A stretch of DNA of 40,052 nucleotides, taken from IMG/VR virus record IMGVR_UViG_2541047786_000001; one strand, written 5' to 3'. Source of the stretch: a virus. Lineage: Duplodnaviria > Heunggongvirae > Uroviricota > Caudoviricetes. Made by a program: the position numbers and the translations under genes. Below are positions 1 to 40,052 of this stretch, piece by piece. The notes below the pieces were generated by a model. The model saw only the letters and a program-made list of their open reading frames with translations. It made no database searches and had not been told where the DNA came from. How positions within the stretch are numbered: the first letter of the stretch is position 1; every line of letters begins with the position of its first letter.

Positions 1-1143
1 CTATGCTGTTTTGATATCTACGATAATCCAGTCTTTACCACGATCATCATTGTATCGGTCGGTCATTTTTCTGGATTTATGACCTAACAACTTTTGCGTA
101 TCCAGACCCTGTTCCCGATATAACCGTTCTGACAGAGATCGCTGCTCATGAAATGTGGGCGCAGTTCCTGGCTCCCATTTTATGCCACATTTTTCCCTGG
201 CCTTTTTAAAAGCCGTTGTAAGAGTATTTGCAGACACCTGGTCTCCTCTGTTTGCTTGAGAGGTAGTGTGACGGTAATGGACCAGATATTTACTAACAAC
301 AGCATCCCTGCACTGAGATATAACTTCACGAAGGGTAATATTCAGAGCATCGCATTTCAGGTTAAGCGGAATAGCAAGTTTTGAACCGGTTTTTTCCTGA
401 GTAATGTGCAACATGTCGTCCCAGATATCAGAGAATTTCAAATTGCAGATATCGCCTAAACGTTGTCCAGTGACAAGAGCAAGTAGCATCCCGCATTTTA
501 AATAGGGCTGCCGTCTGCTTACGCTGTCAAATATTGCCTGCCATTCGGGCAGTGATAATCTTTGGCGGTTTACTCGATTTCGCGGTTGTTTTGTTGCCTG
601 CGCTGGGTTAAATCCTGGCGGAACATGTCCTGCGTGTTGTGCTTCTTTGAAGACGTCGATCAACACCATTCTCACGACTTGCGCCATCCTGTTATGACCT
701 TCAGCCTTTACAGCATCAATTATTTCGGCAATATCAAGTGCGGTAATATCCTTGAGGTGTTGCATTCCACAATGCTCACGGAAAAGACGAATGGGTTTGC
801 CTTTTTGCCGATAGGAGTTGGGTCTTAGTTCATTATGTTGCAGCCTGTCCTCCTGGATAGAAATATATTTATCAAGCCATTCTGTCACCGTAATGTCTGA
901 GCGCCTGCCTTTCATTCTTTCTAGACGCTCATTGACGCTTAATATTTGTCGGGTACGTTGTTCAGCAATAATGGTATTTGCTTCAGTAGCAACTTGTTTT
1001 GCTTCATTCTCATCAGTTCCTAAGCTATGAAAACGACCGGATAGTGGATGTTTGTATTGCCAATATACCTTTCCGGTTCGCTTATCTAATTTGCAATATA
1101 AATTGGGTATAGAGATTTTGTGAGATCGGGGTCTAGCAGCCAT
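1..1143 (-). CDS. int: Phage tyrosine integrase (lambda Int family), complete
   Basis: 380-aa ORF with stop TAG at 1-3 (minus strand). Aligns by eye along its length with lambda Int, including the C-terminal HELRSL...LGHK...Y...DDRG region. Overlaps the upstream xis by 11 bp, as in lambda. Confidence 0.9.
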   Translation of the reverse strand: MAARPRSHKISIPNLYCKLDKRTGKVYWQYKHPLSGRFHSLGTDENEAKQVATEANTIIAEQRTRQILSVNERLERMKGRRSDITVTEWLDKYISIQEDRLQHNELRPNSYRQKGKPIRLFREHCGMQHLKDITALDIAEIIDAVKAEGHNRMAQVVRMVLIDVFKEAQHAGHVPPGFNPAQATKQPRNRVNRQRLSLPEWQAIFDSVSRRQPYLKCGMLLALVTGQRLGDICNLKFSDIWDDMLHITQEKTGSKLAIPLNLKCDALNITLREVISQCRDAVVSKYLVHYRHTTSQANRGDQVSANTLTTAFKKAREKCGIKWEPGTAPTFHEQRSLSERLYREQGLDTQKLLGHKSRKMTDRYNDDRGKDWIIVDIKTA

Positions 1144-1369
1144 CAGCGATTATCCGTTGGAGTTTTGGGTTTGCGTTTATTGGGAGTTGCGGTTCTGCAA
1201 GCGTTCCTACAAAACGGGAATTTCGGTCAATCATCCAGTAGCGACCAACTTTTATAGCGGGTGGGGCCATCATTTTCCCTTGCGCGTATTTTTTCAGAAC
1301 TCGCTCACTTGGTGCTAAGTCCCCAAATTCTTCTTTAGCCCAGTCCTGTAAAGTGATTAGTCGAGACAT
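1133..1369 (-). CDS. xis: Excisionase (Xis-like, winged-helix)
   Basis: 78-aa ORF directly upstream of and overlapping int. N-terminal LITLQDW resembles the lambda Xis LTLQEW motif. GGAGG ribosome-binding site 6-7 nt upstream of the ATG at 1369. Confidence 0.75.
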   Translation of the reverse strand: MSRLITLQDWAKEEFGDLAPSERVLKKYAQGKMMAPPAIKVGRYWMIDRNSRFVGTLAEPQLPINANPKLQRIIADGC

Positions 1370-1508
1370 TTGTCCTCCTCTTAGCTGCTGAGGGAGTTTG
1401 TGACCGATATATCTGACATGATATTAAGCTCATGGCAGGTACATCTCTTGACTGGTCATAGAGATAAATTTAATGCTGAGAAATGCAGTATTGAATTTAT
1501 CAATTTTT

Positions 1509-1748
1509 CTATTTCCTGCGTATGGCACGTAACTTCTTAATGTGTTCTGCTGTTTCGATCTCTTCAGCTATCCGATCTGCGTCAGCTTTATTCACAGGTT
1601 CAAAGTCATGATTAAAGCGGAACATGCTGGCGATACATGTTCTGCCTTTTCGGATGTAGTGAACTTTGTTGTGAGTGGAACGCAGGATTTTGCAGGGAGT
1701 GCCGTGGTGGTCGACGTACCAGGTGTTAGGGTAAATCACTCTGAACAT
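1509..1748 (-). CDS. Hypothetical small early-left protein
   Basis: 79-aa ORF with an AAGG ribosome-binding site about 7 nt upstream of the ATG at 1748. Same strand and operon context as neighbouring early-left genes. No recognisable motif. Confidence 0.45.
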   Translation of the reverse strand: MFRVIYPNTWYVDHHGTPCKILRSTHNKVHYIRKGRTCIASMFRFNHDFEPVNKADADRIAEEIETAEHIKKLRAIRRK

Positions 1749-1773
1749 TCTTGACCTTGTGTTGTGCGGATTG

Positions 1774-2058
1774 TTATTCAGTGCCGATATTTACCTTTAT
1801 CGCGTATACCTTTACCGGTTTATCACCGAAGTGCGGATGTGTGATTGTCTTCACTTCATATCCGTCATACGGAACATCAACTCTGCGGCTGGAATCGTCG
1901 CGCTTCGGATATCCCTTTGTGATAATCAGGCGGTCATGCTTACGGTTAACGAGGCGCTTTTTCCAGTAGTCATTACACAGGCGATACTCTTCCGTTTTCT
2001 CTCCGCGAATCATGGCATCGAAGTATTCACCTTTAACGGCAAGTTGCAGGTTAGCCAC
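1774..2058 (-). CDS. ASCH/PUA-like small protein (putative)
   Basis: The track ORF 1774-2142 has no ribosome-binding site at its first Met. An in-frame GTG at 2058 is preceded by AAGGAG with 6-nt spacing and overlaps the stop of the upstream gene (GTGGCTAA). The KGEYFDAMIRGEKTEEYR segment resembles the ASCH-domain N-terminus; the domain call is from memory. Confidence 0.5.
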   Translation of the reverse strand: MANLQLAVKGEYFDAMIRGEKTEEYRLCNDYWKKRLVNRKHDRLIITKGYPKRDDSSRRVDVPYDGYEVKTITHPHFGDKPVKVYAIKVNIGTE

Positions 2059-2791
2059 GGTTAACTCCTTGCTGTGTGGCGTCGAGTAATAAATCCCACA
2101 ACCGCTGAGAGCAATTTCCGCATGTACAGCGTTGACCCACAACGTTTATCGCGTTGCTGATTTCCGGCGTTACCTGTTTAGGAACCATAACCCAACCATC
2201 CGGAGTTACCGGAAGCGAGAACGGCAGCACATCTCTGTGAACAAGTTTTTGCTGTGACAGGTTATCCAGAACTTTCTGTACTGCTGCATCACCGAATACA
2301 CCAAGCGCATCTGCCATAACTCCTACAACCTGATAAGCCTCAGCGCATACCGTGGATAAACCATCCGGAATTACCGGAGAGTTGCCGGGTTCTTTAATGT
2401 GCAAGCGAGGCTCACCATCTTTTGGCTCAGGCCACTGGCGCTCCATGTTGATCTTCAATTTATCTTCCATAGCAACGGTAATTTCAGCATCGCTGATGCC
2501 AGCACGGCGCTGTGCATCCCACAACAGAAACTGCATATCAGCCCACTCGCTAAGATCGTCTGGTTCGGCTGCGGCTTCCAGTGCCTCTTTTGAGAGGTGT
2601 TTCAGTGGACCAATGGGGCCAACGCAGCCAAATGTGGAGTCAGACCATTTGGCATGCTCGTGGCGAATCTGTTCGCGTTCCAGTGATGCCAGTGCAATTC
2701 GTGCTAGTTCCATTTGTTCGCCACGAGTAAGCCCGTTTTCAAGCGGATTTTTAATGAACAATTCAATACGTTCTTTGGTAATAGTGGTCAT
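2051..2791 (-). CDS. Hypothetical protein with N-terminal MazG-like NTP pyrophosphohydrolase-like region (possible dATP/dGTP diphosphohydrolase family)
   Basis: 246-aa ORF. The segment KEALEAAAEPDDLSEWADMQFLLWDAQRRAGISDAEITVAMEDKLKINMERQW fits the all-alpha MazG/HisE pattern (E..E, EWAD, K..N..R.W). The C-terminal half carries a CTCGNC cysteine cluster. ATGA overlap with the downstream-of-operon gene at 2788-2791. Confidence 0.6.
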   Translation of the reverse strand: MTTITKERIELFIKNPLENGLTRGEQMELARIALASLEREQIRHEHAKWSDSTFGCVGPIGPLKHLSKEALEAAAEPDDLSEWADMQFLLWDAQRRAGISDAEITVAMEDKLKINMERQWPEPKDGEPRLHIKEPGNSPVIPDGLSTVCAEAYQVVGVMADALGVFGDAAVQKVLDNLSQQKLVHRDVLPFSLPVTPDGWVMVPKQVTPEISNAINVVGQRCTCGNCSQRLWDLLLDATQQGVNRG

Positions 2792-2997
2792 GTGTTAATC
2801 CTCAAAACTTTATGCCCGGGCGCAAAAGTACGTGTTTTGTCTTTGCTTATTCGCCACCCGTCTTTACGGGCCTCTTTTGCACAACCAGACCATGACGTAC
2901 CGATATACTCACCGAAGTCTGGCACTGGATATACACCTTCCGTACACTGGCGACAATCACAATAGAGATGCATGGTGTAACTTGCGGCAATAGCCAT
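2788..2997 (-). CDS. Small Cys-rich protein (putative zinc-binding), likely start at internal ATG 2997
   Basis: The track ORF 2788-3039 has an in-frame ATG at 2997 preceded by AAGAGAG and placed 1 nt after the TGA of the upstream remnant ORF (TGAtATG). CDCRQC plus a further Cys within 69 aa. Confidence 0.5.
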   Translation of the reverse strand: MAIAASYTMHLYCDCRQCTEGVYPVPDFGEYIGTSWSGCAKEARKDGWRISKDKTRTFAPGHKVLRINT

Positions 2998-2998
2998 A

Positions 2999-3139
2999 TC
3001 ACTCTCTTTTTCCCTGAAGCATGGCAGCGTGGCAGGCATCCTCTACGCCCTTAACTGCATCTGCGCAGTAGTTATAGCGATTGCATTCCACTAACTTCTG
3101 CCTGAGATTTTCAATTGCTTGCGCGACATCAGCCTGTAT
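2999..3139 (-). pseudogene. 3-prime remnant of an early-left gene truncated by IS911 (reads ...DVAQAIENLRQKLVECNRYNYCADAVKGVEDACHAAMLQGKRE*)
   Basis: The frame is open from the IS911 boundary at 3140 down to TGA at 2999-3001, with no start codon. Its stop is coupled to the start of the Cys-rich gene. Own translation. Confidence 0.35.
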
Positions 3140-3170
3140 TTGAAGTGGTCAACAAAAACTGGCCACCGAG

Positions 3171-4318
<1,148 letters not shown>

Positions 4319-4526
4319 TATGGCACCTGTGTTGTTCTGAGGTGAGCATATCACCTCTGTTCAGGTGGCCAAATTCAGTAAACCACTTCACTTAAATAGT
4401 GGATTGCGGTAGTAAAGATTGTGCCTGTCTTTTAACCACATCAGGCTCGGTGGTTCTCGTGTACCCCTACAACGAGAAATCGGATAAACTCTATTCACCC
4501 CTACAGAGAGCAAAAGAGAAACGCCG

Positions 4527-5108
4527 ATGAACAACTCATGGTGGCAGGAACTAATGCATTTTTTCCTGCAAGGAATGACACTTAAACAGTTGATTCATAT
4601 GCTAATCATCCTGATCATATTGATTATTGTTATGCCGGTAAGCGTAAAAGAATGGATAAACCTGCATAGTCCAGAAATCCTTCCTCATTACTGGATGTAT
4701 TACATCCTGTTGTTTTGCGTTAGCTATGTGCTTAACGGCGTTGTTAATTCCGCTTATCACGCTGTGACTGAAAGAATTGAGGTATTCGCTGCTCAGAAGC
4801 GCAAATCTAAAGAAGAAAAATATGTGCAAGATTTGTTTGATTCGTTAACTCTTGGAGAAAGAGCGTATTTGGCATTCGCTGTAGCCGCTAATAACCAGCT
4901 ACAAACGGAAAAGGGCGCTCATGAATCAATTTCATTGCTCAAAAAAGGACTCCTCGTTCGAAGGCCTCCTGCTGTTGGATATCCTGATACCGACCGTTTC
5001 GTTATCCCTGAAAGCTATAGACATGAGTGCTACATTAGGTTTGCCGGGAAGGCAGACAGCCTTATGGATGAACTTATCGCTCAGGATAAGCATGGCAAAA
5101 ACAAGTAA
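4527..5108 (+). CDS. sieB: Superinfection exclusion protein B-like inner-membrane protein
   Basis: 193-aa ORF with a strongly hydrophobic N-terminal region (LIHMLIILIILIIVMPV, YYILLFCVSYVLNGVV). Sits convergent to N in the early-left region, as sieB does in Rac. The name is from memory of SieB, not from a search. Confidence 0.6.
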   Translation: MNNSWWQELMHFFLQGMTLKQLIHMLIILIILIIVMPVSVKEWINLHSPEILPHYWMYYILLFCVSYVLNGVVNSAYHAVTERIEVFAAQKRKSKEEKYVQDLFDSLTLGERAYLAFAVAANNQLQTEKGAHESISLLKKGLLVRRPPAVGYPDTDRFVIPESYRHECYIRFAGKADSLMDELIAQDKHGKNK

Positions 5109-5124
5109 TTAGCAAATGAATTTA

Positions 5125-5397
5125 TCATCTCGCCGTCAGTTGTTTTGATTTCCGGTAGCCTGCCGCGTAAAGAGCTACGTTCGGAAGACAAGTTGAACCT
5201 TCATATTTTCTGGTCAACGTTGTCAGAGTTATCACTTCTGCTCTCATTGCTGGTTTGAGCTTGCATTGCAAGACCACTCGTGAAGGGGTTGGCCTGTGTA
5301 GCTTGTCGGAGCTGATCGCCTCCTGACTTTGCAGATTTGCGCGACGAGCTCTACGGCGAGAAGCTGCGGTGCCTTTAAATTCTGTTTTTCTGGACAT
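5125..5397 (-). CDS. N: N-like transcription antitermination protein with Arg-rich motif
   Basis: Start ATG at 5397 preceded by GGGAGG. N-terminal MSRKTEFKGTAASRRRARRANLQ is an arginine-rich motif of the kind found in lambda, P22 and phage 21 N proteins. Located downstream of pL and nutL. Confidence 0.7.
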   Translation of the reverse strand: MSRKTEFKGTAASRRRARRANLQSQEAISSDKLHRPTPSRVVLQCKLKPAMRAEVITLTTLTRKYEGSTCLPNVALYAAGYRKSKQLTAR

Positions 5398-5496
5398 GGA
5401 TTCCTCCCGAATAAACTTTGGCGATGCAATCTCGAAGCTCCTCCTGAGACGGTTGCTTCGGCATTGCATCCCACAGCTTATGTGGTTGGGTGATCT

Positions 5497-5540
5497 GGCT
5501 TTTCAGCCACGTAGTCGAGAGTCGACGTTGTTTAAAGAGC
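5497..5540 (-). promoter_or_regulatory. nutL candidate: boxA-like GCTCTTTA (5533-5540) and boxB hairpin GGCTGAAAAGCC (5497-5508)
   Basis: Read on the bottom strand. The boxB core GCTGAAAAGC is identical to the nutR candidate, and the boxA-to-boxB spacing of about 24 nt is the same at both sites. Confidence 0.5.
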
Positions 5541-5589
5541 CTGCCAGTCTGTTCCATTTGGCTTCCAGCGTCCTGCTGACGGTTAAATA

Positions 5590-5650
5590 GTACGATATGT
5601 ACTTTACAAGATCAATACAATTTGTTGTAAGTTGGCGTGGTTTTTTATAA
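5590..5650 (-). promoter_or_regulatory. Candidate pL/oL region
   Basis: On the bottom strand TTGTAT is followed by a spacer containing AAAGTACATAT. The same TTGTAT...AAAGTACATAT arrangement occurs at the cI-cro intergenic region. The operator assignment is inferred. Confidence 0.4.
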
Positions 5651-5802
5651 CGCTTTGTATTTAATAGTGTTGTTTTTTAGCGTGGATGTATTGCCTCGGC
5701 GATGTAAGGAGAGATCAGAATTGCGTGGTTTAGTGGGTTGCATCTATTTATTTTTCAATAAATATAATTGGTTATGTGTTTTTAGGTGGGCGAACGTGAG
5801 GC

Positions 5803-5828
5803 AAAGAAAACCCGGCGCTGAGGCCGGG
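5803..5828 (-). terminator. Rho-independent terminator after the cI-proximal moron operon
   Basis: Bottom-strand hairpin CCCGGC-ctcagc-GCCGGG followed by TTTTCTTTG, beginning 6 nt after the stop of the 250-aa gene. Confidence 0.55.
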
Positions 5829-5833
5829 TTGTA

Positions 5834-6586
5834 TTATGCTGCAAGTCTCTTAACCCAAGTCTCTCTTTTGGAGAATGGTAGAACTTGGCTTGATTCATGG
5901 AAGAGTAAGGAGAGTTGTTGCATTTGATCACCAATTGCTTCGCTGTCTATAACAACAAATCTGTTGTTATACTCCTCACTTGAAGCTTTAAGATCAATTA
6001 GTTTCCCAAGCAATGAGTAAGCACTATTCCAGCTTCCTCCGTGTTTCACGCTTGATGTAAAAACGTATTTAGGTATGTCGGTTTTTATTGTTACAGGGAC
6101 GGTAATTTGATGTCCACTCAAGCCATATACGTTTTCACGAAGAGAAAGTGCGTCTCTAAGCTCTGTGTGATATAGATAATCAATAACCATACTTTCAAAC
6201 TTTTCAGCTTGAACTGGCTGATACCAGTCTAACGACAAAGTTGATGCGAGTATACCAGCTCTAATTATGTTCGATGTAATCGCACCGACATCCTTTTCTG
6301 TTGCCCAAGCAATGATTTCTCCTCGAGCATTGAGTTCTGCGCCTTCTTTAAGCAGTAATTGTCGTATCTCATCAAGTCGTTTTTTGGTAAGCGAGATCCC
6401 TCTTGCCTCCATATTCATTAAGGCATCGCATCTGTCACTAACTAAATACCTACCATTGACTTCACGGATAAAGGCACCGACATGCTCTCCATCATCACAG
6501 TAAGTGAATGGACTGATAATTCTCAAGGTCTTGCCTATTGGATGGCATTCGAAACCTAGTTGTGAGATCACTGTTGAGCACATCAT
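5834..6586 (-). CDS. Unknown-function protein B of the cI-N moron operon (rexB-position gene)
   Basis: 250-aa ORF whose start ATG 6586-6584 overlaps the stop of the upstream 185-aa gene in an ATGA arrangement. AT-rich by eye. No motif I can assign and no obvious transmembrane segment. Confidence 0.75.
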   Translation of the reverse strand: MMCSTVISQLGFECHPIGKTLRIISPFTYCDDGEHVGAFIREVNGRYLVSDRCDALMNMEARGISLTKKRLDEIRQLLLKEGAELNARGEIIAWATEKDVGAITSNIIRAGILASTLSLDWYQPVQAEKFESMVIDYLYHTELRDALSLRENVYGLSGHQITVPVTIKTDIPKYVFTSSVKHGGSWNSAYSLLGKLIDLKASSEEYNNRFVVIDSEAIGDQMQQLSLLFHESSQVLPFSKRETWVKRLAA

Positions 6587-7140
6587 ATTCCAAACCCCAT
6601 TTGCCCCGACTCATCTTCAAGCGGTAAAGGTATTCTCCCAGAGTAAGTTATGTTCAGATGTTTACAGAAGTAATTCCAATACCCTACCAGGTCATCTGGG
6701 TTTATGTCATCTTCGATTGGAAACGCTATTCTATCACTATAGTATCCAGCTTCTTCATAGTATACATGGTAGTGAGCACCGTAAATGATATCTTGGTACT
6801 TCGGATGATCGACCTTGTAACTATTCGTGTGTTTGTCAAAGTGATAGGTATCTACCGCGAAAACCCTCTTGTTATGATAGAAAGCAATAATATTTATTTT
6901 AGGGTAAGAAATCGGGTCATCAGGTTCTGAATCCTGATCTGGTTTCCATTTCAGTTCAAACTTTAGCCCTTGTATAGGTATACAATCCTCATCCAAGGGG
7001 ATGATATGGGCTTGTAGCCACATATCAGAGCGACTTGGTTTCTGTTTCCATTTAACGCCAGAAAAGTTAACTATTTTTTTACAATAAAGTACTTTATCAA
7101 CTTCTACTTGGCTTGGCTGATAATCATCTATTTTTGCCAA
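6583..7140 (-). CDS. Unknown-function protein A of the cI-N moron operon (rexA-position gene)
   Basis: 185-aa ORF beginning with TTG at 7140 (MAKIDDYQ...), 40 bp downstream of the cI stop. Acidic, Tyr/His/Pro-rich (HYHVYYEEAGYY). The start codon is uncertain; the next in-frame Met is residue 40. Confidence 0.7.
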   Translation of the reverse strand: MAKIDDYQPSQVEVDKVLYCKKIVNFSGVKWKQKPSRSDMWLQAHIIPLDEDCIPIQGLKFELKWKPDQDSEPDDPISYPKINIIAFYHNKRVFAVDTYHFDKHTNSYKVDHPKYQDIIYGAHYHVYYEEAGYYSDRIAFPIEDDINPDDLVGYWNYFCKHLNITYSGRIPLPLEDESGQMGFGI

Positions 7141-7179
7141 TGTTTACCGCCCTGTAAATTGTAGATAAAAGTGGTTTCA

Positions 7180-7839
7180 TCACCCAAACGTCTCTTCAGG
7201 CCATTGGCTGGCGATAACTTTCCCCACAACGGAACAACTCTCATTGCATGGGATCATTGGGTATTGTGGGTTTAGTGGCTGTAGAAACACCTGACCGCTA
7301 TCCCTGATCAGTTTCTTGAAGGTAAATTCATCACCACCAAGTCTGGCTATGCAGAAATCGCCGGGCTCAACAGCTTGCTCAGGGTCAACCAGAATTAACA
7401 TCCCGTCAGGAAAGCTGGGTTTGGAACCTGTTGGTGCGGTCATTGAGTTACCTTCAACCTCAAGCCAGAATGCAGAGTCACTGGCTTTTTTGGTTGTGCT
7501 TACCAATCTCTCCGCATCGCCTTTGGTAAAGGTTCTGAGTTCTGGAGAGAACATCCCAGCCTGAACATGAGAAAAAACAGGGTACTCATATTGTTTTTTA
7601 ACTGGGGCCGATGAGTATTCGCCAACAGGTGAAAATGTCCCGTCGTGGTTGAATGATATGTTATCAATACCAAGGTATTTAAACACCACACCAATATCAC
7701 TAAGAGATGGATGACGAGATCCGCGCAACCAGTGTCCAATCCCACCCTGCGTCATACCTAGCTCTTCGGCTAACTTCTCTTGAGTTATGCCGAGCTCTTT
7801 CATTCTGGATCTAGCCAGTTCATACCATTTCATTTTCAT
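7180..7839 (-). CDS. cI: CI-type prophage repressor (N-terminal HTH, C-terminal LexA-like S24 autopeptidase domain)
   Basis: Start ATG 7839 (MKMKWYEL...) preceded by AAGGA. HTH segment [23 protein letters not shown]-terminal GNSM...K motif typical of the Ser/Lys dyad of RecA-stimulated self-cleaving repressors. Confidence 0.85.
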
Positions 7840-7879
7840 GTCCTTATTATTACGCTCTGTACTGGAACCATCCATGCAC

Positions 7880-7950
7880 AATGTGTATTTTTACTTGTAT
7901 TCGCAAAGTACATATTGTATTTTTTTATTCGTGTTTACTATGGAGGGCAT
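7880..7950. promoter_or_regulatory. Candidate oR/pR/pRM region between cI and cro
   Basis: TTGTAT (7895-7900), a 17-bp spacer containing AAAGTACATAT (7905-7915), TATTTT as a -10 candidate, then GGAGGG before the cro ATG. Shares the AAAGTACATAT element with the candidate oL. Confidence 0.45.
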
Positions 7951-8166
7951 ATGAGCAACCTACGAAAATATCGAGAGTCACTGAATATCTCTCAAACAAC
8001 ACTTGCTAAGGCAGTTGGATGCACACAGGGAGCTATCGGACATTGGGAATCTGGTCGTCGCTTCCCAGACCTTAAAACATGCCGTGCTCTTGTTGCGTGC
8101 CTAAACAAGTTAGGCGCAAAAGTCAGTCTTGATGACGTGTTCCCGCCGGAACACAAAGCCGCTTAA
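7951..8166 (+). CDS. cro: Cro-like HTH repressor
   Basis: 71-aa protein from ATG 7951 with GGAGGG 3 nt upstream. HTH segment ISQTTLAKAVGCTQGAIGHWESG. Divergent from cI across the operator region. Confidence 0.75.
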   Translation: MSNLRKYRESLNISQTTLAKAVGCTQGAIGHWESGRRFPDLKTCRALVACLNKLGAKVSLDDVFPPEHKAA

Positions 8167-8176
8167 TAAGCGGATC

Positions 8177-8222
8177 CGCTCTTTGTAACAACGGACATTC
8201 GTCCTACGTCGCTGAAAAGCGA
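8177..8222 (+). promoter_or_regulatory. nutR candidate: boxA CGCTCTTT (8177-8184) and boxB hairpin TCGCTGAAAAGCGA (8209-8222)
   Basis: boxA is close to the lambda boxA CGCTCTTA. boxB is a 5-bp stem with a GAAA loop, like the lambda boxB architecture. Positioned between cro and cII as in lambda. Confidence 0.5.
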
Positions 8223-8307
8223 GTTCCAAGATATCTGACCAACTAAGGCCATATGCGTTTCCACGCATACCTTTCAACTAACTATTCACTATTGGAAATC
8301 TTAAGAA

Positions 8308-8604
8308 ATGGAAAGAACAAGTTACAGCAAACTATCACAGCGTGACGTTGATCGCGCAGAAACAGATTTACTTATCAATCTGTCAGCTATTACCCAGCGC
8401 GGTCTGGCAAAGATGATTGGCTGTCATGAATCGAAGATAAGCAGAACGGACTGGAGATTTATTGCTTCGGTCTTGTGTGCTTTCGGAATGGCATCAGACA
8501 TCAGTCCGATTAGCAGGGCTTTTAAGTATGCGCTTGATGGACTCACCAATAAAAAACGCCCGGCGGCAACCGAGCGTTCTGAACAAATCCAGATGGAATT
8601 CTGA
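8308..8604 (+). CDS. cII: CII transcriptional activator (hybrid: divergent N-terminus, lambda-identical C-terminus)
   Basis: 98 aa. The C-terminal LTNKKRPAATERSEQIQMEF matches the lambda CII C-terminus as I recall it; the N-terminal two-thirds differ. Confidence 0.85.
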   Translation: MERTSYSKLSQRDVDRAETDLLINLSAITQRGLAKMIGCHESKISRTDWRFIASVLCAFGMASDISPISRAFKYALDGLTNKKRPAATERSEQIQMEF

Positions 8605-8636
8605 GGTCATTACTGGATCAATCCACAGGAGTCATT

Positions 8637-9536
8637 ATGACAAATACAGCAAAAATACTCAACTTCTGCAGAGGTAACTTTGCCAAACAGGAGCGTAATG
8701 TGGCAGATCTCGATGATGGTTACGCCAGACTATCAAATATGCTGCTTGAGGCTTATTCAGGCGCAGATCTGACCAAGCGACAGTTTAAAGTGCTGCTTGC
8801 CATTCTGCGTAAAACCTATGGATGGAATAAACCAATGGACAGAATCACCGATTCTCAACTTAGCGAGATTACAAAGTTACCCGTCAAACGGTGCAATGAA
8901 GCCAAGTTAGAACTCGTCAGAATGAATATTATCAAGCAGCAAGGCGGCATGTTTGGACCAAATAAAAACATCTCAGAATGGTGTATCCCTCAAAACGAGG
9001 GAAAATCCCCTAAAACGAGGGATAAAACATCCCTCAAATTGGGGGATTGCTATCCCTCAAAACAGGGGGACACAAAAGACACTATTACAAAAGAAAAAAG
9101 AAAAGATTATTCGTCAGAGAATTCTGGCGAATCCTCTGACCAGCCAGAAAACGACCTTTCTGTGGTGAAACCGGATGCTGCAATTCAGAGCGGCAGCAAG
9201 TGGGGGACAGCAGAAGACCTGACCGCCGCAGAATGGATGTTTGACATGGTGAAGACCATCGCGCCATCAGCCAGAAAACCGAATTTTGCAGGGTGGGCTA
9301 ACGATATCCGCCTGATGCGTGAACGTGACGGACGTAACCATCGCGACATGTGTGTACTGTTCCGCTGGGCATGCCAGGACAACTTCTGGTCCGGTAACGT
9401 GCTGAGCCCGGCCAAACTCCGCGACAAGTGGACCCAGCTCGAAATCAACCGTAACAAGCAACAGGCAGGTGTGACAGCCTGCAAACCAAAACTCGACCTG
9501 ACAAACACTGACTGGATTTACGGGGTGGATTTATGA
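8637..9536 (+). CDS. O: Replication initiator protein O (lambda O)
   Basis: 299-aa protein essentially collinear with lambda O (MTNTAKILNF...TDWIYGVDL). AGGAG ribosome-binding site. Contains the origin iterons. Confidence 0.95.
   Translation: MTNTAKILNFCRGNFAKQERNVADLDDGYARLSNMLLEAYSGADLTKRQFKVLLAILRKTYGWNKPMDRITDSQLSEITKLPVKRCNEAKLELVRMNIIKQQGGMFGPNKNISEWCIPQNEGKSPKTRDKTSLKLGDCYPSKQGDTKDTITKEKRKDYSSENSGESSDQPENDLSVVKPDAAIQSGSKWGTAEDLTAAEWMFDMVKTIAPSARKPNFAGWANDIRLMRERDGRNHRDMCVLFRWACQDNFWSGNVLSPAKLRDKWTQLEINRNKQQAGVTACKPKLDLTNTDWIYGVDL
8986..9110 (+). repeat. ori-lambda: four ~19-bp iterons (ATCCCTCAAAACGAGGG-type) followed by an AT-rich region, embedded in O
   Basis: Direct repeats tccctcaaaacgaggg, tcccctaaaacgaggg, atccctcaaattggggg and atccctcaaaacaggggg, followed by acaaaagaaaaaagaaaag. 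Confidence 0.85.
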
Positions 9537-10234
9537 AAAACATCGCCGCACAGATGGTTAATTTTGACCGTGAGCAGATGCGTCGGATCGCCAACAACAT
9601 GCCGGAACAGTACGACGAAAAGCCGCAGGTACAGCAGGTAGCGCAGATCATCAACGGTGTGTTCAGCCAGTTACTGGCAACTTTCCCGGCGAGTCTGGCT
9701 AACCGTGACCAGAACGAACTGAACGAAATCCGCCGCCAGTGGGTTCTGGCTTTCCGGGAAAACGGGATCACCACAATGGAACAGGTTAACGCAGGAATGC
9801 GCGTAGCCCGTCGGCAGAATCGACCATTTCTGCCATCACCCGGGCAGTTTGTTGCATGGTGCCGGGAAGAAGCATCCGTTATCGCCGGACTGCCAAACGT
9901 CAGCGAGCTGGTTGATATGGTTTACGAGTATTGCCGGAAGCGAGGCCTGTATCCGGATGCAGAGTCTTATCCGTGGAAATCGAACGCGCACTACTGGCTG
10001 GTTACCAACCTGTACCAGAACATGCGGGCCAATGCGCTGACTGACGCGGAATTACGACGCAAGGCTGCCGATGAACTGACCTGTATGACAGCGCGAATTA
10101 ACCGTGGTGAGACGATACCTGAACCAGTAAAACAACTTCCTGTCATGGGCGGCAGACCTCTAAATCGTGTTCAGGCGCTGGCGAAGATCGCAGAAATTAA
10201 AGCTAAGTTAGGACTGAAAGGAGCAAGTGTATGA
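9533..10234 (+). CDS. P: Replication protein P (DnaB helicase loader)
   Basis: 233 aa, collinear with lambda P (MKNIAAQMVNFDREQMRRIANN...). ATGA overlap with the O stop. Confidence 0.95.
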   Translation: MKNIAAQMVNFDREQMRRIANNMPEQYDEKPQVQQVAQIINGVFSQLLATFPASLANRDQNELNEIRRQWVLAFRENGITTMEQVNAGMRVARRQNRPFLPSPGQFVAWCREEASVIAGLPNVSELVDMVYEYCRKRGLYPDAESYPWKSNAHYWLVTNLYQNMRANALTDAELRRKAADELTCMTARINRGETIPEPVKQLPVMGGRPLNRVQALAKIAEIKAKLGLKGASV

Positions 10235-10521
10235 CGGGCAAAGAGGCAATTATTCATTACCTGGGGACGCATAATAGCTTCTGTGCGCCGGACGTTGCCG
10301 CGCTAACAGGCGCAACAGTAACCAGCATAAATCAGGCCGCGGCTAAAATGGCACGGGCAGGTCTTCTGGTTATCGAAGGTAAGGTCTGGCGAACGGTGTA
10401 TTACCGGTTTGCTACCAAGGAAGAACGGGAAGGAAAGATGAGCACGAACCTGATTTTTAAGGAGTGTCGCCAGAGTGCCACGATGAAACGGATATTGGCG
10501 GTATATGGAGTTAAAAGATGA
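10231..10521 (+). CDS. ren: Ren (Rex exclusion escape protein)
   Basis: 96 aa, collinear with lambda Ren (MTGKEAIIHYLGTHNSFCAPDVAALTGATV...). Overlaps the P stop. Confidence 0.9.
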   Translation: MTGKEAIIHYLGTHNSFCAPDVAALTGATVTSINQAAAKMARAGLLVIEGKVWRTVYYRFATKEEREGKMSTNLIFKECRQSATMKRILAVYGVKR

Positions 10522-10546
10522 CCATCTACATCACTGAGCTAATAAC

Positions 10547-10579
10547 AGGCCTGCAGGTAATCGCAGGCCTTTTTATTTG
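10547..10579 (+). terminator. Rho-independent terminator (tR2-like) between ren and ninB
   Basis: Hairpin AGGCCTGC-aggtaatc-GCAGGCCT followed by TTTTTATTT. Confidence 0.6.
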
Positions 10580-10594
10580 GGGGAGAGGGAAGTC

Positions 10595-11035
10595 ATGAAA
10601 AAACTAACCTTTGAAATTCGATCTCCGGCACATCAGCAAAACGCTATTCACGCAGTACAGCAAATCCTTCCAGACCCAACCAAACCAATCGTAGTAACCA
10701 TTCAGGAACGCAACCGCAGCTTAGACCAAAACAGGAAGCTATGGGCCTGCTTAGGTGACGTCTCTCGTCAGGTTGAATGGCATGGTCGCTGGCTGGATGC
10801 AGAAAGCTGGAAGTGTGTGTTTACCGCAGCATTAAAGCAGCAGGATGTTGTTCCTAACCTTGCCGGGAATGGCTTTGTGGTAATAGGCCAGTCAACCAGC
10901 AGGATGCGTGTAAGCGAATTTGCGGAGCTATTAGAGCTTATACAGGCATTCGGTACAGAGCGTGGCGTTAAGTGGTCAGACGAAGCGCGACTGGCTCTCG
11001 AATGGAAAGCGCGATGGGGAGATCGGGCTGCATGA
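10595..11035 (+). CDS. ninB: NinB (Orf-family recombination mediator)
   Basis: Start MKKLTFEIRSPAHQQNAIH... matches lambda NinB. The first six residues of the track ORF are excluded. GGGAGAGGGAAG ribosome-binding site. Confidence 0.9.
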   Translation: MKKLTFEIRSPAHQQNAIHAVQQILPDPTKPIVVTIQERNRSLDQNRKLWACLGDVSRQVEWHGRWLDAESWKCVFTAALKQQDVVPNLAGNGFVVIGQSTSRMRVSEFAELLELIQAFGTERGVKWSDEARLALEWKARWGDRAA

Positions 11036-11559
11036 CTATCAAATCAAATACGCCAGCACACGACAAGGACTGCTGGCAAACGCCGCTTTGGCTTTTTGAT
11101 GCACTGGATATTGAGTTTGGATTCTGGCTGGATTCGGCAGCGAGCGACAAAAATGCTCTGTGCGCTCACTGGCTAACTGAGGACGACGACGCGCTCAATT
11201 CTGAGTGGGTAAGCCACGGTGCAATCTGGAATAACCCACCGTACAGCAATATCAGGCCGTGGGTGGAAAAAGCCGCTGAGCAGTGTATACAACAGCGACA
11301 GACGGTAGTGATGCTTGTGCCAGAGGATATGTCTGTCGGATGGTTCAGCAAGGCTCTGGAGAGTGTTGACGAAGTTCGTATTATCACTGATGGACGGATT
11401 AATTTTATCGAACCATCGACAGGGCTGGAGAAGAAGGGAAACAGCAAAGGCTCCATGCTGCTGATTTGGCGACCGTTCATCAGTCCTCGACGGATGTTTA
11501 CTACCGTATCCAAAGCGGCATTGATGGCGATCGGGCAGGGCGTCAGGAGGGCTGCATGA
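11032..11559 (+). CDS. Phage DNA N6-adenine methyltransferase (Dam-like)
   Basis: Likely start at ATG 11032, overlapping the ninB stop as ATGA. NPPY catalytic motif ([14 protein letters not shown]) typical of N6-adenine methyltransferases. Confidence 0.8.
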
Positions 11560-11732
11560 GACGACAGCGACGAAGCATCACCGACATAATCTGCGAAAAC
11601 TGCAAATACCTTCCAACGAAACGCTCCAGAAATAAACGCAAGCTAATCCCAAAAGAATCTGACGTAAAAACCTTCAATTACACAGCCCACCTGTGGGATA
11701 TCCGGTGGCTAAGATATCGTGCGAGGAAATGA
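11556..11732 (+). CDS. ninE: NinE
   Basis: 58 aa ([23 protein letters not shown]...[14 protein letters not shown]). ATGA overlap with the methyltransferase stop. Matches lambda/DLP12 NinE from memory. Confidence 0.75.
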
Positions 11733-12076
11733 CAATGGATTATTCACAGTTAAGTGATTTTGAAATTAACAGAATGGTAGGAGACATAATTTTTAAAGGC
11801 CTTTGGGCAAGTAAACCGGAAACATCAGGGAATAACACCAACAAATGGTATTACGGAAATGCTGATACAACTTTTGAGCCATTAAATCATTTGCCTGACT
11901 ACTGCAATGATCCGAGCGCTTCATGGCCGATTATTGAGAAATACAGGATTTCTATCTTAGACCAGTTAACTGAATGGTGTGTGGATGCAAAAGGCGTAAG
12001 CCCAATATTTGATACCAGACCTCTCCGCGCCGCCATGATTGTCTTTCTCCTGATGCAGGAGGCCAATAATGCTTAG
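11729..12076 (+). CDS. Conserved hypothetical nin-region protein
   Basis: 115 aa from ATG 11729 ([19 protein letters not shown]...), overlapping the ninE stop. No assignable motif. Confidence 0.55.
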
Positions 12077-12263
12077 CCCATCTCAATCCCTTCAATACCT
12101 GAAAGAAAGCATAGAGCGGGCTTCAATGTGCACAGAGTGGATTCTATCTAGGTTTAGCGCATACAGAAGATTGCCGGTAAAGGGCATGCCAAGCAAGTCG
12201 ATGCTGCATATGCAAAAGAATGCGCGCTGGAAGGTATGGCGAGAACACAGGTTATGTGGCTGA
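12069..12263 (+). CDS. Small nin-region ORF (NinF-like N-terminus, divergent remainder; possibly frame-disrupted)
   Basis: The N-terminus [10 protein letters not shown] resembles lambda NinF, but the rest does not. An alternative +2 frame encodes ...[38 protein letters not shown] ending at 12281-12283, which suggests a frameshift or mosaic junction. Confidence 0.35.
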
Positions 12264-12282
12264 AAGAGGGGGTTATTAAGGC

Positions 12283-12645
12283 GTGAATACCTACAGCATC
12301 ACATTACCCTGGCCTCCGAGCAATAATCGCTATTACCGCCATAATCGCGGGCGCACGCACGTCAGCGCAGAGGGGCAGGCATACCGCGATAACGTCGCCC
12401 GAATCATTAAAAACGCAATGCTGGATATCGGCCTGGCTATGCCTGTGAAAATCCGCATTGAGTGCCACATGCCGGATCGCCGTCGCCGTGACCTGGATAA
12501 TCTGCAAAAAGCCGCTTTTGACGCACTCACTAAAGCAGGTTTCTGGCTGGATGATGCTCAGGTCGTTGATTACCGCGTTGTGAAGATGCCTGTTACCAAA
12601 GGTGGGAGGCTGGAACTGACCATCACCGAAATGGGGAATGAATGA
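12283..12645 (+). CDS. rusA: RusA Holliday-junction resolvase
   Basis: 120 aa with a GTG start at 12283 and AAAGAGGGGG upstream. The sequence is collinear with E. coli DLP12 RusA ([28 protein letters not shown]...). Confidence 0.9.
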
Positions 12646-12782
12646 TGTTTGAGTTTAATATGGCAGAACTTCTTCGCCACCGCTGGGGGCGTCTGCGCTT
12701 ATATCGTTTCCTCGGTTCTGTTTTGACCGATTACCGAATACTGAAGAATTACGCCAAAACCCTGACAGGAACAGGAGTATGA
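12642..12782 (+). CDS. ylcG: YlcG-like small protein
   Basis: 46-aa ORF not in the supplied track ([46 protein letters not shown]); translated by hand. Overlaps the rusA stop and matches DLP12 YlcG from memory. Confidence 0.6.
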
Positions 12783-12867
12783 AGTCAGAGATAACAATCA
12801 ACTAATACTGTTTTGTTGATTTTTGCTTGTAATTGGCGTTCTGGTCTGATTTTTGTGGAGTAAGTTG

Positions 12868-13251
12868 ATGCGTGATATTCAGATGGTTCTTGAGCGTTGG
12901 GGTGCGTGGGCGGCTAATAATCATGAAGATGTGACCTGGTCGTCCATTGCCGCCGGTTTTAAGGGATTAATTCCTTCAAAAGTAAAATCTCGCCCGCAAT
13001 GTTGTGACGATGACGCGATGATCATTTGCGGGTGCATGGCCCGTCTGAAAAAGAACAACAGCGATTTACACGATTTATTAGTAGATTATTATGTATGTGG
13101 TATGACATTCATGTCACTGGCAAGTAAGCATTGCTGCTCGGATGGTTATATCGGGAAAAGGTTACAGAAGGCTGAGGGCATAATTGAAGGGATGTTAATG
13201 GCATTAGATATCCGGTTAGATATGGATATCGTTGCTAATAATTCTAATTGA
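12868..13251 (+). CDS. Q: Late-gene antiterminator Q (phage 82/DLP12 QuuD type)
   Basis: 127 aa from ATG 12868 ([21 protein letters not shown]...). Cys-rich zinc-binding region ([12 protein letters not shown]). Position between the nin genes and the lysis cassette. Confidence 0.85.
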
Positions 13252-13254
13252 TAT

Positions 13255-13335
13255 GCAATTGTTTACTAAAAGTTATTAAAAATGGGGCGTGGAAACGCCC
13301 CCAAAATAAAGGGTAATATATAACAGAAGGTTTAT
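13255..13335 (+). promoter_or_regulatory. Candidate late promoter pR-prime / qut region (position inferred, hexamers not confidently assigned)
   Basis: AT-rich segment immediately downstream of Q and upstream of a strong plus-strand terminator, the arrangement expected for pR-prime and tR-prime. Confidence 0.3.
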
Positions 13336-13396
13336 ATAGTAAGAAGCAAGGTAGTGCTTCTAAAGGAAGTGGCTTGAGGGCTCCACTTATATGTTG

Positions 13397-13432
13397 CGGA
13401 GGCAAAGCCTCCCGCAACATATCTTTTTCGTA
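13397..13432 (+). terminator. Rho-independent terminator (tR-prime candidate)
   Basis: Hairpin GTTGCGGAGG-caaag-CCTCCCGCAAC followed by ATATCTTTTT on the top strand. Confidence 0.5.
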
Positions 13433-13439
13433 AGTCAGA

Positions 13440-14522
13440 TTAGAACTGATAAACCAGACCTACAGCGACGATGTCGTCGGTATCAATACCAGCTGTTTTG
13501 GTAAACTTACTATCGTCAATTAAGTTGATTTTGTAATCAACAAAAGTGGACATGTTTTTATTAAAGTAGTAAGTAGCACCGACATCGACATACTTGACTA
13601 AGTCTCGGTCACCATGAACACCAAGGTCTTTACCTTTTGACTGAAGGTAAGCAACAGATGGACGCAGACCGAAGTCAAACTGATATTGTGCTACTGCTTC
13701 AAAGTTTTGTGCTTTGTTTGCAATATGGTTATTACCAAAAACGGTCATATTCTGAGTTTCAGAATATGTGGTAGCCAGATAGATATTGTTCGCATCATAT
13801 TTCAGGCCTGCAGCCCATACTTCCGCATTTTTGCCGGAGGCATTGAATTTGCTCTTACCATAGGCGACCTGACCGTCAGTGCGATCTGATTTAGCATAGG
13901 TTGCACCCACGCCGAATCCTTCATACTCATAAGTAGTGGAGAAACCGAAACCATCACCATTGGCTTCAGTTACGTCAGTGCGGTCATTTTTACCCTGATA
14001 CTGAGCAGCAAAGTTCAGGCCATCGACCAGACCAAAGAAGTCGTTGTTACGATAAGTTGCAACACCAGTAGTGCGACCAGTCATGAACACATCTGTTTGG
14101 GTCCAGGTATCACCACCGAATTCTGGCAGAACGTCAGTCCACGCACCGATGTCGTATGCTACACCGTAGTTACGGCCGTAATCGATTGAGCCGTAATCAC
14201 CAAATTTCAGGCCTGCAAATGCAAGACGGGTTTTGTCTTTGGAAGAACCTTGAGATTCAGCACGGTTGCCTTTGAATTCATATTCCCACTGACCGAAACC
14301 AGTCAGTTGATCGTTGATTTGGGTTTCACCTTTGAAGCCAAGACGGGCATAAGTAGTATCACCATCATCTGCATCATTAGAGGAGAAGTAGTGCTTGGCA
14401 TTAACTTTCCCGTATAGATCCAGCTTGTTACTGTCTTTATTATAAATTTCAGCTGCCTGAGCAGACATCGCCATCAGTACTGATGCAGCTACAGCAGAAA
14501 TTGCCACTGTTAATTTTTTCAT
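13440..14522 (-). CDS. nmpC: Outer-membrane general porin (OmpC/NmpC/Lc family), phage-encoded moron
   Basis: 360 aa from ATG 14522, with signal peptide [23 protein letters not shown] and the C-terminal aromatic residue (VGLVYQF) typical of beta-barrel porins. The 20 extra N-terminal residues of the track ORF are excluded. Same position and orientation relative to Q and the lysis genes as nmpC in DLP12. Confidence 0.9.
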
Positions 14523-14949
14523 TGTACGCCCTTTTTTTGAACTTTTATTAAAAAATGATGTCACTGCGCGATAAATATTCATCTAATCAATGTGATTATT
14601 TCAAGATGTAAGTTTTAGTTTCTCATTTAATTTGTGAAGTAGATCTCTATTTTTATCTGAACCTTTTCTATCTAATCCTATTCATGGCTCTTGTCTGAAC
14701 AAAAATAAATCTATTAGCTAATTTATATTAATGGCACTTATTTATAAGTGCTCTATAATTCTTTAGCTTAATTTAAACAAACTAAAAATAACATCGGAAA
14801 TTATTAACTGGTTATTTGTTGAAGTTTTCTTATGCATTTGTGGTGGTGTTTTGAACACTCGGTGGCATTCTCACAAATATCATTTAGTAGTTTACGTACG
14901 TAAAAAATTGGTTATGCTGTTAAGAGTGGTTACTTCGTCACACAGCTTA

Positions 14950-14981
14950 AACCCGCCGTCGAGCGGGTTTTTCCATTTTTT
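14950..14981 (+). terminator. Rho-independent terminator-like hairpin upstream of the holin gene
   Basis: AACCCGC-cgtcga-GCGGGTT followed by TTTCCATTTTTT. Possibly an alternative tR-prime or an attenuator of read-through into the lysis genes. Confidence 0.4.
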
Positions 14982-15110
14982 GAGTCTCGATATTAGCTGA
15001 TAACCCAATACCTGAGTTATTCACTGACTCCGAATCTGTTACGTTTCTGCCTTTATTGCGATACGTAGTATCCCCTTAATTTACACCCGCTTTGTCTGCG
15101 AGGTGGGGTT

Positions 15111-15326
15111 ATGAAATCCATGGATAAGTTAACAACGGGTGTCGCCTATGGTACCTCAGCAGGTAGTGCCGGGTACTGGTTTTTACAGTTGCTCGATAAA
15201 GTCACGCCCTCACAGTGGGCGGCAATAGGTGTGCTGGGTAGCCTGGTATTTGGCCTGCTGACGTACCTGACAAACCTTTATTTCAAGATTAAAGAAGATA
15301 AGCGCAAGGCTGCGAGAGGTGAATAA
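15111..15326 (+). CDS. S: Class II holin / pinholin (phage 21 S21 type) with dual-start motif
   Basis: 71 aa ([26 protein letters not shown]...KRKAARGE), very similar to phage 21 S. Met1 and Met4 give the antiholin/holin dual start. Two transmembrane segments. Confidence 0.85.
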
Positions 15327-15823
15327 TGCCTCCATCATTACGAAAAGCCGTTGCTGCTGCTATTGGTGGCGGAGCAATTGCTATAGCATCAGTGTTAATC
15401 ACTGGCCCAAGTGGTAACGATGGTCTGGAAGGTGTCAGCTACATACCATACAAAGATATTGTTGGTGTATGGACTGTATGTCACGGGCATACAGGAAAAG
15501 ACATCATGCTCGGTAAAACGTATACCAAAGCAGAATGCAAAGCCCTCCTGAATAAAGACCTTGCCACGGTCGCCAGACAAATTAACCCGTACATCAAAGT
15601 CGATATACCGGAAACAATGCGCGGCGCTCTTTACTCATTCGTTTACAACGTGGGTGCTGGCAATTTCAGAACATCGACGCTTCTTCGCAAAATAAACCAG
15701 GGCGATATCAAAGGCGCATGTGATCAGCTACGTCGCTGGACATATGCTGGCGGTAAGCAATGGAAAGGTCTCATGACTCGTCGTGAGATTGAGCGTGAAA
15801 TCTGTTTGTGGGGTCAGCAATGA
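15326..15823 (+). CDS. R: SAR endolysin (T4-lysozyme-like muramidase with N-terminal signal-anchor-release domain)
   Basis: 165 aa. The N-terminal Gly/Ala-rich weakly hydrophobic segment [18 protein letters not shown] is a typical SAR domain. Start overlaps the holin stop (TAATG). Confidence 0.9.
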
Positions 15824-16281
15824 ACAGAGTAACCGCGATTATCTCCGCTCTGGTTATCTGCATCATCGTCTGCCTGTCATGGGCTGTTAATCATTACCGT
15901 GATAACGCCATTACCTACAAAGCCCAGCGCGACAAAAATGCCAGAGAACTGACGCTGGCGAACGCGGCAATTACTGACATACAGATGCGTCAGCGTGATG
16001 TTGCTGCGCTCGATGCAAAATACACGAAGGAGTTAGCTGATGCGAAAGCTGAAAATGATGCTCTGCGTGATGATGTTGCCGCTGGTCGTCGTCGGTTGCA
16101 CATCAAAGCAGTCTGTCAGTCAGTGCGTGAAGCCACCACCGCCTCCGGCGTGGATAATGCAGCCTCCCCCCGACTGGCAGACACCGCTGAACGGGATTAT
16201 TTCACCCTCAGAGAGAGGCTGATCACTATGCAAAAACAACTGGAAGGAACCCAGAAGTATATTAATGAGCAGTGCAGATAG
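15820..16281 (+). CDS. Rz: Rz i-spanin
   Basis: Start [17 protein letters not shown] at 15820 overlapping the endolysin stop (ATGA). N-terminal transmembrane segment and coiled-coil periplasmic domain. Confidence 0.85.
16040..16222 (+). CDS. Rz1: Rz1 o-spanin lipoprotein, embedded in Rz in the +1 frame
   Basis: 60 aa with lipobox LVVVGC and proline-rich [15 protein letters not shown]; matches lambda Rz1. Confidence 0.8.
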
Positions 16282-16312
16282 AGCTGCCCATATCGATGGG
16301 CAACTCATGCAA

Positions 16313-16606
16313 TTATTGTGAGCAATACACACGCGCTTCCAGCGGAGTATAAATGCCTAAAGTAATAAAACCGAGCAATCCATTTACGAATGTTTGCTGG
16401 GTTTCTGTTTTAACAACATTTTCTGCACCACCACAAATTTTTGCTGCATCGACAGTTTTCTTCTGCCCAATTCCCGAAACGAAGAAATGATGGGTGATGG
16501 TTTCCTTTGGTGTTACTGCTGTAGGTTTGTTTCCAACAGTAAACGTCTGTTGAGCACATCCTGTAATAAGCATTGCCAGAGCGGCAGAAAACAACATTTT
16601 TTTCAT
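16313..16606 (-). CDS. bor: Bor lipoprotein (serum-resistance, lysogenic conversion)
   Basis: 97 aa from ATG 16606 (MKKMLFSAALAMLITGCAQQ...EARVYCSQ), collinear with lambda Bor. Lipobox LITGC. Confidence 0.85.
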   Translation of the reverse strand: MKKMLFSAALAMLITGCAQQTFTVGNKPTAVTPKETITHHFFVSGIGQKKTVDAAKICGGAENVVKTETQQTFVNGLLGFITLGIYTPLEARVYCSQ

Positions 16607-17086
16607 CTTATTATCCTGCATTGTTAAAAACGGCAGAATCCTATGTGACAACAATTAAACGATAGTTAAATGGATTGATGAAAATTAAAACTACACAGGT
16701 GGGCTCAGACTATTGGAGGAAGTTGGGGACACTCAGAATCCTGTGGAATGAAATAAACCGGTCTATCCGTCCATTACCCTTTTAGCTGCGCTGTATCGTC
16801 GCCGTATTCCCGCATTAACCATGACCGTAGCCCGACGGGGAATTCCTTCTGCGTGAGTGTGCGGGAATAATTAAAAACGATGCACACCGGTTTTTTACCG
16901 CGTTAATGATTCGCGGGTTTATCCCGGTGCGATGGTGGAAGAAACAGGAAGCTGTATTACAGAAAGTGCTACTACTGTATCCCGATGCGATGTATGTAAT
17001 GTGAGTCAGATAATGGCACAGGATGTGGTGATGTGGCAGTCTGGAACACAGGATATATTGTCAGAATAAGACCCGTAGGAATAAAA

Positions 17087-17413
17087 ATGAAAAGACGCCT
17101 TTTACTACTTTTTCTGTTATCTGTCCTGGCAGTGGGATGCTCGCAGCAAAAAGCTGATGAGCCCCGGCAATTAGTGACGGTGTATCCACGATATCCGGAA
17201 TATGCTGCAGCAAATTATATCAAGGGGCTGGTTGAGGTTAAGTTCGATATTGGTGCTGATGGGACTGTGACACGGATCGTTTTTCTCCGCTCAGAGCCTC
17301 ATAATTTGTTTCGTGATGAAGTGGTGAAGGCCATGGCGAAATGGCGATTTGAAAAGAATCGCCCCTGTCAGGGAGTGAAGAGACAATTTATCTTTACGCC
17401 GTCACGTCCTTGA
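17087..17413 (+). CDS. Putative lipoprotein with TonB-C-terminal-like fold
   Basis: 108 aa from ATG 17087. Signal peptide plus lipobox MKRRLLLLFLLSVLAVGC. The YPRYPEYAAANYIKGLVEVKFDIGADGTV segment resembles the TonB C-terminal domain signature. Confidence 0.5.
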   Translation: MKRRLLLLFLLSVLAVGCSQQKADEPRQLVTVYPRYPEYAAANYIKGLVEVKFDIGADGTVTRIVFLRSEPHNLFRDEVVKAMAKWRFEKNRPCQGVKRQFIFTPSRP

Positions 17414-17505
17414 TGCTTCCAGGTAGAGAGGGGCTGGAAGCAGGAGAAAAATGAAAGAGCCAGCGGTTATATTTTTGTCATGGCTGACGAGGAATGATGG
17501 AAGAA

Positions 17506-17528
17506 GGCGTTGTATGCCACACAACGCC
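17506..17528. terminator. Hairpin between convergent genes (candidate bidirectional terminator)
   Basis: GGCGTTGT-atgccac-ACAACGCC with a T-rich stretch downstream on the top strand. Confidence 0.4.
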
Positions 17529-17535
17529 TCACTGT

Positions 17536-17889
17536 TCATTTCTTCTTTTTCTCTGGTGGAACCCGATGAATAAGAGTTGCACTGGTTTCCGATGAGATGG
17601 CGATATACTCGGGCAAAGTATGCTGGCAGTTTTCCAACTGGTCAAAAATACCTGCTCTCGTCTGTTGCAATGCCTGCAGCATGCGGCGGCAATGCGCCTT
17701 GCTTTTACTAACCATCTTTCCTTCCTCTATCAGTCGCTGCGTGAACTCATCATGGAATACCAGGTAAATGCGGATGTTATCGGTTTTGGCTACGCAGCAT
17801 AGTACAAAACGGACAGGTGCATCCCGGGACGGGGGAGGCGTCACATGTCCCTGTGATGGTTGTTCCGGGTAATGTACTGTGTGGGGCAT
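17536..17889 (-). CDS. Hypothetical protein (true start uncertain; overlaps alternative ORF 17777-18028)
   Basis: 117-aa ORF ending in KKKK. A different-frame ORF on the same strand (17777-18028) starts MKIRNILAISLATSSFSCLA, which is signal-peptide-like. I cannot decide which is real from sequence alone. Confidence 0.3.
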   Translation of the reverse strand: MPHTVHYPEQPSQGHVTPPPSRDAPVRFVLCCVAKTDNIRIYLVFHDEFTQRLIEEGKMVSKSKAHCRRMLQALQQTRAGIFDQLENCQHTLPEYIAISSETSATLIHRVPPEKKKK

Positions 17890-18176
17890 AAAAATGTCCG
17901 ATAATTTTACTTTCTACCGCAGTTAGTTGATTCGTTGGTCCTGGTAGCACATTGGGCGAGGATTTAAATGCCAGGCAACTGAAGGATGATGTCGCAAGGG
18001 AGATAGCGAGAATATTTCTGATTTTCATTTGATGATGCCTCTGTGTGAAATGACGGTAAACGACGCACTTGTGCCGGCACATAATAGCAAGCACCATAAT
18101 AGATCAGATTCGATTCTTGCTGTAAGTGATAATTATTCTCGTTTTCGGGTCCTTTCCGTCGATCCAACAGGTTACG

Positions 18177-18188
18177 GGGCGGCGACCT
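18177..18188 (+). other. cosN cohesive-end sequence GGGCGGCGACCT (lambda-type cos), with the cosB region extending to about 18360
   Basis: The context gttACGGGGCGGCGACCTCGCGGtttt matches the lambda cos junction and lies immediately upstream of nu1. Confidence 0.8.
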
Positions 18189-18364
18189 CGCGGTTTTTCA
18201 CTATTTATGAAAATTTTTCAGGGAAAATCGTGTCGGTACTTCTCGAATATAACTTTTTGTTTTTTTTAATATTGCATCCGTAAAGGTCCGACATGAAAGT
18301 GTCCGAAAATGCCTTTTTCTGGCGTTTTCATGTCGGGCCTTGTATTTGATAATGGGTTGTTTTC

Positions 18365-18913
18365 ATGAAGGTTAATAAAAAGAGGCTTGCCGAAATTTTC
18401 AACGTGGACCCGCGGACGATTGAACGCTGGCAGTCTCAGGGACTCCCTTGCGCCTCCAAAGGTAGTAAGGGCATTGAATCTGTATTTGATACTGCCATGG
18501 CAATTCAGTGGTATGCGCAGAGGGAAACTGATATCGAAAACGAAAAGCTCCGCAAAGAACTGGACGATTTGCGTGCGGCAGCGGAGTCAGATTTACAACC
18601 CGGCACCATTGACTATGAACGCTACCGGCTCACAAAAGCGCAGGCAGATGCGCAGGAACTGAAAAATGCCCGTGAAGACGGAGTAGTGCTGGAAACTGAA
18701 CTGTTTACCTTCATTCTGCAACGTGTGGCACAGGAGATTTCGGGGATACTTGTGCGTGTGCCGTTGACATTACAGCGTAAATATCCGGACATTTCACCAT
18801 CACACCTTGATGTGGTGAAAACTGAAATCGCGAAAGCCTCCAATGTTGCAGCTAAGGCCGGTGAAAACGTGGGCGGGTGGATCGATGATTTCAGACGCGC
18901 AGAAGGCAGCTAA
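18365..18913 (+). CDS. nu1: Terminase small subunit Nu1
   Basis: 182 aa. N-terminal winged HTH ([26 protein letters not shown]) and a central segment ENEKLRKE...[28 protein letters not shown] closely resembling lambda Nu1. Confidence 0.9.
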
Positions 18914-20813
18914 TGCAGCCGGTGCGATAGCTACAGGGCTTTTATCTCTCATTATTCCTGTTCCACTGACGACAGTTCAGTGGGCCAATAAACATTATTA
19001 CCTTCCTAAAGAGTCGTCTTATACCCCGGGGCGATGGGAAACACTGCCGTTTCAGGTTGGCATCATGAACTGTATGGGCAACGATCTGATTCGCACGGTT
19101 AACCTGATTAAATCTGCCCGTGTTGGTTATACAAAGATGTTGCTGGGAGTGGAGGCTTATTTTATTGAGCATAAATCACGCAACAGCCTTCTTTTTCAGC
19201 CCACGGACTCAGCTGCTGAAGATTTTATGAAATCTCATGTTGAGCCAACGATAAGGGATGTTCCTGCATTGCTGGAGCTGGCTCCATGGTTCGGAAGAAA
19301 ACACCGCGATAATACGCTCACCCTGAAGCGTTTTTCCTCCGGTGTGGGGTTCTGGTGTCTGGGTGGTGCGGCAGCAAAAAACTACCGTGAAAAATCCGTG
19401 GATGTGGTCTGTTATGACGAGCTTTCCTCGTTCGAACCGGATGTTGAAAAAGAGGGTTCGCCAACCCTGCTGGGGGATAAACGTATTGAGGGCTCTGTAT
19501 GGCCAAAATCCATTCGCGGCTCGACGCCTAAAATCAAAGGCTCCTGCCAGATCGAAAAAGCCGCTAACGAGTCGGCACACTTCATGCGTTTTTATGTGCC
19601 CTGTCCGCACTGTGGGGAGGAGCAGTATCTGAAATTTGGCGATGATGCCTCGCCTTTCGGTCTTAAGTGGGAGAAGAATAAGCCAGAAAGTGTTTTCTAC
19701 CTTTGTGAGCATCATGGCTGTGTGATCCATCAGTCTGAGCTTGACCAGAGTAACGGGCGGTGGATCTGTGAAAACACGGGCATGTGGACCCGTGACGGCC
19801 TGATGTTTTTCAGCGCCCGGGGTGATGAAATTCCGCCGCCGCGCTCCATCACTTTCCATATCTGGACGGCGTACAGTCCGTTCACCACCTGGGTACAGAT
19901 TGTCTATGACTGGCTGGATGCACTGAAAGATCCCAACGGCCTGAAAACCTTTGTGAACACCACGCTGGGCGAGACCTGGGAAGAGGCTGTGGGCGAAAAA
20001 CTCGATCACCAGGTGCTGATGGATAAGGTTGTGCGTTACACGGCGGCGGTGCCTGCCCGGGTGGTTTATCTGACGGCGGGCATTGACTCGCAGCGAAACC
20101 GTTTTGAGATGTATGTCTGGGGATGGGCTCCGGGAGAGGAAGCCTTTCTGGTGGATAAAATCATCATTATGGGGCGTCCCGATGAGGAAGAGACGCTGTT
20201 ACGTGTGGATGCGGCGATCAACAAAAAATACCGCCATGCAGACGGAACCGAAATGACCATTTCCCGTGTCTGCTGGGACATCGGGGGGATCGATGGCGAA
20301 ATCGTTTATCAGAGGTCAAAAAAACACGGTGTTTTCCGGGTGCTGCCGGTAAAAGGCGCGTCTGTCTATGGCAAGCCGGTGATCACCATGCCGAAAACCC
20401 GCAATCAGCGGGGCGTTTATCTGTGTGAAGTGGGGACGGACACCGCAAAAGAAATTCTCTATGCCCGTATGAAAGCCGAGCCCACGCCTGCGGATGAAGC
20501 CACGTCGTATGCCATCCGTTTTCCTGATGATCCGGAGATTTTTTCGCAGACAGAGGCGCAGCAACTGGTCGCGGAAGAGCTTGTGGAGAAGTGGGAAAAA
20601 GGAAAGATGCGTCTGCTGTGGGATAACAAAAAGCGGCGTAACGAAGCGCTGGACTGCCTGGTGTATGCCTACGCGGCATTACGTGTGTCCGTGCAACGCT
20701 GGCAGCTTGATCTGGCTGTACTGGCAAAATCCCGGGAAGAAGAGACGACCCGGCCAACCCTTAAAGAACTGGCAGCGAAGCTGTCCGGAGGAGTGAATGG
20801 TTACAGTCGCTGA
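18885..20813 (+). CDS. A: Terminase large subunit A
   Basis: About 642 aa from ATG 18885, collinear with lambda gpA. Overlaps the nu1 stop. Confidence 0.95.
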
Positions 20814-21003
20814 ACTGCAGGCGCTGCGTCAGGCGCGCCTTGATTTATTAACCGGTAAACGGGTGGTGTCTGTCCAGAAAGATGGTCGCAGAATTGAATA
20901 TACGGCGGCTTCTCTGGATGAGCTTAACCGGGCGATCAATGATGCGGAGTCGGTACTGGGGACAACCCGGTGTCGCCGTCGTCCGCTGGGAGTGAGGTTA
21001 TGA
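20797..21003 (+). CDS. W: Head-tail connector/head completion protein W
   Basis: 68 aa, similar to lambda gpW (…LTGKRVVSVQKDGRRIEYTAAS…). Overlaps the A stop. Confidence 0.9.
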   Translation: MVTVAELQALRQARLDLLTGKRVVSVQKDGRRIEYTAASLDELNRAINDAESVLGTTRCRRRPLGVRL

Positions 21004-22592
21004 AACGAACGCCTGTCCTGATTGATGTGAACGGCGTTCCGCTTCGTGAGAGTCTCAGCTACAACGGGGGCGGTGCAGGATTTGGCGGGCAAATGGCTGA
21101 GTGGTTGCCACCGGCGCAGAGTGCCGATGCGGCCCTGCTGCCCGCGTTGCGTCTGGGGAATGCCCGGGCAGATGATCTGGTGCGCAATAACGGAATAGCG
21201 GCTAATGCGGTGGCCCTGCATAAGGATCACATTGTCGGGCATATGTTTCTGATCAGCTACCGTCCGAACTGGCGCTGGCTGGGGATGCGGGAGACCGCAG
21301 CAAAAAGCTTTGTCGATGAGGTGGAGGCGGCCTGGTCGGAATACGCCGAAGGGATGTTTGGCGAGATCGACGTGGAAGGAAAACGCACGTTCACGGAATT
21401 TATCCGTGAAGGTGTGGGCGTTCATGCGTTTAACGGCGAAATCTTTGTGCAGCCGGTCTGGGATACGGAAACCACGCAGTTATTCCGTACGCGTTTTAAA
21501 GCCGTGAGTCCGAAACGGGTGGACACGCCTGGACACGGTATGGGGAACCGTTTTCTGCGGGCCGGTGTGGAGGTCGATCGATATGGCCGTGCCGTCGCGT
21601 ACCATATCTGTGAGGATGATTTTCCGTTCTCTGGTAGTGGACGATGGGAACGGATCCCGCGTGAACTTCCCACCGGGCGTCCGGCCATGCTGCATATTTT
21701 CGAGCCGGTGGAGGACGGGCAGACCCGTGGGGCTAATCAGTTTTACAGCGTCATGGAACGGCTGAAGATGCTCGATTCCCTGCAGGCAACACAGCTTCAG
21801 TCGGCCATAGTGAAGGCGATGTATGCAGCGACGATTGAAAGTGAACTTGATACCGAAAAGGCCTTTGAATATATCGCCGGCGCGCCACAGGAGCAGAAGG
21901 ATAATCCGCTTATTAATATTCTGGAGAAGTTCTCCAGCTGGTATGACACGAATAACGTGACACTGGGCGGTGTCAAAATTCCGCACCTTTTCCCTGGTGA
22001 TGATCTGAAACTACAGACTGCGCAGGATTCAGACAATGGATTTTCTGCGCTTGAACAGGCGCTGCTGCGGTATATCGCCGCCGGTCTTGGCGTTTCCTAC
22101 GAACAGTTGTCCCGTGATTACTCGAAGGTCAGTTACTCAAGTGCCCGCGCCTCCGCCAATGAGTCGTGGCGCTATTTTATGGGGCGGCGAAAATTTATTG
22201 CGGCCCGGCTGGCCACGCAGATGTTTTCCTGCTGGCTGGAAGAGGCACTTCTTCGGGGGATTATTCGTCCGCCACGGGCACGTTTTGATTTTTATCAGGC
22301 GCGATCAGCCTGGTCACGGGCAGAGTGGATTGGTGCCGGAAGAATGGCCATTGACGGGCTCAAGGAAGTCCAGGAATCAGTGATGCGCATTGAGGCCGGA
22401 CTGAGCACGTATGAGAAAGAGCTGGCGCTGATGGGCGAGGATTATCAGGACATTTTCCGCCAGCAGGTCAGGGAATCTGCTGAGCGGCAAAAAGCCGGAC
22501 TCTCACGTCCGGTGTGGATAGAGCAGGCGTATCAGCAGCAGATAGCGGAGAGTCGTAGGCCGGAAGAGGAGACAACACCACGTGAGACGTAA
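21000..22592 (+). CDS. B: Portal protein B
   Basis: Start MKRTPVLIDVNG at 21000, overlapping the W stop (ATGA). Collinear with lambda gpB. Confidence 0.95.
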   Translation: MKRTPVLIDVNGVPLRESLSYNGGGAGFGGQMAEWLPPAQSADAALLPALRLGNARADDLVRNNGIAANAVALHKDHIVGHMFLISYRPNWRWLGMRETAAKSFVDEVEAAWSEYAEGMFGEIDVEGKRTFTEFIREGVGVHAFNGEIFVQPVWDTETTQLFRTRFKAVSPKRVDTPGHGMGNRFLRAGVEVDRYGRAVAYHICEDDFPFSGSGRWERIPRELPTGRPAMLHIFEPVEDGQTRGANQFYSVMERLKMLDSLQATQLQSAIVKAMYAATIESELDTEKAFEYIAGAPQEQKDNPLINILEKFSSWYDTNNVTLGGVKIPHLFPGDDLKLQTAQDSDNGFSALEQALLRYIAAGLGVSYEQLSRDYSKVSYSSARASANESWRYFMGRRKFIAARLATQMFSCWLEEALLRGIIRPPRARFDFYQARSAWSRAEWIGAGRMAIDGLKEVQESVMRIEAGLSTYEKELALMGEDYQDIFRQQVRESAERQKAGLSRPVWIEQAYQQQIAESRRPEEETTPRET

Positions 22593-24087
22593 TCTTTCAC
22601 ACATTATTGCCGCAGCATTCAATGAACCGCTGCTTCTGGAGCCCGCCTATGCGCGGGTTTTCTTTTGCGCGCTCGGGCGCGAGATGGGGGCAGCAAGTCT
22701 TTCGGTACCACAACAGCAGGTACAGTTTGATGCTCCCGGAATGCTGGCTGAAACGGACGAGTACATGGCCGGAGGTAAACGACCGGCCCGTGTTTACCGG
22801 GTGGTGAACGGTATTGCTGTACTGCCGGTGACCGGCACGCTGGTGCACCGGCTGGGTGGTATGCGGCCATTTTCCGGAATGACAGGCTATGACGGCATTG
22901 TCGCCTGTCTTCAGCAGGCAATGGCGGATAGCCAGGTGCGGGGCGTACTGCTGGACATTGACAGTCCGGGCGGGCAGGCCGCCGGCGCGTTTGACTGCGC
23001 TGACATGATTTACCGCCTCCGTCAGCAGAAGCCGGTCTGGGCACTGTGCAATGACACGGCCTGTTCTGCAGCCATGCTGCTGGCGTCGGCCTGCTCCCGA
23101 CGGCTGGTTACCCAGACATCCCGTATCGGCTCCATTGGCGTGATGATGAGCCATGTCAGCTATGCCGGTCATCTGGCGCAGGCCGGTGTGGATATCACGC
23201 TGATTTACTCAGGGGCGCACAAGGTGGATGGCAATCAGTTTGAAGCGTTGCCGGCAGAGGTTCGCCAGGACATGCAGCAGCGGATTGATGCGGCGCGCCG
23301 GATGTTTGCCGAAAAAGTGGCGATGTATACCGGTCTGTCTGTTGATGCCGTCACGGGAACAGAGGCTGCCGTTTTTGAAGGTCAGTCCGGCATTGAGGCC
23401 GGGCTGGCGGATGAATTAATCAATGCGTCGGATGCCATCAGTGTGATGGCCACGGCGCTGAACAGTAATGTCAGAGGAGGCACTATGCCGCAATTAACTG
23501 CAACGGAAGCCGCCGCGCAGGAGAACCAGCGAGTGATGGGGATCCTGACATGCCAGGAAGCGAAAGGACGTGAACAGCTTGCCACGATGCTGGCAGGACA
23601 ACAGGGCATGAGCGTTGAACAGGCCCGGGCGATTCTGGCCGCGGCGGCACCGCAGCAGCCGGTGGCATCCACGCAGAGTGAAGCCGATCGCATTATGGCG
23701 TGTGAAGAAGCGAACGGTCGTGAACAACTGGCGGCAACGCTGGCGGCGATGCCGGAGATGACGGTGGAAAAAGCCCGCCCGATCCTGGCTGCTTCACCGC
23801 AGGCGGATGCCGGACCATCACTCCGTGATCAGATCATGGCACTGGATGAGGCAAAAGGGGCTGAGGCGCAGGCTGAACAGCTGGCTGCCTGCCCGGGAAT
23901 GACAGTGGAGAGCGCCCGGGCTGTGCTGGCTGCGGGATCAGGTAAGGCAGAACCGGTCTCTGCATCCACAACCGCCATGTTTGAACATTTCATGGCGAAC
24001 CATTCACCGGCAGCGGTACAGGGTGGCGTGGCACAGACGTCAGCAGACGGTGATGCGGACGTGAAAATGCTCATGGCCATGCCATGA
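22582..24087 (+). CDS. C: Prohead protease/scaffold protein C (S49 family), with in-frame internal Nu3 scaffold start
   Basis: GTG start at 22582. Collinear with lambda gpC (…HIIAAAFNEPLLLEPAYARVFF…). The C-terminal Ala-rich repeats correspond to the Nu3 portion. Confidence 0.9.
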   Translation: MRRNLSHIIAAAFNEPLLLEPAYARVFFCALGREMGAASLSVPQQQVQFDAPGMLAETDEYMAGGKRPARVYRVVNGIAVLPVTGTLVHRLGGMRPFSGMTGYDGIVACLQQAMADSQVRGVLLDIDSPGGQAAGAFDCADMIYRLRQQKPVWALCNDTACSAAMLLASACSRRLVTQTSRIGSIGVMMSHVSYAGHLAQAGVDITLIYSGAHKVDGNQFEALPAEVRQDMQQRIDAARRMFAEKVAMYTGLSVDAVTGTEAAVFEGQSGIEAGLADELINASDAISVMATALNSNVRGGTMPQLTATEAAAQENQRVMGILTCQEAKGREQLATMLAGQQGMSVEQARAILAAAAPQQPVASTQSEADRIMACEEANGREQLAATLAAMPEMTVEKARPILAASPQADAGPSLRDQIMALDEAKGAEAQAEQLAACPGMTVESARAVLAAGSGKAEPVSASTTAMFEHFMANHSPAAVQGGVAQTSADGDADVKMLMAMP

Positions 24088-24123
24088 AGTCAGTGCTGAC
24101 CATCAATAGGAGGTTTTTACAAT

Positions 24124-24471
24124 ATGGTGACGAAAACCATCACTGAACAGCGTGCGGAAGTACGTATTTTTGCCGGTAATGATCCGGCTCATACCGCCAC
24201 AGGCAGCAGCGGGATTTCCTCGCCAACACCGGCACTGACGCCCCTGATGCTGGATGAAGCCACCGGGAAACTGGTGGTCTGGGACGGACAGAAAGCCGGT
24301 AGTGCGGTTGGCATACTGGTACTGCCGCTTGAAGGCACAGAGACGGCGCTGACGTATTACAAGTCGGGAACCTTTGCGACGGAGGCAATCCACTGGCCTG
24401 AAAGTGTGGATGAACACAAAAAGGCCAACGCCTTTGCTGGCAGTGCCCTGAGTCACGCGGCGCTGCCGTAA
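24124..24471 (+). CDS. D: Head decoration protein D
   Basis: 115 aa, similar to lambda gpD (…DPAHTAT…TPLMLD…YKSGTF…). GGAGG ribosome-binding site. Confidence 0.9.
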   Translation: MVTKTITEQRAEVRIFAGNDPAHTATGSSGISSPTPALTPLMLDEATGKLVVWDGQKAGSAVGILVLPLEGTETALTYYKSGTFATEAIHWPESVDEHKKANAFAGSALSHAALP

Positions 24472-24528
24472 CACGTTATCAGGCCACCGCGGTGGCCTGA
24501 CTGATTTCTGAATGAAAGGAACTGATTT

Positions 24529-25557
24529 ATGGGATTGTTTACGACCCGCCAGTTACTCGGTTATACCGAACAAAAAGTTAAATTTCGTGCGCTGTTTCTG
24601 GAGCTGTTTTTCCGCCGTACGGTGAATTTCCATACCGAAGAGGTGATGCTGGACAAAATTACCGGAAAAACGCCGGTGGCGGCCTATGTCTCCCCGGTTG
24701 TTGAAGGAAAAGTGCTGCGTCATCGTGGTGGTGAAACCCGCGTGTTGCGTCCGGGCTACGTCAAGCCGAAACACGAATTTAATTACCAGCAGGCGGTTGA
24801 GCGCCTTCCTGGTGAAGATCCATCTCAACTGAATGATCCGGCTTACCGCCGTCTGCGTATCATTACCGATAACCTCAAACAGGAAGAGCACGCGATTGTC
24901 CAGGTGGAAGAAATGCAGGCGGTAAATGCTGTGTTGTATGGCAAATACACCATGGAAGGAGACCAGTTCGAGAAAATTGAGGTCGATTTTGGCAGGTCGA
25001 CGAAGAATAACATCACTCAGGGTAGTGGTAAGGAGTGGTCAAAACAGGATCGTGACACGTTCGATCCTACACATGATATTGACCTCTACTGCGACCTGGC
25101 CAGCGGTCTTGTGAATATTGCCATTATGGACGGTACCGTCTGGCGTCTTCTGAATGGTTTTAAGCTGTTCCGCGAAAAACTGGATACCCGTCGCGGTTCA
25201 AATTCTCAACTCGAAACGGCAGTGAAAGATCTGGGCGCAGTGGTGTCCTTCAAGGGGTATTACGGCGATCTGGCCATTGTGGTGGCGAAAACGTCTTATA
25301 TAGCAGAAGACGGTATCGAAAAACGTTATCTTCCAGATGGCATGCTGGTTCTGGGGAATACTGCTGCAGATGGGATCCGTTGTTACGGTGCCATTCAGGA
25401 TGCTCAGGCGTTGTCCGAAGGTGTGGTGGCCTCTTCCCGTTATCCGAAACACTGGCTGACGGTAGGGGATCCCGCCCGTGAATTTACCATGACGCAGTCC
25501 GCGCCGCTGATGGTGTTGCCGGACCCGGATGAGTTTGTGGTGGTACAGGTGAAATAA
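24529..25557 (+). CDS. E: Major capsid protein E
   Basis: 342 aa, collinear with lambda gpE (…PGYVKPKHE…RGSNS.LETAVKDLG…GDPAREFTM.QSAPLM…). Confidence 0.95.
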   Translation: MGLFTTRQLLGYTEQKVKFRALFLELFFRRTVNFHTEEVMLDKITGKTPVAAYVSPVVEGKVLRHRGGETRVLRPGYVKPKHEFNYQQAVERLPGEDPSQLNDPAYRRLRIITDNLKQEEHAIVQVEEMQAVNAVLYGKYTMEGDQFEKIEVDFGRSTKNNITQGSGKEWSKQDRDTFDPTHDIDLYCDLASGLVNIAIMDGTVWRLLNGFKLFREKLDTRRGSNSQLETAVKDLGAVVSFKGYYGDLAIVVAKTSYIAEDGIEKRYLPDGMLVLGNTAADGIRCYGAIQDAQALSEGVVASSRYPKHWLTVGDPAREFTMTQSAPLMVLPDPDEFVVVQVK

Positions 25558-25565
25558 TCCGTGAG

Positions 25566-25594
25566 CGGGGGCGAAATGCCCCCGTGTCTTTTTT
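25566..25594 (+). terminator. Rho-independent terminator-like hairpin immediately after E
   Basis: CGGGGGC-gaaat-GCCCCCG followed by TGTCTTTTTT. Could attenuate expression of FI relative to the highly expressed D and E. Confidence 0.45.
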
Positions 25595-25608
25595 CACAGG
25601 GGGCTGAT

Positions 25609-25983
25609 ATGGCAACGAAAGAGCAAAATCTGAAACGGCTTGATGAACTGGCCCTGATTCTGGGGCGTGAGCCGGATATATCCGGGAGTGCCGCAGAGAT
25701 AGCGCAGCGGGTGGCAGAATGGGAAGAGGAAATGCAGTCATCCGGCGATGATGTACAGGTTATGAATATGGATATCCGGGAGCGGGAAACCGCGGCTCAT
25801 GATGTTCGTGAGGAAACATCCGGCGCGTTAACGCGCATCAGAGTTCTGACCTGCCTCCATCTCTGTGGCGTTGATGGTGAAACGGGGGAATCCGTTGAGC
25901 TTGCGGATGTTGGTCGGGTGATTCTGATTATGTCCTCAGATGCAAAAACACATGTTGATGGTGGAATGGCTGTTTATGCGTGA
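25609..25983 (+). CDS. FI: DNA packaging protein FI
   Basis: Start MATKEQNLKRLDELA at 25609. Position and size match lambda FI. Confidence 0.85.
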   Translation: MATKEQNLKRLDELALILGREPDISGSAAEIAQRVAEWEEEMQSSGDDVQVMNMDIRERETAAHDVREETSGALTRIRVLTCLHLCGVDGETGESVELADVGRVILIMSSDAKTHVDGGMAVYA

Positions 25984-26329
25984 TTTTCAGAATGCCTTTG
26001 ATGCCGCCCTTGCCGGGGTGGACAGTACGATTGTTGAAGTGATGGGCATCAGTGCGCAGTTCACCTCCGGTGCACAGCGTGGCGGCGAGGTTCATGGCGT
26101 TTTTGACGATCCGGAGTCGCTGGGTTTTGCCAGTAGTGGGATCCGTATTGAAGGAAGTAACCCGTCATTATTTGTGCTTACGGATACGGTTTGTGCTGTA
26201 CGGCGTGGTGACACGCTGACCATTAACGGCGAGATGTTCTGGGTGGACCGTGTTTCTCCGGATGACGGAGGGAGTTGTTATCTCTGGCTCAACCGGGGGC
26301 AACCACCTGCCGCCAGCCGTCGCCGCTGA
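25976..26329 (+). CDS. FII: Head-tail joining protein FII
   Basis: Start MRDFQNAFDAALAG at 25976. C-terminus …DRVSPDDGGSC.LWL.RG.PP…RRR as in lambda FII. Confidence 0.85.
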   Translation: MRDFQNAFDAALAGVDSTIVEVMGISAQFTSGAQRGGEVHGVFDDPESLGFASSGIRIEGSNPSLFVLTDTVCAVRRGDTLTINGEMFWVDRVSPDDGGSCYLWLNRGQPPAASRRR

Positions 26330-26340
26330 AAGGGGGATGT

Positions 26341-26919
26341 ATGGCCATAAAAGGTCTTGAGCAGGCCGTTGAAAACCTCAGCCGTATCAGCAAAACGGCA
26401 GTGCCTGGTGCCGCCGCAATGGCCATTAACCGCGTTGCTTCATCCGCGATATCGCAGTCGGCGTCACTGGTTGCCCGTGAGACAAAGGTACGCCGGAAAC
26501 TGGTAAAGGAAAGGGCCAGGCTGAAAAGGGCCACGGTCAAAAATCCGCAGGCCAGAATCAAAGTTAACCGGGGGGATTTGCCCGTAATCAGGCTGGGTAA
26601 TGCGCGGGTTGTCCTTTCGCGCCGCAGGCGTCGTAAAAAGGGGCAGCGTTCATCCCTGAAAGGTGGCGGCAGCGTGCTTGTGGTGGGTAACCGTCGTATT
26701 CCCGGCGCGTTTATTCAGCAACTGAAAAATGGCCGCTGGCATGTCATGCAGCGTGTGGCCGGGAAAAACCGTTACCCCATTGATGTGGTGAAAATTCCGA
26801 TGGCGGTGCCGCTGACCACGGCGTTTAAACAGAATATTGAGCGGATACGGCGTGAGCGTCTTCCGAAAGAGCTGGGCTATGCGCTGCAGCATCAACTGAG
26901 GATGGTAATAAAGCGATGA
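26341..26919 (+). CDS. Z: Tail completion protein Z
   Basis: 192 aa from ATG 26341 (MAIKGLEQAVENLSRISKTAVPGAAAMAINRV…), collinear with lambda gpZ. Confidence 0.9.
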   Translation: MAIKGLEQAVENLSRISKTAVPGAAAMAINRVASSAISQSASLVARETKVRRKLVKERARLKRATVKNPQARIKVNRGDLPVIRLGNARVVLSRRRRRKKGQRSSLKGGGSVLVVGNRRIPGAFIQQLKNGRWHVMQRVAGKNRYPIDVVKIPMAVPLTTAFKQNIERIRRERLPKELGYALQHQLRMVIKR

Positions 26920-27311
26920 AACATACTGAATTCCGTGCAGCCGTACTGGATGCACTGGAAAAACATGACACCGGGGCGACGCTTTTTGATGGTCGCCCCG
27001 CTGTTTTTGATGAGGCGGATTTTCCGGCAATTGCCGTTTATCTCACCGGCGCTGAATACACGGGCGAAGAGCTGGACAGCGATACCTGGCAGGCGGAGCT
27101 GCATATTGAAGTTTTCCTGCCTGCTCAGGTGCCGGATTCAGAGCTGGATTCGTGGATGGAAAGCCGGATTTATCCGGCGATGAGCGATATCCCGGCACTG
27201 TCAGATTTGATCACCAGTATGGTGGCCAGTGGCTATGACTACCGGCGCGACGATGATGCGGGCCTGTGGAGTTCAGCCGATCTGACTTATGTCATTACCT
27301 ATGAAATGTGA
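26916..27311 (+). CDS. U: Tail terminator protein U
   Basis: 131 aa, collinear with lambda gpU. Confidence 0.95.
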
Positions 27312-27318
27312 GGACGAT

Positions 27319-28059
27319 ATGCCAACACCAAATCCTCTGGCACCGGTGAAAGGGGCCGGAACCACACTGTGGGTTTATAACGGGAGCGGCGACCCTTATG
27401 CAAACCCGCTTTCAGACAATGACTGGTCGCGTCTGGCAAAAATTAAAGACCTGACGCCCGGCGAACTGACCGCTGAGTCCTATGACGACAGTTATCTCGA
27501 TGATGAAGATGCGGACTGGACCGCGACCGGGCAGGGGCAGAAATCCGCCGGAGATACCAGCTTCACGCTGGCGTGGATGCCCGGAGAGCAGGGGCAGCAG
27601 GCGCTGCTGGCGTGGTTTAATGAAGGTGATACCCGTGCCTATAAAATCCGCTTCCCGAACGGCACGGTCGATGTGTTCCGTGGCTGGGTCAGCAGTATCG
27701 GTAAGGCGGTGACGGCGAAGGAAGTGATCACCCGTACGGTGAAGGTCACCAATGTGGGCCGTCCGTCAATGGCAGAAGATCGCAGTACGGTGACGGCGGC
27801 AACCGGTATGACCGTGACGCCTGCCAGCTCCTCGGTGGTGAAAGGGCAGAGCACCACGCTGACCGTGGCCTTCCAGCCGGAGGGCGCAACTGACAAGAGC
27901 TTCCGTGCGGTGTCAGCGGATAAAACAAAAGCCACCGTGTCGGTCAGTGGTATGACCATCACCGTGAACGGCGTTGCTGCAGGCAAGGTCAACATTCCGG
28001 TTGTATCCGGTAATGGTGAACTTGCTGCGGTTGCAGAAATCACTGTCACCGACAGTTAA
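27319..28059 (+). CDS. V: Major tail tube protein V
   Basis: 246 aa from ATG 27319, collinear with lambda gpV including the C-terminal Ig-like domain. Confidence 0.95.
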
Positions 28060-28074
28060 TCCGGAGAGTCAGCG

Positions 28075-28497
28075 ATGTTCCTGAAAACCGAATCATTTGA
28101 ACATAACGGCGTGACCGTCACGCTTTCTGAACTGTCAGCCCTGCAGCGTATTGAGCATCTCGCCCTGATGAAACAGCAGGCAGAACAGGCGGAGTCAGAC
28201 AGCAACCGGCAGGTTACTGTGGAAGACGCCATCAGAACCGGTGCTTTTGTGGTGGCGATGTCCCTGTGGCATAACCATCCGCAGAAGACAAAGCAGCCTT
28301 CCATGAATGAAGCCGTTAAACAGATTGAGCAGGAAGTGCTTACCACCTGGCCCGCGGAGGCAATTTCTCATGCTGAAAACGTGGTGTACCGGCTGTCCGG
28401 TATGTATGGGTTTGTGGTGAATGATGCCCCTGACCAGGCAGAGGACTCCGGGCCTGCAGAGCCTGTTTCTGCGGGAAAGTGTTCGACGGTGAGCTGA
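28075..28497 (+). CDS. G: Tail assembly chaperone G
   Basis: 140 aa, collinear with lambda gpG, ending …PVSAGKCSTVS. Confidence 0.95.
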   Translation: MFLKTESFEHNGVTVTLSELSALQRIEHLALMKQQAEQAESDSNRQVTVEDAIRTGAFVVAMSLWHNHPQKTKQPSMNEAVKQIEQEVLTTWPAEAISHAENVVYRLSGMYGFVVNDAPDQAEDSGPAEPVSAGKCSTVS

Positions 28498-28913
28498 GTT
28501 TTGCCCTGAAACTGGCGCGAGAGATGGGGCGACCTGACTGGCGCGCCATGCTTGCCGGGATGTCATCCACGGAGTATGCCGACTGGCACCGCTTTTACAG
28601 TACCCATTATTTTCATGATGTTCTGCTGGATATGCACTTTTCCGGGCTGACGTACACTGTGCTCAGCCTGTTTTTCAGCGATCCGGATATGCATCCGCTG
28701 GATTTCAGTTTGCTGAACCGGCGTGAGGATGACGAAGAGCCTGAAGATGATGTGCTGATGCAGAAAGCGGCAGGGCTTACCGGAGGCGTCCGCTTTGACC
28801 CGGACGGAAATGAAGTTATCCCCGCTTCCCCGGATATGGCGGGCATGACGGAGGATGACGTAATGCTGATGACAGTATCAGAAGGGATCGCAGGAGGAGT
28901 CCGGTATGGCTGA
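28075..28913 (+). CDS. T: Tail assembly chaperone G-T fusion produced by -1 programmed frameshift at GGGAAAG (28473-28479)
   Basis: Slippery heptamer G GGA AAG near the end of G. The -1 frame is open from there to 28913 (…FDGELSFALKLAREMGRPDW…), the conserved G-T arrangement. Confidence 0.8.
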
Positions 28914-31467
28914 ACCGGTAGGCGATCTGGTCGTTGATTTAAGTCTGGATGCGGCCAGATTTGACGAGCAGATGGCCAGAGTCAGGCGTCATTTTTCCGG
29001 TACGGAAAGTGATGCGAAAAAAACAGCGGCAGTCGTTGAACAGTCGCTGAGCCGACAGGCGCTGGCTGCACAGAAAGCGGGGATTTCCGTCGGGCAGTAT
29101 AAAGCCGCCATGCGTATGCTGCCTGCACAGTTCACCGACGTGGCCACGCAGCTTGCAGGCGGGCAAAGCCCGTGGCTGATCCTGCTGCAACAGGGTGGTC
29201 AGGTTAAGGACTCCTTCGGCGGGATGATCCCCATGTTCCGGGGGCTTGCCGGTGCGATCACCCTGCCGATGGTCGGGGCCACCTCGCTGGCGGTGGCGAC
29301 CGGTGCGCTGGCGTATGCCTGGTATCAGGGTAACTCAACCCTGTCCGATTTCAACAAAACGCTGGTCCTTTCCGGCAATCAGTCGGGTCTGACGGCAGAT
29401 CGTATGCTGGTCCTGTCCAGAGCCGGGCAGGCGGCAGGGCTGACGTTTAACCAGACCAGCGAGTCACTCAGCGCACTGGTTAAGGCGGGAGTAAGCGGTG
29501 AGGCTCAGATTGCATCCATCAGCCAGAGTGTGGCGCGTTTCTCCTCTGCATCCGGCGTGGAGGTGGACAAGGTCGCTGAAGCCTTCGGGAAGCTGACCAC
29601 TGACCCGACGTCGGGGCTGACGGCGATGGCGCGCCAGTTCCATAACGTAACGGCGGAGCAGATTGCGTATGTTGCTCAGTTGCAGCGTTCCGGCGATGAA
29701 TCCGGGGCATTGCAGGCGGCGAACGAGGCCGCAACGAAAGGGTTTGATGACCAGACCCGACGCCTGAAAGAGAACATGGGCACGCTGGAAACCTGGGCAG
29801 ACAGGACAGCACGGGCATTCAAATCCATGTGGGATGCGGTGCTGGATATTGGTCGTCCTGATACCGCTCAGGAGATGCTGATTAAGGCAGAGGCTGCGTT
29901 TAAGAAAGCGGACGACATCTGGAATCTGCGCAAGGATGATTATTTTGTTAACGATGAAGCGCGGGCGCGTTACTGGGATGATCGTGAAAAGGCCCGTCTT
30001 GCGCTTGAAGCCGCCCGAAAGAAGGCTGAACAGCAGAGTCAACAGGACAAAAATGCGCAGCAGCAGAGCGATACCGAAGCATCACGGCTGAAATATACCG
30101 AAGAGGCGCAGAAGGCTTACGAACGGCTGCAGACACCGCTGGAGAAATATACCGCCCGTCAGGAAGAACTGAACAAGGCACTGAAAGACGGGAAAATCCT
30201 GCAGGCAGATTACAACACGCTGATGGCGGCGGCGAAAAAGGATTATGAAGCGACGCTGAAAAAGCCGAAACAGTCCGGCGTGAAGGTGTCTGCGGGCGAT
30301 CGTCAGGAAGACAGTGCTCATGCTGCCCTGCTGACGCTTCAGGCTGAACTCCGGACGCTGGAGAAGCATGCCGGAGCAAATGAGAAAATCAGCCAGCAGC
30401 GCCGGGATTTGTGGAAGGCGGAGAGTCAGTTCGCGGTACTGGAGGAGGCGGCGCAACGTCGCCAGCTGTCTGCACAGGAGAAATCCCTGCTGGCGCATAA
30501 AGATGAGACGCTGGAGTACAAACGCCAGCTGGCTGCACTTGGCGACAAGGTTACGTATCAGGAGCGCCTGAACGCGCTGGCGCAGCAGGCGGATAAATTC
30601 GCACAGCAGCAACGGGCAAAACGGGCCGCTATTGATGCGAAAAGCCGGGGGCTGACTGACCGGCAGGCAGAACGGGAAGCCACGGAACAGCGCCTGAAGG
30701 AACAGTATGGCGATAATCCTCTGGCGCTGAATAACGTCATGTCAGAGCAGAAAAAGACCTGGGCGGCTGAAGACCTGCTTCGCGGGAACTGGATGGCAGG
30801 CCTGAAGTCCGGCTGGAGTGAGTGGGAAGAGAGTGCCACGGACAGTATGTCGCAGGTTAAAAGTGCTGCCACGCAGACCTTTGATGGTATTGCGCAGAAT
30901 ATGGCGGCGATGCTGACCGGCAGTGAACAGAACTGGCGCAGCTTCACCCGTTCCGTGCTGTCCATGATGACAGAAATTCTGCTTAAGCAGGCAATGGTGG
31001 GGATTGTCGGGAGTATCGGCAGCGCTATTGGCGGGGCTGTTGGTGGCGGCGCATCCGCGTCAGGCGGTACAGCCATTCAGGCCGCTGCGGCGAAACTCCA
31101 TTTTGCAACCGGAGGATTTACGGGAACCGGCGGCAAATATGAGCCAGCGGGGATTGTTCACCGTGGTGAATTTGTCTTCACGAAGGAGGCAACCAGCCGG
31201 ATTGGCGTGGGAAATCTCTACCGGCTGATGCGCGGCTATGCCACCGGCGGTTATGTCGGTGGCACCGGAAGTCCGGCGCAAATGCGGCGTTCAGAGGGTA
31301 TCAGGTTTGAGCAGAACAACAACGTGGTGATTCAGAACGACGGTACGAATGGTCTGCCAGGTCCACAGATGATGAAGGCGGTGTATGACATGGCCCGCAA
31401 GGGTGCCCGTGATGAAATCCAGGCACAGATGCGCGATGGTGGTCTGTTCTCCGGAGGTGGACGATGA
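28906..31467 (+). CDS. H: Tail tape measure protein H
   Basis: 853 aa, the same length as lambda gpH and collinear with it. Long coiled-coil region. Confidence 0.95.
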   Translation: MAEPVGDLVVDLSLDAARFDEQMARVRRHFSGTESDAKKTAAVVEQSLSRQALAAQKAGISVGQYKAAMRMLPAQFTDVATQLAGGQSPWLILLQQGGQVKDSFGGMIPMFRGLAGAITLPMVGATSLAVATGALAYAWYQGNSTLSDFNKTLVLSGNQSGLTADRMLVLSRAGQAAGLTFNQTSESLSALVKAGVSGEAQIASISQSVARFSSASGVEVDKVAEAFGKLTTDPTSGLTAMARQFHNVTAEQIAYVAQLQRSGDESGALQAANEAATKGFDDQTRRLKENMGTLETWADRTARAFKSMWDAVLDIGRPDTAQEMLIKAEAAFKKADDIWNLRKDDYFVNDEARARYWDDREKARLALEAARKKAEQQSQQDKNAQQQSDTEASRLKYTEEAQKAYERLQTPLEKYTARQEELNKALKDGKILQADYNTLMAAAKKDYEATLKKPKQSGVKVSAGDRQEDSAHAALLTLQAELRTLEKHAGANEKISQQRRDLWKAESQFAVLEEAAQRRQLSAQEKSLLAHKDETLEYKRQLAALGDKVTYQERLNALAQQADKFAQQQRAKRAAIDAKSRGLTDRQAEREATEQRLKEQYGDNPLALNNVMSEQKKTWAAEDLLRGNWMAGLKSGWSEWEESATDSMSQVKSAATQTFDGIAQNMAAMLTGSEQNWRSFTRSVLSMMTEILLKQAMVGIVGSIGSAIGGAVGGGASASGGTAIQAAAAKLHFATGGFTGTGGKYEPAGIVHRGEFVFTKEATSRIGVGNLYRLMRGYATGGYVGGTGSPAQMRRSEGIRFEQNNNVVIQNDGTNGLPGPQMMKAVYDMARKGARDEIQAQMRDGGLFSGGGR

Positions 31468-31793
31468 AAACCTTCCGCTGGAAAGTGAAACCCGGGATGG
31501 ATGTGACATCGGCTCCTTCCGTCAGGGAGGTGCGCTTTGGTGATGGCTATTCCCAGCGTGCGCCTGCCGGGCTGAACGCTGACCTGAAAACGTACAGCGT
31601 GACGCTGTCTGTCTCCCGTGAGGAGGCCACGGCGCTGGAGTCGTTTCTGGCTGAGCACGGGGGCTGGAAGGCCTTTCTGTGGACGCCGCCTTATGGTTAC
31701 AGGCAGATAAAGGTGACCTGCGCAAAATGGTCGTCGCGGGTCAGTATGCTGCGTGTTGAGTTCAGCGCAGAGTTTGAACAGGTGGTGAACTGA
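31464..31793 (+). CDS. M: Minor tail protein M
   Basis: 109 aa, collinear with lambda gpM. Confidence 0.95.
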   Translation: MKTFRWKVKPGMDVTSAPSVREVRFGDGYSQRAPAGLNADLKTYSVTLSVSREEATALESFLAEHGGWKAFLWTPPYGYRQIKVTCAKWSSRVSMLRVEFSAEFEQVVN

Positions 31794-32491
31794 TGCAGGA
31801 TATCCGGCAGGAAACATTGAATGAATGCACCCGTGCGGAGCAGTCGGCCAGCGTGGTGCTCTGGGAAATCGATCTGACAGAGGTCGGTGGAGAACGTTAT
31901 TTTTTCTGTAATGAGCAGAACGAAAAAGGTGAGCCGGTCACCTGGCAGGGGCGACAGTATCAGCCGTATCCCATTCAGGGGAGTAGTTTTGAACTGAATG
32001 GCAAAGGCACCAGTACGCGCCCCACGCTGACGGTTTCTAACCTGTACGGTATGGTCACCGGGATGGTGGAAGATCTGCAGAGTCTGGTCGGCGGAACGGT
32101 GGTCAGGCGTAAGGTTTACGCCCGTTTTCTGGATGCGGTGAACTTCGTCAACGGAAACAGCGACGCCGATCCGGAGCAGGAGGTGATCAGCCGCTGGCGC
32201 ATCGAGCAGTGCAGCGAACTGAGTGCGGTCAGTGCCTCCTTTGTACTGTCCACACCGACGGAAACGGATGGTGCCGTTTTTCCGGGGCGCATCATGCTGG
32301 CTAATACCTGCACCTGGACCTATCGCGGTGATGAGTGCGGTTATCACGGTCCGGCGGTCGCGGATGAATATGATCAGCCGACTTCCGATATCACGAAGGA
32401 TAAATGCAGCAAATGCCTGAGCGGCTGTAAGTTTCGCAATAACGTCGGCAACTTTGGCGGCTTCCTTTCCATTAACAAACTTTCGCAGTAA
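31793..32491 (+). CDS. L: Minor tail protein L
   Basis: 232 aa, collinear with lambda gpL, including the C-terminal Cys cluster. Confidence 0.95.
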   Translation: MQDIRQETLNECTRAEQSASVVLWEIDLTEVGGERYFFCNEQNEKGEPVTWQGRQYQPYPIQGSSFELNGKGTSTRPTLTVSNLYGMVTGMVEDLQSLVGGTVVRRKVYARFLDAVNFVNGNSDADPEQEVISRWRIEQCSELSAVSASFVLSTPTETDGAVFPGRIMLANTCTWTYRGDECGYHGPAVADEYDQPTSDITKDKCSKCLSGCKFRNNVGNFGGFLSINKLSQ

Positions 32492-32496
32492 ATCCC

Positions 32497-33240
32497 ATGA
32501 CAGAGACAGAATCAGCGATTCTGGCGCATGCCCGGCGATGTGCGCCAGCGGAGTCGTGCGGCTTCGTGGTGAGAGCGCCGGAGGGGGAAAGATATTTTCC
32601 CTGCGTGAATATCTCCGGTGAGCCGGAGGCGTATTTCCGGATGGCTCCGGAGGACTGGCTGCAGGCAGAGATGCAGGGTGAGATTGTGGCGCTGGTCCAC
32701 AGTCATCCCGGTGGTCTGCCCTGGCTGAGTGAGGCCGACCGGCGGCTGCAGGTGCAGAGTGATTTGCCGTGGTGGCTGGTCTGCCGGGGGGCGATTCATA
32801 AGTTCCGCTGTGTGCCGCATCTCACCGGGCGGCGCTTTGAGCACGGGGTGACGGACTGTTACACGCTGTTCCGGGACGCTTACCATCTGGCGGGGATTGA
32901 GATGCCGGACTTTCATCGTGAGGATGACTGGTGGCGTAACGGCCAGAATCTCTATCTTGATAATCTGGAGGCCACAGGGCTGTATCAGGTGCCGTTGTCA
33001 GCGGCGCAGCCGGGCGATGTGCTGCTGTGCTGCTTTGGTTCATCGGTGCCGAATCATGCCGCTATTTACTGTGGTGACGGCGAGCTGCTGCACCATATTC
33101 CTGAACAACTGAGTAAACGAGAGAGGTATACCGACAAATGGCAGCGACGCACACACTCCCTCTGGCGTCACCGGGCATGGCGCGCATCTGCCTTTACGGG
33201 GATTTACAACGATTTGGCCGCCGCATCGACCTTCGTGTGA
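32497..33240 (+). CDS. K: Tail assembly protein K (JAB/MPN plus NlpC/P60-like domains)
   Basis: 247 aa with the HSHPGG metalloprotease-like motif and the Cys/His triad region. Collinear with lambda gpK. Confidence 0.9.
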   Translation: MTETESAILAHARRCAPAESCGFVVRAPEGERYFPCVNISGEPEAYFRMAPEDWLQAEMQGEIVALVHSHPGGLPWLSEADRRLQVQSDLPWWLVCRGAIHKFRCVPHLTGRRFEHGVTDCYTLFRDAYHLAGIEMPDFHREDDWWRNGQNLYLDNLEATGLYQVPLSAAQPGDVLLCCFGSSVPNHAAIYCGDGELLHHIPEQLSKRERYTDKWQRRTHSLWRHRAWRASAFTGIYNDLAAASTFV

Positions 33241-33809
33241 AAACGGGGGCTGAAGCCATCCGCGCACTGGCCACACAGCTCCCGGTGTTTCGTCAGAAAC
33301 TGAGCGACGGCTGGTATCAGGTACGGATTGCCGGGCGGGACGTCAGCACGTCCGGGTTAACGGCGCAGTTACATGAGACTCTGCCTGATGGCGCTGTGAT
33401 TCATATTGTTCCCAGAGTCGCCGGGGCCAAGTCAGGTGGCGTATTCCAGATTGTCCTGGGGGCTGCCGCCATTGCCGGATCATTCTTTACCGCCGGAGCC
33501 ACCCTTGCAGCATGGGGGGCAGCCATTGGGGCCGGTGGTATGACCGGCATCCTGTTTTCTCTCGGTGCCAGTATGGTGCTCGGTGGTGTGGCGCAGATGC
33601 TGGCACCGAAAGCCAGAACTCCCCGTACACAGACAACGGATAACGGCAAACAGAACACCTATTTCTCCTCACTGGATAACATGGTTGCCCAGGGCAATGT
33701 TCTGCCGGTTCTGTACGGTGAAATGCGCGTGGGGTCACGCGTGGTTTCTCAGGAGATCAGCACGGCAGACGAAGGGGATGGTGGTCAGGTTGTGGTGATT
33801 GGTCGCTGA
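33138..33809 (+). CDS. I: Tail assembly protein I
   Basis: 223 aa overlapping the 3-prime end of K in another frame, as in lambda. Collinear with lambda gpI. Confidence 0.9.
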   Translation: MAATHTLPLASPGMARICLYGDLQRFGRRIDLRVKTGAEAIRALATQLPVFRQKLSDGWYQVRIAGRDVSTSGLTAQLHETLPDGAVIHIVPRVAGAKSGGVFQIVLGAAAIAGSFFTAGATLAAWGAAIGAGGMTGILFSLGASMVLGGVAQMLAPKARTPRTQTTDNGKQNTYFSSLDNMVAQGNVLPVLYGEMRVGSRVVSQEISTADEGDGGQVVVIGR

Positions 33810-33869
33810 TGCAAAATGTTTTATGTGAAACCGCCTCCGGGCGGTTTTATCGTTTATGGAGCATGAGGA

Positions 33870-36800
33870 ATGGGTAAAGGCAGCAGTAAGGGGCATACCC
33901 CGCGCGAAGCGAAGGACAACCTGAAATCATCCCAGATGCTGAGCGTGATAGACGCCATCAGCGAAGGGCCGGTTGAAGGTCCGGTGGATGGATTAAAAAG
34001 CGTGCTGCTGAACAGTACGCCGGTGCTGGACAGTGAGGGGAATACCAATATATTCGGCGTCACGGTGGTGTTCCGGGCCGGTGAGCAGGAGCAGACACCG
34101 CCGGAGGGATTTGAATCCTCCGGCTCCGAGACGGTGCTCGGTACAGAAGTGAAATATGACACGCCGATCACCCGGACCATCACGTCGGCAAACATTGACC
34201 GTCTGCGTTTTACTTTCGGCGTGCAGGCACTGGTGGAAACCACCTCAAAGGGGGACAGGAATCCATCGGAAGTCCGCCTGCTGGTTCAGATTCAACGTAA
34301 CGGTGGCTGGGTGACGGAAAAAGACATCACCATTAAGGGCAAAACCACGTCGCAGTATCTGGCCTCGGTGGTGGTGGATAACCTGCCGCCGCGCCCGTTT
34401 AATATCCGGATGCGCAGGATGACGCCGGACAGCACCACAGACCAGTTGCAGAACAAAACGCTCTGGTCGTCATACACCGAAATCATCGATGTGAAACAGT
34501 GCTACCCGAACACGGCACTGGTCGGCGTACAGGTGGACTCGGAGCAGTTCGGCAGCCAGCAGGTGAGCCGTAATTATCATCTTCGCGGGCGCATTCTGCA
34601 GGTGCCGTCGAACTATAACCCGCAGACGCGGCAATACAGCGGTATCTGGGACGGAACGTTTAAGCCAGCATACAGCAACAACATGGCCTGGTGTCTGTGG
34701 GATATGCTGACCCATCCGCGCTACGGCATGGGGAAACGTCTTGGTGCGGCAGATGTGGATAAATGGGCGCTGTATGTCATCGGCCAGAATTGCGACCAGT
34801 CAGTGCCGGACGGCTTTGGCGGCACGGAGCCGCGCATCACCTGTAATGCGTACCTGACCACACAGCGCAAGGCGTGGGATGTGCTCAGTGATTTTTGCTC
34901 GGCGATGCGCTGTATGCCGGTATGGAACGGGCAGACGCTGACATTCGTGCAGGACCGACCGTCGGATAAGGTGTGGACCTATAACCGCAGTAATGTGGTG
35001 ATGCCGGATGATGGCGCGCCGTTCCGCTACAGCTTCAGCGCCCTGAAAGACCGCCATAATGCCGTTGAGGTGAACTGGATTGACCCGGATAACGGCTGGG
35101 AGACGGCGACAGAGCTTGTGGAGGACACGCAGGCCATTGCCCGTTACGGTCGTAACGTCACGAAGATGGATGCCTTTGGCTGTACCAGCCGGGGGCAGGC
35201 ACACCGCGCCGGGCTGTGGCTGATTAAAACGGAGCTGCTGGAAACGCAGACCGTGGACTTCAGCGTGGGTGCAGAAGGGCTTCGCCATGTACCGGGCGAT
35301 GTCATTGAAATCTGTGATGATGACTATGCGGGGATCAGCATCGGCGGGCGCGTGCTGGCGGTGAACAACCAGACGCGGACACTGACGCTCGACCGTGAAA
35401 TCACGCTGCCATCCTCCGGCACCACGCTGATAAGCCTGGCTGACGGACAGGGGAATCCGGTCAGCGTGGAGGTCCAGTCCGTCACCGACGGCGTGAAGGT
35501 AAAAGTGAGCCGTGTTCCTGACGGCGTTGCAGAATACAGCGTGTGGGGGCTGAAGTTGCCAACGTTGCGCCAGCGCCTGTTCCGCTGTGTGAGTATCCGT
35601 GAGAACGATGACGGCACGTATGCCATCACTGCCGTGCAGCATGTACCGGAAAAAGAGGCCATCGTGGATAACGGGGCGCACTTTGACGGCGACCAGAGCG
35701 GCACGGTGAATGGTGTCACGCCGCCAGCGGTGCAGCACCTGACTGCCGAAGTCACCGCAGACAGCGGGGAATATCAGGTGCTGGCGCGCTGGGACACGCC
35801 GAAGGTGGTGAAGGGGGTGAGCTTTATGCTTCGCCTGACCGTGGCAGCGGATGACGGCAGTGAGCGGCTGGTCAGCACGGCCCGGACGACGGAAACCACA
35901 TACCGCTTCAGGCAACTGGCGCTGGGGAACTACAGGCTGACAGTCCGGGCGGTAAATGCGTGGGGGCAGCAGGGCGATCCGGCATCGGTATCGTTCCGGA
36001 TTGCCGCACCGGCAGCGCCGTCGCAGATTGAGCTGACACCGGGGTATTTTCAGATAACCGCCACGCCGCATCTTGCGGTTTATGATCCGACGGTACAGTT
36101 TGAGTTCTGGTTCTCGGAAAAGCGGATTGCGGATATCAGGCAGGTTGAAACCACAGCACGCTATCTTGGCACGGCGCTGTACTGGATAGCCGCCAGTATC
36201 AATATCAAACCGGGCCATGATTATTATTTTTACATCCGCAGTGTGAACACCGTTGGCAAATCGGCATTTGTGGAGGCTGTTGGCCAGCCGAGTGATGATG
36301 CATCCGGCTATCTGAATTTTTTCAAAGGAGAGATAGGGAAAACCCATCTGGCTCAGGAGTTGTGGACGCAGATTGATAACGGTCAGCTTGCGCCTGACCT
36401 GGCTGAAATCAGGACGTCCATTACGGGTGTCAGCAATGAAATCACGCAGACCGTCAATAAGAAACTGGAAGACCAGAGTGCAGCGATCCAGCAGATACAG
36501 AAGGTTCAGGTTGATACAAATAATAACCTGAACAGCATGTGGGCTGTGAAGCTGCAGCAGATGCAGGACGGACGCCTTTATATCGCGGGTATTGGTGCCG
36601 GTGTTGAGAATACTCCTGACGGTATGCAGAGTCAGGTGCTGCTGGCGGCGGACAGGATTGCGATGATTAATCCTGCGAATGGCAACACAAAGCCGATGTT
36701 TGTTGGGCAGGGCGATCAGATATTCATGAACGAAGTGTTCCTGAAATATCTGACGGCTCCCACCATTACCAGCGGTGGCAATCCCCCAACGTTTTCACTG

Positions 36801-37352
36801 ACACCTGATGGTCGACTTTCTGCGAAAAATGCGGATATCAGCGGTAACGTGAACGCGAACTCCGGGACGCTCAACAACGTCACGATTAATCAGAACTGTC
36901 GGATTCTGGGAAAACTGTCAGCTAACCAGATTGAAGGTGATATTGTCAAAACGGTGGGAAAAGCCTTTCCGAGAAATGGCAGTTATGCCAGCGGTACAAT
37001 AACGGTCACTGTGTACGATGACCAGGCTTTTGACCGTCAGATAGTAGTCCCCCCCGTTCTGTTTCGTGGGGGTAAGCATGAAAACTTCAACAGCAACAAC
37101 CAACAGTCATACTGGTATTCAACCTGTAAGCTGCAGGTACTGAAGAACGGACAGGAAATCTTTCAGCAACCCGCGACGGATGTCAGCAGGGTATTTTCAT
37201 CAGTCATTGATATGCCTGCCGGACACGGCCATGTCACCCTGACTTTCAATGTTTCTTCATATGGTGCTAATAACTGGACGCCAACGACCAGTATCAGCGA
37301 CCTTCTTGTTGTTGTGATGAAGAAATCTACAGCCGGTATCAGTATCAGTTGA
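33870..37352 (+). CDS. J: Tail tip / host specificity protein J (central tail fibre)
   Basis: 1160 aa, collinear with lambda gpJ through the conserved N-terminal and fibronectin-like regions. The C-terminal receptor-binding part was not checked for identity to lambda J. Confidence 0.95.
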
Positions 37353-37371
37353 ATTTTATAACCCAGATACG

Positions 37372-37396
37372 GGCGCCAGAAATGGCGCCTTTTTTA
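37372..37396 (+). terminator. Rho-independent terminator after J
   Basis: GGCGCC-agaaat-GGCGCC followed by TTTTTTATTT. Confidence 0.5.
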
Positions 37397-37410
37397 TTTG
37401 TGGAGTGAAT

Positions 37411-39471
37411 ATGGCAGTACAGATTTCAGGCGTGCTGAAAGACGGTGCAGGAAAACCGATACAGAACTGCACCATTCAGCTCAAAGCAAAACGTAACAGC
37501 ACCACGGTTGTGGTGAACACGGTGGCCTCAGAAAATCCGGATGAAGCCGGACGTTACAGCATGGATGTCGAGTATGGCCAGTACAGCGTTATCCTGCTGG
37601 TTGAAGGTTTTCCGCCTTCACATGCCGGGGCCATCACCGTGTATGAGGATTCTAAGCCGGGGACATTGAATGATTTTCTGGGCGCTGCAACAGAAGATGA
37701 TGTTCGTCCGGAGGCACTGTATCGTTTTGAAAAGATGGTGGAAGAGGTGGCACGCAACGCTGAAGCCGCCTCTCAGAGCGCAGCGGCAGCAAAGAAATCA
37801 GAAACAGCAGCGGCATCGTCCAGGAATGCGGCGAAAACATCAGAGACGAATGCAGGTAACAGCGCGAAAGCGGCAGCTTCTTCAAAAACAGCCGCACAAA
37901 ACGCAGCAACAGCGGCAGAACGTTCAGAGACAAATGCCCGTGCGTCAGAAGAAGCCTCCGCAGACAGTGAAGAGGCTTCCCGCCGTAATGCAGAGTCAGC
38001 CGCTGAAAATGCCGGAGTCGCCACCACAAAAGCGCGGGAGGCCGCAGCAGACGCAACAAAGGCCGGGCAGAAAAAGGATGAGGCTCTGTCGGCAGCGACA
38101 CGGGCTGAAAAGGCGGCAGACCGCGCAGAAGTCGCAGCGGAAGTGACTGCAGAGCCCTATGCGAATATAGTGCCGCCGCTGCCTGATGTGTGGATACCGT
38201 TTAACGATTCACTGGATATGATTGCGGGTTTTTCTCCGGGCTATAAAAAAATAGCTATTGGTGACGATGTGGTTCAGGTCGCCAGTGATAAACAGGTTAA
38301 TTTCAGTCGCGCATCAACGGCAACATATATCAACAAATCTGGCGAACTGAAAACGGCGGAAATTAATGAGCCGCGATTTGAGTGTGATGGCCTGCTTATT
38401 GAGGGACAAAGAACGAACTACATGCTCAATTCGGAAAGTCCAGCCAGCTGGGGGAAGTCATCAAACATGGATGTGCCCGAAACCGGGACAGATAGTTTTG
38501 GTTTTACTTATGGAAAGTTTGTCTGCAACGATTCTCTGGTTGGGCAAACTTCGGCTATTAATATGGCATCAATTGCTGCAACAAAGTCAGTTGATGTCTC
38601 AGGCGATAACAAGTACGTGACAACCTCATGCCGTTTTAAAACAGAACGACAGGTAAGGTTACGTATACGGTTTGATAAGTATGATGGTAGTGCAACAACT
38701 TTTCTTGGCGATGCGTACATTGATACGCAAACGCTTGAAATTAATATGACAGGTGGGGCTGCCGGCAGAATTACGGCACGAGTCAGGAAGGATAAGACCA
38801 CAGGCTGGATTTTTGCAGAGGCAACGATTCAGGCAATTGATGGTGAGTTAAAAATAGGCTCTCAGATACAGTATTCTCCTGAGCGGGGTGGGGCAACAGT
38901 ATCTGGTGACTATATTTATCTTGCCACCCCACAAGTAGAGAATGGGCCGTGTGTATCATCATTTATTATTTCAGGAGGCAGCGCAACGACAAGAGCCAGT
39001 GATTTGGTTAGTATCCCCACCAGAAATAATCTTTATAAGTTACCATTTACTTTTTTACTTGAGATTCATAAAAACTGGGATATTGCACCAAACGCCGCAC
39101 CCCGCGTGTGGGATATAGCAGCAGCCAATACCGGGCAATCAGCAATTGCAGCAATCAACAGAGGTAGTGGTAAGTTATATATGAGTCTGTCAAACCCTTC
39201 AGGCTTGTATGTTAATAGCGCAGCGACAGATGTATTTGCAGAGAAAACCACATTTGGATGTATTGCAAAAGCTGATGGTCACTTTCATGTGGTGACAAAT
39301 GGTAAAGCGGTTAATGAAGTTTATTGTGAATATAATGGTGTGACCGCTGATAAAAATATCCGATTTGGAGGGCAGACGAATACTGGAGAACGACATCTGT
39401 TTGGCCATATTCGCAATTTCCGCATATGGCATAAAGAATTAAATGACAGGCAATTAAAAGAGGTCGTATGA
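37411..39471 (+). CDS. stf: Side tail fibre protein (lambda Stf-like N-terminus, Ala/Ser-rich coiled region, distinct C-terminal domain)
   Basis: Start MAVQISGVLKDGAGKPIQNCTIQLKAKRNSTTVVVNT… matches the lambda Stf N-terminus, with GGAG 5 nt upstream. The C-terminal ~300 aa (…FGHIRNFRIWHKELNDRQLKEV) is unlike lambda Stf and may be a lectin/jelly-roll-like fold. Confidence 0.85.
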   Translation: MAVQISGVLKDGAGKPIQNCTIQLKAKRNSTTVVVNTVASENPDEAGRYSMDVEYGQYSVILLVEGFPPSHAGAITVYEDSKPGTLNDFLGAATEDDVRPEALYRFEKMVEEVARNAEAASQSAAAAKKSETAAASSRNAAKTSETNAGNSAKAAASSKTAAQNAATAAERSETNARASEEASADSEEASRRNAESAAENAGVATTKAREAAADATKAGQKKDEALSAATRAEKAADRAEVAAEVTAEPYANIVPPLPDVWIPFNDSLDMIAGFSPGYKKIAIGDDVVQVASDKQVNFSRASTATYINKSGELKTAEINEPRFECDGLLIEGQRTNYMLNSESPASWGKSSNMDVPETGTDSFGFTYGKFVCNDSLVGQTSAINMASIAATKSVDVSGDNKYVTTSCRFKTERQVRLRIRFDKYDGSATTFLGDAYIDTQTLEINMTGGAAGRITARVRKDKTTGWIFAEATIQAIDGELKIGSQIQYSPERGGATVSGDYIYLATPQVENGPCVSSFIISGGSATTRASDLVSIPTRNNLYKLPFTFLLEIHKNWDIAPNAAPRVWDIAAANTGQSAIAAINRGSGKLYMSLSNPSGLYVNSAATDVFAEKTTFGCIAKADGHFHVVTNGKAVNEVYCEYNGVTADKNIRFGGQTNTGERHLFGHIRNFRIWHKELNDRQLKEVV

Positions 39472-39746
39472 AAGATTTAACTTTGAAGTTTCATGACAAA
39501 CTGCAGTTTAAGGCCTTCCTGTCATCTCTTGACTGGGAGGAGGATGAAGACCTCCAGAATAAACTGTTAGTCGATGAAATTGGTTTCACCTACACAGAAA
39601 CAGGGGTAACAGAAGAGGGAGAACCTGTCTGTGTCCGGAATGACGGTTATTTTGTCAACATTCGCATTCTTGATGACTTGTTTGATGTTTCTGTATTCTC
39701 TGATTATGTCGTGGAGCTGGAAACACCGCTTCGGGAATGGAGCTGA
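39468..39746 (+). CDS. Hypothetical acidic protein, translationally coupled to stf (candidate fibre chaperone/accessory)
   Basis: 92-aa ORF whose ATG overlaps the stf stop (ATGA). Acidic (DWEEDEDLQ…). Not Tfa-like. Confidence 0.5.
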   Translation: MKDLTLKFHDKLQFKAFLSSLDWEEDEDLQNKLLVDEIGFTYTETGVTEEGEPVCVRNDGYFVNIRILDDLFDVSVFSDYVVELETPLREWS

Positions 39747-39758
39747 AAGGAGGAAATA

Positions 39759-40052
39759 ATGGATATAAGCCCCTTACTTCATGCGCTTTGTGCTGTGGCT
39801 GCGCAGATACTGGTTGGTCTTTTTACCGGAAACTGGGCTTACGGAGCGATAGCCGGTTGTACGTTCTTCATTGCGCGTGAACATACCCAGGCAGAATATC
39901 GCTGGATTGAAATGTTCGGGCATGGCAAGCGAATGAATATGCCGTGGTGGGGCGGTTTTGATCCGCGAGCTTGGGATGTGGCAAGCCTGATGGATTTTGC
40001 TGTGCCGGTGGTGGCGTGTCTGCTGGTCTGGCTGTTGGTTAATCGTGGGTGA
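39759..40052 (+). CDS. Hypothetical small membrane protein
   Basis: 97-aa ORF with stop TGA at the window edge and GGAGG-like AAAGGAGG upstream. Two to three hydrophobic segments (LLHALCAVAAQILVGLF, FAVPVVACLLVWLLV). Confidence 0.5.
   Translation: MDISPLLHALCAVAAQILVGLFTGNWAYGAIAGCTFFIAREHTQAEYRWIEMFGHGKRMNMPWWGGFDPRAWDVASLMDFAVPVVACLLVWLLVNRG

Follow-up and report, generated by a model that had tools for sequence, protein, structure and literature searches.

A mosaic exo-xis accessory protein with a DUF550/MazZ-type pyrophosphohydrolase core and a neighboring minimal ASCH protein in a lambdoid prophage of Escherichia coli

The best described relatives of the phage protein considered here are MazZ of cyanophage S-2L and gp40 (MazZ-2) of the Acinetobacter phage SH-Ab 15497, both from Z-genome phages. 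These two proteins have in common the Pfam domain PF04447 (DUF550) and an all-alpha MazG/HisE fold. Their activities were described (PMC8342488; PMC12884076), as were the roles of the metal- and phosphate-binding residues of MazZ (PMC8342488). Substrates differ within the family, S-2L MazZ using (d)GTP only and gp40 both dATP and dGTP (PMC8342488; PMC12884076). DUF550 chemistry is already established from the Z-genome phages, in which MazZ relatives are either standalone or fused to DUF5664 (PF18909). Phage-encoded, single-domain MazG-type pyrophosphatases directed at host nucleotides are also represented by Atd1 and by cyanophage MazG, the likeness being in this case one of chemistry.

Two further groups of proteins are relevant. 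Lambda Ea22 and the Ea22-like and DUF551 proteins are encoded in the exo-xis region, the mosaic nature of which is documented in the literature, and are themselves built of blocks. The ASCH proteins, among them E. faecalis 3IUW, P. horikoshii PH0355, E. coli YqfB, Z. mobilis ZmASCH and human EOLA1, are small beta-barrels with a helix inserted between strands 1 and 2. Their GxKxxExR motif and its place in the alpha1-beta2 region were defined previously (PMC6803910). Searches of the literature returned no experiments on ASCH proteins from phages, nor on DUF550 proteins from enterobacteria.

The window, that is the whole stretch of DNA that was analyzed (40,052 nucleotides), belongs to a phage-21/lambda-like E. 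coli prophage integrated at icd. A preliminary description of its early-left part had pointed out a 246-aa open reading frame overlapped at its stop by a smaller, GTG-initiated one preceded by a ribosome binding site. Both frames are real, as are the 8-nt overlap (GTGGCTAA) and the AGGAG motif 6 nt upstream of the GTG codon; the small product, given as 95 aa, has in fact 94 residues, the 95 codons including the stop (Table 1). RefSeq uses the same start (WP_001304460.1), which is ATG in many related phages. At its other end, the ATG of the 246-aa frame overlaps the stop codon of the preceding small frame (ATGA), so that the genes form a translationally coupled chain. Downstream of the DUF4222 gene, annotation places xis (1133-1369) and then int (1-1143). 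The genes of the 246-aa and 94-aa proteins lie next to xis/int, on the upstream side, in the early-left, pL-transcribed exo-xis region, whose lambda counterpart holds ea22 and ea8.5. The "ea/b-region" slot proposed initially is right as to the ea genes but not as to the b region. None of the four local proteins has a match in NCBIfam.

Table 1. Features of the exo-xis segment. Positions are those of the window; aa numbers refer to the 246-aa protein.
Feature	Position	Strand	Basis or remark
DUF4222 protein, directly downstream of the ASCH gene	1509..1748	-	PF13973, E=6e-19
94-aa ASCH-fold protein, GTG start	1774..2058	-	ORF, stop codon included
246-aa mosaic exo-xis accessory protein (DUF550 domain-containing)	2051..2791	-	ORF, stop codon included
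Junction encoding ..QQGVNRG, with the ASCH ribosome binding site (AGGAG, 2065-2069) and start codon (2056-2058)	2054..2074	-	comparison of upstream genes
Swappable tail module (aa 201-239); CTCGNC occupies aa 222-227 (2111-2128)	2075..2191	-	module swaps in homologs
17-nt linker repeat, copy 2, CCGGTAACTCCGGATGG, encoding ..PVTPDGW	2196..2212	-	pattern search
Middle cassette, aa 148-192, between the two linker repeats	2216..2350	-	module swaps in homologs
17-nt linker repeat, copy 1, CCGGTAATTCCGGATGG, encoding ..PVIPDG..	2361..2377	-	pattern search
DUF550/MazZ-type NTP pyrophosphohydrolase core, aa 38-137	2381..2680	-	PF04447, AF2, Foldseek, residue mapping
Variable N-terminal leader, aa 1-37, ending ...IALASL	2681..2791	-	swapped among homologs, rest retained
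Small ORF upstream of the 246-aa ORF, phrog_926	2788..3039	-	RefSeq uses the 69-aa start at 2997

The available data argue for two independent exo-xis accessory genes, a reading that we hold to be probable: one would encode a mosaic protein carrying a purine (d)NTP pyrophosphohydrolase cassette of the DUF550/MazZ type, the other a minimal ASCH protein.

The N-terminal half of the 246-aa protein had been compared with MazG/HisE on the basis of short motifs, all of which are present: E69-A-L-E72, E82-W-A-D85 and K111-L-K-I-N115-M-E-R118-Q-W120, together with C222-T-C-G-N-C227 near the C-terminus. This assignment is borne out by domain searches and modeling. PF04447, annotated as dATP/dGTP pyrophosphohydrolase, matches aa 42-137 over positions 1-96 of the 97 of the model, with an E-value of 8.2e-42 and a score of 141.8 bits (gathering cut-off, 23 bits). 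The same model also recognizes the characterized enzymes S-2L MazZ (2e-11) and SH-Ab 15497 gp40 (5e-8). In the AF2 model, the core is a confident helical bundle (pLDDT 78-89 per ten-residue block) with helices at 23-54, 60-75, 80-96 and 101-117 (pLDDT around 80-89), as in the all-alpha MazG/HisE fold. Its best PDB match in Foldseek is S-2L MazZ (7ODY; probability 1.0, TM 0.62-0.67, with a modest E-value of 0.07), followed by YpjD, Bacillus MazG and RS21-C6.

The characterized relatives are distant. The core is 34% identical to gp40 over 71 aa and has no significant BLASTP match with S-2L MazZ, the link with the latter being supported by Pfam, by profiles and by the fold. Sequence searches of both local proteins against PDB chains gave chance matches only, and a profile of 140 homologs reached MazZ 7ODY alone (E=1.3), on the KLxxNxxRxW helix; a comparison of folds was needed. 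In a profile alignment, E69, E72, E82, D85, D92, K111, N115, R118 and W120 correspond to E35, E38, E50, D53, D60, K76, N80, R83 and W85 of S-2L MazZ. The acidic ligands EXXE...EXXD and the K..N..R.W motif of the last helix are those of gp40 and MazZ. All nine residues, and about 70 core positions together with the catalytic residues, are at least 90% conserved in the 140 homologs, which share 33-95% overall identity with the query. This conservation, contrasted with the overall divergence, indicates purifying selection on the enzyme module. Taken together, sequence and model identify the N-terminal half as a MazG/HisE-type all-alpha NTP pyrophosphohydrolase domain, with every metal- and phosphate-binding residue retained.

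By homology, E69, E72, E82 and D85 would bind divalent metal ions, and K111, N115 and R118 would position the triphosphate. The chemistry expected from gp40 and S-2L MazZ is the conversion of (d)NTP to (d)NMP and PPi. Among the purine (d)NTPs, dGTP would be the most likely substrate and dATP a possible one. The residue of S-2L MazZ that corresponds to D92 is in contact with the 2-amino group of guanine. The arrangement of the two genes had been taken to suggest a nucleotide-pool-modifying or modified-nucleotide-sensing function. From PF04447, the 7ODY match and the conserved catalytic residues, the first of these is a reasonable reading for the 246-aa protein, but not as a function shared by the pair, since the genes are adjacent in about 5% or less of their closest relatives (see below). 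The hydrolysis would most likely take place in early lytic growth, soon after induction or infection, and serve to adjust or clean the pool of purine nucleotides.

A role in the synthesis of 2-aminoadenine DNA was also considered. Unlike in the Z-genome phages, the DUF550 gene is here unlinked to purZ or datZ, and the phage DNA is ordinary. PurZ and DatZ of S-2L and SH-Ab 15497 gave nothing significant in the window (tblastn, best E 0.4), and neither purZ nor datZ is annotated in the near-identical C25 prophage. As a phage devoid of PurZ and DatZ cannot use the enzyme for this purpose, the role was rejected.

Cleaning of the pool could, in a narrower sense, mean removal of damaged or non-canonical purine dNTPs such as 8-oxo-dGTP, dITP or 2-oxo-dATP, which would spare the replicating phage from mutagenesis after SOS or oxidative induction. 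The structural neighbors of the core include the house-cleaning enzymes MazG, YpjD and RS21-C6, and the exo-xis region is reported to be tied to oxidative-stress induction of lambdoid prophages (PMC4699033). However, the closest characterized relatives hydrolyze canonical dGTP and dATP, and sequence features specific for oxidized bases are absent. We thus regard such a specialization as unlikely.

The target could alternatively be a signaling nucleotide. Depletion of (p)ppGpp, along with protection from the toxicity of TIR-STING, has been described for the phage MazG-like pyrophosphatase Atd1 (bioRxiv 10.1101/2022.06.09.495361). By comparison, an enzyme acting on (p)ppGpp or on another alarmone or second messenger might bias the lysis-lysogeny decision or blunt abortive infection. 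The neighboring exo-xis genes ea22, orf63 and the TraR-like orf73, moreover, are reported to affect lysis-lysogeny or to mimic the action of ppGpp/DksA on RNA polymerase. Nothing, however, shows PF04447 members acting on (p)ppGpp, and the aspartate equivalent to MazZ D60, together with the pocket residues, suits a substrate of the (d)GTP type. Unlike for Atd1, no anti-defense phenotype is known for the DUF550 proteins of lambdoid phages. A link to counter-defense, put forward in the preliminary description, was not found, and a PADLOC scan, which covers defense and anti-defense families, gave no match for the 246-aa or the 94-aa protein. A signaling target accordingly appears quite improbable.

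Returning to the reading of two independent accessory genes, the architecture of the 246-aa protein differs from that of the MazZ enzymes, since the DUF550 core is embedded in a mosaic. From the N-terminus on, the leader is followed by the core, then by the middle cassette, which has a 17-nt direct repeat on either side, and finally by an exchangeable 47-aa tail. The leader also starts proteins that lack DUF550. The 17-nt linker pattern occurs exactly twice in the window, where none is expected, both times in the 246-aa gene, and, of the 165 loci that were fetched, 119 have it where modules meet. The middle cassette is joined to other N- and C-terminal modules in five homologs (P0246, P0260, P0264, P0300 and L026), and an otherwise identical protein (P0392) lacks it, the core meeting the tail directly at the linker. 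The 246-aa protein thus represents a single allele within a hyper-mosaic gene family, the members of which consist of cassettes joined at conserved linkers. The AF2 model is of low confidence for the C-terminal 110 residues, including the middle cassette (pLDDT 39-56). With a first local HMM, the middle cassette (here aa 136-190) scored 46.6 bits and looked like a degenerate second copy of the hydrolase core. This was an artefact, because the alignment columns were contaminated by proteins having the cassette but no core, and a clean core HMM gave -1.7 bits.

The cysteine cluster, pointed out initially in the C-terminal half, is not a feature of the hydrolase. It belongs to the exchangeable tail, which is also found on proteins without DUF550 (an L029 frame, P0390, P0260 and P0264). 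A search of a large protein database with the tail only returned nine proteins, among which CTCGNC is conserved in two diverged tails (P0394 and P0395, 72-75% identical). The motif is reduced to CC in P0310, and other tail subtypes of the VPKxxTPEM type are devoid of the cysteines. As regards a possible structural zinc site, for which four Cys/His ligands would be expected within the module, the tail has only three cysteines (222, 224 and 227), and aa 201-246 contain neither histidine nor a further cysteine. The leader, the middle cassette and the CTCGNC tail are interchangeable appendages, possibly serving in oligomerization or partner binding as in Ea22.

The region, the transcription unit and the block mosaicism of the 246-aa protein are those of lambda Ea22 and of the Ea22-like/DUF551 mosaics. 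Its leader, its GNSPVTPDGW linkers and its C-terminal modules are common to proteins with Ead_Ea22 (PF13935) and DUF551 (PF04448). Most DUF550 alleles end in DUF551, whereas the present one has neither DUF551 nor the Ead_Ea22 coiled-coil signature, their place being taken by the hydrolase core, by the middle cassette and by the tail with CTCGNC. As PF13935 gives no match at E up to 1, while it is present in same-slot relatives (6e-27 in an L032 frame, for example), membership of the Ea22 family itself was rejected. In phage ev017, a distinct gene located farther upstream is Ea22-like.

The small protein had been described as ASCH/PUA-like at its N-terminus. Its fold and motif agree with this view, its Pfam score does not. 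PF04266 (ASCH, PUA-like clan) covers the N-terminal 43 residues only, with 15.5 bits (E=0.029) for a gathering cut-off of 21.2 bits; RefSeq nevertheless names the protein ASCH, and it matches phrog_625 (E=5e-49). The model is a beta-barrel in which helix alpha1 follows strand beta1 and precedes strand beta2, as in ASCH proteins, for which Foldseek gives a high probability and a modest E-value (0.014). The residues G19, K21, E24 and R26 of the GxKxxExR motif are invariant in 27 homologs, and the motif has the same numbering in human EOLA1, even though the compared ASCH proteins are only 13-19% identical to the 94-aa protein. In the ac4C amidohydrolase YqfB, the position matching E24, which is kept in the phage protein, is presumably a Thr. 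The 94-aa protein is a minimal ASCH domain in which a polar pocket is conserved; its ligand is presumably a nucleotide or RNA.

The overlap raises the question of whether the two genes form a functional module, in which the ASCH/PUA-like protein would sense a modified nucleotide or nucleic acid and control the MazG-like hydrolase, itself depleting or reshaping the nucleotide pool. Besides the physical overlap and the shared coupling junction, the idea has a precedent in PUA-like sensors with nucleotide-degrading effectors, including rare cases where a MazG-like effector replaces calcineurin (bioRxiv 10.64898/2026.01.15.699771). However, the junction CAGGAGGTTAACC|GTGGCTAA is also found behind many unrelated upstream genes with ..QEVNRG C-termini (Ea22-like, DUF551, TraR/DksA, DUF4752 and others), so that it is a fixed feature of the 5' end of the ASCH gene, whatever gene precedes. 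In a redundant sample of the 80 closest matches of the ASCH gene, about 30 different clusters of genes are found upstream; DUF550 lies directly there in four loci, and in a fifth other genes or sequence separate ASCH from a DUF550 core in the vicinity. Conversely, in the 80 closest DUF550 loci, also redundant, an overlapping ASCH gene occurs in two and lies about 260-290 nt away in two more. Moreover, eight of these 80 loci carry an ASCH stub of 11-32 aa, often of 11 aa with DUF550 intact. In contrast with the PUA-Cal-HAD and PUA-MazG-HAD systems, there is neither conserved co-occurrence of sensor and effector nor a HAD gene among the neighbors, and PADLOC recognizes neither protein. Such rarity of adjacency, about 5% or less among the closest relatives of either gene, argues that the pair is not a unit, and we consider a joint function very improbable. 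That the two genes touch is due solely to the way in which this part of the phage is put together, from cassettes that can replace one another. In the preferred reading of two separate genes, ASCH would be translated from its own fixed ribosome binding site and start codon, any upstream cassette gene running into that junction.

That the DUF550 segment is an inactive passenger of cassette shuffling, in a protein with no enzymatic role, is hardly credible. In its favor are the extreme mosaicism, the frequency of truncated, fragmentary or stub alleles and the C25 copy, which RefSeq gives as a shortened CDS plus a pseudogene fragment. Against it, many genomes and an isolated phage share the intact frame with 100% identity, and the purifying selection noted above bears on the catalytic core.

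The 1.7-kb locus is 100% identical in CFT073, ATCC 25922 and phage ev017, the genes of the inducible phage PhiR57_1 are likewise identical, part of the 1.8-kb stretch is found in 4422 of 5426 complete genomes, and DUF550 hydrolase genes are very common in E. coli prophages. Both proteins are already known, RefSeq and phage records using exactly these domain names; the 246-aa protein is labeled DUF550 or dATP-dGTP pyrophosphohydrolase domain in RefSeq genomes and in phage ev017 (YP_009909599.1). In the present prophage, an IS3-family element lies between pL and the two genes, which makes their normal expression uncertain. A search of the coding strand from the IS element to int found no sigma-70-like promoter, and there is thus no evidence for independent transcription of the two genes.

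A broader proposal, to which we give little credence, would be that a DUF550 cassette on an Ea22-type modular scaffold is a nucleotide-directed effector deployed by lambdoid phages with ordinary DNA. Soon after induction, it might deplete dGTP/GTP or else a second messenger or alarmone, thereby steering lysis-lysogeny or defeating nucleotide-based host immunity. Different host partners would be reached through the interchangeable tails, the conserved one with CTCGNC among them, and ASCH might handle a modified nucleotide of the same pathway in the minority of phages having both genes.

As a discovery, the find is ordinary and matters little. Nevertheless, the cassette structure, with its 17-nt linker repeats and its fixed downstream junction, offers a simple picture of how accessory genes are assembled, and the case is a warning against inferring function from adjacency in the exo-xis region.

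The window is a lambda-like prophage with icd as integration site. Its segment 1400-3140 has 100% identity to the corresponding DNA of E. coli CFT073, ATCC 25922, ABU 83972 and others, and to that of phages ev017 and PhiR57_1. RefSeq gives the same boundaries for both ORFs considered here, naming the small one "ASCH domain-containing protein" and the large one DUF550. The preliminary description was correct as to ORF coordinates, overlap, ribosome binding site, sequence motifs and the 246 residues of the large product; the small product has 94 residues, not 95. Likewise, the proposed lambda accessory-gene slot is the ea22/ea8.5 position, in the exo-xis region, and not the b region. The small ORF starts with GTG (2056-2058), with AGGAG 6 nt 5' of the start, and its start region shares 8 nt, GTGGCTAA, with the stop of the large ORF.

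Features of the prophage early-left region and modules of the 246-aa protein
Feature	Position	Strand	Remark
int + xis, phage-21-type	1-1369	-	
DUF4222 gene	1509-1748	-	upstream of xis
94-aa ORF (ASCH)	1774-2058	-	upstream of xis
246-aa ORF (DUF550)	2051-2791	-	upstream of xis
small ORF (phrog_926)	2788-3039	-	stop overlaps ATG of 246-aa ORF (ATGA)
porin/iss morons	approx. 13440-14520 and 16310-16610		mapped from C25 annotation
leader	aa 1-37		
core	aa 38-137		
first linker			GNSPVIPDG, between core and middle cassette
middle cassette	about aa 148-192		
second linker			LPVTPDGW, between middle cassette and tail
tail	aa 201-239		
C-terminal end			QQGVNRG

In E. coli C25 (L001 6652-7392), RefSeq splits the intact 246-aa ORF into a 205-aa DUF550 CDS and a 'partial' pseudogene fragment. 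This split is an annotation inconsistency and not a real disruption: the C25 DNA is 99.97% identical to window 1-3140, and the ev017 annotation leaves the ORF undivided. The neighboring phrog_926 ORF has a CxCxxC motif (YCDCRQC) and a fourth Cys further on. The spacing equals that of CTCGNC in the tail encoded by the next gene, which may be a coincidence; the ORF may otherwise encode a small zinc-binding protein. Near the lysis genes, host-fitness morons comprise an OmpC-like porin gene and iss (increased serum survival lipoprotein).

The MazG/HisE-type N-terminal half proposed for the large protein is borne out. Pfam PF04447 matches residues 42-137 (E=8.2e-42), and an AlphaFold model, built with 140 homologs as input, shows a helical bundle, confident over residues 1-120. 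Its best Foldseek matches are all four chains of cyanophage S-2L MazZ (7ODY; probability 1.0, TM 0.62-0.67, identity 27-29%), followed by YpjD, Bacillus MazG, RS21-C6 and HisE-type enzymes. In a profile alignment, E69, E72, E82 and D85 correspond to the MazZ metal ligands E35, E38, E50 and D53, K111, N115, R118 and W120 to K76, N80, R83 and W85, and D92 to D60, which contacts the guanine 2-amino group. Each of these positions is conserved in at least 90% of the 140 aligned sequences. We therefore accept the protein as a member of the DUF550/MazZ family and infer that it is an active purine (d)NTP pyrophosphohydrolase. The PF04447 model also recognizes two enzymes with measured activity, S-2L MazZ, whose product from (d)GTP is (d)GMP (PMC8342488), and the DUF5664-DUF550 protein from Acinetobacter phage SH-Ab 15497, which acts on dGTP and dATP to yield dNMP and PPi (PMC12884076).

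Homologs retain this core and swap all surrounding parts. In most alleles the C-terminal end is DUF551 (PF04448); here a tail of 47 aa takes that place and has CTCGNC at residues 222-227. DUF551 is a portable domain, also found on dATP/dGTP pyrophosphohydrolases (PMC10834534). Both linkers are coded by a 17-nt direct repeat, CCGGTAAYTCCGGATGG, at 2361-2377 and 2196-2212 on the minus strand, the only sites of this pattern in the window (0 expected). The pattern recurs in 119 of the 165 loci collected, where it marks the borders between modules in a wide variety of exo-xis mosaic genes; it is probably a homology patch for cassette shuffling. The motif holds an inverted repeat, CCGG..N..CCGG, and codes PV(I/T)PDG; the two copies, 165 nt apart, flank the middle cassette. 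Since one homolog (P0392) has its core fused straight to the tail at the linker, the cassette appears to have been gained or lost between the repeats. Block mosaicism of this kind was described for lambda Ea22 in the exo-xis region (PMC10834534), but a Pfam search found no Ead_Ea22 signature in the 246-aa protein.

The Cys cluster described for the C-terminal half of the large protein lies in a swappable tail. Like the middle cassette, this tail is also seen on proteins lacking the DUF550 core (P0246, P0260, P0264, P0390 and an ORF of locus L029). CTCGNC is kept in same-subtype tails with 72-75% identity (P0394, P0395), is shrunk to CC in homolog P0310 (51% identity) and is missing from other tails that share the general VPKxxTPEM type. 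The module has only three cysteines and contains neither a further Cys nor any His, and the model there is of low confidence; a metal site is at most a possibility. A second exchangeable tail type has a DnaJ-like zinc-finger pattern, CPECFGDDDCDTCDGSGR, and is carried by ORFs 5' of ASCH (L026:2830-4005, L020, L021, L047) and by DUF550 ORFs (L120, L123, L125, L126); thus, more than one form of cysteine-rich tail exists among the mosaic proteins.

The ASCH fold proposed for the small protein is supported by Foldseek matches to 3iuw, PH0355, ZmASCH, PF0470 and YqfB (probabilities 0.9-0.99) and by the ASCH signature GxKxxExR (PMC6803910), formed by G19, K21, E24 and R26, which are invariant in 27 homologs. 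Because many further polar residues are also invariant, including E11, Y12, D14, Y50, D54, D55, R59, Y64 and H74, sequence conservation suggests a specific ligand pocket. Matches to this family, phrog_625, number 642 in a large protein database (E <= 0.001); among those listed, the organism-named ones are all from Enterobacterales.

A joint function had been read from the arrangement of the two genes. Among the 80 viral contigs that match the ASCH protein most closely, the gene ending at the ASCH start is the DUF550 gene in just four, each of them identical to the window; elsewhere this place is taken by an 86-aa unknown protein (22 loci), a zinc-finger protein of TraR/DksA type (13), DUF4752 (6) and some 25 different mosaic proteins, genuine Ead_Ea22+DUF551 proteins among them. 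Conversely, in the 80 contigs that best match the DUF550 protein, ASCH overlaps in only two, lies 260-290 nt downstream in two more and is reduced to a stub of 11-32 aa in eight; both samples are redundant sets of closest matches, a bias that should, if anything, favor finding the pairing. The junction CAGGAGGTTAACC|GTGGCTAA (or ATGGCTAA) is constant whatever the upstream gene, and gives upstream proteins their ..QEVNRG ends. Translational coupling therefore belongs to the ASCH 5' boundary and is no evidence of a MazG-ASCH partnership. The pair is not a unit, and the best-supported view is that of two independent early-left accessory genes. The stubs, all directly 3' of the conserved junction, are an identical 11-codon version (V/MANLQLAVKGE, stop) in L085, L118, L124, L132, L134, L148 and L157 (about 4640-4900) and one of 32 codons in L102; they are a recurrent deletion allele beside intact DUF550 genes.

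An IS3-family element (ISEc52-like, 3139-4392) sits between the two genes and the remaining pL operon, so that their expression in this prophage may be abnormal. In ev017 this position is occupied by early-left genes spanning about 5.4 kb (exo, bet, gam, kil, cIII and ral, together with the remainder of the exo-xis region); window 1-3140 corresponds to L002 4602-7741 and window 4388-4991 to L002 13137-13741 of the ev017 locus. Recombination genes have therefore been lost from the prophage, and the IS alone separates DUF550/ASCH from pL. A search of the coding strand over 1100-4700 gave no promoter-like site. In E. coli C25 the IS is present in three copies, with a duplicated TraR/Ea22 segment.

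By its family, the DUF550 module would most likely hydrolyze dGTP, perhaps dATP or GTP, to monophosphate and pyrophosphate, with metal ions that would be held by its four acidic residues. In a phage with ordinary DNA, candidate roles are tuning of the purine nucleotide pool and house-cleaning of damaged purine dNTPs. By analogy with Atd1, a phage MazG-like protein that hydrolyzes an alarmone/signaling nucleotide (bioRxiv 10.1101/2022.06.09.495361), hydrolysis of such nucleotides is another candidate. The suggested link to counter-defence was not upheld, a PADLOC scan of the two proteins matching no defence or anti-defence family. A MazZ role of the Z-DNA type was rejected, PurZ and DatZ both being absent from the window. 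All the substantive points already stand in annotations or in the literature, and the residual interest is modest: prophage DUF550 hydrolases are very common, and their activity here is a predicted one.

Follow-up and report, generated by a model that had tools for sequence, protein, structure and literature searches.

A two-gene module in the rexAB position of temperate phages, transferred independently of the repressor and already flagged as a candidate for anti-phage defence

Introduction

In phage lambda, the slot extending from cI to OL/pL is filled by rexA-rexB, a cargo of two genes that are co-oriented with cI, have a terminator at their end and are presumed to be lysogen-expressed. RexB is a polytopic membrane protein. 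Two-gene organization, with a small gene A of the DUF6978 type followed by a gene B of about 255 aa of the DUF1828/DUF1829 type, also characterizes PDC-M24, one of the PADLOC PDC systems, which are described as unpublished candidates. A further system of this layout, DS-6/HipAD, is a validated defence system in which the upstream gene encodes a HipA-like toxin kinase, and the downstream gene, overlapping the kinase gene by 4 nt, encodes a non-catalytic partner with DUF3037 and DUF1829 domains (PMC13092281).

Here we analyze a pair of genes, denoted A and B, in a 40,052-nt stretch of DNA from a member of the Caudoviricetes (IMG/VR record IMGVR_UViG_2541047786_000001; hereafter, the window). The initial annotation had assigned this pair to the rexAB slot and had found it not to be Rex-like, and both statements are supported: the A-B pair, like rexA-rexB, is a terminator-closed two-gene cargo presumed to be lysogen-expressed, located in the same slot and co-oriented with cI, but it has no sequence similarity to RexA/RexB, and the domains differ. 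Similarity to RexAB is considered absent because a PADLOC-DB scan of the pair returned PDC-M24 models only, and a Pfam scan gave only DUF1828 and DUF6978. Moreover, unlike RexB, neither A nor B spans the membrane. The maximum Kyte-Doolittle 19-residue windows are 0.45 for A and 1.19 for B, with no transmembrane helix in either protein, in agreement with the soluble appearance of B noted initially. Thus, this is not a Rex-style or SieB-style membrane system. The layout resembles that of DS-6/HipAD, but the HipAD partner contains DUF3037 where B contains DUF1828.

Organization of the locus

The locus consists of the following features, listed from the OR side to the OL side and beyond.

7906..7919, plus strand: operator-like motif on the OR side, in the cI/cro interval, matching that on the OL side (AAGTACATATTGTA)
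7180..7875, minus strand: cI-type lysogeny repressor (HTH_3 and Peptidase_S24)
7141..7179, minus strand: cI-A spacer of 39 nt, with a weak SD-like AGGG 5' of the TTG start
6583..7140, minus strand: gene A, open reading frame of 185 aa, TTG start
6583..6586, minus strand: ATGA, in which the stop codon of A overlaps the start codon of B, read from the sequence
5834..6586, minus strand: gene B, open reading frame of 250 aa
5800..5830, minus strand: intrinsic terminator at the end of the unit (8-bp GC-rich stem and U tract)
5591..5604, minus strand: operator-like motif on the OL/pL side, by N (AAGTACATATCGTA)
5125-5469: N
4527-5108, plus strand: SieB-family gene

The repressor, for which the coding span was taken from the annotation of phage ev207, was identified by a Pfam scan (Peptidase_S24, E 1e-28; HTH_3, E 2e-10) and would be the first gene of a cI-A-B transcription unit. 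The open reading frames confirm the two overlapping same-strand genes of 185 and 250 aa, joined by ATGA at 6583-6586, that the initial annotation had delineated, and the pair indeed starts just past cI, after a gap of 39 nt, and ends at a terminator. The latter begins 3 nt past the B stop codon, with a stem of 8 pairs (5830-5809) followed by UUUUCUUU, and the hairpin has a folding energy of -17.2 kcal/mol (z = -3.6 compared to shuffles). No terminator-like site was found in the 39-nt cI-A spacer, which contains one weak promoter-like match (7158-7130); such matches are not more frequent there than in shuffled sequence. Given the lack of a terminator ahead of A and the strong one that follows B, co-transcription of the pair with cI, as proposed initially, is probable, and the ATGA overlap suggests that translation of B is coupled to that of A. 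A search of the region 4300-9000 against Rfam produced no match.

The motif AAGTACATATYGTA has exactly two matches in the 40-kb window, at 5591-5604 on the minus strand and at 7906-7919 on the plus strand. This pairing lends support to the placement of the pL operator near position 5600, which had been suggested from inspection of the sequence, and because cI-A-B is flanked by the matching OL and OR motifs, the unit lies within the immunity region, in the place of the rexAB genes of lambda. The GC content is 38% in A and 41% in B, against 47% in cI, 50% in N and 51% in the whole window, which bears out the AT-richness reported for this segment and is in line with separate acquisition of the pair as a cargo module.

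Distribution and conservation of the A-B pair

The segment is 100% identical in Escherichia phages ev207 and ev017 (Jouyvirus), PhiR57_1 and PhiR63_2, and an Stx1a phage has 99.9% identity to the window over this segment. The PhiR57_1 and PhiR63_2 records that contain the pair probably stem from the work of Brenes and Laub that appeared in Cell Host Microbe in 2025. Among the 5,426 complete E. coli genomes, 241 (4.4%) carry the segment at 99% or greater identity, and all copies are chromosomal. The carriers include Nissle 1917, CFT073, NU14 and ATCC 11775, and both commensal and uropathogenic lineages are represented. Homologs of A and B were detected also in Salmonella, Klebsiella, Yersinia, Serratia, Erwinia, Pectobacterium, Providencia, Xenorhabdus, Photorhabdus, Pantoea, Aeromonas and Thorsellia.

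The initial annotation had raised the question of whether the pair recurs in other prophages. It does so behind the repressors of other phages, in a sample of 101 loci from genomes, metagenomes and IMG/VR that comprises 48 distinct sequence pairs. In all 101 of these related loci, A is immediately 5' of B in the same orientation, and the two genes overlap by a few nucleotides. Metagenomic relatives with identities as low as 22-31% (L016, L017, L019 and L021) retain the pairing, as does, with the same 4-nt overlap, Pseudomonas phage VB_PaD_phPA-G. In this phage, the A-like open reading frame lacks a GenBank annotation.

Both genes evolve under purifying selection, with dN/dS of 0.03-0.15 where dS is not saturated, so that hitch-hiking junk, considered as an explanation for the conservation of the pair, was ruled out. 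A is consistently more divergent than B, and its dN/dS is about twice that of B.

The pair is linked to the repressor gene but moves independently of it

A lysogeny repressor gene precedes the pair on the same strand in nearly all phage copies, whatever the type of the repressor. Directly 5' of the pair, and on the same strand, at least 87 of the 101 loci encode a repressor with HTH and S24 domains. Among the exceptions, those that were checked (L071 and L081) have, in this position, a gene for a 131-aa CI-type HTH repressor that faces a Cro/YdaS-like gene; the rest come from short contigs or from mobile elements of non-phage type that encode resolvases or a D5-type primase.

The identity of cI is decoupled from that of the pair. 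Compared to the window, locus L046 has A and B that are 99-100% identical next to a cI that is 69% identical, and in locus L105, the identities are 41% for A, 51% for B and 71% for cI. Furthermore, cI alleles with 92-99% nucleotide identity to that of the window are found in 776 genomes, versus 241 with the pair; elsewhere, what comes next on the 3' side of such alleles is an NYN-domain gene, a pair of other hypothetical genes, or N itself. Given this decoupling and the different cargo behind nearly identical cI genes, the slot is a site of variable cargo, in which the pair represents an independent mobile module.

The pair has settled repeatedly behind whichever gene the lysogen transcribes, and this is the strongest comparative argument for expression in the lysogen and for a function that benefits it. 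The lock on the repressor across very divergent phages is what a lysogen-expressed function in defence or exclusion would predict. In some homologous loci, the repressor and the pair are separated by gaps of 150-650 nt, a spacing that counts against co-transcription.

Protein B combines DUF1828 with a nuclease-like fold

Protein B matches Pfam DUF1828 with 33.5 bits (gathering threshold 22), and all nine divergent relatives of B that were compared match this family as well. The AlphaFold2 model of B (pLDDT 84) consists of two domains. The N-terminal domain (DUF1828, residues ~1-117) has a T3SS-chaperone/YbjN-like fold, whereas the C-terminal domain (residues ~128-250) contains the alpha-beta-beta-beta-alpha-beta core of PD-(D/E)xK nucleases, with fold matches to Can2 (10.3), PspGI (9.1), NgoMIV (9.0), AF1548 (9.0) and Tox-REase-5 (7.9). 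For the identical B protein, HHpred identified DUF1829, of the PDDEXK clan, at residues 155-241 (98.8%), as reported with DefensePredictor (PMC13092281). An hmmscan search with DUF1829 gave no match to B of the window and marginal ones, at E 0.049, to two of the nine relatives. The impression that there is no nuclease signature in this operon therefore has to be revised: B has a PD-(D/E)xK fold, one that is invisible by eye.

Deeply invariant in the C-terminal domain are W186, G194, D198 and R209, together with S157-G158-H159 where strand 2 starts. The B family shows no conservation of the canonical D...(D/E)xK motif, and strand beta-3 lacks a conserved acidic-x-Lys. B differs in this respect from PD-(D/E)xK nucleases with sensor domains, such as Can2/Card1 and type II restriction enzymes of the NgoMIV/PspGI group; it also lacks a CARF domain and has no sequence-level match in the PDB. 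Alignment of the B profile with DS-6B using hhalign showed no similarity (probability 0.07%), so the analogy with HipAD extends to the layout and a shared Pfam label only. No regulatory DNA-binding domain was detectable in either protein of the pair.

Protein A belongs to a small family and has a mostly beta predicted structure

Protein A has a pI of 5.3 and contains 16 Tyr and 8 His, and the description of it as acidic and Tyr/His-rich holds. The family is very small, with 20 cluster representatives at E <= 1e-3 among 1.84 billion. The structural model of A is confident and mostly beta (pLDDT 82, pTM 0.81), and no structural match to it was found in the PDB or in BFVD. The family signature includes W31, R92-x-x-A95-x-D97, H104-x-N106, H123-x-H125, F158, P173 and Q180, residues that are invariant from E. 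coli through the copy in the Pseudomonas phage. The Asp/His/Asn/His-x-His pattern is of the kind typical of metal-binding or catalytic sites and suggests that A might contain one. In 67 of the 67 matched copies of the enterobacterial and Aeromonas type, A starts with GTG or TTG, never ATG, a uniformity that suggests selection for low expression.

Sequence searches place A less firmly than B. The match of A to Pfam DUF6978 (22 bits) falls short of the gathering score, 29.6, and five of the 15 members of the A family produce matches to DUF6978, the best at E 1e-4, so that A appears weakly DUF6978-like. Consequently, the initial view that neither protein is recognizable does not stand, B being composed of DUF1828 and DUF1829. 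A belongs to PHROG 2017, and the PHROG families of both proteins are annotated as function unknown. Scanning A and B against NCBIfam gave no match, and searches of PDB sequences with the A and B family profiles yielded nothing meaningful; in particular, the match of the A profile to the designed Kelch propeller SAKe6AC-LB (E 2.9e-12) was rejected as spurious, being a sum over six repeats with E of ~33 each.

Previous computational predictions

B matches the PADLOC profile PDC-M24B at E 4.7e-10, with residues 2-249 aligned to profile positions 4-254 of 256, and the relatives of B match it at E 1e-11 to 3e-13. The match of A to PDC-M24A is weak (E 4.8e-4) and confined to residues 104-163, in the His-rich half; among the relatives of A, two match this profile (E 2e-4 and 1e-3) and two do not. 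True DUF6978 proteins were not recovered by a homology search that used a divergent A profile, and the direct link to PDC-M24 is therefore based on weak HMM matches. On this evidence, the pair is a distant relative of PDC-M24. Our literature search found no paper that mentions PDC-M24 and incidental mentions only of DUF1828 and DUF6978.

The proteins encoded in CFT073 are 100% identical to those of the window (A, WP_001062368.1; B, WP_000968518.1). Both accessions are listed as 'Predicted novel defense gene' in Tables S5 and S10 of the DefensePredictor study (Science 2026, PMC13092281). The log-odds are 5.64 for B in Table S5, 4.90 and 5.42 for A, and 6.26 in Table S10 for WP_000968517.1, a 250-aa DUF1828 protein with an accession that differs by one in its final number; the strict cut-off of DefensePredictor is 4 (PMC13092281). 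Neither accession, and no DUF1828 protein, is found among the 118 units cloned (Table S6) or in Tables S7 and S8 (PMC13092281), so the status of the pair in DefensePredictor is that of a prediction, in a study with an overall validation rate of 45% (PMC13092281). We found no experimental test of the A-B pair and no experimental evidence of defence, so its defence function stays a prediction.

Taken with these earlier predictions, the pair is a credible, already flagged defence candidate. The initial annotation had presented it as a candidate for a new defence or exclusion system: the candidacy holds, whereas the novelty does not, the pair having been flagged both by PDC-M24 and in Tables S5 and S10 of DefensePredictor. 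The pair belongs, as a divergent member, to an already catalogued candidate family, and these exact proteins are in a published list of predictions.

Proposed function and alternative explanations

On balance, we favor the view that temperate phages carry the pair as a mobile accessory module, expressed in the lysogen and most likely involved in intracellular anti-phage defence, whether superinfection or abortive infection; that the module is a defence system of some kind appears reasonably likely. Building on the anatomy, conservation, mobility, folds and earlier predictions described above, we infer how such a module might be expressed, assemble into a complex, be triggered and act. The maintenance promoter would drive a transcript of the repressor, A and B that ends at the terminator of the pair. 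The GTG or TTG start would make translation of A poor, and with B coupled to A through ATGA, both proteins would be made together at a low, constitutive level, probably as a complex. A could be the catalytic effector, given that its invariant Asp/His/Asn/His-x-His cluster resembles a metal site, and B the sensor or a restraining partner, an assignment that is tentative. The T3SS-chaperone-like DUF1828 domain of B may bind a protein, either A or a phage product, and the DUF1829 domain, with its degenerate PD-(D/E)xK fold, may bind nucleic acid or a ligand. The effector would then be released or activated upon infection by a heterologous phage. In its most specific form, this proposal is that A represents a previously unseen, metal-dependent enzyme fold, a beta-hairpin sheet with an R-x-x-A-x-D/H-x-N/H-x-H site, restrained by a chaperone-like degenerate-nuclease partner, the two forming a new mechanistic class of repressor-operon prophage defence in gammaproteobacterial temperate phages; this version is doubtful.

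The main alternative reverses the roles of the two proteins, with B as a variant PD-(D/E)xK nuclease effector and A as a fast-evolving sensor or specificity subunit. B would then use H159, D198 and possibly K173, which is conserved among close relatives only, and would be gated by its chaperone-like N-terminal domain. There is precedent for such variation in the NgoMIV/Cfr10I/PspGI group, where an acidic residue has shifted to the following helix, yet we regard the reversal as rather unlikely. Defence itself would recede if the pair were a toxin-antitoxin or addiction module that mainly stabilizes prophages or mobile elements. The compact pair of genes with a 4-nt overlap and the conserved weak start of the upstream gene fit this explanation, as do the copies of the pair beside resolvases and in an element of the primase type, away from classic prophage immunity regions (L016, L020 and L021). 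However, searches of Pfam, NCBIfam and PADLOC matched neither A nor B to a known family of toxins or antitoxins, and the strict placement behind repressors better fits a lysogen-expressed cargo than a maintenance function; we find this explanation improbable, and because many toxin-antitoxin-like pairs act in defence, it partly overlaps the defence interpretation.

We give even less credence to a non-defence accessory role in lysogeny, with the pair modulating repressor cleavage or induction or acting as a host-fitness moron. Such a role would suit a pair that stays physically linked to the repressor gene whatever the type of the repressor and that is carried by both commensal and uropathogenic lineages, Nissle 1917, CFT073 and NU14 among them, but the pair moves independently of repressor specificity, is found also in elements whose available sequence showed no repressor, lacks a detectable regulatory DNA-binding domain, and is flagged by two independent defence predictors, PADLOC and DefensePredictor.

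Implications

If validated, the pair preferred here as a defence module would add a system whose effector has no known fold, located in the classic rexAB slot. Hundreds of comparable candidates exist, and the pair is already catalogued, so that its discovery value is moderate; the fold of A, with no solved or BFVD-predicted counterpart, keeps the pair moderately interesting and readily testable. Its carriers include both a probiotic, Nissle 1917, and a uropathogen, CFT073. The resistance of Nissle to lambda and stx phages has been ascribed in part to this same prophage, on which, according to the authors, a further factor is still to be found (PMC5987069). The linkage to repressors of different families also suggests a search rule, 'cargo behind the repressor', by which more lysogen-expressed systems could be sought.

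Immunity region and its Nissle 1917 counterpart

The cloning primers of the E. coli Nissle 1917 'phage repressor (pr)' gene, to which a >200-fold drop in lambda and stx-phage plating has been ascribed (Bury et al. 2018, PMC5987069), have exact matches in the window at 8262-8280 and 8611-8630. The gene enclosed by these primers is a CII-family ORF, not cI:

8308-8604, plus strand: CII-family ORF, within the primer-bounded segment 8262-8630

Because the 'pr' primers map exactly and bracket this ORF, the window is identified as Nissle prophage 3-like. The Nissle gene table lists 1290 as SieB, 1291 and 1292 as hypothetical, and 1293 as cI (PMC5987069), consistent with genes 1291 and 1292 being the counterparts of the A and B pair. 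In the window, a SieB homolog lies just past N, on the opposite strand:

4527-5108, plus strand: SieB-family superinfection-exclusion gene

Thus, two or more putative functions in exclusion or defence are encoded in the immunity region.

The cI-to-N slot holds different content in three E. coli prophages with cI 92-99% identical (L023, L024 and L025): an NYN-domain protein and a pseudogene in one, hypothetical proteins of 66 and 172 aa in another, and no cargo in the third. The uncharacterised cargo genes of this slot may be further defence candidates.

Repressors upstream of the pair

Repressors of differing architecture precede the pair. In two of the loci retrieved for comparison (L071 3923-4318, L081 3943-4338), the pair is not preceded by an S24 repressor; the upstream gene there encodes a CI-type HTH repressor of 131 aa, opposite which lies a Cro/YdaS-like gene. 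The cI of E. coli CFT073 (L022 3878-4579) is annotated as a split pseudogene, comprising a LexA-family fragment without the N-terminus and a separate HTH ORF; alongside it, both genes of the pair, A and B, remain intact, with 100% identity. In Pseudomonas phage VB_PaD_phPA-G (PP083311), a CI-like repressor is located upstream of the pair, with one extra 216-aa gene intervening. The A-like ORF of this phage (MAKQK...; L106 2986-3504) occupies a stretch without annotation in the GenBank record and has a 4-nt overlap with the annotated B-like CDS.

Start codon of gene A

Among the enterobacterial and Aeromonas-type copies, gene A starts with GTG in 37 loci, TTG in 30 and ATG in none, and the window follows the same pattern:

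7138-7140, minus strand: start codon of gene A, non-ATG, as in the enterobacterial and Aeromonas-type copies

The N-terminal MAK... residues of protein A are conserved, and this start position is therefore genuine. The non-ATG starts suggest selection for weak translation.

A probable contaminant and a misleading match

A 518-bp contig labelled Actinomadura rugatobispora (L015) codes for fragments of A and B that share 64% and 82% identity, respectively, with their E. coli counterparts; the contig most likely represents enterobacterial contamination of that assembly. Against a Kelch protein designed with six blades (PDB 8pjr), the protein A profile gave an E-value of 2.9e-12, at about residues 83-108 of protein A; this value is misleading because it sums six weak repeat matches. 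The protein A hairpin R-I-Y-A-V...H-x-N looks like a Kelch blade motif, a likeness taken as chance.

Follow-up and report, generated by a model that had tools for sequence, protein, structure and literature searches.

Which adenine is methylated by a small methyltransferase encoded in the nin region of a lambdoid Escherichia coli prophage, and of what use would such an enzyme be to the phage? We addressed these questions for an open reading frame (ORF) lying in a 40,052-nucleotide stretch of prophage DNA, which is referred to here as the window. Our overall reading, to which we assign a probability of roughly 0.93, is that this gene encodes a known orphan GATC methyltransferase of lambdoid phages, that it is probably a delayed-early gene whose product would supplement host Dam, and that it is carried as an optional mosaic cassette.

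The methyltransferase gene and its neighbors

The ORF is intact, running from an ATG at 11032 to a TGA at 11557-11559 (528 bp), and encodes the NPPY motif at residues 68-71. Its position between ninB and ninE, with ATGA overlaps at both ends, agrees with what the preliminary description had reported: the ninB stop (TGA, 11033-11035) shares bases with the methyltransferase start (ATG, 11032-11034), and the methyltransferase stop shares bases with the ninE start (ATG, 11556-11558). Such overlaps and tight gene packing are a general trait of lambdoid nin regions (PMC8022706) and are therefore not special to the methyltransferase gene. The counterpart of ninB in E. coli Nissle 1917 is annotated as "recombination protein NinB", and ninE is followed by genes for NinX, RusA, YlcG and a Q-type antiterminator. 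Genes for a CI-like repressor, Cro, CII, O and P are found in their usual places, ren occupies 10231-10521 (PHROG 142), and an N-like antiterminator gene is located on the minus strand at 5125-5469 (PHROG 271, E 2.3e-24). Coordinates of the features at the locus are collected in Table 1.

An in-frame upstream GTG at 10972, which would give a 195-residue product, was considered as the true start and rejected. The PF05869 and TIGR01712 profiles begin at residues 2-4 of the product that starts at ATG 11032, homologues begin at the equivalent of this ATG, and the N-terminal extension falls inside ninB.

Table 1. Features at the methyltransferase locus, in coordinates of the window.
Feature	Position	Strand	Remarks
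Terminator-like hairpin with T-run	10547..10578	+	between ren and ninB, at the position of lambda tR2
ninB (Orf-family recombination mediator)	10595..11035	+	PF05772, E 1.1e-54
Shine-Dalgarno-like GGGGAG	11016..11021	+	within the 3' end of ninB, 10 nt 5' of the methyltransferase ATG; putative function
Left repeat copy, GGGCTGCATGA	11025..11035	+	direct repeat search
Methyltransferase ORF	11032..11559	+	predicted phage orphan GATC N6-adenine DNA methyltransferase (M.EcoVT2Dam type), 175 aa
Motif-I-like codons, F31-W-L-D34-S-A36	11122..11139	+	strand beta1 and loop; presumed AdoMet-binding
Catalytic motif IV codons, N68-P-P-Y71	11233..11244	+	invariant in 39 homologues; after model strand 64-67
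AGGAGG	11545-11550	+	5 nt upstream of the ninE start
Right repeat copy, GGGCTGCATGA	11549..11559	+	holds the ninE start and the methyltransferase stop
ninE	11556..11732	+	PF05322, E 1.8e-41

Family assignment, distribution and absence of a restriction partner

The ORF product matches PF05869, "DNA N-6-adenine-methyltransferase (Dam)", with an E-value of 3.7e-65 and 219.1 bits against a cut-off of 28.1, residues 4-169 aligning to profile positions 1-167 of 169. A second match, to the NCBIfam equivalog TIGR01712 ("phage N-6-adenine-methyltransferase"), has an E-value of 1.2e-79 and 265.6 bits against a cut-off of 97.05 (residues 2-168 on positions 1-165 of 165). Scores this far above their cut-offs place the methyltransferase family match far beyond chance. 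A third match was to PHROG 111, "DNA methyltransferase".

This is a known gene, one that standard pipelines annotate routinely. Its counterpart in Nissle 1917 is WP_000153286.1, a "phage N-6-adenine-methyltransferase" encoded in a lambdoid prophage adjoining icd. The 528-bp gene occurs with 100% nucleotide identity in the isolated coliphages ev207, ev017, PhiR57_1 and PhiR63_2, and copies that are at least 95% identical are present in 244 phage records, the majority of which are Stx-converting phages. Prophages of E. coli Nissle 1917, CFT073, ATCC 11775 and many other strains carry the surrounding 1.8 kb with 100% identity. Of 5426 complete E. coli genomes, 4188 match some stretch of this 1.8-kb region and 556 contain 80% or more of it. 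A methyltransferase gene between ninB and ninE is common among lambda-like E. coli phages, Stx phages included.

In some protein database entries the methyltransferase appears fused with NinE, NinB, RusA, a Q-type antiterminator domain or a PF05269 domain. Frameshifts or gene-calling errors at the ATGA overlaps, or else mosaic rearrangements, probably account for these fused products.

The preliminary description had noted the absence of an adjacent restriction endonuclease, and our results agree: the flanking genes encode NinB and NinE, and the best PADLOC models are "oMTase" (orphan methyltransferase). In Nissle 1917, where the locus is identical, the only endonuclease annotated within 14 kb on either side is the RusA resolvase. 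A hidden restriction partner was also considered and rejected, as the neighbors are all standard nin-region genes; the adjacent cognate endonuclease gene by which a Type II restriction-modification system is recognized is thus absent. Combined with the PF05869 and TIGR01712 matches, the absence of a partner endonuclease bears out the earlier view of an orphan N6-adenine DNA methyltransferase of the nin region.

GATC as the predicted target

The protein is identical at 174 of 175 residues (99.4%) to orf32 (NP_050531.1) of the Stx2 phage VT2-Sakai, which likewise encodes 175 residues and overlaps ninB and ninE, its neighbors on either side, in the same way. The sole difference is an aspartate at position 51 in place of the alanine of orf32, in a variable alignment column in which alanine is found in other homologues too. 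The two carriers differ, VT2-Sakai being an Stx2 phage whereas the gene studied here belongs to a non-Stx lambdoid prophage adjoining icd in B2-type E. coli (Nissle 1917, CFT073).

We take orf32 to be the M.EcoVT2Dam of Radlinska & Bujnicki 2001, since no other methyltransferase is annotated in the 20 kb of VT2-Sakai examined; this assignment is our own. M.EcoVT2Dam is "known to target 5'-GATC-3'" (PMC6602927), and its cloning is credited to Radlinska & Bujnicki 2001, Acta Microbiol Pol 50:161, as cited in PMC7556043. From the near-complete identity to orf32 and this literature on M.EcoVT2Dam, we infer that the adenine of GATC is the target. Searching the literature for work on Dam enzymes encoded by Stx phages yielded no specific study.

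The preliminary description had given the target specificity as unknown, a statement that is superseded by the identity to a protein so assigned and reported to act on GATC. This was the only element that had given the observation its interest. The finding otherwise has little discovery value, since the gene is widespread and the enzyme, by our assignment, was characterized in 2001.

Conserved residues and predicted fold

Conservation was assessed in an alignment with 39 homologues of 59-86% identity. The NPPY motif and the serine that follows it (N68-P-P-Y71-S) are invariant, as are F31, L33, D34 and A36 of the motif-I-like segment, which presumably takes part in AdoMet binding by analogy with the class-I methyltransferase fold. 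An N-terminal D-x-W-x-T-P segment has invariant T17 and P18, and its D13 and W15 are conserved to 90% or more. Invariant residues are also spread through the C-terminal half of the protein: P97, D99, S101, W104, D113, E114 and R116, followed by G121, R122, K139, G140, W146, R147 and P148. The F-x-L-D-x-A segment, the presumed AdoMet-binding region, is present in the ORF product, and the family-invariant residues are intact.

An AlphaFold2 model built from the alignment (mean pLDDT 86.7, pTM 0.85) contains strands at residues 31-34, 64-67 (leading into NPPY), 92-97, 114-119, 141-146 and 155-160 with helices between them, and predicts a class-I (Rossmann-like) methyltransferase core. In this model strand beta1 and NPPY are only about 30 residues apart, and the chain ends about 30 residues after the last core strand. 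Such short spans around the core strands leave no room for a discrete target-recognition domain. Sequence search against PDB chains gave no significant match (the best, to SdiA with an E-value of 0.31, is spurious), so no solved structure of the PF05869 family can be found by sequence.

How so small an enzyme (175 residues) recognizes GATC with no recognition domain is a question for the whole family. To our knowledge it is explained by no solved structure, a point that has been remarked on for this family since about 1999-2001. The bare catalytic domain may read GATC in a mode beyond solved structures, for example through oligomerization or loops of the Rossmann core, and may have a specific phage role such as overcoming a GATC-linked defense or the timing of packaging or recombination with NinB and RusA. 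We give this combination little credence.

Expression and likely role

The terminator-like stem between ren and ninB (10547-10570) has 8 pairs, 6 of them G-C, and is followed by TTTTTATTT. A terminator is annotated at the corresponding place in phage 21, and by analogy with lambda the hairpin is likely to be the equivalent of tR2. The methyltransferase, whose gene lies 3' of it, would then be a delayed-early product of the rightward pR operon. A position behind a tR2-like terminator implies that production of the enzyme would depend on N antitermination and be confined to lytic growth or induction, and translation would continue from ninB through the ATGA overlap. Catalysis by the enzyme itself, the AdoMet-dependent N6 methylation of GATC adenine, would take place at the NPPY loop.

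This gene order bears on the proposal that the methyltransferase is an epigenetic regulator in the lysogen, where it would supplement host Dam and either stabilize lysogeny or alter host gene expression. Host Dam is needed for stable lysogeny of 933W (Murphy et al. 2008, as cited in PMC3342100), and a putative Dam methyltransferase of Phi24B, possibly a different gene, was detected as expressed in lysogen cultures (PMC3342100). However, the gene studied here is placed behind the tR2-like terminator in the pR operon, which is CI-repressed in a lysogen, and about 99.9% of E. coli GATC is already methylated by host Dam (PMC6602927). A regulatory role in the lysogen is therefore improbable in our view.

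Under the preferred reading, that of a lytic-phase supplement to host Dam, the likely role of the enzyme is to top up host methylation when phage replication outruns it, such that progeny would be fully GATC-methylated. Host Dam leaves the virion DNA of lambda and P22 under-methylated (PMC8022706), and a phage GATC methyltransferase made during replication would fill this gap. Full methylation would shield the DNA from methylation-sensitive GATC cleavage by MboI/DpnII-type enzymes and MutH and would normalize GATC-dependent processes; effects on SeqA or packaging are further candidate benefits. The function of phage Dam enzymes has been described as "still not well understood" (PMC7556043), and in SMRT methylomes the contribution of prophage Dam copies is inseparable from that of host Dam (PMC6602927). 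Why a phage should profit from a further GATC methyltransferase when its hosts already have Dam is a question that extends to the whole family.

GATC is rarer than expected in the window, with 114 sites compared to 158 +/- 10.5 in dinucleotide-preserving shuffles, and not one of 100 shuffles was as low in GATC. The sites are sparsest at 30-40 kb, where 15 are found in 10 kb. Under-representation of GATC has been reported for prophages generally (PMC6602927). This depletion sits oddly with a phage that invests in GATC methylation.

It also weighs on a mainly counter-defensive role, in which pre-methylated phage DNA would enter hosts that cut unmethylated GATC-containing sites. A phage-borne orphan methyltransferase with no cognate endonuclease is in keeping with this role, which is commonly argued for orphan methyltransferases of phages and agrees with what the preliminary description had suggested. 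We regard it as possible but rather unlikely. Depletion of GATC already lowers exposure of the phage, nearly all enterobacterial hosts have Dam such that progeny DNA is largely GATC-methylated anyway, and GATC methylation creates sensitivity to DpnI-type methyl-dependent enzymes. The literature offers no experiment in favor of counter-defense (PMC7556043).

A presence/absence cassette between ninB and ninE

An exact 11-nt direct repeat, GGGCTGCATGA, brackets the methyltransferase ORF and delimits a cassette of 524 bp. We used a synthetic 100-nt query in which the end of ninB was joined straight to the start of ninE. This query gave a single unbroken match of 95% identity in phage 21, CUS-3 and JEP4, and the methyltransferase cassette is absent at the ninB-ninE junction of these three phages. 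In the phage 21 alignment, ninB passes straight into ninE at GGGCGGCATGA (positions 599-679 of the phage 21 sequence, L003), which represents an empty site. The bounding repeat together with the empty junctions shows a presence/absence module that can be gained or lost by recombination at a conserved gene junction. Such a 524-bp cassette is typical lambdoid mosaicism.

Other features of the prophage

An IS3-family element (3171-4354, minus strand) with rve and HTH_Tnp_1 transposase ORFs is located between the integrase/DUF550 genes and sieB; the early-left coordinates listed alongside this element are 429-3139 and 4392-4502. No exo/bet/gam-sized ORFs were found in the early-left region of the window, which therefore looks deleted. 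The window differs from Nissle 1917 in having an intact lambda-type integrase of 380 residues and some 2.7 kb of additional DNA (429-3139), within which lies a dATP/dGTP pyrophosphohydrolase gene (2051-2791, minus strand).

Two overlapping genes on the minus strand (5834-6586 and 6583-7140) adjoin the CI repressor gene in the position of lambda rexA/rexB. One of the products contains DUF1828 (PHROG 1960) and the other has a weak match to DUF6978 (PHROG 2017). The pair matches the PADLOC candidate defense pair PDC-M24B (E 4.7e-10) and PDC-M24A (E 4.8e-4) and may represent a prophage-borne anti-phage system. An OmpC/NmpC-type porin gene (13440-14582, minus strand) lies on the opposite strand between the Q antiterminator and lysis genes, as in prophage DLP12, and an iss/bor lipoprotein gene is found further on in Nissle, whose locus is identical. 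Between ninX and rusA, the ORF at 12069-12286 (plus strand) corresponds to an N-terminally truncated DUF1364 pseudogene in the Nissle 1917 annotation, which suggests local decay within the nin region.

With an IS3 element in its early-left region the prophage may be defective, and the methyltransferase gene may never be expressed in this host. The gene could even be an inactive remnant in a decaying prophage, as the IS3 insertion and the truncated DUF1364 gene downstream might suggest. We consider this extremely improbable, given that the ORF is full-length, that all family-invariant residues are intact and that the gene is identical at the DNA level to that of isolated plaque-forming phages (ev207, ev017 and PhiR57_1).

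Comparison with other adenine methyltransferases

M.EcoGII and Hia5, adenine methyltransferases from enterobacteria and Haemophilus, resemble the present ORF in being orphan and prophage-borne. M.EcoGII is a sequence non-specific enzyme of class beta (PMC7544214), and belongs to a family other than that of the PF05869 product studied here. In the latter the motif-I-like segment (31-36) precedes NPPY (68-71), the reverse of the class beta order, in which motif IV comes before motif I. Relaxed or additional specificity beyond GATC, as in M.EcoGII or Hia5, might be suspected from the lack of a discrete target-recognition domain in the model, and non-specific prophage adenine methyltransferases do occur in E. 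coli (PMC7544214). Such relaxation is nevertheless very improbable here, as the 99.4% identical protein is reported to be GATC-specific and PF05869, not the family of class beta M.EcoGII, was the only match at E <= 0.01.

The predicted fold is closer to the M.TaqI-type gamma-class N6-adenine methyltransferases and to CAPAM/PCIF1, the eukaryotic cap m6Am writer, which is the nearest solved fold to the PF05869 family. Sequence identity of these proteins to the ORF product is only 15-17%. They also have large recognition or accessory domains, whereas the ORF product is essentially a bare catalytic domain.

E. coli Dam, T4 Dam and DpnM (alpha-class, PF02086) carry out AdoMet-dependent N6-adenine methylation through a (D/N)PPY loop with GATC as target, as predicted here. 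These enzymes have a target-recognition domain between motif I and motif IV, in contrast to the present protein, which is without such an insert. Membership of the E. coli Dam family (PF02086) was rejected, PF05869 being the sole family matched at E <= 0.01. The term "Dam-like" used in the preliminary description is thus apt for function but misleading for lineage: the protein belongs to PF05869, the family of phages HP1, T1 and VT2, and PF02086 is unmatched.

The Dam enzymes of phages HP1 and T1 belong to this same PF05869/TIGR01712 family and methylate GATC. These are distant phages, and their genes have genomic contexts other than that of the ORF between ninB and ninE. HP1 and VT-2 are listed among phages with Dam-like genes (PMC7556043). 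The enzyme of the present prophage has the same target and chemistry as host Dam and a different lineage, and is not its homologue.

Follow-up and report, generated by a model that had tools for sequence, protein, structure and literature searches.

The closest described counterparts of the locus analyzed here are the lc gene of phage PA-2 (GenBank J02580) and nmpC, which lies in the qsr' region of DLP12, a cryptic prophage of E. coli K-12. In both, the same gene occupies the same place, in the same orientation, between Q and an S21-type holin gene as in our window (the whole 40,052-nucleotide stretch of viral DNA that was analyzed), and it is accompanied by the same upstream region, with an annotated CRP site, and by the same downstream block. 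In DLP12 and 434B this cassette is broken by IS5, whereas the window gene is intact and carries no IS5. The PR'-tR' region of 933W/Sakai-type phages, the source of the small RNA StxS, is also related to the window: its promoter, spacer palindrome, start block and first hairpin all have homologous counterparts here. In Sakai, dRNA-seq and Term-seq placed the PR' start 258 nt before the 3' end of tR' (PMC7547250). The Q protein of phage 21 (PDB 6P18, 6JNX) belongs to the same family as the window Q, PF06530, which has been assigned to the Q21-family antiterminators (PMC9388147), and the Q21 binding element occupies the -35/-10 spacer of its promoter (PMC6606751).

The window represents a lambda-type phage, with N, cI, cro, O, P, the nin genes, Q, the porin gene, S, R, Rz and bor, and it is 100% identical to coliphages ev017 and PhiR57_1. 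Q is encoded on the plus strand at 12868-13251. Its product matches PF06530 (E=6.7e-54), is 81% identical over 120 amino acids to Q of the 933W-type Stx phage SC370, and gives a distant match to the Q21 structures 6P18 and 6JNX (E=4e-8); judged by the profile match and the homology to Q21, it is a member of the Q21 family. The last ~7 codons set this Q apart from related Q genes and accompany the porin cassette, and alignments to porin-less relatives end at about residue 120. The first late gene encodes an S21-type holin (15111-15326, plus strand; Pfam Phage_holin_2_1, E=2e-35), and the endolysin and spanin genes come next. Farther along, bor (16313-16606, minus strand) is a true reverse-oriented gene inside the Q-controlled late operon.

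Between Q and the holin gene lies an intact OmpC-type porin gene on the minus strand (13440-14522), which encodes a precursor of 360 amino acids; the open reading frame is listed as 13440-14582, but the real start is the ATG at 14522. Residues 29-360 align with positions 1-337 of the 337-position Pfam profile Porin_1 (PF00267; E=1.9e-151), a full-length match, and solved OmpC structures likewise match along the full length (E about 6e-137). As read from the translation, the protein has a 23-residue signal peptide of the Sec type with an AXA cleavage site and ends in GLVYQF, with the terminal Phe; alignment with the mature solved porins begins at residue 24. It is a general bacterial porin of the OmpC/OmpF/PhoE family, and the full-length match to OmpC crystal structures predicts a 16-stranded, trimeric beta-barrel. 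With 91% amino-acid identity to PA-2 Lc, the differences being grouped in a few short segments, and with homology to DLP12 nmpC, the gene is the long-known Lc/NmpC gene of lambda-like E. coli prophages.

The region upstream of the porin gene (14523-14887, minus strand) has the features of an AT-rich 5' UTR and regulatory region, as judged by its base composition (GC 0.25-0.35 across about 14500-14900), a CRP-like site and the K-12 homologue. The CRP-like site, TGTGA-N6-TCTCT, lies at 14633-14648, where the CRP site annotated in the PA-2 record J02580 also maps. A minus-strand promoter scan of 14523-14721 gave no hexamer pairs above threshold. In K-12, nmpC has a sigma70 promoter no more than 199 bp from its ATG, which is active by 5' RACE and promoter deletion (PMC11677980), and by analogy with this homologue the window porin probably has a promoter of its own. 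Promoter matches in the AT-rich region numbered 3, versus 7.2 expected by chance. A plus-strand site at 14731-14759 (ATGGCA-17-TATAAT) was rejected as pR' because it is absent from porin-less relatives of the same Q subtype and because DNA this rich in AT should yield such matches by chance.

On the other side of the porin gene, a terminator scan and folding identified a minus-strand intrinsic terminator at 13275-13301: a hairpin (13284-13301) with a U-run ending near 13275, reading GGGGCGTTTCCACGCCCC then ATTTTTAA, that folds at -13.8 kcal/mol (z=-3.2). In other porin-bearing loci its stem is kept and its loop varies, and it is likely the 3' end of the porin mRNA. This terminator had been overlooked previously. 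In other respects the original prediction described the gene well: a complete minus-strand porin of the OmpC/NmpC family, with signal peptide and C-terminal Phe, is present between Q and the holin gene, as is the AT-rich region upstream of its start, and the proposed effect on the outer membrane or receptor availability is a likely role that agrees with reports on Lc/NmpC. A literature search on the function of PA-2 Lc itself gave nothing directly relevant. The notion that the gene might be silent under all conditions is contradicted by the active K-12 nmpC promoter mapped by 5' RACE (PMC11677980).

The porin cassette has sharp boundaries. On the left, the porin-less relatives that were aligned cease to resemble the window beyond about Q codon 120; on the right, similarity to the porin-less SC370, SfII and loci L069 and L100, which were aligned or inspected, resumes at about 14888-14895. 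In phages of the same Q subtype, this site holds 17, about 630 or about 830 bp, or a different cargo. The cassette is found in 2466 of 5426 complete E. coli genomes, and its synteny is shared by PA-2, 434B/DLP12 and about 35 sequenced coliphages. Its presence or absence among relatives and its sharp edges mark the porin as a moron, complete and probably self-contained, opposite in strand to the late genes. Scanned against Rfam at E<=1, 12600-15400 gave two chance hits below threshold, sau-19 and Trp leader, and nothing else; neither intergenic region holds a known RNA family.

Alignment with the annotated pR' of SC370 and VT2-Sakai places a proposed Q-responsive late promoter, pR', on the plus strand at 14891-14918, just past the right edge of the cassette. 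It comprises a -35 element (TTTACG, 14891-14896), a 16-bp spacer and a -10 element (TATGCT, 14913-14918); the hexamers match the consensus at 8 of 12 positions, a weak match that a simple promoter scan did not list. The spacer palindrome ACGTACGT (14894-14901), together with an A-tract, is a candidate Q-binding element. Across 14888-14972, the window is 78% identical in alignment to the annotated pR', putative qut and first hairpin of the 933W-type Stx phages. A block covering the start site and the initial transcribed sequence, TAAGAGTGGTTACTTCGTCAC (14921-14941, plus strand), has one exact copy in the window and is common to Sakai, SfII, cdtI, PA-2 and DLP12/434B; palindrome and block each occur only once in the window, within 14888-14941.

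The start site of Sakai (1,266,203 in NC_002695.1) was placed through its 258-nt distance to the 3' end of tR', the numbering of version.2 being shifted. In the Sakai sequence this distance puts the start 6-8 nt after the -10 element, which corresponds to 14924-14926 in the window. Transcription would thus begin at 14924-14926, a position carried over through alignment to a phage with an 81% identical Q, and 187 nt upstream of the holin gene. The block at 14921-14941 is a candidate pause and Q-loading region, in which a candidate -10-like pause element (TACTTC, 14931-14936) aligns with TACATT of Sakai/933W; its sixth position is C, T or A among the loci. Downstream, terminator scanning and folding revealed an intrinsic terminator on the plus strand (14949-14981), in which a hairpin at 14949-14970 is followed by TTTTTCCATTTTTT, ending at 14981. 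It separates the promoter from the first late gene, at about +25 to +57 from the predicted start, and is a candidate for tR', on which Q antitermination would act. The dominant PR' RNA of Sakai runs to +258 instead of ending at the homologous first hairpin (PMC7547250); efficient termination at 14949-14981 is therefore only putative. Two small open reading frames in this region, 14851-15000 (plus strand) and 14892-15008 (minus strand), overlap the promoter/terminator block and were dismissed as spurious.

The 120 IMG/VR loci that we compared were picked for an exact copy of the initial transcribed block, and conservation inside it is therefore built into the sample. A full-length Q21-family Q gene was found upstream on the same strand in 96 of them, and in these the distance from the Q stop codon to the block ranged from 5 to 2461 bp, which indicates that the block travels with Q while the content between them varies. 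The -10 pattern and the spacer palindrome lie upstream of the start, outside the search pattern. We found that the -10 pattern TAnnnT is retained across nearly all of 66 sequence variants, and that the type of palindrome partitions cleanly by Q subtype (6 types, 10 Q clusters, 96 loci). Nearly all 66 variants also have a hairpin and T-run at the tR' position, differing in sequence. Where more than 600 bp of cargo separates Q from the block, about 20 distinct cassettes have it on the minus strand versus 2 on the plus strand, a bias that would follow if such cargo were located outside the late operon. We consider it likely that the porin cassette lies between Q and pR' (14891-14918), divergent from pR', and that Q-modified late transcription never enters the porin gene.

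Late RNA might also arise within the cassette itself. A sigmaE-type promoter-like site, GAACTT-N16-TCACT, can be read on the plus strand at 14539-14565 (predicted start ~14571), where it points away from the porin; it is the counterpart of DLP12 essDp, and Q might act there to drive the lysis and late genes, and not on a sigma70 pR'. This sequence fits the sigmaE consensus. For DLP12, transcription is reportedly RpoE-dependent, with the effect of Q lost when the -35 element is altered (Rueggeberg et al. 2015). The reporter primers published for DLP12, for a construct described as spanning -121 to +650, put +1 at about position 14571 of the window (PMC7918800). However, the site lies within the porin cassette and is absent from phages of the same Q subtype that carry other cargo, which must therefore achieve Q-dependent late expression without it. 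Moreover, loading of known Q proteins takes place at a promoter-proximal pause that depends on sigma70 (PMC6606751, PMC9388147), and RNA from 14571 would still run into the terminator at 14949-14981. Q action at essDp is thus unlikely; the site may be a second, stress-responsive promoter alongside pR'. The published DLP12 work reportedly attributes the Q-dependent expression to a promoter of the sigmaE type, about 350 bp before our proposed pR', which speaks against the latter. The lysis-cassette promoter published for DLP12 is, for its part, also on the far side of nmpC.

The original prediction had Q-modified late RNA running antisense through the porin for about 1.1 kb. In such an arrangement, pR' and qut would lie directly after Q (13252-13390), the hairpin at 13389-13430 would be tR', and Q-modified polymerase would cross the porin gene on its way to the lysis genes; the porin would be a reverse gene within the late operon, and convergent transcription would silence it in lytic growth. 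In lambda, P22 and 933W, pR' does adjoin or overlap the end of Q, and the window has a strong plus-strand terminator 140-180 bp after Q, about the distance between pR' and tR' in lambda. Reverse genes within Q-controlled operons also exist, as with phi80 tai (PMC11364771) and bor in this window. Nevertheless, the interval 13252-13392 contains neither a sigma70-like promoter nor a copy of the pR' module: the Q-family block and the Q-subtype palindrome are unique to 14888-14941. Furthermore, the 190 bp after Q are found only with the porin cassette, and same-subtype phages with other cargo lack them and retain the 14888-14981 module. We regard a promoter directly after Q as very improbable. A late promoter near 14800-15000, which had been set beforehand as the finding that would speak against antisense transcription, is where the comparative evidence puts pR'.

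Both hairpins noted earlier (13397-13432 and 14950-14981) are present, the first folding as 13389-13422 with a tail to 13428 and the second as 14949-14970 plus a T-run to 14981. The first, identified by folding as a plus-strand intrinsic terminator directly after Q (13389-13430), has a 15-bp stem and a CUUUUU tail and is highly stable (dG -21.9 kcal/mol, z=-5.7); locus L010 has a variant with compensatory stem changes. No promoters or Q-module copies were found upstream of it, in 13252-13388. By a simple test, other cargo classes gave a mixed result, with a terminator directly after Q present in some and undetected in others. Most likely, 13389-13430 stops unmodified rightward early transcription before the porin and is not tR'.

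Finally, there is very little chance that 14888-14981 is a conserved recombination joint or a lysis-gene leader RNA, with late RNA coming from elsewhere (for example, by N read-through from pR): the weak, unlisted promoter match, the part of the block's conservation that is built into the search, and the block's position as right-hand boundary of many different cassettes would fit this, but the homologous Sakai site is a primary start by dRNA-seq (PMC7547250), the TAnnnT -10 and the subtype-specific palindrome lie upstream of the start and outside the search pattern, and the intact Q gene implies a cognate site.

With pR' on the far side of the porin, as we favor, a reverse-oriented lysogenic-conversion cassette (~13228-14887) would separate Q from its target promoter. 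The cassette comprises the porin gene together with an AT-rich, CRP-type regulatory region and a minus-strand terminator of its own; pR' and the porin promoter would stand back to back and diverge. Late RNA would start near 14924 and stop at 14949-14981 unless Q had modified the polymerase, which would then read on into the holin gene and the rest of the late operon. In the lysogen, the porin would be made from its own promoter, independent of phage development, and the terminator at 13389-13430 would stop unmodified rightward transcription leaving Q. During lytic growth, the only early or late transcripts that could cross the porin antisense would be N-modified transcripts from pR, which would ignore terminators. 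For annotation, the porin would be placed outside the late operon, and its expression in the lysogen would therefore need no special insulation from Q-dependent transcription; bor and similar genes are the better place to look for an antisense conflict. Among cases of lysogenic conversion by coliphages, this cassette is one of the oldest, and nearly half of complete E. coli genomes carry it.

We tentatively propose, as a possibility somewhat short of even, that the Q/pR' junction of phages with a Q21-family Q is a recombination-delimited hotspot for reverse-strand, lysogen-expressed cargo, and that each Q subtype reads its own palindromic spacer element, unlike the direct repeats of Q21. The boundaries of the hotspot may lie near Q codon 120 on the left and at the pR' -35 element on the right. 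Cargo at this junction includes the porin, Kiwa, a KAP-NTPase (PDC-S20), the candidates PDC-M53 and PDC-M68, NA37 pairs, lipoproteins and many unannotated two-gene cassettes; if the proposal is true, the window porin is one occupant among these. A limited literature search found no description of this hotspot and palindrome reading. As by-products, the comparison yields a rule by which pR' can be found from the sequence of Q21-family prophages, among them Stx phages, in which pR' controls toxin output, and flags the junction as a site that gathers unannotated defence candidates.

Relative to the 933W-type phages, the locus combines a homologous promoter module with a different layout. The spacer palindrome is ACGATCGT in 933W/Sakai-type phages and ACGTACGT here. 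PR' of the 933W type overlaps the 3' end of Q, whereas pR' in the window lies 1.67 kb from Q with the porin cassette between them. Homology ends at 14972, and the window has no StxS-like sequence or +258 terminator. The 933W-type cargo, tRNAs and stx, is downstream of PR' on the late strand; the window porin, in contrast, is upstream and on the opposite strand. As for phage 21, both its Q and that of the window are associated with a binding or subtype-specific element in the -35/-10 spacer, but the Q21 element consists of two direct TGAGCA repeats (PMC6606751), whereas the putative element of the window and of five sister subtypes is a palindrome of 8-11 bp, mostly followed by an A-tract. Lastly, taiEcA of phi80, described as a 'noncontiguous operon' (PMC11364771), and bor of lambda are, like the porin, lysogen-expressed accessory genes sited close to the lysis module on the strand opposite the late genes. 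Late transcripts pass through those two genes, which are downstream of pR', whereas the porin, upstream of the proposed pR', would remain uncrossed.

The original prediction of a complete minus-strand porin gene was borne out. The ORF spans 13440-14582 on the minus strand, with its true start at ATG 14522, and encodes 360 aa with a signal peptide and the C-terminus GLVYQF; Q (12868-13251, PF06530) lies on one flank and an S21-type holin gene (15111-15326) on the other. The protein gives a full-length match to Pfam Porin_1 (E=1.9e-151), and solved OmpC structures align to it from residue 24 (E about 6e-137). We found that the PA-2 Lc porin is 91% identical, the mismatches being bunched in a few short segments; the genes are laid out alike in the PA-2 record (J02580), whose annotated CRP site corresponds to window 14633-14648. 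In phage 434B, which took up the DLP12 qsr' region, this cassette recurs with IS5 inside the porin. Of 5426 complete E. coli genomes, 2466 contain at least 80% of window 13252-15110, among them Nissle 1917 (100%) and K-12, whose copy carries IS5. The K-12 nmpC promoter, at most 199 bp from the ATG, is active by 5' RACE and is described as being activated by CRP and repressed by OmpR, IHF and MprA (PMC11677980). Because of the PA-2 and 434B cassettes, this frequency among genomes and the active nmpC promoter, we conclude that the porin cassette is an old, common, expressed moron; the Lc/NmpC porin moron is already known. By inspection only, a tentative porin promoter reads TTGAAA-18-GAATAT, with a start near 14567-14569.

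The phage is a temperate coliphage of the lambda type. Over 12850-15330 it matches Escherichia phages ev017 and PhiR57_1 at 100% identity, and E. coli ATCC 25922 carries a prophage 99.8% identical to its first 25 kb. PhiR57_1 coordinates coincide with those of the window, and its annotation gives the gene order N, cI, cro, cII, O, P, ren, nin genes, rusA, Q, porin, S, R, Rz, bor, Nu1, A. Between N and cI, where lambda has rexAB, sits a pair of minus-strand genes (5834-6583 and 6583-7140) with matches to Pfam DUF1828 and DUF6978 and to the PADLOC candidate defence system PDC-M24 (M24B, E=7e-10; M24A, E=5e-4).

Terminator scanning and folding recovered both predicted plus-strand hairpins. The first, at 13389-13422, is followed by CUUUUU (dG -21.9 kcal/mol, z=-5.7), and the second, at 14949-14970, by TTTTTCCATTTTTT. 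The AT-rich region said to lie upstream of the porin start is likewise present (GC 0.25-0.35 over about 14500-14900). A minus-strand terminator had been overlooked (hairpin 13284-13301, U-run ending near 13275); the porin mRNA likely ends there. For the plus-strand terminator at 13389-13430, the best reading is that it halts unmodified rightward transcription exiting Q. The phage has an N gene; if this acts as in lambda, N-modified transcripts from pR would pass the terminator and cross the porin antisense in lytic growth.

The original prediction further assumed that the Q-responsive late promoter, pR', adjoins Q, such that late transcripts would run antisense through the porin. Five lines of comparative evidence instead place pR' past the porin, at 14891-14918, within the interval (about 14800-15000) from which no such read-through was expected, and antisense Q-dependent transcription of the porin is not supported. 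Late transcription would start about 400 bp past the porin start codon and head away from the gene; pR' and the porin promoter would thus be divergent neighbours, and the porin would require no insulation from Q-dependent transcription.

The first line is homology to a mapped Stx-phage promoter. The window Q and that of 933W-type Stx phages share 81% identity across 120 residues, and a search for distant DNA matches to the porin-holin spacer hit about 300 Stx-phage records, at the extreme end of Q. Window 14888-14972 and SC370 492-575 align at 78%; the SC370 interval covers the annotated pR', the putative VT2-Sakai qut (Q utilisation site) and the first hairpin. By dRNA-seq and Term-seq, the primary Sakai PR' start lies 258 nt before the 3' end of its terminator, tR' (PMC7547250), which on the Sakai sequence is 6-8 nt past the -10 TATCAT. 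The window equivalent is 14924-14926, downstream of -10 TATGCT (14913-14918), and the proposed promoter is a weak match to consensus, with no clear-cut pause element. The dominant Sakai PR' RNA ends at +258, not at the homologous first hairpin, so termination at 14949-14981 may not be efficient. Should pR' be constitutive, as it is in Sakai, a terminated RNA of ~55 nt would be expected in the lysogen from 14924-14981; homology ends at 14972, so this RNA has none to the Stx-phage small RNA StxS, and it has no Rfam match.

Within the window, the conserved block TAAGAGTGGTTAC and the spacer element ACGTACGTAAAA each occur once, at 14921 and 14894, respectively, and a promoter scan returned no promoter-like sites within 13252-13392. 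We scanned IMG/VR for exact matches to the 21-nt transcribed block and obtained 120 loci, 96 of which yielded a full-length Q21-family Q upstream on the same strand, with 5 to 2461 bp from Q stop to block. For the window's Q subtype, the block follows at 17 bp in the 933W type, at about 630 or about 830 bp in others, and at about 1670-1690 bp where the porin intervenes, each time with the same promoter sequence; the module thus travels with Q. Across 66 distinct variants the -10 is almost invariably TAnnnT with differing inner bases, and nearly all have a GC-rich hairpin and T-run of variable sequence downstream of the block; both features fall outside the search pattern.

A second published promoter also lies here. 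The RpoE-dependent essDp has been described in DLP12 (Rueggeberg et al. 2015, as reported in PMC7918800), and the primers of the PMC7918800 reporter ("-121 to +650") map to window 14450 and about 15233, giving a +1 near 14571. Just upstream is a plus-strand sigmaE-like site, GAACTT-N16-TCACT (14539-14565). Because this site is inside the porin cassette, essDp cannot drive Q-dependent expression in phages that share the Q subtype but carry other cargo; it is directed away from the porin and is therefore of no help to the antisense model. It may act alongside pR' as a stress-responsive promoter. The site sits no more than ~60 bp upstream of the porin ATG, in the expected 5' UTR and core promoter region, and the two promoters may overlap back to back.

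In gaps of more than 600 bp between Q and pR', about 20 distinct cassettes have their ORFs on the minus strand and two have them on the plus strand. Among this cargo are KwaB from the Kiwa defence system (E=2e-126) alongside a putative membrane partner ORF, a KAP-NTPase (PDC-S20 match, E=2e-176), PDC-M53A and PDC-M68A candidates, NA37 pairs, an alpha/beta hydrolase, lipoprotein-like ORFs and several unannotated pairs. The annotated genomes of SfII and phage cdtI share the layout. Across the block-bearing loci, the gap (13228-14887 in the window) varies widely in content and looks like a defence and moron hotspot, which might be new.

Three minus-strand genes do lie inside the late operon, between Rz and Nu1: bor (16313-16606) and two unannotated ORFs (17536-17889 and 17964-18167) with no Pfam or PADLOC match. 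Q-modified late transcription would run antisense through these three, unlike the porin. This arrangement resembles the "noncontiguous operon" of phi80 tai (PMC11364771). On the late strand between bor and Nu1, a small ORF (17087-17413, plus strand) has a lipoprotein-like N-terminus and a TonB C-terminal domain (PF03544, E=7e-13); PhiR57_1 labels it a partial tonB-like protein.

The fifth line of evidence for the pR' position is covariation with Q. The -35/-10 spacer contains a palindrome of 8-11 bp, with an A-tract behind it in most loci (window 14894-14907). Six palindrome types partition cleanly with Q subtype across ten Q clusters: ACG(T/A)(A/T)CGT with the window/DLP12/933W subtype, GCGGTCCGC with cdtI, GCG(T/C)ACGC with SfII, and TGTTATAACA, TGGAATTCCA and TTCGTTACGAA with three more. 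Q identity is 63-82% within subtypes versus at most 62% between them. These subtype-specific palindromes might be new. Q21, the solved member of the window Q's family (PF06530), has its binding element in the same spacer (PMC6606751). Given this and the partition, we consider the palindrome a candidate Q-binding element. The Q21 element, however, is a direct repeat, and if the palindrome is indeed bound by Q, the binding geometry would differ from that of Q21.

What the first reader, a model, noticed from the sequence alone, without database searches (positions are those of the whole stretch)
16607..18176. Accessory region between bor and cos: TonB-C-like lipoprotein and ambiguous overlapping ORFs
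Upstream of cos there is a lipoprotein gene (lipobox LAVGC) whose mature part resembles a TonB C-terminal domain. There are also two overlapping minus-strand ORFs (17536-17889 and 17777-18028), one of which begins with a signal-peptide-like sequence. A hairpin sits between the convergent genes. This is a common moron location next to bor. A TonB-like periplasmic domain on a phage lipoprotein could interfere with TonB-dependent receptors, which are frequent phage and colicin entry routes.
Basis: inference. Interest (0 to 1): 0.4.

Follow-up and report, generated by a model that had tools for sequence, protein, structure and literature searches.

The report
Phage 21 lipoprotein mimicking TonB's tip
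The last 1.6 kb before the cos site of this phage 21-type prophage carries one well-supported gene, a small lipoprotein that is essentially a complete copy of the receptor-docking tip of the host protein TonB and probably acts as a decoy, while the overlapping reverse-strand ORFs beside it have no support as genes.

Summary
The sequence observations hold. Window 16607-18176 is the right end of phage 21 (99.9% identical to OL657228.1) and occurs in 1208 of 5426 complete E. coli genomes.

The gene at 17087-17413 (+) encodes a 108-aa lipoprotein (lipobox LAVGC, Ser at +2) whose mature part is a complete TonB C-terminal domain:
- Pfam E=7e-13.
- AF2 pLDDT 88.
- Foldseek TM 0.91-0.92 and rmsd 0.9-1.5 A to E. 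coli TonB CTD, including TonB chains from the BtuB and FhuA complexes.

It lacks TonB's membrane anchor and proline-rich spacer. It is under purifying selection (dN/dS 0.12; no stops or indels in the copies examined). Relatives at 31-44% identity occupy the same lysis-to-terminase slot in Salmonella, Klebsiella and Rahnella prophages. The gene is already annotated ("TonB family protein"), but I found no functional study.

Best reading, inferred and not shown: an outer-membrane-tethered decoy that binds TonB boxes and dampens TonB-dependent entry of other phages and of colicins.

Both flagged minus-strand ORFs exist. They have no diverged homologues, their substitution patterns look neutral, and the annotation pipelines disagree about this stretch. 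Two hairpins lie between the convergent ORFs.

Side finding: a conserved, apparently structured about 100-nt element (16787-16895) shared with lambda, 933W and DLP12.

The parts
16313..16606 (-). bor/iss serum-resistance lipoprotein gene (left neighbour)
   Evidence: Pfam Lambda_Bor E=1.1e-30. RefSeq 'increased serum survival lipoprotein Iss'.
16787..16960 (+). Conserved non-coding element whose left edge at 16787 is where homology begins in many related loci. Core helices: 16793-16799/16877-16883 and 16805-16814/16860-16869, plus small hairpins. A second conserved block lies at about 16925-16950.
   Evidence: Found in 432 phage records including lambda, 933W and VT2-Sakai, and in K-12 DLP12. 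Unannotated there. No Rfam hit. RNAalifold and pair counts: 99.3% of cells paired, 3 pairs with compensatory change, and slid controls only 35-63% paired.
17060..17068 (+). Candidate extended -10 promoter element TGTCAGAAT (TGTTAGAAT in the CP-933N-type allele), 19 nt before the start codon
   Evidence: A conserved island in an otherwise diverged upstream region. A similar TGTTAGTAT lies upstream of the Salmonella homologue. Inference only; the consensus scan did not call it.
17087..17413 (+). Gene for the 108-aa TonB C-terminal-domain lipoprotein (phage 21 CPT_21_73; RefSeq WP_000830178.1)
   Evidence: Substitutions: 8 synonymous, 4 non-synonymous, 0 stops, 0 indels among copies. dN/dS 0.12 against the CP-933N-type allele.
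17087..17140 (+). Lipoprotein signal peptide and lipobox L-A-V-G-C (Cys18), followed by Ser at +2
   Evidence: Read from the sequence. Lipobox Cys is invariant, and +2 is S/A/T, never Asp, in the E. coli, Salmonella, Klebsiella and Rahnella relatives.
17162..17401 (+). TonB_C domain (residues 26-105), corresponding to E. coli TonB residues of about 153-232 and including the beta3 strand that pairs with TonB boxes
   Evidence: Profile alignment to PDB TonB chains. AF2 secondary structure E47-55, E61-70, H76-83, E94-103. Foldseek matches.
17415..17441 (.). Hairpin H1 (8-bp stem GCTTCCAG/CTGGAAGC) directly after the TonB-like stop codon
   Evidence: Stem-breaking SNPs in 19 and in 2 loci, so it is not strictly conserved.
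17505..17529 (.). Hairpin H2 (9-bp stem AGGCGTTGT/ACAACGCCT), about 6 nt past the ORF117 stop on the minus strand
   Evidence: z=-3.3 for the interval on the minus strand.
17414..18126 (.). 'Segment X': a lineage-restricted stretch between the TonB-like gene and cosQ that holds all the ambiguous ORFs
   Evidence: Full-length copies are 99% identical or more in 1225 E. coli genomes; the only weaker hit listed is a short fragment. In the phage collection only 7 near-identical records hold it. It is replaced by other DNA in CP-933N-type phages.
17536..17889 (-). Its last 59 codons (17536-17715) form a sub-ORF with a good Shine-Dalgarno sequence (PHROG 4843).
   Evidence: 5 synonymous, 9 non-synonymous, 1 stop, 2 indels among copies. 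No family hit except a PHROG of unknown function covering only the last 59 residues. No Shine-Dalgarno sequence before the ATG at 17889 (read).
17777..18028 (-).
   Evidence: 4 synonymous, 5 non-synonymous, 1 indel. No family hit. Codon-usage score -0.15, in the range of spurious ORFs.
17620..17802 (+). ORF60, the ORF that PGAP and the phage 21 annotators call here (WP_000881610.1; PHROG 3744)
   Evidence: 0 synonymous, 6 non-synonymous, a premature stop in 19 loci and 1 indel. Annotated shorter in those strains.
17451..17573 (+). ORF40, called only in the phage 21 record; it spans hairpin H2
   Evidence: 2 synonymous, 2 non-synonymous, 1 stop.
16932..17069 (+). ORF45, called only in the phage 21 record, upstream of the TonB-like gene
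   Evidence: 1 synonymous, 2 non-synonymous, 1 stop. Not conserved in the CP-933N-type allele.
18147..18188 (+). cosQ (18147-18153) and the start of the cohesive end GGGCGGCGACCT (18177-18188)
   Evidence: cosQ mapped from the OL657228.1 annotation, and that record ends at window 18176. Sequence.

Best explanation
Identity: what is shown.
- Window 17087-17413 encodes a small lipoprotein that consists of a lipid anchor, a tether of about 8-14 residues and a complete TonB C-terminal domain (CTD).
- It lacks TonB's N-terminal membrane anchor and its proline-rich spacer, so it cannot transduce energy.
- It is a conserved temperate-phage accessory gene placed between the lysis cassette and the packaging genes.

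Mechanism: what is inferred.
- After Lol sorting (Ser at +2, no Asp) the protein sits on the inner leaflet of the outer membrane, next to the periplasmic face of TonB-dependent transporters.
- There its free beta3 edge binds TonB-box peptides by beta-augmentation. The targets would be the TonB boxes of the transporters, of incoming group B colicins, or both.
- Because it is not coupled to ExbB/ExbD, this binding is unproductive and competes with real TonB.
- The expected result is reduced TonB-dependent irreversible adsorption or entry of heterologous phages (T1/phi80 type), colicins and microcins, at some cost in siderophore and vitamin B12 uptake.
- Because the gene is co-directional with the late operon, it would be made during lytic growth. 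It may also be expressed in the lysogen from a candidate extended -10 promoter just upstream.

The rest of the interval.
- DNA 17414-18126, including both flagged minus-strand ORFs, is a lineage-restricted filler with no supported protein-coding gene.
For: Domain identity:
- Pfam TonB_C E=7e-13 and TIGR01352 above its cut-off.
- A family profile against PDB sequences gives E=7e-32 to E. coli TonB, covering CTD residues 3-86 of the 90-residue construct.
- AF2 mean pLDDT 88. Foldseek top hits are 1u07, 2gsk (BtuB:TonB) and 2grx (FhuA:TonB), with TM 0.91-0.92 and rmsd 0.9-1.5 A.
- By my alignment to E. coli TonB numbering, the YP motif (Y163-P164) and F180, G186, F202, W213, Y215 (here Phe) and F230 are kept. 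The chain ends right after beta3.

Not a real TonB: the enterobacterial TonB equivalog models score 45-69 bits against cut-offs of 265-448, and only their C-terminal region aligns.

Real, selected gene:
- 8 synonymous and 4 non-synonymous changes, with no stops or indels among the copies.
- dN 0.18, dS 1.50 between the phage 21 and CP-933N alleles.
- Present in 1208 of 5426 complete E. coli genomes.

Recurrent phage moron: relatives at 31-44% identity, with lipoboxes, lie between the lysis genes and the small terminase in Salmonella, Klebsiella and Rahnella prophages whose lysis and packaging modules belong to different families.

Outer-membrane sorting: +2 is S/A/T in all members examined, read with the +2 rule (established knowledge).

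Precedent for the mechanism:
[quoted passage not shown] 2001, as cited in PMC9841981).
- The FhuA TonB box pairs with beta3 of the TonB CTD (PMC11658791).

Link to iron:
- The Salmonella homologue has a 15/19 match to the Fur-box consensus, containing GATAAT-T-ATTATC, next to a TGTTAGTAT -10-like element. Only 5 of 2000 shuffles do as well, and it is identical in 4 loci.
- In Klebsiella michiganensis/grimontii a chromosomal TonB_C-only gene is followed by a gene for a small stand-alone TolA_C protein. TolA's C-terminal domain is the other envelope domain that colicins and phages exploit.
Against: - There are no data on expression, localisation or phenotype.
- The window's own upstream region has no Fur box (best match 11/19, no better than shuffles). 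The generic scan found no sigma-70 promoter upstream of the gene.
- TonB residues implicated in specific contacts are not conserved by my alignment (Q160 is Tyr here, R166 is Tyr).
- A block of all TonB-dependent transporters would cost the lysogen iron and vitamin B12.
- Phage 21's own receptor, LamB, is TonB-independent (PMC11336670), so this cannot be self-exclusion of the Llp or Cor type.
- No PADLOC defence model matches.
- PHROGs labels the family 'Rz-like spanin'.
- TonB_C domains also occur in many multi-domain proteins of unknown role, so the fold alone does not fix the partner.
Confidence: 0.45

Rival explanations
1. The TonB_C fold is used as a generic periplasmic peptide-binding or peptidoglycan-binding module with a different partner, for example an envelope protein or the cell wall. 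The lipoprotein would then alter envelope properties unrelated to TonB-dependent uptake.
For: - phmmer finds 2795 TonB_C-containing proteins, many of them with 2-5 repeats or in non-TonB architectures.
- Chromosomal, non-phage members exist in Klebsiella and Gibbsiella.
- Q160 and R166 equivalents are not kept (my alignment).
Against: - The nearest sequence and structural relatives are enterobacterial TonB CTDs themselves, at 38-40% identity and including the forms bound to transporters.
- The aromatic cluster and the beta3 edge are retained.
- The Salmonella copy carries a Fur-box-like site.
Confidence: 0.2
2. It is a lysogenic-conversion or virulence factor acting alongside iss/bor. By tuning TonB-dependent uptake or outer-membrane composition it would improve survival in the host, for example in serum or under iron restriction, rather than protect against phages or colicins.
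For: - It sits next to iss in phage 21-type prophages of extraintestinal strains (Nissle 1917, ABU 83972, APEC O18, UM146, ST131).
- The Salmonella homologue has a Fur-like site.
Against: - The gene also occurs without bor/iss (Ecol_745 and JLK-2012).
- It also occurs in plant- or environment-associated Rahnella prophages.
- It is co-directional with the late operon, whereas bor is on the opposite strand.
Confidence: 0.15
3. It is an accessory lysis protein (spanin-like), as the PHROGs label suggests: an outer-membrane lipoprotein made late that helps disrupt the envelope.
For: - PHROG 1267 is labelled 'Rz-like spanin', category lysis, E=5e-43.
- The position is immediately after the lysis cassette, on the late-operon strand, in four genera.
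Against: - A complete Rz/Rz1 pair is already present in the window (15808-16281 and 16040-16222) and beside the Salmonella copy.
- There is no C-terminal transmembrane segment as in unimolecular spanins.
- The gene is not embedded in or overlapping an i-spanin gene.
- Pfam matches only TonB_C.
Confidence: 0.05
4. Segment X (17414-18126) does encode something on the minus strand. Candidates are the 83-aa secreted peptide, the 59-aa protein (17536-17715), or a non-coding RNA ending at hairpin H2. It would be expressed in lysogens like bor.
For: - Good Shine-Dalgarno sequences precede the ATGs at 18028 and 17715 (read).
- ORF83 has a signal-peptide-like N-terminus.
- H2 lies about 6 nt after the shared stop codon.
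- A promoter-like site lies at 18049-18021 on the minus strand.
- The segment is 99% identical or more across 1225 genomes.
Against: - No homologue below near-identity exists among 5.8 billion proteins or in the phage collection. The 'full-length' 142-165-aa hits are the same DNA with 1-bp indels at different places.
- The synonymous to non-synonymous ratio is about neutral. There is a stop (E56*) and a frameshift in the two most diverged copies.
- Codon usage of ORF83 resembles that of spurious ORFs.
- PGAP and the phage 21 annotators call opposite-strand ORFs instead.
Confidence: 0.15
5. The TonB-like gene is a non-functional fragment of a captured host tonB gene, as the old EDL933-derived annotation 'partial tonB-like membrane protein' implies.
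For: Older annotations call it 'partial' or a 'TonB fragment'.
Against: - dN/dS is 0.12.
- No stops or indels in the copies examined.
- It has acquired a lipoprotein signal peptide that is conserved across genera.
- Its syntenic position is conserved in four genera.
Confidence: 0.03

Closest known systems
TonB C-terminal domain of E. coli TonB (PDB 1u07, 1xx3; complexes 2gsk with BtuB and 2grx with FhuA)
   Same: Same fold and clear homology: 38-40% identity, TM 0.91-0.92 and rmsd 0.9-1.5 A. The YP motif, the aromatic cluster and the beta3 strand that pairs with TonB boxes are retained.
   Different: It has no N-terminal transmembrane anchor for ExbB/ExbD coupling and no proline-rich spacer. 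Instead it has a lipoprotein signal peptide and a short tether. It ends just after beta3. It is encoded by a phage. It scores far below the TonB equivalog cut-offs.
Engineered periplasmic TonB fragments (Howard et al. 2001, J Bacteriol 183:5885, known to me through its citation in PMC9841981)
   Same: A TonB periplasmic domain uncoupled from the inner-membrane motor. When overexpressed, such fragments inhibit iron import through TonB-dependent transporters. This is the mechanism proposed here.
   Different: Those fragments were artificial, soluble and overexpressed. This protein is natural, lipid-anchored (predicted to the outer membrane), much shorter and under selection in phages.
Phage superinfection-exclusion lipoproteins Llp (T5) and Cor (phi80, N15)
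   Same: Llp is a small phage-encoded lipoprotein of the inner leaflet of the outer membrane that binds the TonB-dependent transporter FhuA. Cor inactivates FhuA (abstracts listed; PMC11436027).
   Different: No sequence relationship: Pfam finds only TonB_C. Llp and Cor block the phage's own receptor, FhuA. Phage 21 uses LamB, so any exclusion here would be of other phages and colicins, and potentially of every TonB-box-bearing protein.
Lambdoid morons at the lysis-cos junction (bor/iss; ybcV, ybcW and ylcI in DLP12)
   Same: Same genomic slot and the same modular, exchangeable character.
   Different: Different proteins. bor is on the opposite strand, whereas this gene is co-directional with the late operon.

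Membership tests
TonB_C domain family (Pfam PF03544 / TIGR01352) | Profile score above the curated cut-off | tested here: met
   PF03544 49.2 bits against 24.6. TIGR01352 47.4 against 27.1.
TonB_C domain family (Pfam PF03544 / TIGR01352) | Alpha/beta fold of the TonB CTD with a three-stranded sheet and an exposed beta3 edge | tested here: met
   AF2 model with pLDDT 97-98 over the domain. Foldseek TM 0.91-0.92 to 1u07, 2gsk and 2grx. This is a predicted structure, not a solved one.
TonB_C domain family (Pfam PF03544 / TIGR01352) | Conserved YP motif and aromatic residues (E. coli Y163, P164, F180, F202, W213, Y215, F230) | tested here: met
   By alignment (and my residue mapping) these correspond to Y36, P37, F53, F75, W86, F88 and F103. 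Y36, F75 and W86 are invariant, and P37 and F103 are at least 90% conserved, in the 21-sequence family alignment.
Functional TonB energy transducer (NCBIfam PRK10819 equivalogs) | N-terminal transmembrane anchor that couples to ExbB/ExbD | tested here: not met
   The N-terminus is a cleavable lipoprotein signal peptide ending in LAVGC. [quoted passage not shown]
Functional TonB energy transducer (NCBIfam PRK10819 equivalogs) | Proline-rich periplasm-spanning spacer and an equivalog-level score | tested here: not met
   Only about 8-14 residues lie between Cys18 and the domain. Scores are 45-69 bits against cut-offs of 265-448.
Bacterial lipoproteins sorted to the outer membrane | Signal peptide with a lipobox [LVI..][ASTVI][GAS]C and no Asp at +2 | tested here: met
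   L-A-V-G-C, then Ser and Gln. The relatives have V-M-G-C, L-M-G-C, L-L-G-C, I-S-A-C and L-S-A-C, with S/T/A at +2. Pattern inspection only.
Bacterial lipoproteins sorted to the outer membrane | Actual lipidation and outer-membrane localisation | not testable with these tools
   Needs globomycin or palmitate labelling and membrane fractionation.
Receptor-blocking exclusion lipoproteins (Llp, Cor) | Sequence homology to Llp or Cor | tested here: not met
   The Pfam scan returns only TonB_C. PHROGs returns phrog_1267 and phrog_34172 only.
Receptor-blocking exclusion lipoproteins (Llp, Cor) | Blocks entry through a TonB-dependent transporter from the periplasmic side | not testable with these tools
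   Requires plating, adsorption and colicin assays.
Spanins (the PHROG 1267 label) | o-spanin gene embedded in, overlapping or adjacent to its i-spanin gene; or a unimolecular spanin with a lipobox plus a C-terminal transmembrane segment | tested here: not met
   A separate complete Rz/Rz1 pair is present. The protein ends ...FIFTPSRP with no hydrophobic C-terminal segment. The gene lies about 800 bp from Rz, beyond bor.
Protein-coding gene status of minus-strand ORF117 and ORF83 | Homologues beyond near-identical DNA copies | tested here: not met
   tblastn against phages finds only 7-8 records at 99% identity or more. In the search of 5.8 billion proteins, the aligned hits are the same DNA read with frameshifts, or error-laden copies of it.
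Protein-coding gene status of minus-strand ORF117 and ORF83 | Excess of synonymous over non-synonymous change, and no disruptions | tested here: inconclusive
   ORF117: 5 synonymous, 9 non-synonymous, 1 stop, 2 indels. ORF83: 4 synonymous, 5 non-synonymous, 1 indel. The TonB-like gene in the same loci shows 8 synonymous, 4 non-synonymous and no disruptions. The counts are small.

The most novel reading that the evidence does not exclude
[quoted passage not shown] In Klebsiella michiganensis/grimontii one is paired with a stand-alone TolA C-terminal domain. In this reading they are carried by temperate phages of Escherichia, Salmonella, Klebsiella and Rahnella in the lysis-terminase slot, are in some lineages induced by iron starvation through Fur, and give broad protection against Ton-dependent phages, group B colicins and microcins. 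That would be a defence that mimics the hijacked host machine rather than blocking one receptor. Separately, the conserved element at 16787-16895 would be an undescribed structured RNA of the lambdoid late transcript, present in lambda itself.
Probability: 0.3. Interest if true: 0.7.

Novelty: new variant of a known kind. Interest (0 to 1): 0.45.

Why it matters
TonB-dependent transporters are major entry gates for phages, colicins, microcins and siderophore-antibiotic conjugates.

A natural, phage-borne dominant-negative TonB tip would be a new way for a prophage to shield its host. It would mimic the energy transducer rather than modify one receptor. It is present in about a fifth of complete E. 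coli genomes, including Nissle 1917 and ST131 strains, and in a classic laboratory phage.

It could affect phage-therapy host range, colicin and microcin ecology, and susceptibility to 'Trojan horse' siderophore drugs.

It is directly testable with phage 21 lysogens and simple plating and uptake assays.

The work also shows that annotations of the adjacent 700 bp disagree and that none of them is supported.

Tried and rejected
(1) Frameshifted-pseudogene idea. In strain 3385 PGAP calls a single 163-aa minus-strand gene that fuses the two flagged ORFs. The fusion comes from a 1-bp deletion in a G5 run, seen in 1 of about 65 loci compared. The 142-165-aa 'homologues' in the large protein database switch frame at different places, or are error-laden copies, so they are indel variants of the same DNA and not a diverged family. 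Rejected as evidence for an ancestral gene.

(2) svsR. This small RNA of the icd-integrated NC-SV prophage lies at the 3' end of cI, not in this region.

(3) Rfam. A scan of 16200-18500 at E up to 5 gave nothing credible.

(4) Fur box upstream of the window's gene. Best match 11/19, no better than shuffles. A good site exists only upstream of the Salmonella homologue.

(5) PADLOC. No defence model matches any ORF.

(6) BFVD viral structure library. No match at E<=0.001.

(7) Codon-usage scoring. It discriminates poorly for morons. It favours ORF60+ (0.27), which nevertheless carries a premature stop in 19 loci.

(8) Literature. Searches for a characterised phage TonB-like lipoprotein, for accession WP_000830178 and for the CP-933N tonB-like gene found no functional study. 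Howard et al. 2001 (PMC99666) is not held in the library.

(9) Hairpins as intrinsic terminators. Neither has a proper U-tract. H1 carries stem-breaking SNPs.
Full report
**Where the region comes from.** The window around the finding is the late region of a phage 21-type lambdoid prophage. It holds the S21 pinholin ORF (15111-15326), the SAR endolysin ORF (15326-15823), Rz/Rz1 (15808-16281 and 16040-16222), bor/iss on the minus strand (16313-16606), then the finding's interval, then the cos site and the terminase genes (18365 onward). Window 16607-18364 is 99.9% identical to the right end of phage 21 (OL657228.1). That record ends at window position 18176, so the cohesive end GGGCGGCGACCT starts at 18177. 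At least 80% of the stretch is present in 1208 of 5426 complete E. coli genomes, among them Nissle 1917, ABU 83972, UM146, APEC O18 and ST131 strains.

**The lipoprotein is real and is a TonB C-terminal domain.** ORF 17087-17413 (+) encodes 108 aa that begin MKRRLLLLFLLSVLAVGC, followed by Ser and Gln.
- Pfam TonB_C matches residues 33-99 (49.2 bits, cut-off 24.6, E=7e-13). TIGR01352 also passes its cut-off.
- A profile of the family matches E. coli TonB chains in the PDB at E=7e-32 over essentially the whole 90-residue CTD construct. That profile included one true TonB fragment, P0198.
- An AlphaFold2 model built on a 21-sequence alignment has mean pLDDT 88, and 97-98 across the domain.
- The model's best Foldseek matches in the PDB are E. 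coli TonB CTD chains 1u07, 2gsk (the BtuB complex), 1xx3 and 2grx (the FhuA complex). Target-normalised TM is 0.86-0.92, rmsd 0.9-1.5 A and identity 38-40%.
- Mapping onto E. coli TonB numbering (my alignment), the YP motif (Y163-P164) and F180, G186, F202, W213, Y215 (here Phe) and F230 are kept. The chain ends a few residues after beta3. According to PMC11658791, beta3 is the strand that pairs with the FhuA TonB box. Q160 and R166 are both replaced by Tyr.

**It is not a functional TonB.** The protein has no transmembrane anchor and no proline-rich spacer. The enterobacterial TonB equivalog models score only 45-69 bits against cut-offs of 265-448. It is therefore a TonB tip on a lipid anchor, not an energy transducer.

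**The gene is under selection and recurs in phages.**
- Against the roughly 70%-identical allele of Stx1a phages, CP-933N and JLK-2012, dN is 0.18 and dS is 1.50, a ratio of 0.12.
- A search of 1.84 billion representative proteins found a set of 107-133-aa proteins that consist of a TonB_C domain only, at 31-46% identity. Most carry a lipobox and none has Asp at +2. Their sources name Salmonella enterica, the Klebsiella pneumoniae complex, Rahnella, Erwinia/Pantoea, Gibbsiella and K. michiganensis/grimontii.
- The Salmonella, K. pneumoniae and Rahnella genes lie in prophages, co-directional with the late genes, between the lysis cassette and the small terminase gene. This holds although the holins, endolysins and terminases there belong to different families. 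That is the same slot as in the window.
- A complete Rz/Rz1 pair sits next to the gene in the window and in Salmonella. The PHROGs label 'Rz-like spanin' for this family (phrog_1267) is therefore most likely a mislabel.
- Non-phage members also exist. In K. michiganensis/grimontii, a chromosomal TonB_C-only gene is followed directly by a gene for a 130-aa protein with a TolA_C domain and a lipobox-like signal.

**How it most likely works (inference).**
- The 8-14-residue tether would hold the domain at the periplasmic face of TonB-dependent transporters.
- A TonB CTD uncoupled from ExbB/ExbD can still bind TonB boxes by beta-augmentation but cannot pull on them. It should therefore compete with TonB.
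- The precedent is experimental. [quoted passage not shown] 2001, as cited in PMC9841981). T1-type phages need TonB for irreversible adsorption (PMC11658791).
- Phage 21's own receptor is LamB (PMC11336670). Any exclusion would therefore act on other phages and on colicins or microcins, unlike Llp and Cor, which block the phage's own receptor FhuA.

**Expression.** The gene is co-directional with the late operon. This orientation implies late expression by read-through. A conserved TGT(C/T)AGAAT extended -10-like element lies 19 nt upstream of the ATG in the window (17060-17068) and is also present in the diverged allele. The Salmonella gene has TGTTAGTAT followed by a 15/19 match to the Fur-box consensus that contains GATAAT-T-ATTATC; only 5 of 2000 shuffles match as well. 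This ties at least that lineage to iron starvation, when the transporters are derepressed. The window's copy has no Fur box, and the generic promoter scan called nothing upstream of it. I put 0.45 on the decoy mechanism. The identity of the protein is close to certain.

**The ambiguous ORFs.** Both minus-strand ORFs exist, but none of the evidence favours them as genes.
- tblastn against 50,697 phage records finds only the 7-8 records at 99% identity or more.
- The 5.8-billion-protein search with the fused 163-aa reading returned 142-165-aa 'full-length' proteins. When aligned, they are the same sequence switching frame at different points, or error-laden copies. They are 1-bp indel variants, not a diverged family. 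The strain 3385 fusion comes from a deletion in a G5 run.
- ORF117 has 5 synonymous and 9 non-synonymous changes, one nonsense variant, and a frameshift in the two most diverged copies. ORF83 has 4 synonymous and 5 non-synonymous changes and 1 indel.
- The plus-strand 60-aa ORF chosen by PGAP and by the phage 21 annotators has 0 synonymous and 6 non-synonymous changes, plus a premature stop in 19 loci.
- The pipelines disagree. PGAP calls ORF60+. The phage 21 record calls ORF45+, ORF40+ and ORF60+. The ev017 records annotate a 'FIG00640165' hypothetical protein over the ORF117 stretch. PHROGs holds families for both strands of the same DNA.
- If anything is translated, the best-looking candidates are the 59-aa sub-ORF 17536-17715 (-) and the 83-aa ORF. 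The sub-ORF has a strong Shine-Dalgarno sequence, and hairpin H2 follows its stop codon. The 83-aa ORF has a Shine-Dalgarno sequence and a signal-peptide-like start. Neither is supported by conservation.
- The whole segment 17414-18126 is a separate module. In CP-933N-type phages homology stops at the end of the TonB-like gene and resumes only at about 18127, near cosQ.

**Hairpins.** H1 (17415-17441) and H2 (17505-17529) are present, and the interval folds better than shuffles. Neither has a U-tract. H1 carries stem-breaking SNPs in many copies.

**A side observation within the finding's coordinates.** Homology of many related loci begins exactly at 16787.
- The roughly 110 nt that follow, together with a second block up to about 16960, are far more conserved than synonymous sites of the adjacent gene.
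- The element occurs in 432 phage records, including lambda, 933W, VT2-Sakai and a Salmonella phage. It is also in K-12 DLP12 between borD and ybcV. It is unannotated in the lambda imm434, 933W and K-12 records I inspected.
- RNAalifold on 35 distinct versions predicts a 7-bp outer helix and a 10-bp inner helix. Pair counting gives 99.3% of cells paired, three pairs with compensatory change, and many C-to-U changes that keep G-U pairs only on the plus strand. The slid controls pair at only 35-63%.
- Caveats: part of the sample was collected with a pattern that fixes the 3' arm, one stem position varies freely, and the single-sequence z-score is weak.
- The element is not specific to the TonB-like gene. 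It marks the left edge of the variable moron slot.

**Novelty and verdict.** The gene is already annotated as a TonB family or TonB C-terminal domain protein, including in the 2022 phage 21 genome. Its existence is therefore not new. I found no functional study. The proposed role, an outer-membrane-tethered mimic of the TonB tip, is a new variant of known ideas: exclusion lipoproteins and dominant-negative TonB fragments. It can be tested in a classic phage. Interest is moderate at 0.45.

Noticed in passing
window 16787-16960 (core 16793-16883), + strand: A conserved non-coding element with predicted nested helices and some compensatory changes. It is shared by 432 phage records (lambda, 933W, VT2-Sakai, Stx phages, Salmonella phage S107) and by K-12 DLP12 (NC_000913.3 579009-579116, between borD and ybcV). 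It is unannotated in the records inspected, absent from Rfam, and marks the left edge of the variable moron slot.
   Followed up: partly
L093-L096 about 7967-7985 (upstream of the gene at 8001-8333): The Salmonella enterica prophage homologue of the TonB-CTD lipoprotein has a 15/19 match to the Fur-box consensus (contains GATAAT-T-ATTATC) next to a TGTTAGTAT -10-like element. It is identical in four loci. No such site exists upstream of the window's gene.
   Followed up: partly
L219 6001-6378 and 6437-6829 (Klebsiella michiganensis/grimontii chromosome, between der and a yfgJ-like gene): A chromosomal pair of small secreted proteins: a stand-alone TonB_C domain followed directly by a stand-alone TolA_C domain with a lipobox-like signal. 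It may be a decoy pair for both envelope systems that colicins and phages exploit.
   Followed up: partly
L004 about 3290-3312 and the other CP-933N-type loci (for example L069): In the CP-933N/Stx1a-type allele the -10-like TAGAAT upstream of the TonB-like gene is embedded in a perfect 8-1-8 palindrome, AGAATAAG-A-CTTATTCT. This looks like an operator. The window's allele lacks the right half because of a 13-nt difference.
   Followed up: no
L097 7379-7663 (Klebsiella pneumoniae prophage): An Acb2/Tad1-like gene (a family of anti-defence sponge proteins) sits two genes upstream of the TonB_C lipoprotein gene, in the same lysis-terminase moron slot.
   Followed up: no
window 17827-17836 (G5 run; deletion at about 17831 in L007): Homopolymer runs in segment X (this G5 run and the T-rich run near 17541-17551) produce different 'genes' in different assemblies. 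RefSeq WP_250386232.1 (163 aa) and several database proteins of 142-165 aa look like products of 1-bp indels.
   Followed up: yes
window 17087-17413; PHROG phrog_1267: PHROGs labels the TonB_C lipoprotein family 'Rz-like spanin' (category lysis). This is probably an annotation transferred because of its position. Complete Rz/Rz1 pairs sit beside the gene.
   Followed up: partly
window 13440-14582 (-): A 380-aa ORF lies upstream of the lysis cassette. RefSeq annotates a porin OmpC (nmpC-like) gene at the corresponding position of the Nissle 1917 prophage. That would be another envelope-modifying moron in the same prophage. I did not check that the two sequences correspond.
   Followed up: no

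What the first reader, a model, noticed from the sequence alone, without database searches (positions are those of the whole stretch)
37411..40052. Side tail fibre with lambda-like N-terminus but a different C-terminal domain, followed by two small unknown ORFs instead of a recognisable Tfa chaperone
The first ~90 residues of the 686-aa fibre match lambda Stf (the shaft attachment region). They are followed by a long Ala/Ser/Glu-rich low-complexity region and a C-terminal domain unlike lambda Stf. Downstream, where lambda has tfa, there is a 92-aa acidic ORF translationally coupled to stf (ATGA) and a 97-aa hydrophobic ORF. Lambda lom is absent between J and stf. This looks like a modular swap of the receptor-binding tip, possibly with a new chaperone.
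Basis: partly seen in the sequence, partly recalled or inferred. Interest (0 to 1): 0.5.

Follow-up and report, generated by a model that had tools for sequence, protein, structure and literature searches.

The report
Lambdoid side fibre with lectin-like tip
This prophage carries a lambda-type side tail fibre whose tip has been exchanged for a sugar-binding-type module that always travels with a small acidic partner protein of unknown function; the sequence is already known (phage 21) and common in E. coli, so it is a tidy, mostly ordinary case of tail-fibre mosaicism with one uncharacterised accessory gene.

Summary
Three ORFs lie where stated: stf (37411-39471, 686 aa), orf92 (39468-39746, ATGA overlap) and orf97 (39759-40052). 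There is no lom. The region is 100% identical to phage 21 and ev017 and occurs in about 450 of 5,426 complete E. coli genomes.

The Stf N-terminus and Ala-rich shaft are lambda-like. The last 436 aa are unrelated to lambda's tip. They hold a conserved junction, a domain homologous to the capsule-binding RcGTA head-spike fibre, and a LamG/ConA-like domain, the latter two each with a hypervariable core. GC falls from 55% to 43% across this tip plus orf92.

orf92 follows this tip, abutting or overlapping the fibre gene, in every cassette examined: lambdoids, T1-like, T5-like, Dhillonvirus, Nonagvirus and rV5-like phages. It is under purifying selection, folds confidently, and resembles no Tfa or other known chaperone. 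I read it as a tip-specific assembly partner. That function is inferred, not shown.

Many relatives carry a third gene after orf92, a second fibre with a conserved N-terminal motif and an S74 self-chaperone. It is missing here.

orf97 is an independent small membrane protein, also found behind a tailspike gene and a tail-fibre assembly gene in two unrelated temperate phages.

The parts
37371..37397 (+). Terminator-like hairpin plus T-run in the 58-nt J-stf spacer. lom is absent here.
   Evidence: Pattern scan. Annotated as a terminator in phage 21. It matches a consensus only; function was not shown.
37411..39471 (+). stf, side tail fibre gene, 686 aa.
   Evidence: ORF. 100% identical to phage 21 CPT_21_22 'side tail fiber'. 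PHROG 1419.
37411..37692 (+). StfN collar domain (aa 1-94), the part that docks the fibre on the tail tip.
   Evidence: PF08400 at 230 bits. E = 1.4e-49 to lambda Stf residues 1-94 in PDB 9E7M. The role of this collar in Ur-lambda is described in PMC12617516.
37693..38160 (+). Linker and Ala-rich shaft (aa 95-250), shorter than lambda's; inferred to be a trimeric coiled coil.
   Evidence: 53% identity to lambda Stf 239-345. Composition 33% Ala, 14% Glu, 10% Ser. Coiled-coil assignment is by homology to the lambda proximal coiled coil.
38161..38430 (+). Conserved junction (aa 251-340), motif PLPDVWIPFNDSLDM...RASTATYINKSG...PRFE.DGLLIEGQRTN. It is the most conserved part of the tip across phage families.
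   Evidence: Alignment A4. 57-92% identity where the variable cores have only 20-30%.
38299..39039 (+). C1 (aa 297-543): domain homologous to the RcGTA head-spike fibre, with a hypervariable core at about aa 341-500.
   Evidence: NCBIfam NF048003, 55.3 bits against a cut-off of 36. Rcc01080 (PDB 6TB9) E = 1.4e-9 with the single sequence and 1.2e-17 with the profile. Sf11 Dit gp17 C-terminal appendage E = 2.4e-4.
39088..39468 (+). C2 (aa 560-686): LamG / ConA-like domain with a hypervariable core (about aa 551-645) and a conserved end, GGQT..G.RHLFGHIRNFRIWHKEL.D.Q.
39468..39746 (+). orf92: acidic 92-aa protein, start abutting or overlapping the stf stop here and in relatives. Proposed tip-specific assembly partner.
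   Evidence: PHROG 1361, unknown function. Invariant synteny. dN/dS 0.13-0.41. AF2 pLDDT 90. No convincing structural relative. GC 43%, like the tip.
39747..39753 (+). Shine-Dalgarno sequence AAGGAGG for orf97.
   Evidence: Read from the sequence.
39759..40052 (+). orf97: small membrane protein with two hydrophobic segments. A moron-like passenger, not part of the fibre cassette.
   Evidence: PHROG 1443, unknown function. Hydropathy. Found only in temperate phages, including after a P22-like tailspike gene and the phiHAP-1 tail-fibre assembly gene, neither of which has this cassette. GC 53%.

Best explanation
The region encodes a mosaic side tail fibre.

Shown by homology: residues 1-94 form the lambda-type collar that fixes the fibre to the tail tip, and residues about 100-250 form a shortened lambda-type trimeric coiled-coil shaft.

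Shown by sequence: lambda has a gp37-like, OmpC-binding tip that needs Tfa. This fibre instead ends in a horizontally acquired, lower-GC cassette. The cassette has a conserved junction, a domain of the RcGTA head-spike-fibre family (whose Rhodobacter member binds capsule), and a LamG/ConA-like beta-sandwich. The last two each have a hypervariable core inside a conserved frame.

Inferred:
- The tip is a lectin-type binder of a surface polysaccharide (O-antigen, capsule or LPS core). It would give reversible first contact before J engages its receptor. Specificity would be changed by recombination of the two variable cores.
- orf92 belongs to the same cassette, and its start abuts or overlaps the fibre stop, as in translationally coupled genes. 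It is a cytoplasmic, acidic, well-folded protein that acts on the conserved framework of this tip, either as a folding or trimerisation chaperone or as a subunit that stays bound.

Shown by comparison: many relatives have a third gene after orf92. It encodes a second fibre (StfB) with a conserved N-terminal docking-type motif and its own S74 intramolecular chaperone, which suggests a branched fibre. This window has the reduced, unbranched form.

Shown by distribution: orf97 is a separate small membrane protein of temperate phages. Function inferred: a conversion or exclusion type moron.
For: Identity and frequency.

Collar and shaft homology.

Tip domains:
- NF048003 above its cut-off.
- Rcc01080 E = 1e-9 with the single sequence and 1e-17 with the profile.
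- Laminin_G_3 in 12 of 15 members, and CBM_4_9 in one.
- Capsule binding by Rcc01080 is reported in PMC10218006.

Cassette boundaries: GC is 55% in the N-terminal part and shaft, 43.5% in the tip, 42.7% in orf92 and 53% in orf97. The same tip sits on other N-termini.

Hypervariable cores at 20-30% identity inside conserved frames.

orf92:
- It lies directly after the tip in 86 of 86 loci and in 80 of 80 loci chosen only by the StfB motif.
- It is also there in tonn, IrisVonRoten, SP15, JenP1, rolling and CarlMeissner, always overlapping or within 2 nt of the fibre stop.
- dN/dS is 0.13-0.41.
- It is kept in cassettes that lack StfB.
- AF2 pLDDT is 90.

StfB: conserved N-terminal motif and Peptidase_S74 domain.

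orf97 independence.
Against: - No experiment or complex model links orf92 physically to the tip.
- orf92 does not co-vary with the hypervariable cores. It is 93-96% identical next to cores that are only 25-28% identical. It is therefore not a specificity-matched chaperone like gp38.
- Rcc01080 has only the C1-type domain. It was purified from E. coli and bound cells without any partner, so C1 alone may not need orf92.
- Cyanophage S-CAM4 has two stand-alone C1-C2 homologues with no detectable orf92 homologue downstream.
- The AF2 model of the tip is poor (pLDDT 52). LamG scores just under Pfam's cut-off.
- The receptor is unknown. Nothing shows that phage 21 or ev017 virions actually carry these fibres.
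Confidence: 0.55

Rival explanations
1. orf92 is a structural adaptor that docks the second fibre StfB onto the first (a branch-point protein), not a chaperone. In this window, where StfB is missing, it would be a leftover or would serve another role.
Against: orf92 is retained under purifying selection in at least three cassette types that lack StfB: the phage 21 type, the ev243 type and rV5-like CarlMeissner. There is no visible co-variation between the orf92 C-terminus and the StfB N-terminus. The conserved junction of Stf itself is an equally good docking candidate.
Confidence: 0.2
2. The C-terminal module is an enzyme (a ConA-fold glycanase or depolymerase) that cuts surface polysaccharide, rather than a lectin.
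Against: The best hits are non-catalytic modules: CBM40, the AbnA binding domain, neurotoxin Hc-N, pentraxins and LamG. One family member hits CBM_4_9. The characterised relative Rcc01080 is reported as a binder. The model used is low confidence, and no catalytic motif was identified.
Confidence: 0.12
3. orf92 has nothing to do with fibre assembly. It is a hitch-hiking small gene (for example a host-takeover, anti-defence or regulatory protein) that is merely linked to the tip.
For: There is no detectable homology to any chaperone. It does not co-vary with the receptor-binding cores.
Against: Linkage survives transfer between at least six unrelated phage groups, with overlapping or abutting stop and start codons each time. 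A passenger gene would be expected to be lost or exchanged. It shares the tip's GC content. There is no PADLOC hit.
Confidence: 0.08
4. orf97 is the functional counterpart of Tfa, or a membrane-bound assembly factor for this fibre.
For: Its position is directly after orf92 with a strong Shine-Dalgarno sequence. In phiHAP-1 a homologue overlaps the tail-fibre assembly gene.
Against: It is absent from all lytic phages that have the cassette. It is present behind a P22-like tailspike gene that has no such tip. It is separated from StfB by a terminator-like hairpin in PhiR63_1. Its GC content is host-like. It is predicted to be a membrane protein, whereas fibres fold in the cytoplasm.
Confidence: 0.05

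Closest known systems
Phage lambda (Ur-lambda) Stf/Tfa side tail fibre
   Same: The same collar domain and linker (88% identity over residues 1-94 with the PDB 9E7M chain; 74% over residues 1-158 with lambda orf-401). A homologous coiled-coil shaft. The same genomic position after J. A small gene immediately downstream of the fibre gene.
   Different: The distal half is unrelated: no gp37-like tip and no similarity to orf-314. The downstream gene is not a Tfa/Caudo_TAP protein. lom is absent. The shaft is about 150 residues shorter. The predicted ligand is a glycan rather than OmpC.
RcGTA head-spike fibre Rcc01080 (GhsB), NCBIfam NF048003
   Same: Stf residues 297-543 are homologous, sharing the conserved frame motifs RA..ATY...PR(F/Y)...LL.E...TN and Q.E.G...SS.I.T....TRA.D. 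The Rhodobacter protein binds capsular polysaccharide.
   Different: Rcc01080 is a 325-aa head decoration anchored by its N-terminal 10 residues to a pentameric base. It has no LamG domain, no coiled-coil shaft and no reported orf92-like partner. Its fold has not been solved experimentally.
Lateral tail fibre loci of T5-like, T1-like, Dhillonvirus, Nonagvirus and rV5-like coliphages (for example IrisVonRoten bas32_0022-0024, tonn_58-60, JenP1 gp23-25)
   Same: The same tip (36-71% identity), the same small acidic gene (29-57% identity) and the same overlapping or abutting stop and start arrangement. These are the true family of this cassette.
   Different: Those fibres have other N-terminal attachment domains. 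The siphovirus loci carry the third gene StfB, which this window lacks (rV5-like CarlMeissner also lacks it). None has been characterised functionally, as far as I could find.
Branched LtfA/LtfB fibres of T5-like phage DT57C
   Same: The concept of a second fibre attached to the first. StfB of the relatives ends in a Peptidase_S74 intramolecular chaperone, as do LtfA and LtfB.
   Different: DT57C LtfA itself ends in an S74 domain, not a lectin-like tip, and no small intervening gene is described. This window has no second fibre.
Tail-fibre chaperones and adhesins (lambda/P2/Mu Tfa, T4 gp38, gp57A)
   Same: A small protein encoded right after the fibre gene and expected to act on its C-terminal part.
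   Different: No sequence or fold similarity. It is half the size of Tfa. Unlike gp38-type adhesins, it does not co-vary with the receptor-binding segments.

Membership tests
Lambda-type side tail fibre (Stf) | N-terminal collar domain (PF08400 / StfN) that docks on the tail tip | tested here: met
   PF08400 at 230 bits. E = 1.4e-49 to lambda StfN in 9E7M. 74% identity over 158 aa.
Lambda-type side tail fibre (Stf) | Ala-rich trimeric coiled-coil shaft after the collar | tested here: met
   53% identity over 107 aa to the lambda shaft. Composition. The trimeric state is inferred from lambda.
Lambda-type side tail fibre (Stf) | gp37-like distal tip homologous to lambda orf-314 | tested here: not met
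   No alignment better than E = 1.2.
Tfa / Caudo_TAP tail-fibre assembly proteins (PF02413) | Sequence or fold similarity of the downstream small protein to Tfa | tested here: not met
GTA head-spike fibre domain (NCBIfam NF048003) | Score above the curated cut-off, and homology to Rcc01080 | tested here: met
   55.3 bits against a cut-off of 36. Rcc01080 E = 1.4e-9 with the single sequence and 1.2e-17 with the profile.
GTA head-spike fibre domain (NCBIfam NF048003) | Binding of surface polysaccharide | not testable with these tools
   Known only for Rcc01080 (PMC10218006).
LamG / ConA-like lectin (PF13385 Laminin_G_3) | Pfam score above the gathering threshold | tested here: inconclusive
Intramolecular-chaperone fibres (Peptidase_S74, PF13884) | C-terminal S74 autoproteolytic chaperone domain | tested here: not met
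   Absent from Stf. Present only in StfB of relatives.
Branched two-protein lateral fibre (StfA-orf92-StfB cassette; DT57C-like concept) | Second fibre gene with the conserved N-terminal motif T.IP.DI..LK after the small gene | tested here: not met
   No motif or similarity anywhere in the window. orf92 is followed after 12 nt by orf97.
orf92 family (PHROG 1361) | Profile match, and position directly after a C1-C2 fibre tip | tested here: met
   PHROG 1361 E = 8e-42. Position conserved in all loci.
Superinfection-exclusion lipoproteins (Cor/Llp type), considered for orf97 | Lipoprotein signal peptide with a lipobox; blocks a receptor | tested here: inconclusive
   An IAGC string sits at residues 31-34, but the N-terminal region has no basic residues. 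The phage 21 annotation instead reports a signal sequence and 2 TMDs. No family hit. Function is not testable here.

The most novel reading that the evidence does not exclude
orf92 founds a previously unrecognised family of tail-fibre accessory proteins, acting as a chaperone or as a retained adaptor. It is dedicated to a lectin-like (GTA head-spike plus LamG) fibre tip. Together with StfB it forms a portable, often branched, receptor-binding cassette that moves between temperate lambdoids, T1-like, T5-like, Dhillonvirus and Nonagvirus phages and rV5-like myoviruses. This prophage shows the minimal two-gene form of the cassette.
Probability: 0.45. Interest if true: 0.55.

Novelty: new variant of a known kind. 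Interest (0 to 1): 0.38.

Why it matters
Side and lateral fibres decide which strains a phage can reach through O-antigen or capsule, and they are the parts exchanged when host range is engineered (for example lambda-based delivery particles). This cassette is present in about 8% of complete E. coli genomes and in at least six phage groups, yet neither its ligand nor its small partner has been studied. If orf92 is required for assembly, any graft of this tip onto another fibre would have to carry orf92 with it. The conserved junction (aa 251-340) would be the natural splice point. The StfB motif would define a ready-made site for adding a second specificity. If orf92 is dispensable, the finding reduces to an ordinary example of fibre mosaicism.

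Tried and rejected
- Both PDB entries with homologous sequences, 6TB9 (Rcc01080) and 9OCC (Sf11 gp17), leave the homologous region unmodelled. No experimental fold exists for it.
- The afdb50 fold library was unavailable.
- The word-based homologue search for orf92 reached only E. coli and Shigella. tblastn and the representative library reached further.
- The orf92 profile hit several giant PKD or TPR repeat proteins, with many short stretches in each. I judged these probable artefacts of summed weak repeat matches, because the orf92 model is alpha/beta, not PKD-like. I did not follow them further.
- I considered DT57C LtfA/LtfB as a direct homologue and rejected it. Those fibres end in S74 domains, and no small gene is described between them.
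- Distance correlation between orf92 and the Stf segments gave Spearman 0.20-0.59, best with the junction. This is too weak, and too confounded by linkage, to assign an interface.
- Literature searches for the phage 21 side tail fibre and for LamG side fibres found nothing. The two BASEL papers do not discuss this tip.
- PADLOC gave no hit for orf92 or orf97.
- There is no orf92 homologue next to the cyanophage S-CAM4 C1-C2 homologues.
Full report
**What is there**

ORF listing and direct reading confirm three co-directional genes after J, which spans 33870-37352:
- stf, 37411-39471, 686 aa.
- orf92, 39468-39746. Its ATG overlaps the stf stop as ATGA.
- orf97, 39759-40052, with AAGGAGG six nucleotides upstream.

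The J-stf spacer is 58 nt. It holds only a terminator-like hairpin and no lom. orf92 is acidic (pI 4.10). orf97 has two hydrophobic segments.

The 2.75-kb region is 100% identical to Escherichia phage 21 (OL657228) and to phage ev017. In phage 21 the genes are annotated 'side tail fiber', 'hypothetical protein' and 'putative membrane protein'. At least 80% of the region is present in 450 of 5,426 complete E. coli genomes. The window as a whole is an ev017/PhiR57_1-like prophage running from int to orf97. In phage 21 and in the E. coli chromosome examined (ATCC 11775), sitDCBA follows orf97.

**Anatomy of Stf**

- Residues 1-131 match PF08400. Residues 1-94 match the lambda Stf collar domain solved in 9E7M, E = 1.4e-49.
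- Against lambda orf-401, identity is 74% over residues 1-158. The Ala/Glu/Ser-rich stretch (33% Ala) aligns a second time with the lambda shaft at 53% identity. This 'low-complexity' region is therefore the homologue of lambda's proximal trimeric coiled coil, which was described for Ur-lambda. Here it is about 150 residues shorter.
- From residue 251 onward there is no similarity to lambda orf-314.
- Residues 329-529 match NCBIfam NF048003, 'phage head spike fiber domain', at 55 bits against a cut-off of 36.
- Residues 297-543 align with the RcGTA head-spike fibre Rcc01080, E = 1.4e-9. With a 15-sequence profile this improves to 1.2e-17.
- The profile also detects the unexplained C-terminal appendage of the Sf11 distal tail protein gp17, E = 2.4e-4.
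- Rcc01080 binds the Rhodobacter capsule. Only its first 10 residues are resolved in the PDB entries.
- Residues 560-681 match Laminin_G_3 just below threshold. 12 of 15 relatives match it, and one matches CBM_4_9.

**The tip is a mobile cassette**

- GC is 55% in J and in the collar and shaft, 43.5% in the tip, 42.7% in orf92, and 53% again in orf97.
- tblastn finds the tip in 230 phage records. These include Drexlerviridae, Tequintavirus, Dhillonvirus, Nonagvirus and Vequintavirus.
- Protein searches show the tip joined to other N-terminal domains, PF12571 and PF03406.
- Within the tip, the junction (aa 251-340) is 57-92% identical across families. Two cores (about aa 341-500 and 551-645) fall to 20-30% and are exchanged independently. 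This is the pattern expected of receptor-binding surfaces held in a conserved frame.

**orf92**

- It belongs to PHROG 1361, function unknown. It has no Pfam, NCBIfam or PADLOC match and no similarity to lambda Tfa.
- Homologues occur in 145 phage records at E <= 1e-3. In every row listed that carries annotation for the spot they underlie or abut a tail-fibre gene. More divergent forms follow the tip in rV5-like CarlMeissner (41% identity) and in SP15 (29%).
- In 86 of 86 fetched loci the gene lies directly after a fibre gene with the C1-C2 tip. The stop and start codons overlap or lie within 2 nt in all lineages inspected.
- dN/dS against the window copy is 0.13-0.41.
- The AF2 model is confident (pLDDT 90). 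It is a beta-alpha-alpha-beta4 fold with a conserved C-terminal tail, PLREW.
- A scan of 1.8 billion representative proteins finds 81 clusters. Nearly all are 85-110 aa stand-alone proteins. None is a fusion to a fibre protein.
- orf92 does not co-vary with the hypervariable cores. It is 93-96% identical next to cores of 25-28% identity. If it binds the tip, it binds the conserved frame.

**A third gene in relatives**

In tonn, IrisVonRoten, SP15, JenP1, rolling (unannotated there), L086, PhiR63_1 and IdasGreatGrand, a gene starts 10-13 nt after orf92.
- Its products are 224-582 aa and share only their first roughly 15 residues, M.T.T.IP.DI..LK. Each of the five products scanned (tonn, IrisVonRoten, JenP1, PhiR63_1, IdasGreatGrand) carries a C-terminal Peptidase_S74 intramolecular chaperone domain.
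- I selected 80 IMG/VR loci by that motif alone. All 80 have an orf92 homologue immediately upstream and a C1-C2 fibre before that.
- This is the signature of a branched fibre in which a self-chaperoning second fibre (StfB) docks through a conserved N-terminus.
- The window has no trace of StfB. The ev243-type lambdoids and CarlMeissner also lack it, yet all keep orf92.
- Because orf92 tracks the tip and not StfB, I rank 'assembly partner of the tip' above 'adaptor for StfB'.

**orf97**

It belongs to PHROG 1443, function unknown.
- It accompanies the cassette only in temperate phages.
- It also occurs without the cassette: after the tailspike gene of the P22-like phage Gally, after the tail-fibre assembly gene of Halomonas phiHAP-1, and in an Aeromonas phage.
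- In PhiR63_1 a terminator-like hairpin separates it from StfB.
- I regard it as an independent moron-type membrane protein. Its function is unknown, with exclusion or conversion as a guess.

**Limits**

- Nothing here shows that orf92 touches Stf, that the tip binds a glycan, or that virions carry the fibre.
- Rcc01080 folds without a partner.
- The cyanophage S-CAM4 C1-C2 homologues lack a detectable orf92 neighbour.
- The loci from IMG/VR are dominated by closely related E. coli prophages. The large counts are therefore not independent events. The independent support comes from the roughly nine distinct phage lineages.

**Verdict**

The 'modular tip swap' is well supported. The 'new chaperone' is a reasonable but untested reading for orf92 and is wrong for orf97. 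The sequence itself is already known and common. The modest novelty lies in the invariant tip-orf92 pairing and the optional StfB branch, which I could not find described in the literature searched.

Noticed in passing
L003:5120-5794, L004:5289-7013, L092:4599-5654, L093:4605-6353, L094:3792-4832, L095:3792-4496, L091 about 4560 onward: A second fibre gene (StfB) follows orf92 in many relatives. It has a conserved N-terminal motif, M.T.T.IP.DI..LK, and a C-terminal Peptidase_S74 domain. In phage rolling it is unannotated at the end of the record. It is absent from the window.
   Followed up: yes
L006:3335-5965 (phage 4A7; also 1W, 3W, Lambda_4C10); E. coli FDAARGOS_1301 hit H26: Insertion sequences (three transposase ORFs in 4A7; an IS3-family element in FDAARGOS_1301) interrupt the 3' end of this stf in several phages and prophages, separating it from orf92. 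This suggests recurrent inactivation of the fibre in lysogens.
   Followed up: partly
L002:6112-8168 (E. coli ATCC 11775, NZ_CP033092.2): The DNA is 100% identical to the intact 686-aa ORF, yet RefSeq annotates only a 'partial' N-terminal pseudogene here. Other genomes carry two separate names for the one gene (N-terminal domain protein and head spike fiber domain protein). This looks like an annotation artefact of the mosaic architecture.
   Followed up: no
PDB 9OCC chain C (Shigella phage Sf11 Dit gp17, residues 264-412): The large C-terminal appendage of the Sf11 distal tail protein, described by its authors as of unknown function and left unmodelled, is distantly homologous to the C1 (GTA head-spike-like) domain (profile E = 2.4e-4). 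This suggests it is a glycan-binding decoration.
   Followed up: partly
L176:2914-6027 (Synechococcus phage S-CAM4): Two tandem stand-alone proteins (434 and 427 aa) are homologous to the whole C1-C2 tip but have no fibre shaft. The next gene encodes 163 aa and has no sequence similarity to orf92. However, the BFVD fold search with orf92 returned a 164-aa protein of cyanophage S-CBWM1 (TM 0.53). This may be a remote structural counterpart.
   Followed up: partly
P0183, P0194, P0213, P0214, P0220, P0225, P0227, P0230, P0234: The orf92 profile hits very large PKD-repeat or TPR/CHAT proteins through many short repeated stretches (E down to 1.6e-15). These are probably summed weak matches rather than homology, but this is unexplained.
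   Followed up: partly
window 13440-14582 (-): A 380-aa ORF in the late-regulatory/lysis part of the prophage corresponds to the porin gene annotated in ev017 and PhiR57_1 (NmpC/OmpD/OmpC-like). It is a known type of lambdoid moron.
   Followed up: no
L001:8845-12294 (phage 21), just beyond the window end: In phage 21, 4A7 and the chromosomal copy in E. coli ATCC 11775, the iron/manganese transporter operon sitDCBA lies on the opposite strand directly after orf97. The window stops exactly at the orf97 stop codon, as do many IMG/VR prophage calls.
   Followed up: no
L094:4833-4874 (PhiR63_1): A GC-rich hairpin plus T-run (GGGGCCGAGCGCCCC-TTTTATT) lies between StfB and orf97. This suggests orf97 can be a transcription unit separate from the fibre genes. 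The hairpin is absent from the window and from IdasGreatGrand.
   Followed up: no
L005:3998-4100 (CarlMeissner) compared with window 38161-38430: The rV5-like tip, which lacks StfB, also has two deletions in the otherwise conserved junction (it loses DMITGFSPGYK and a PSDK-containing segment). The phage 21 type lacks StfB but keeps the junction intact. This is a possible hint to where StfB docks.
   Followed up: no
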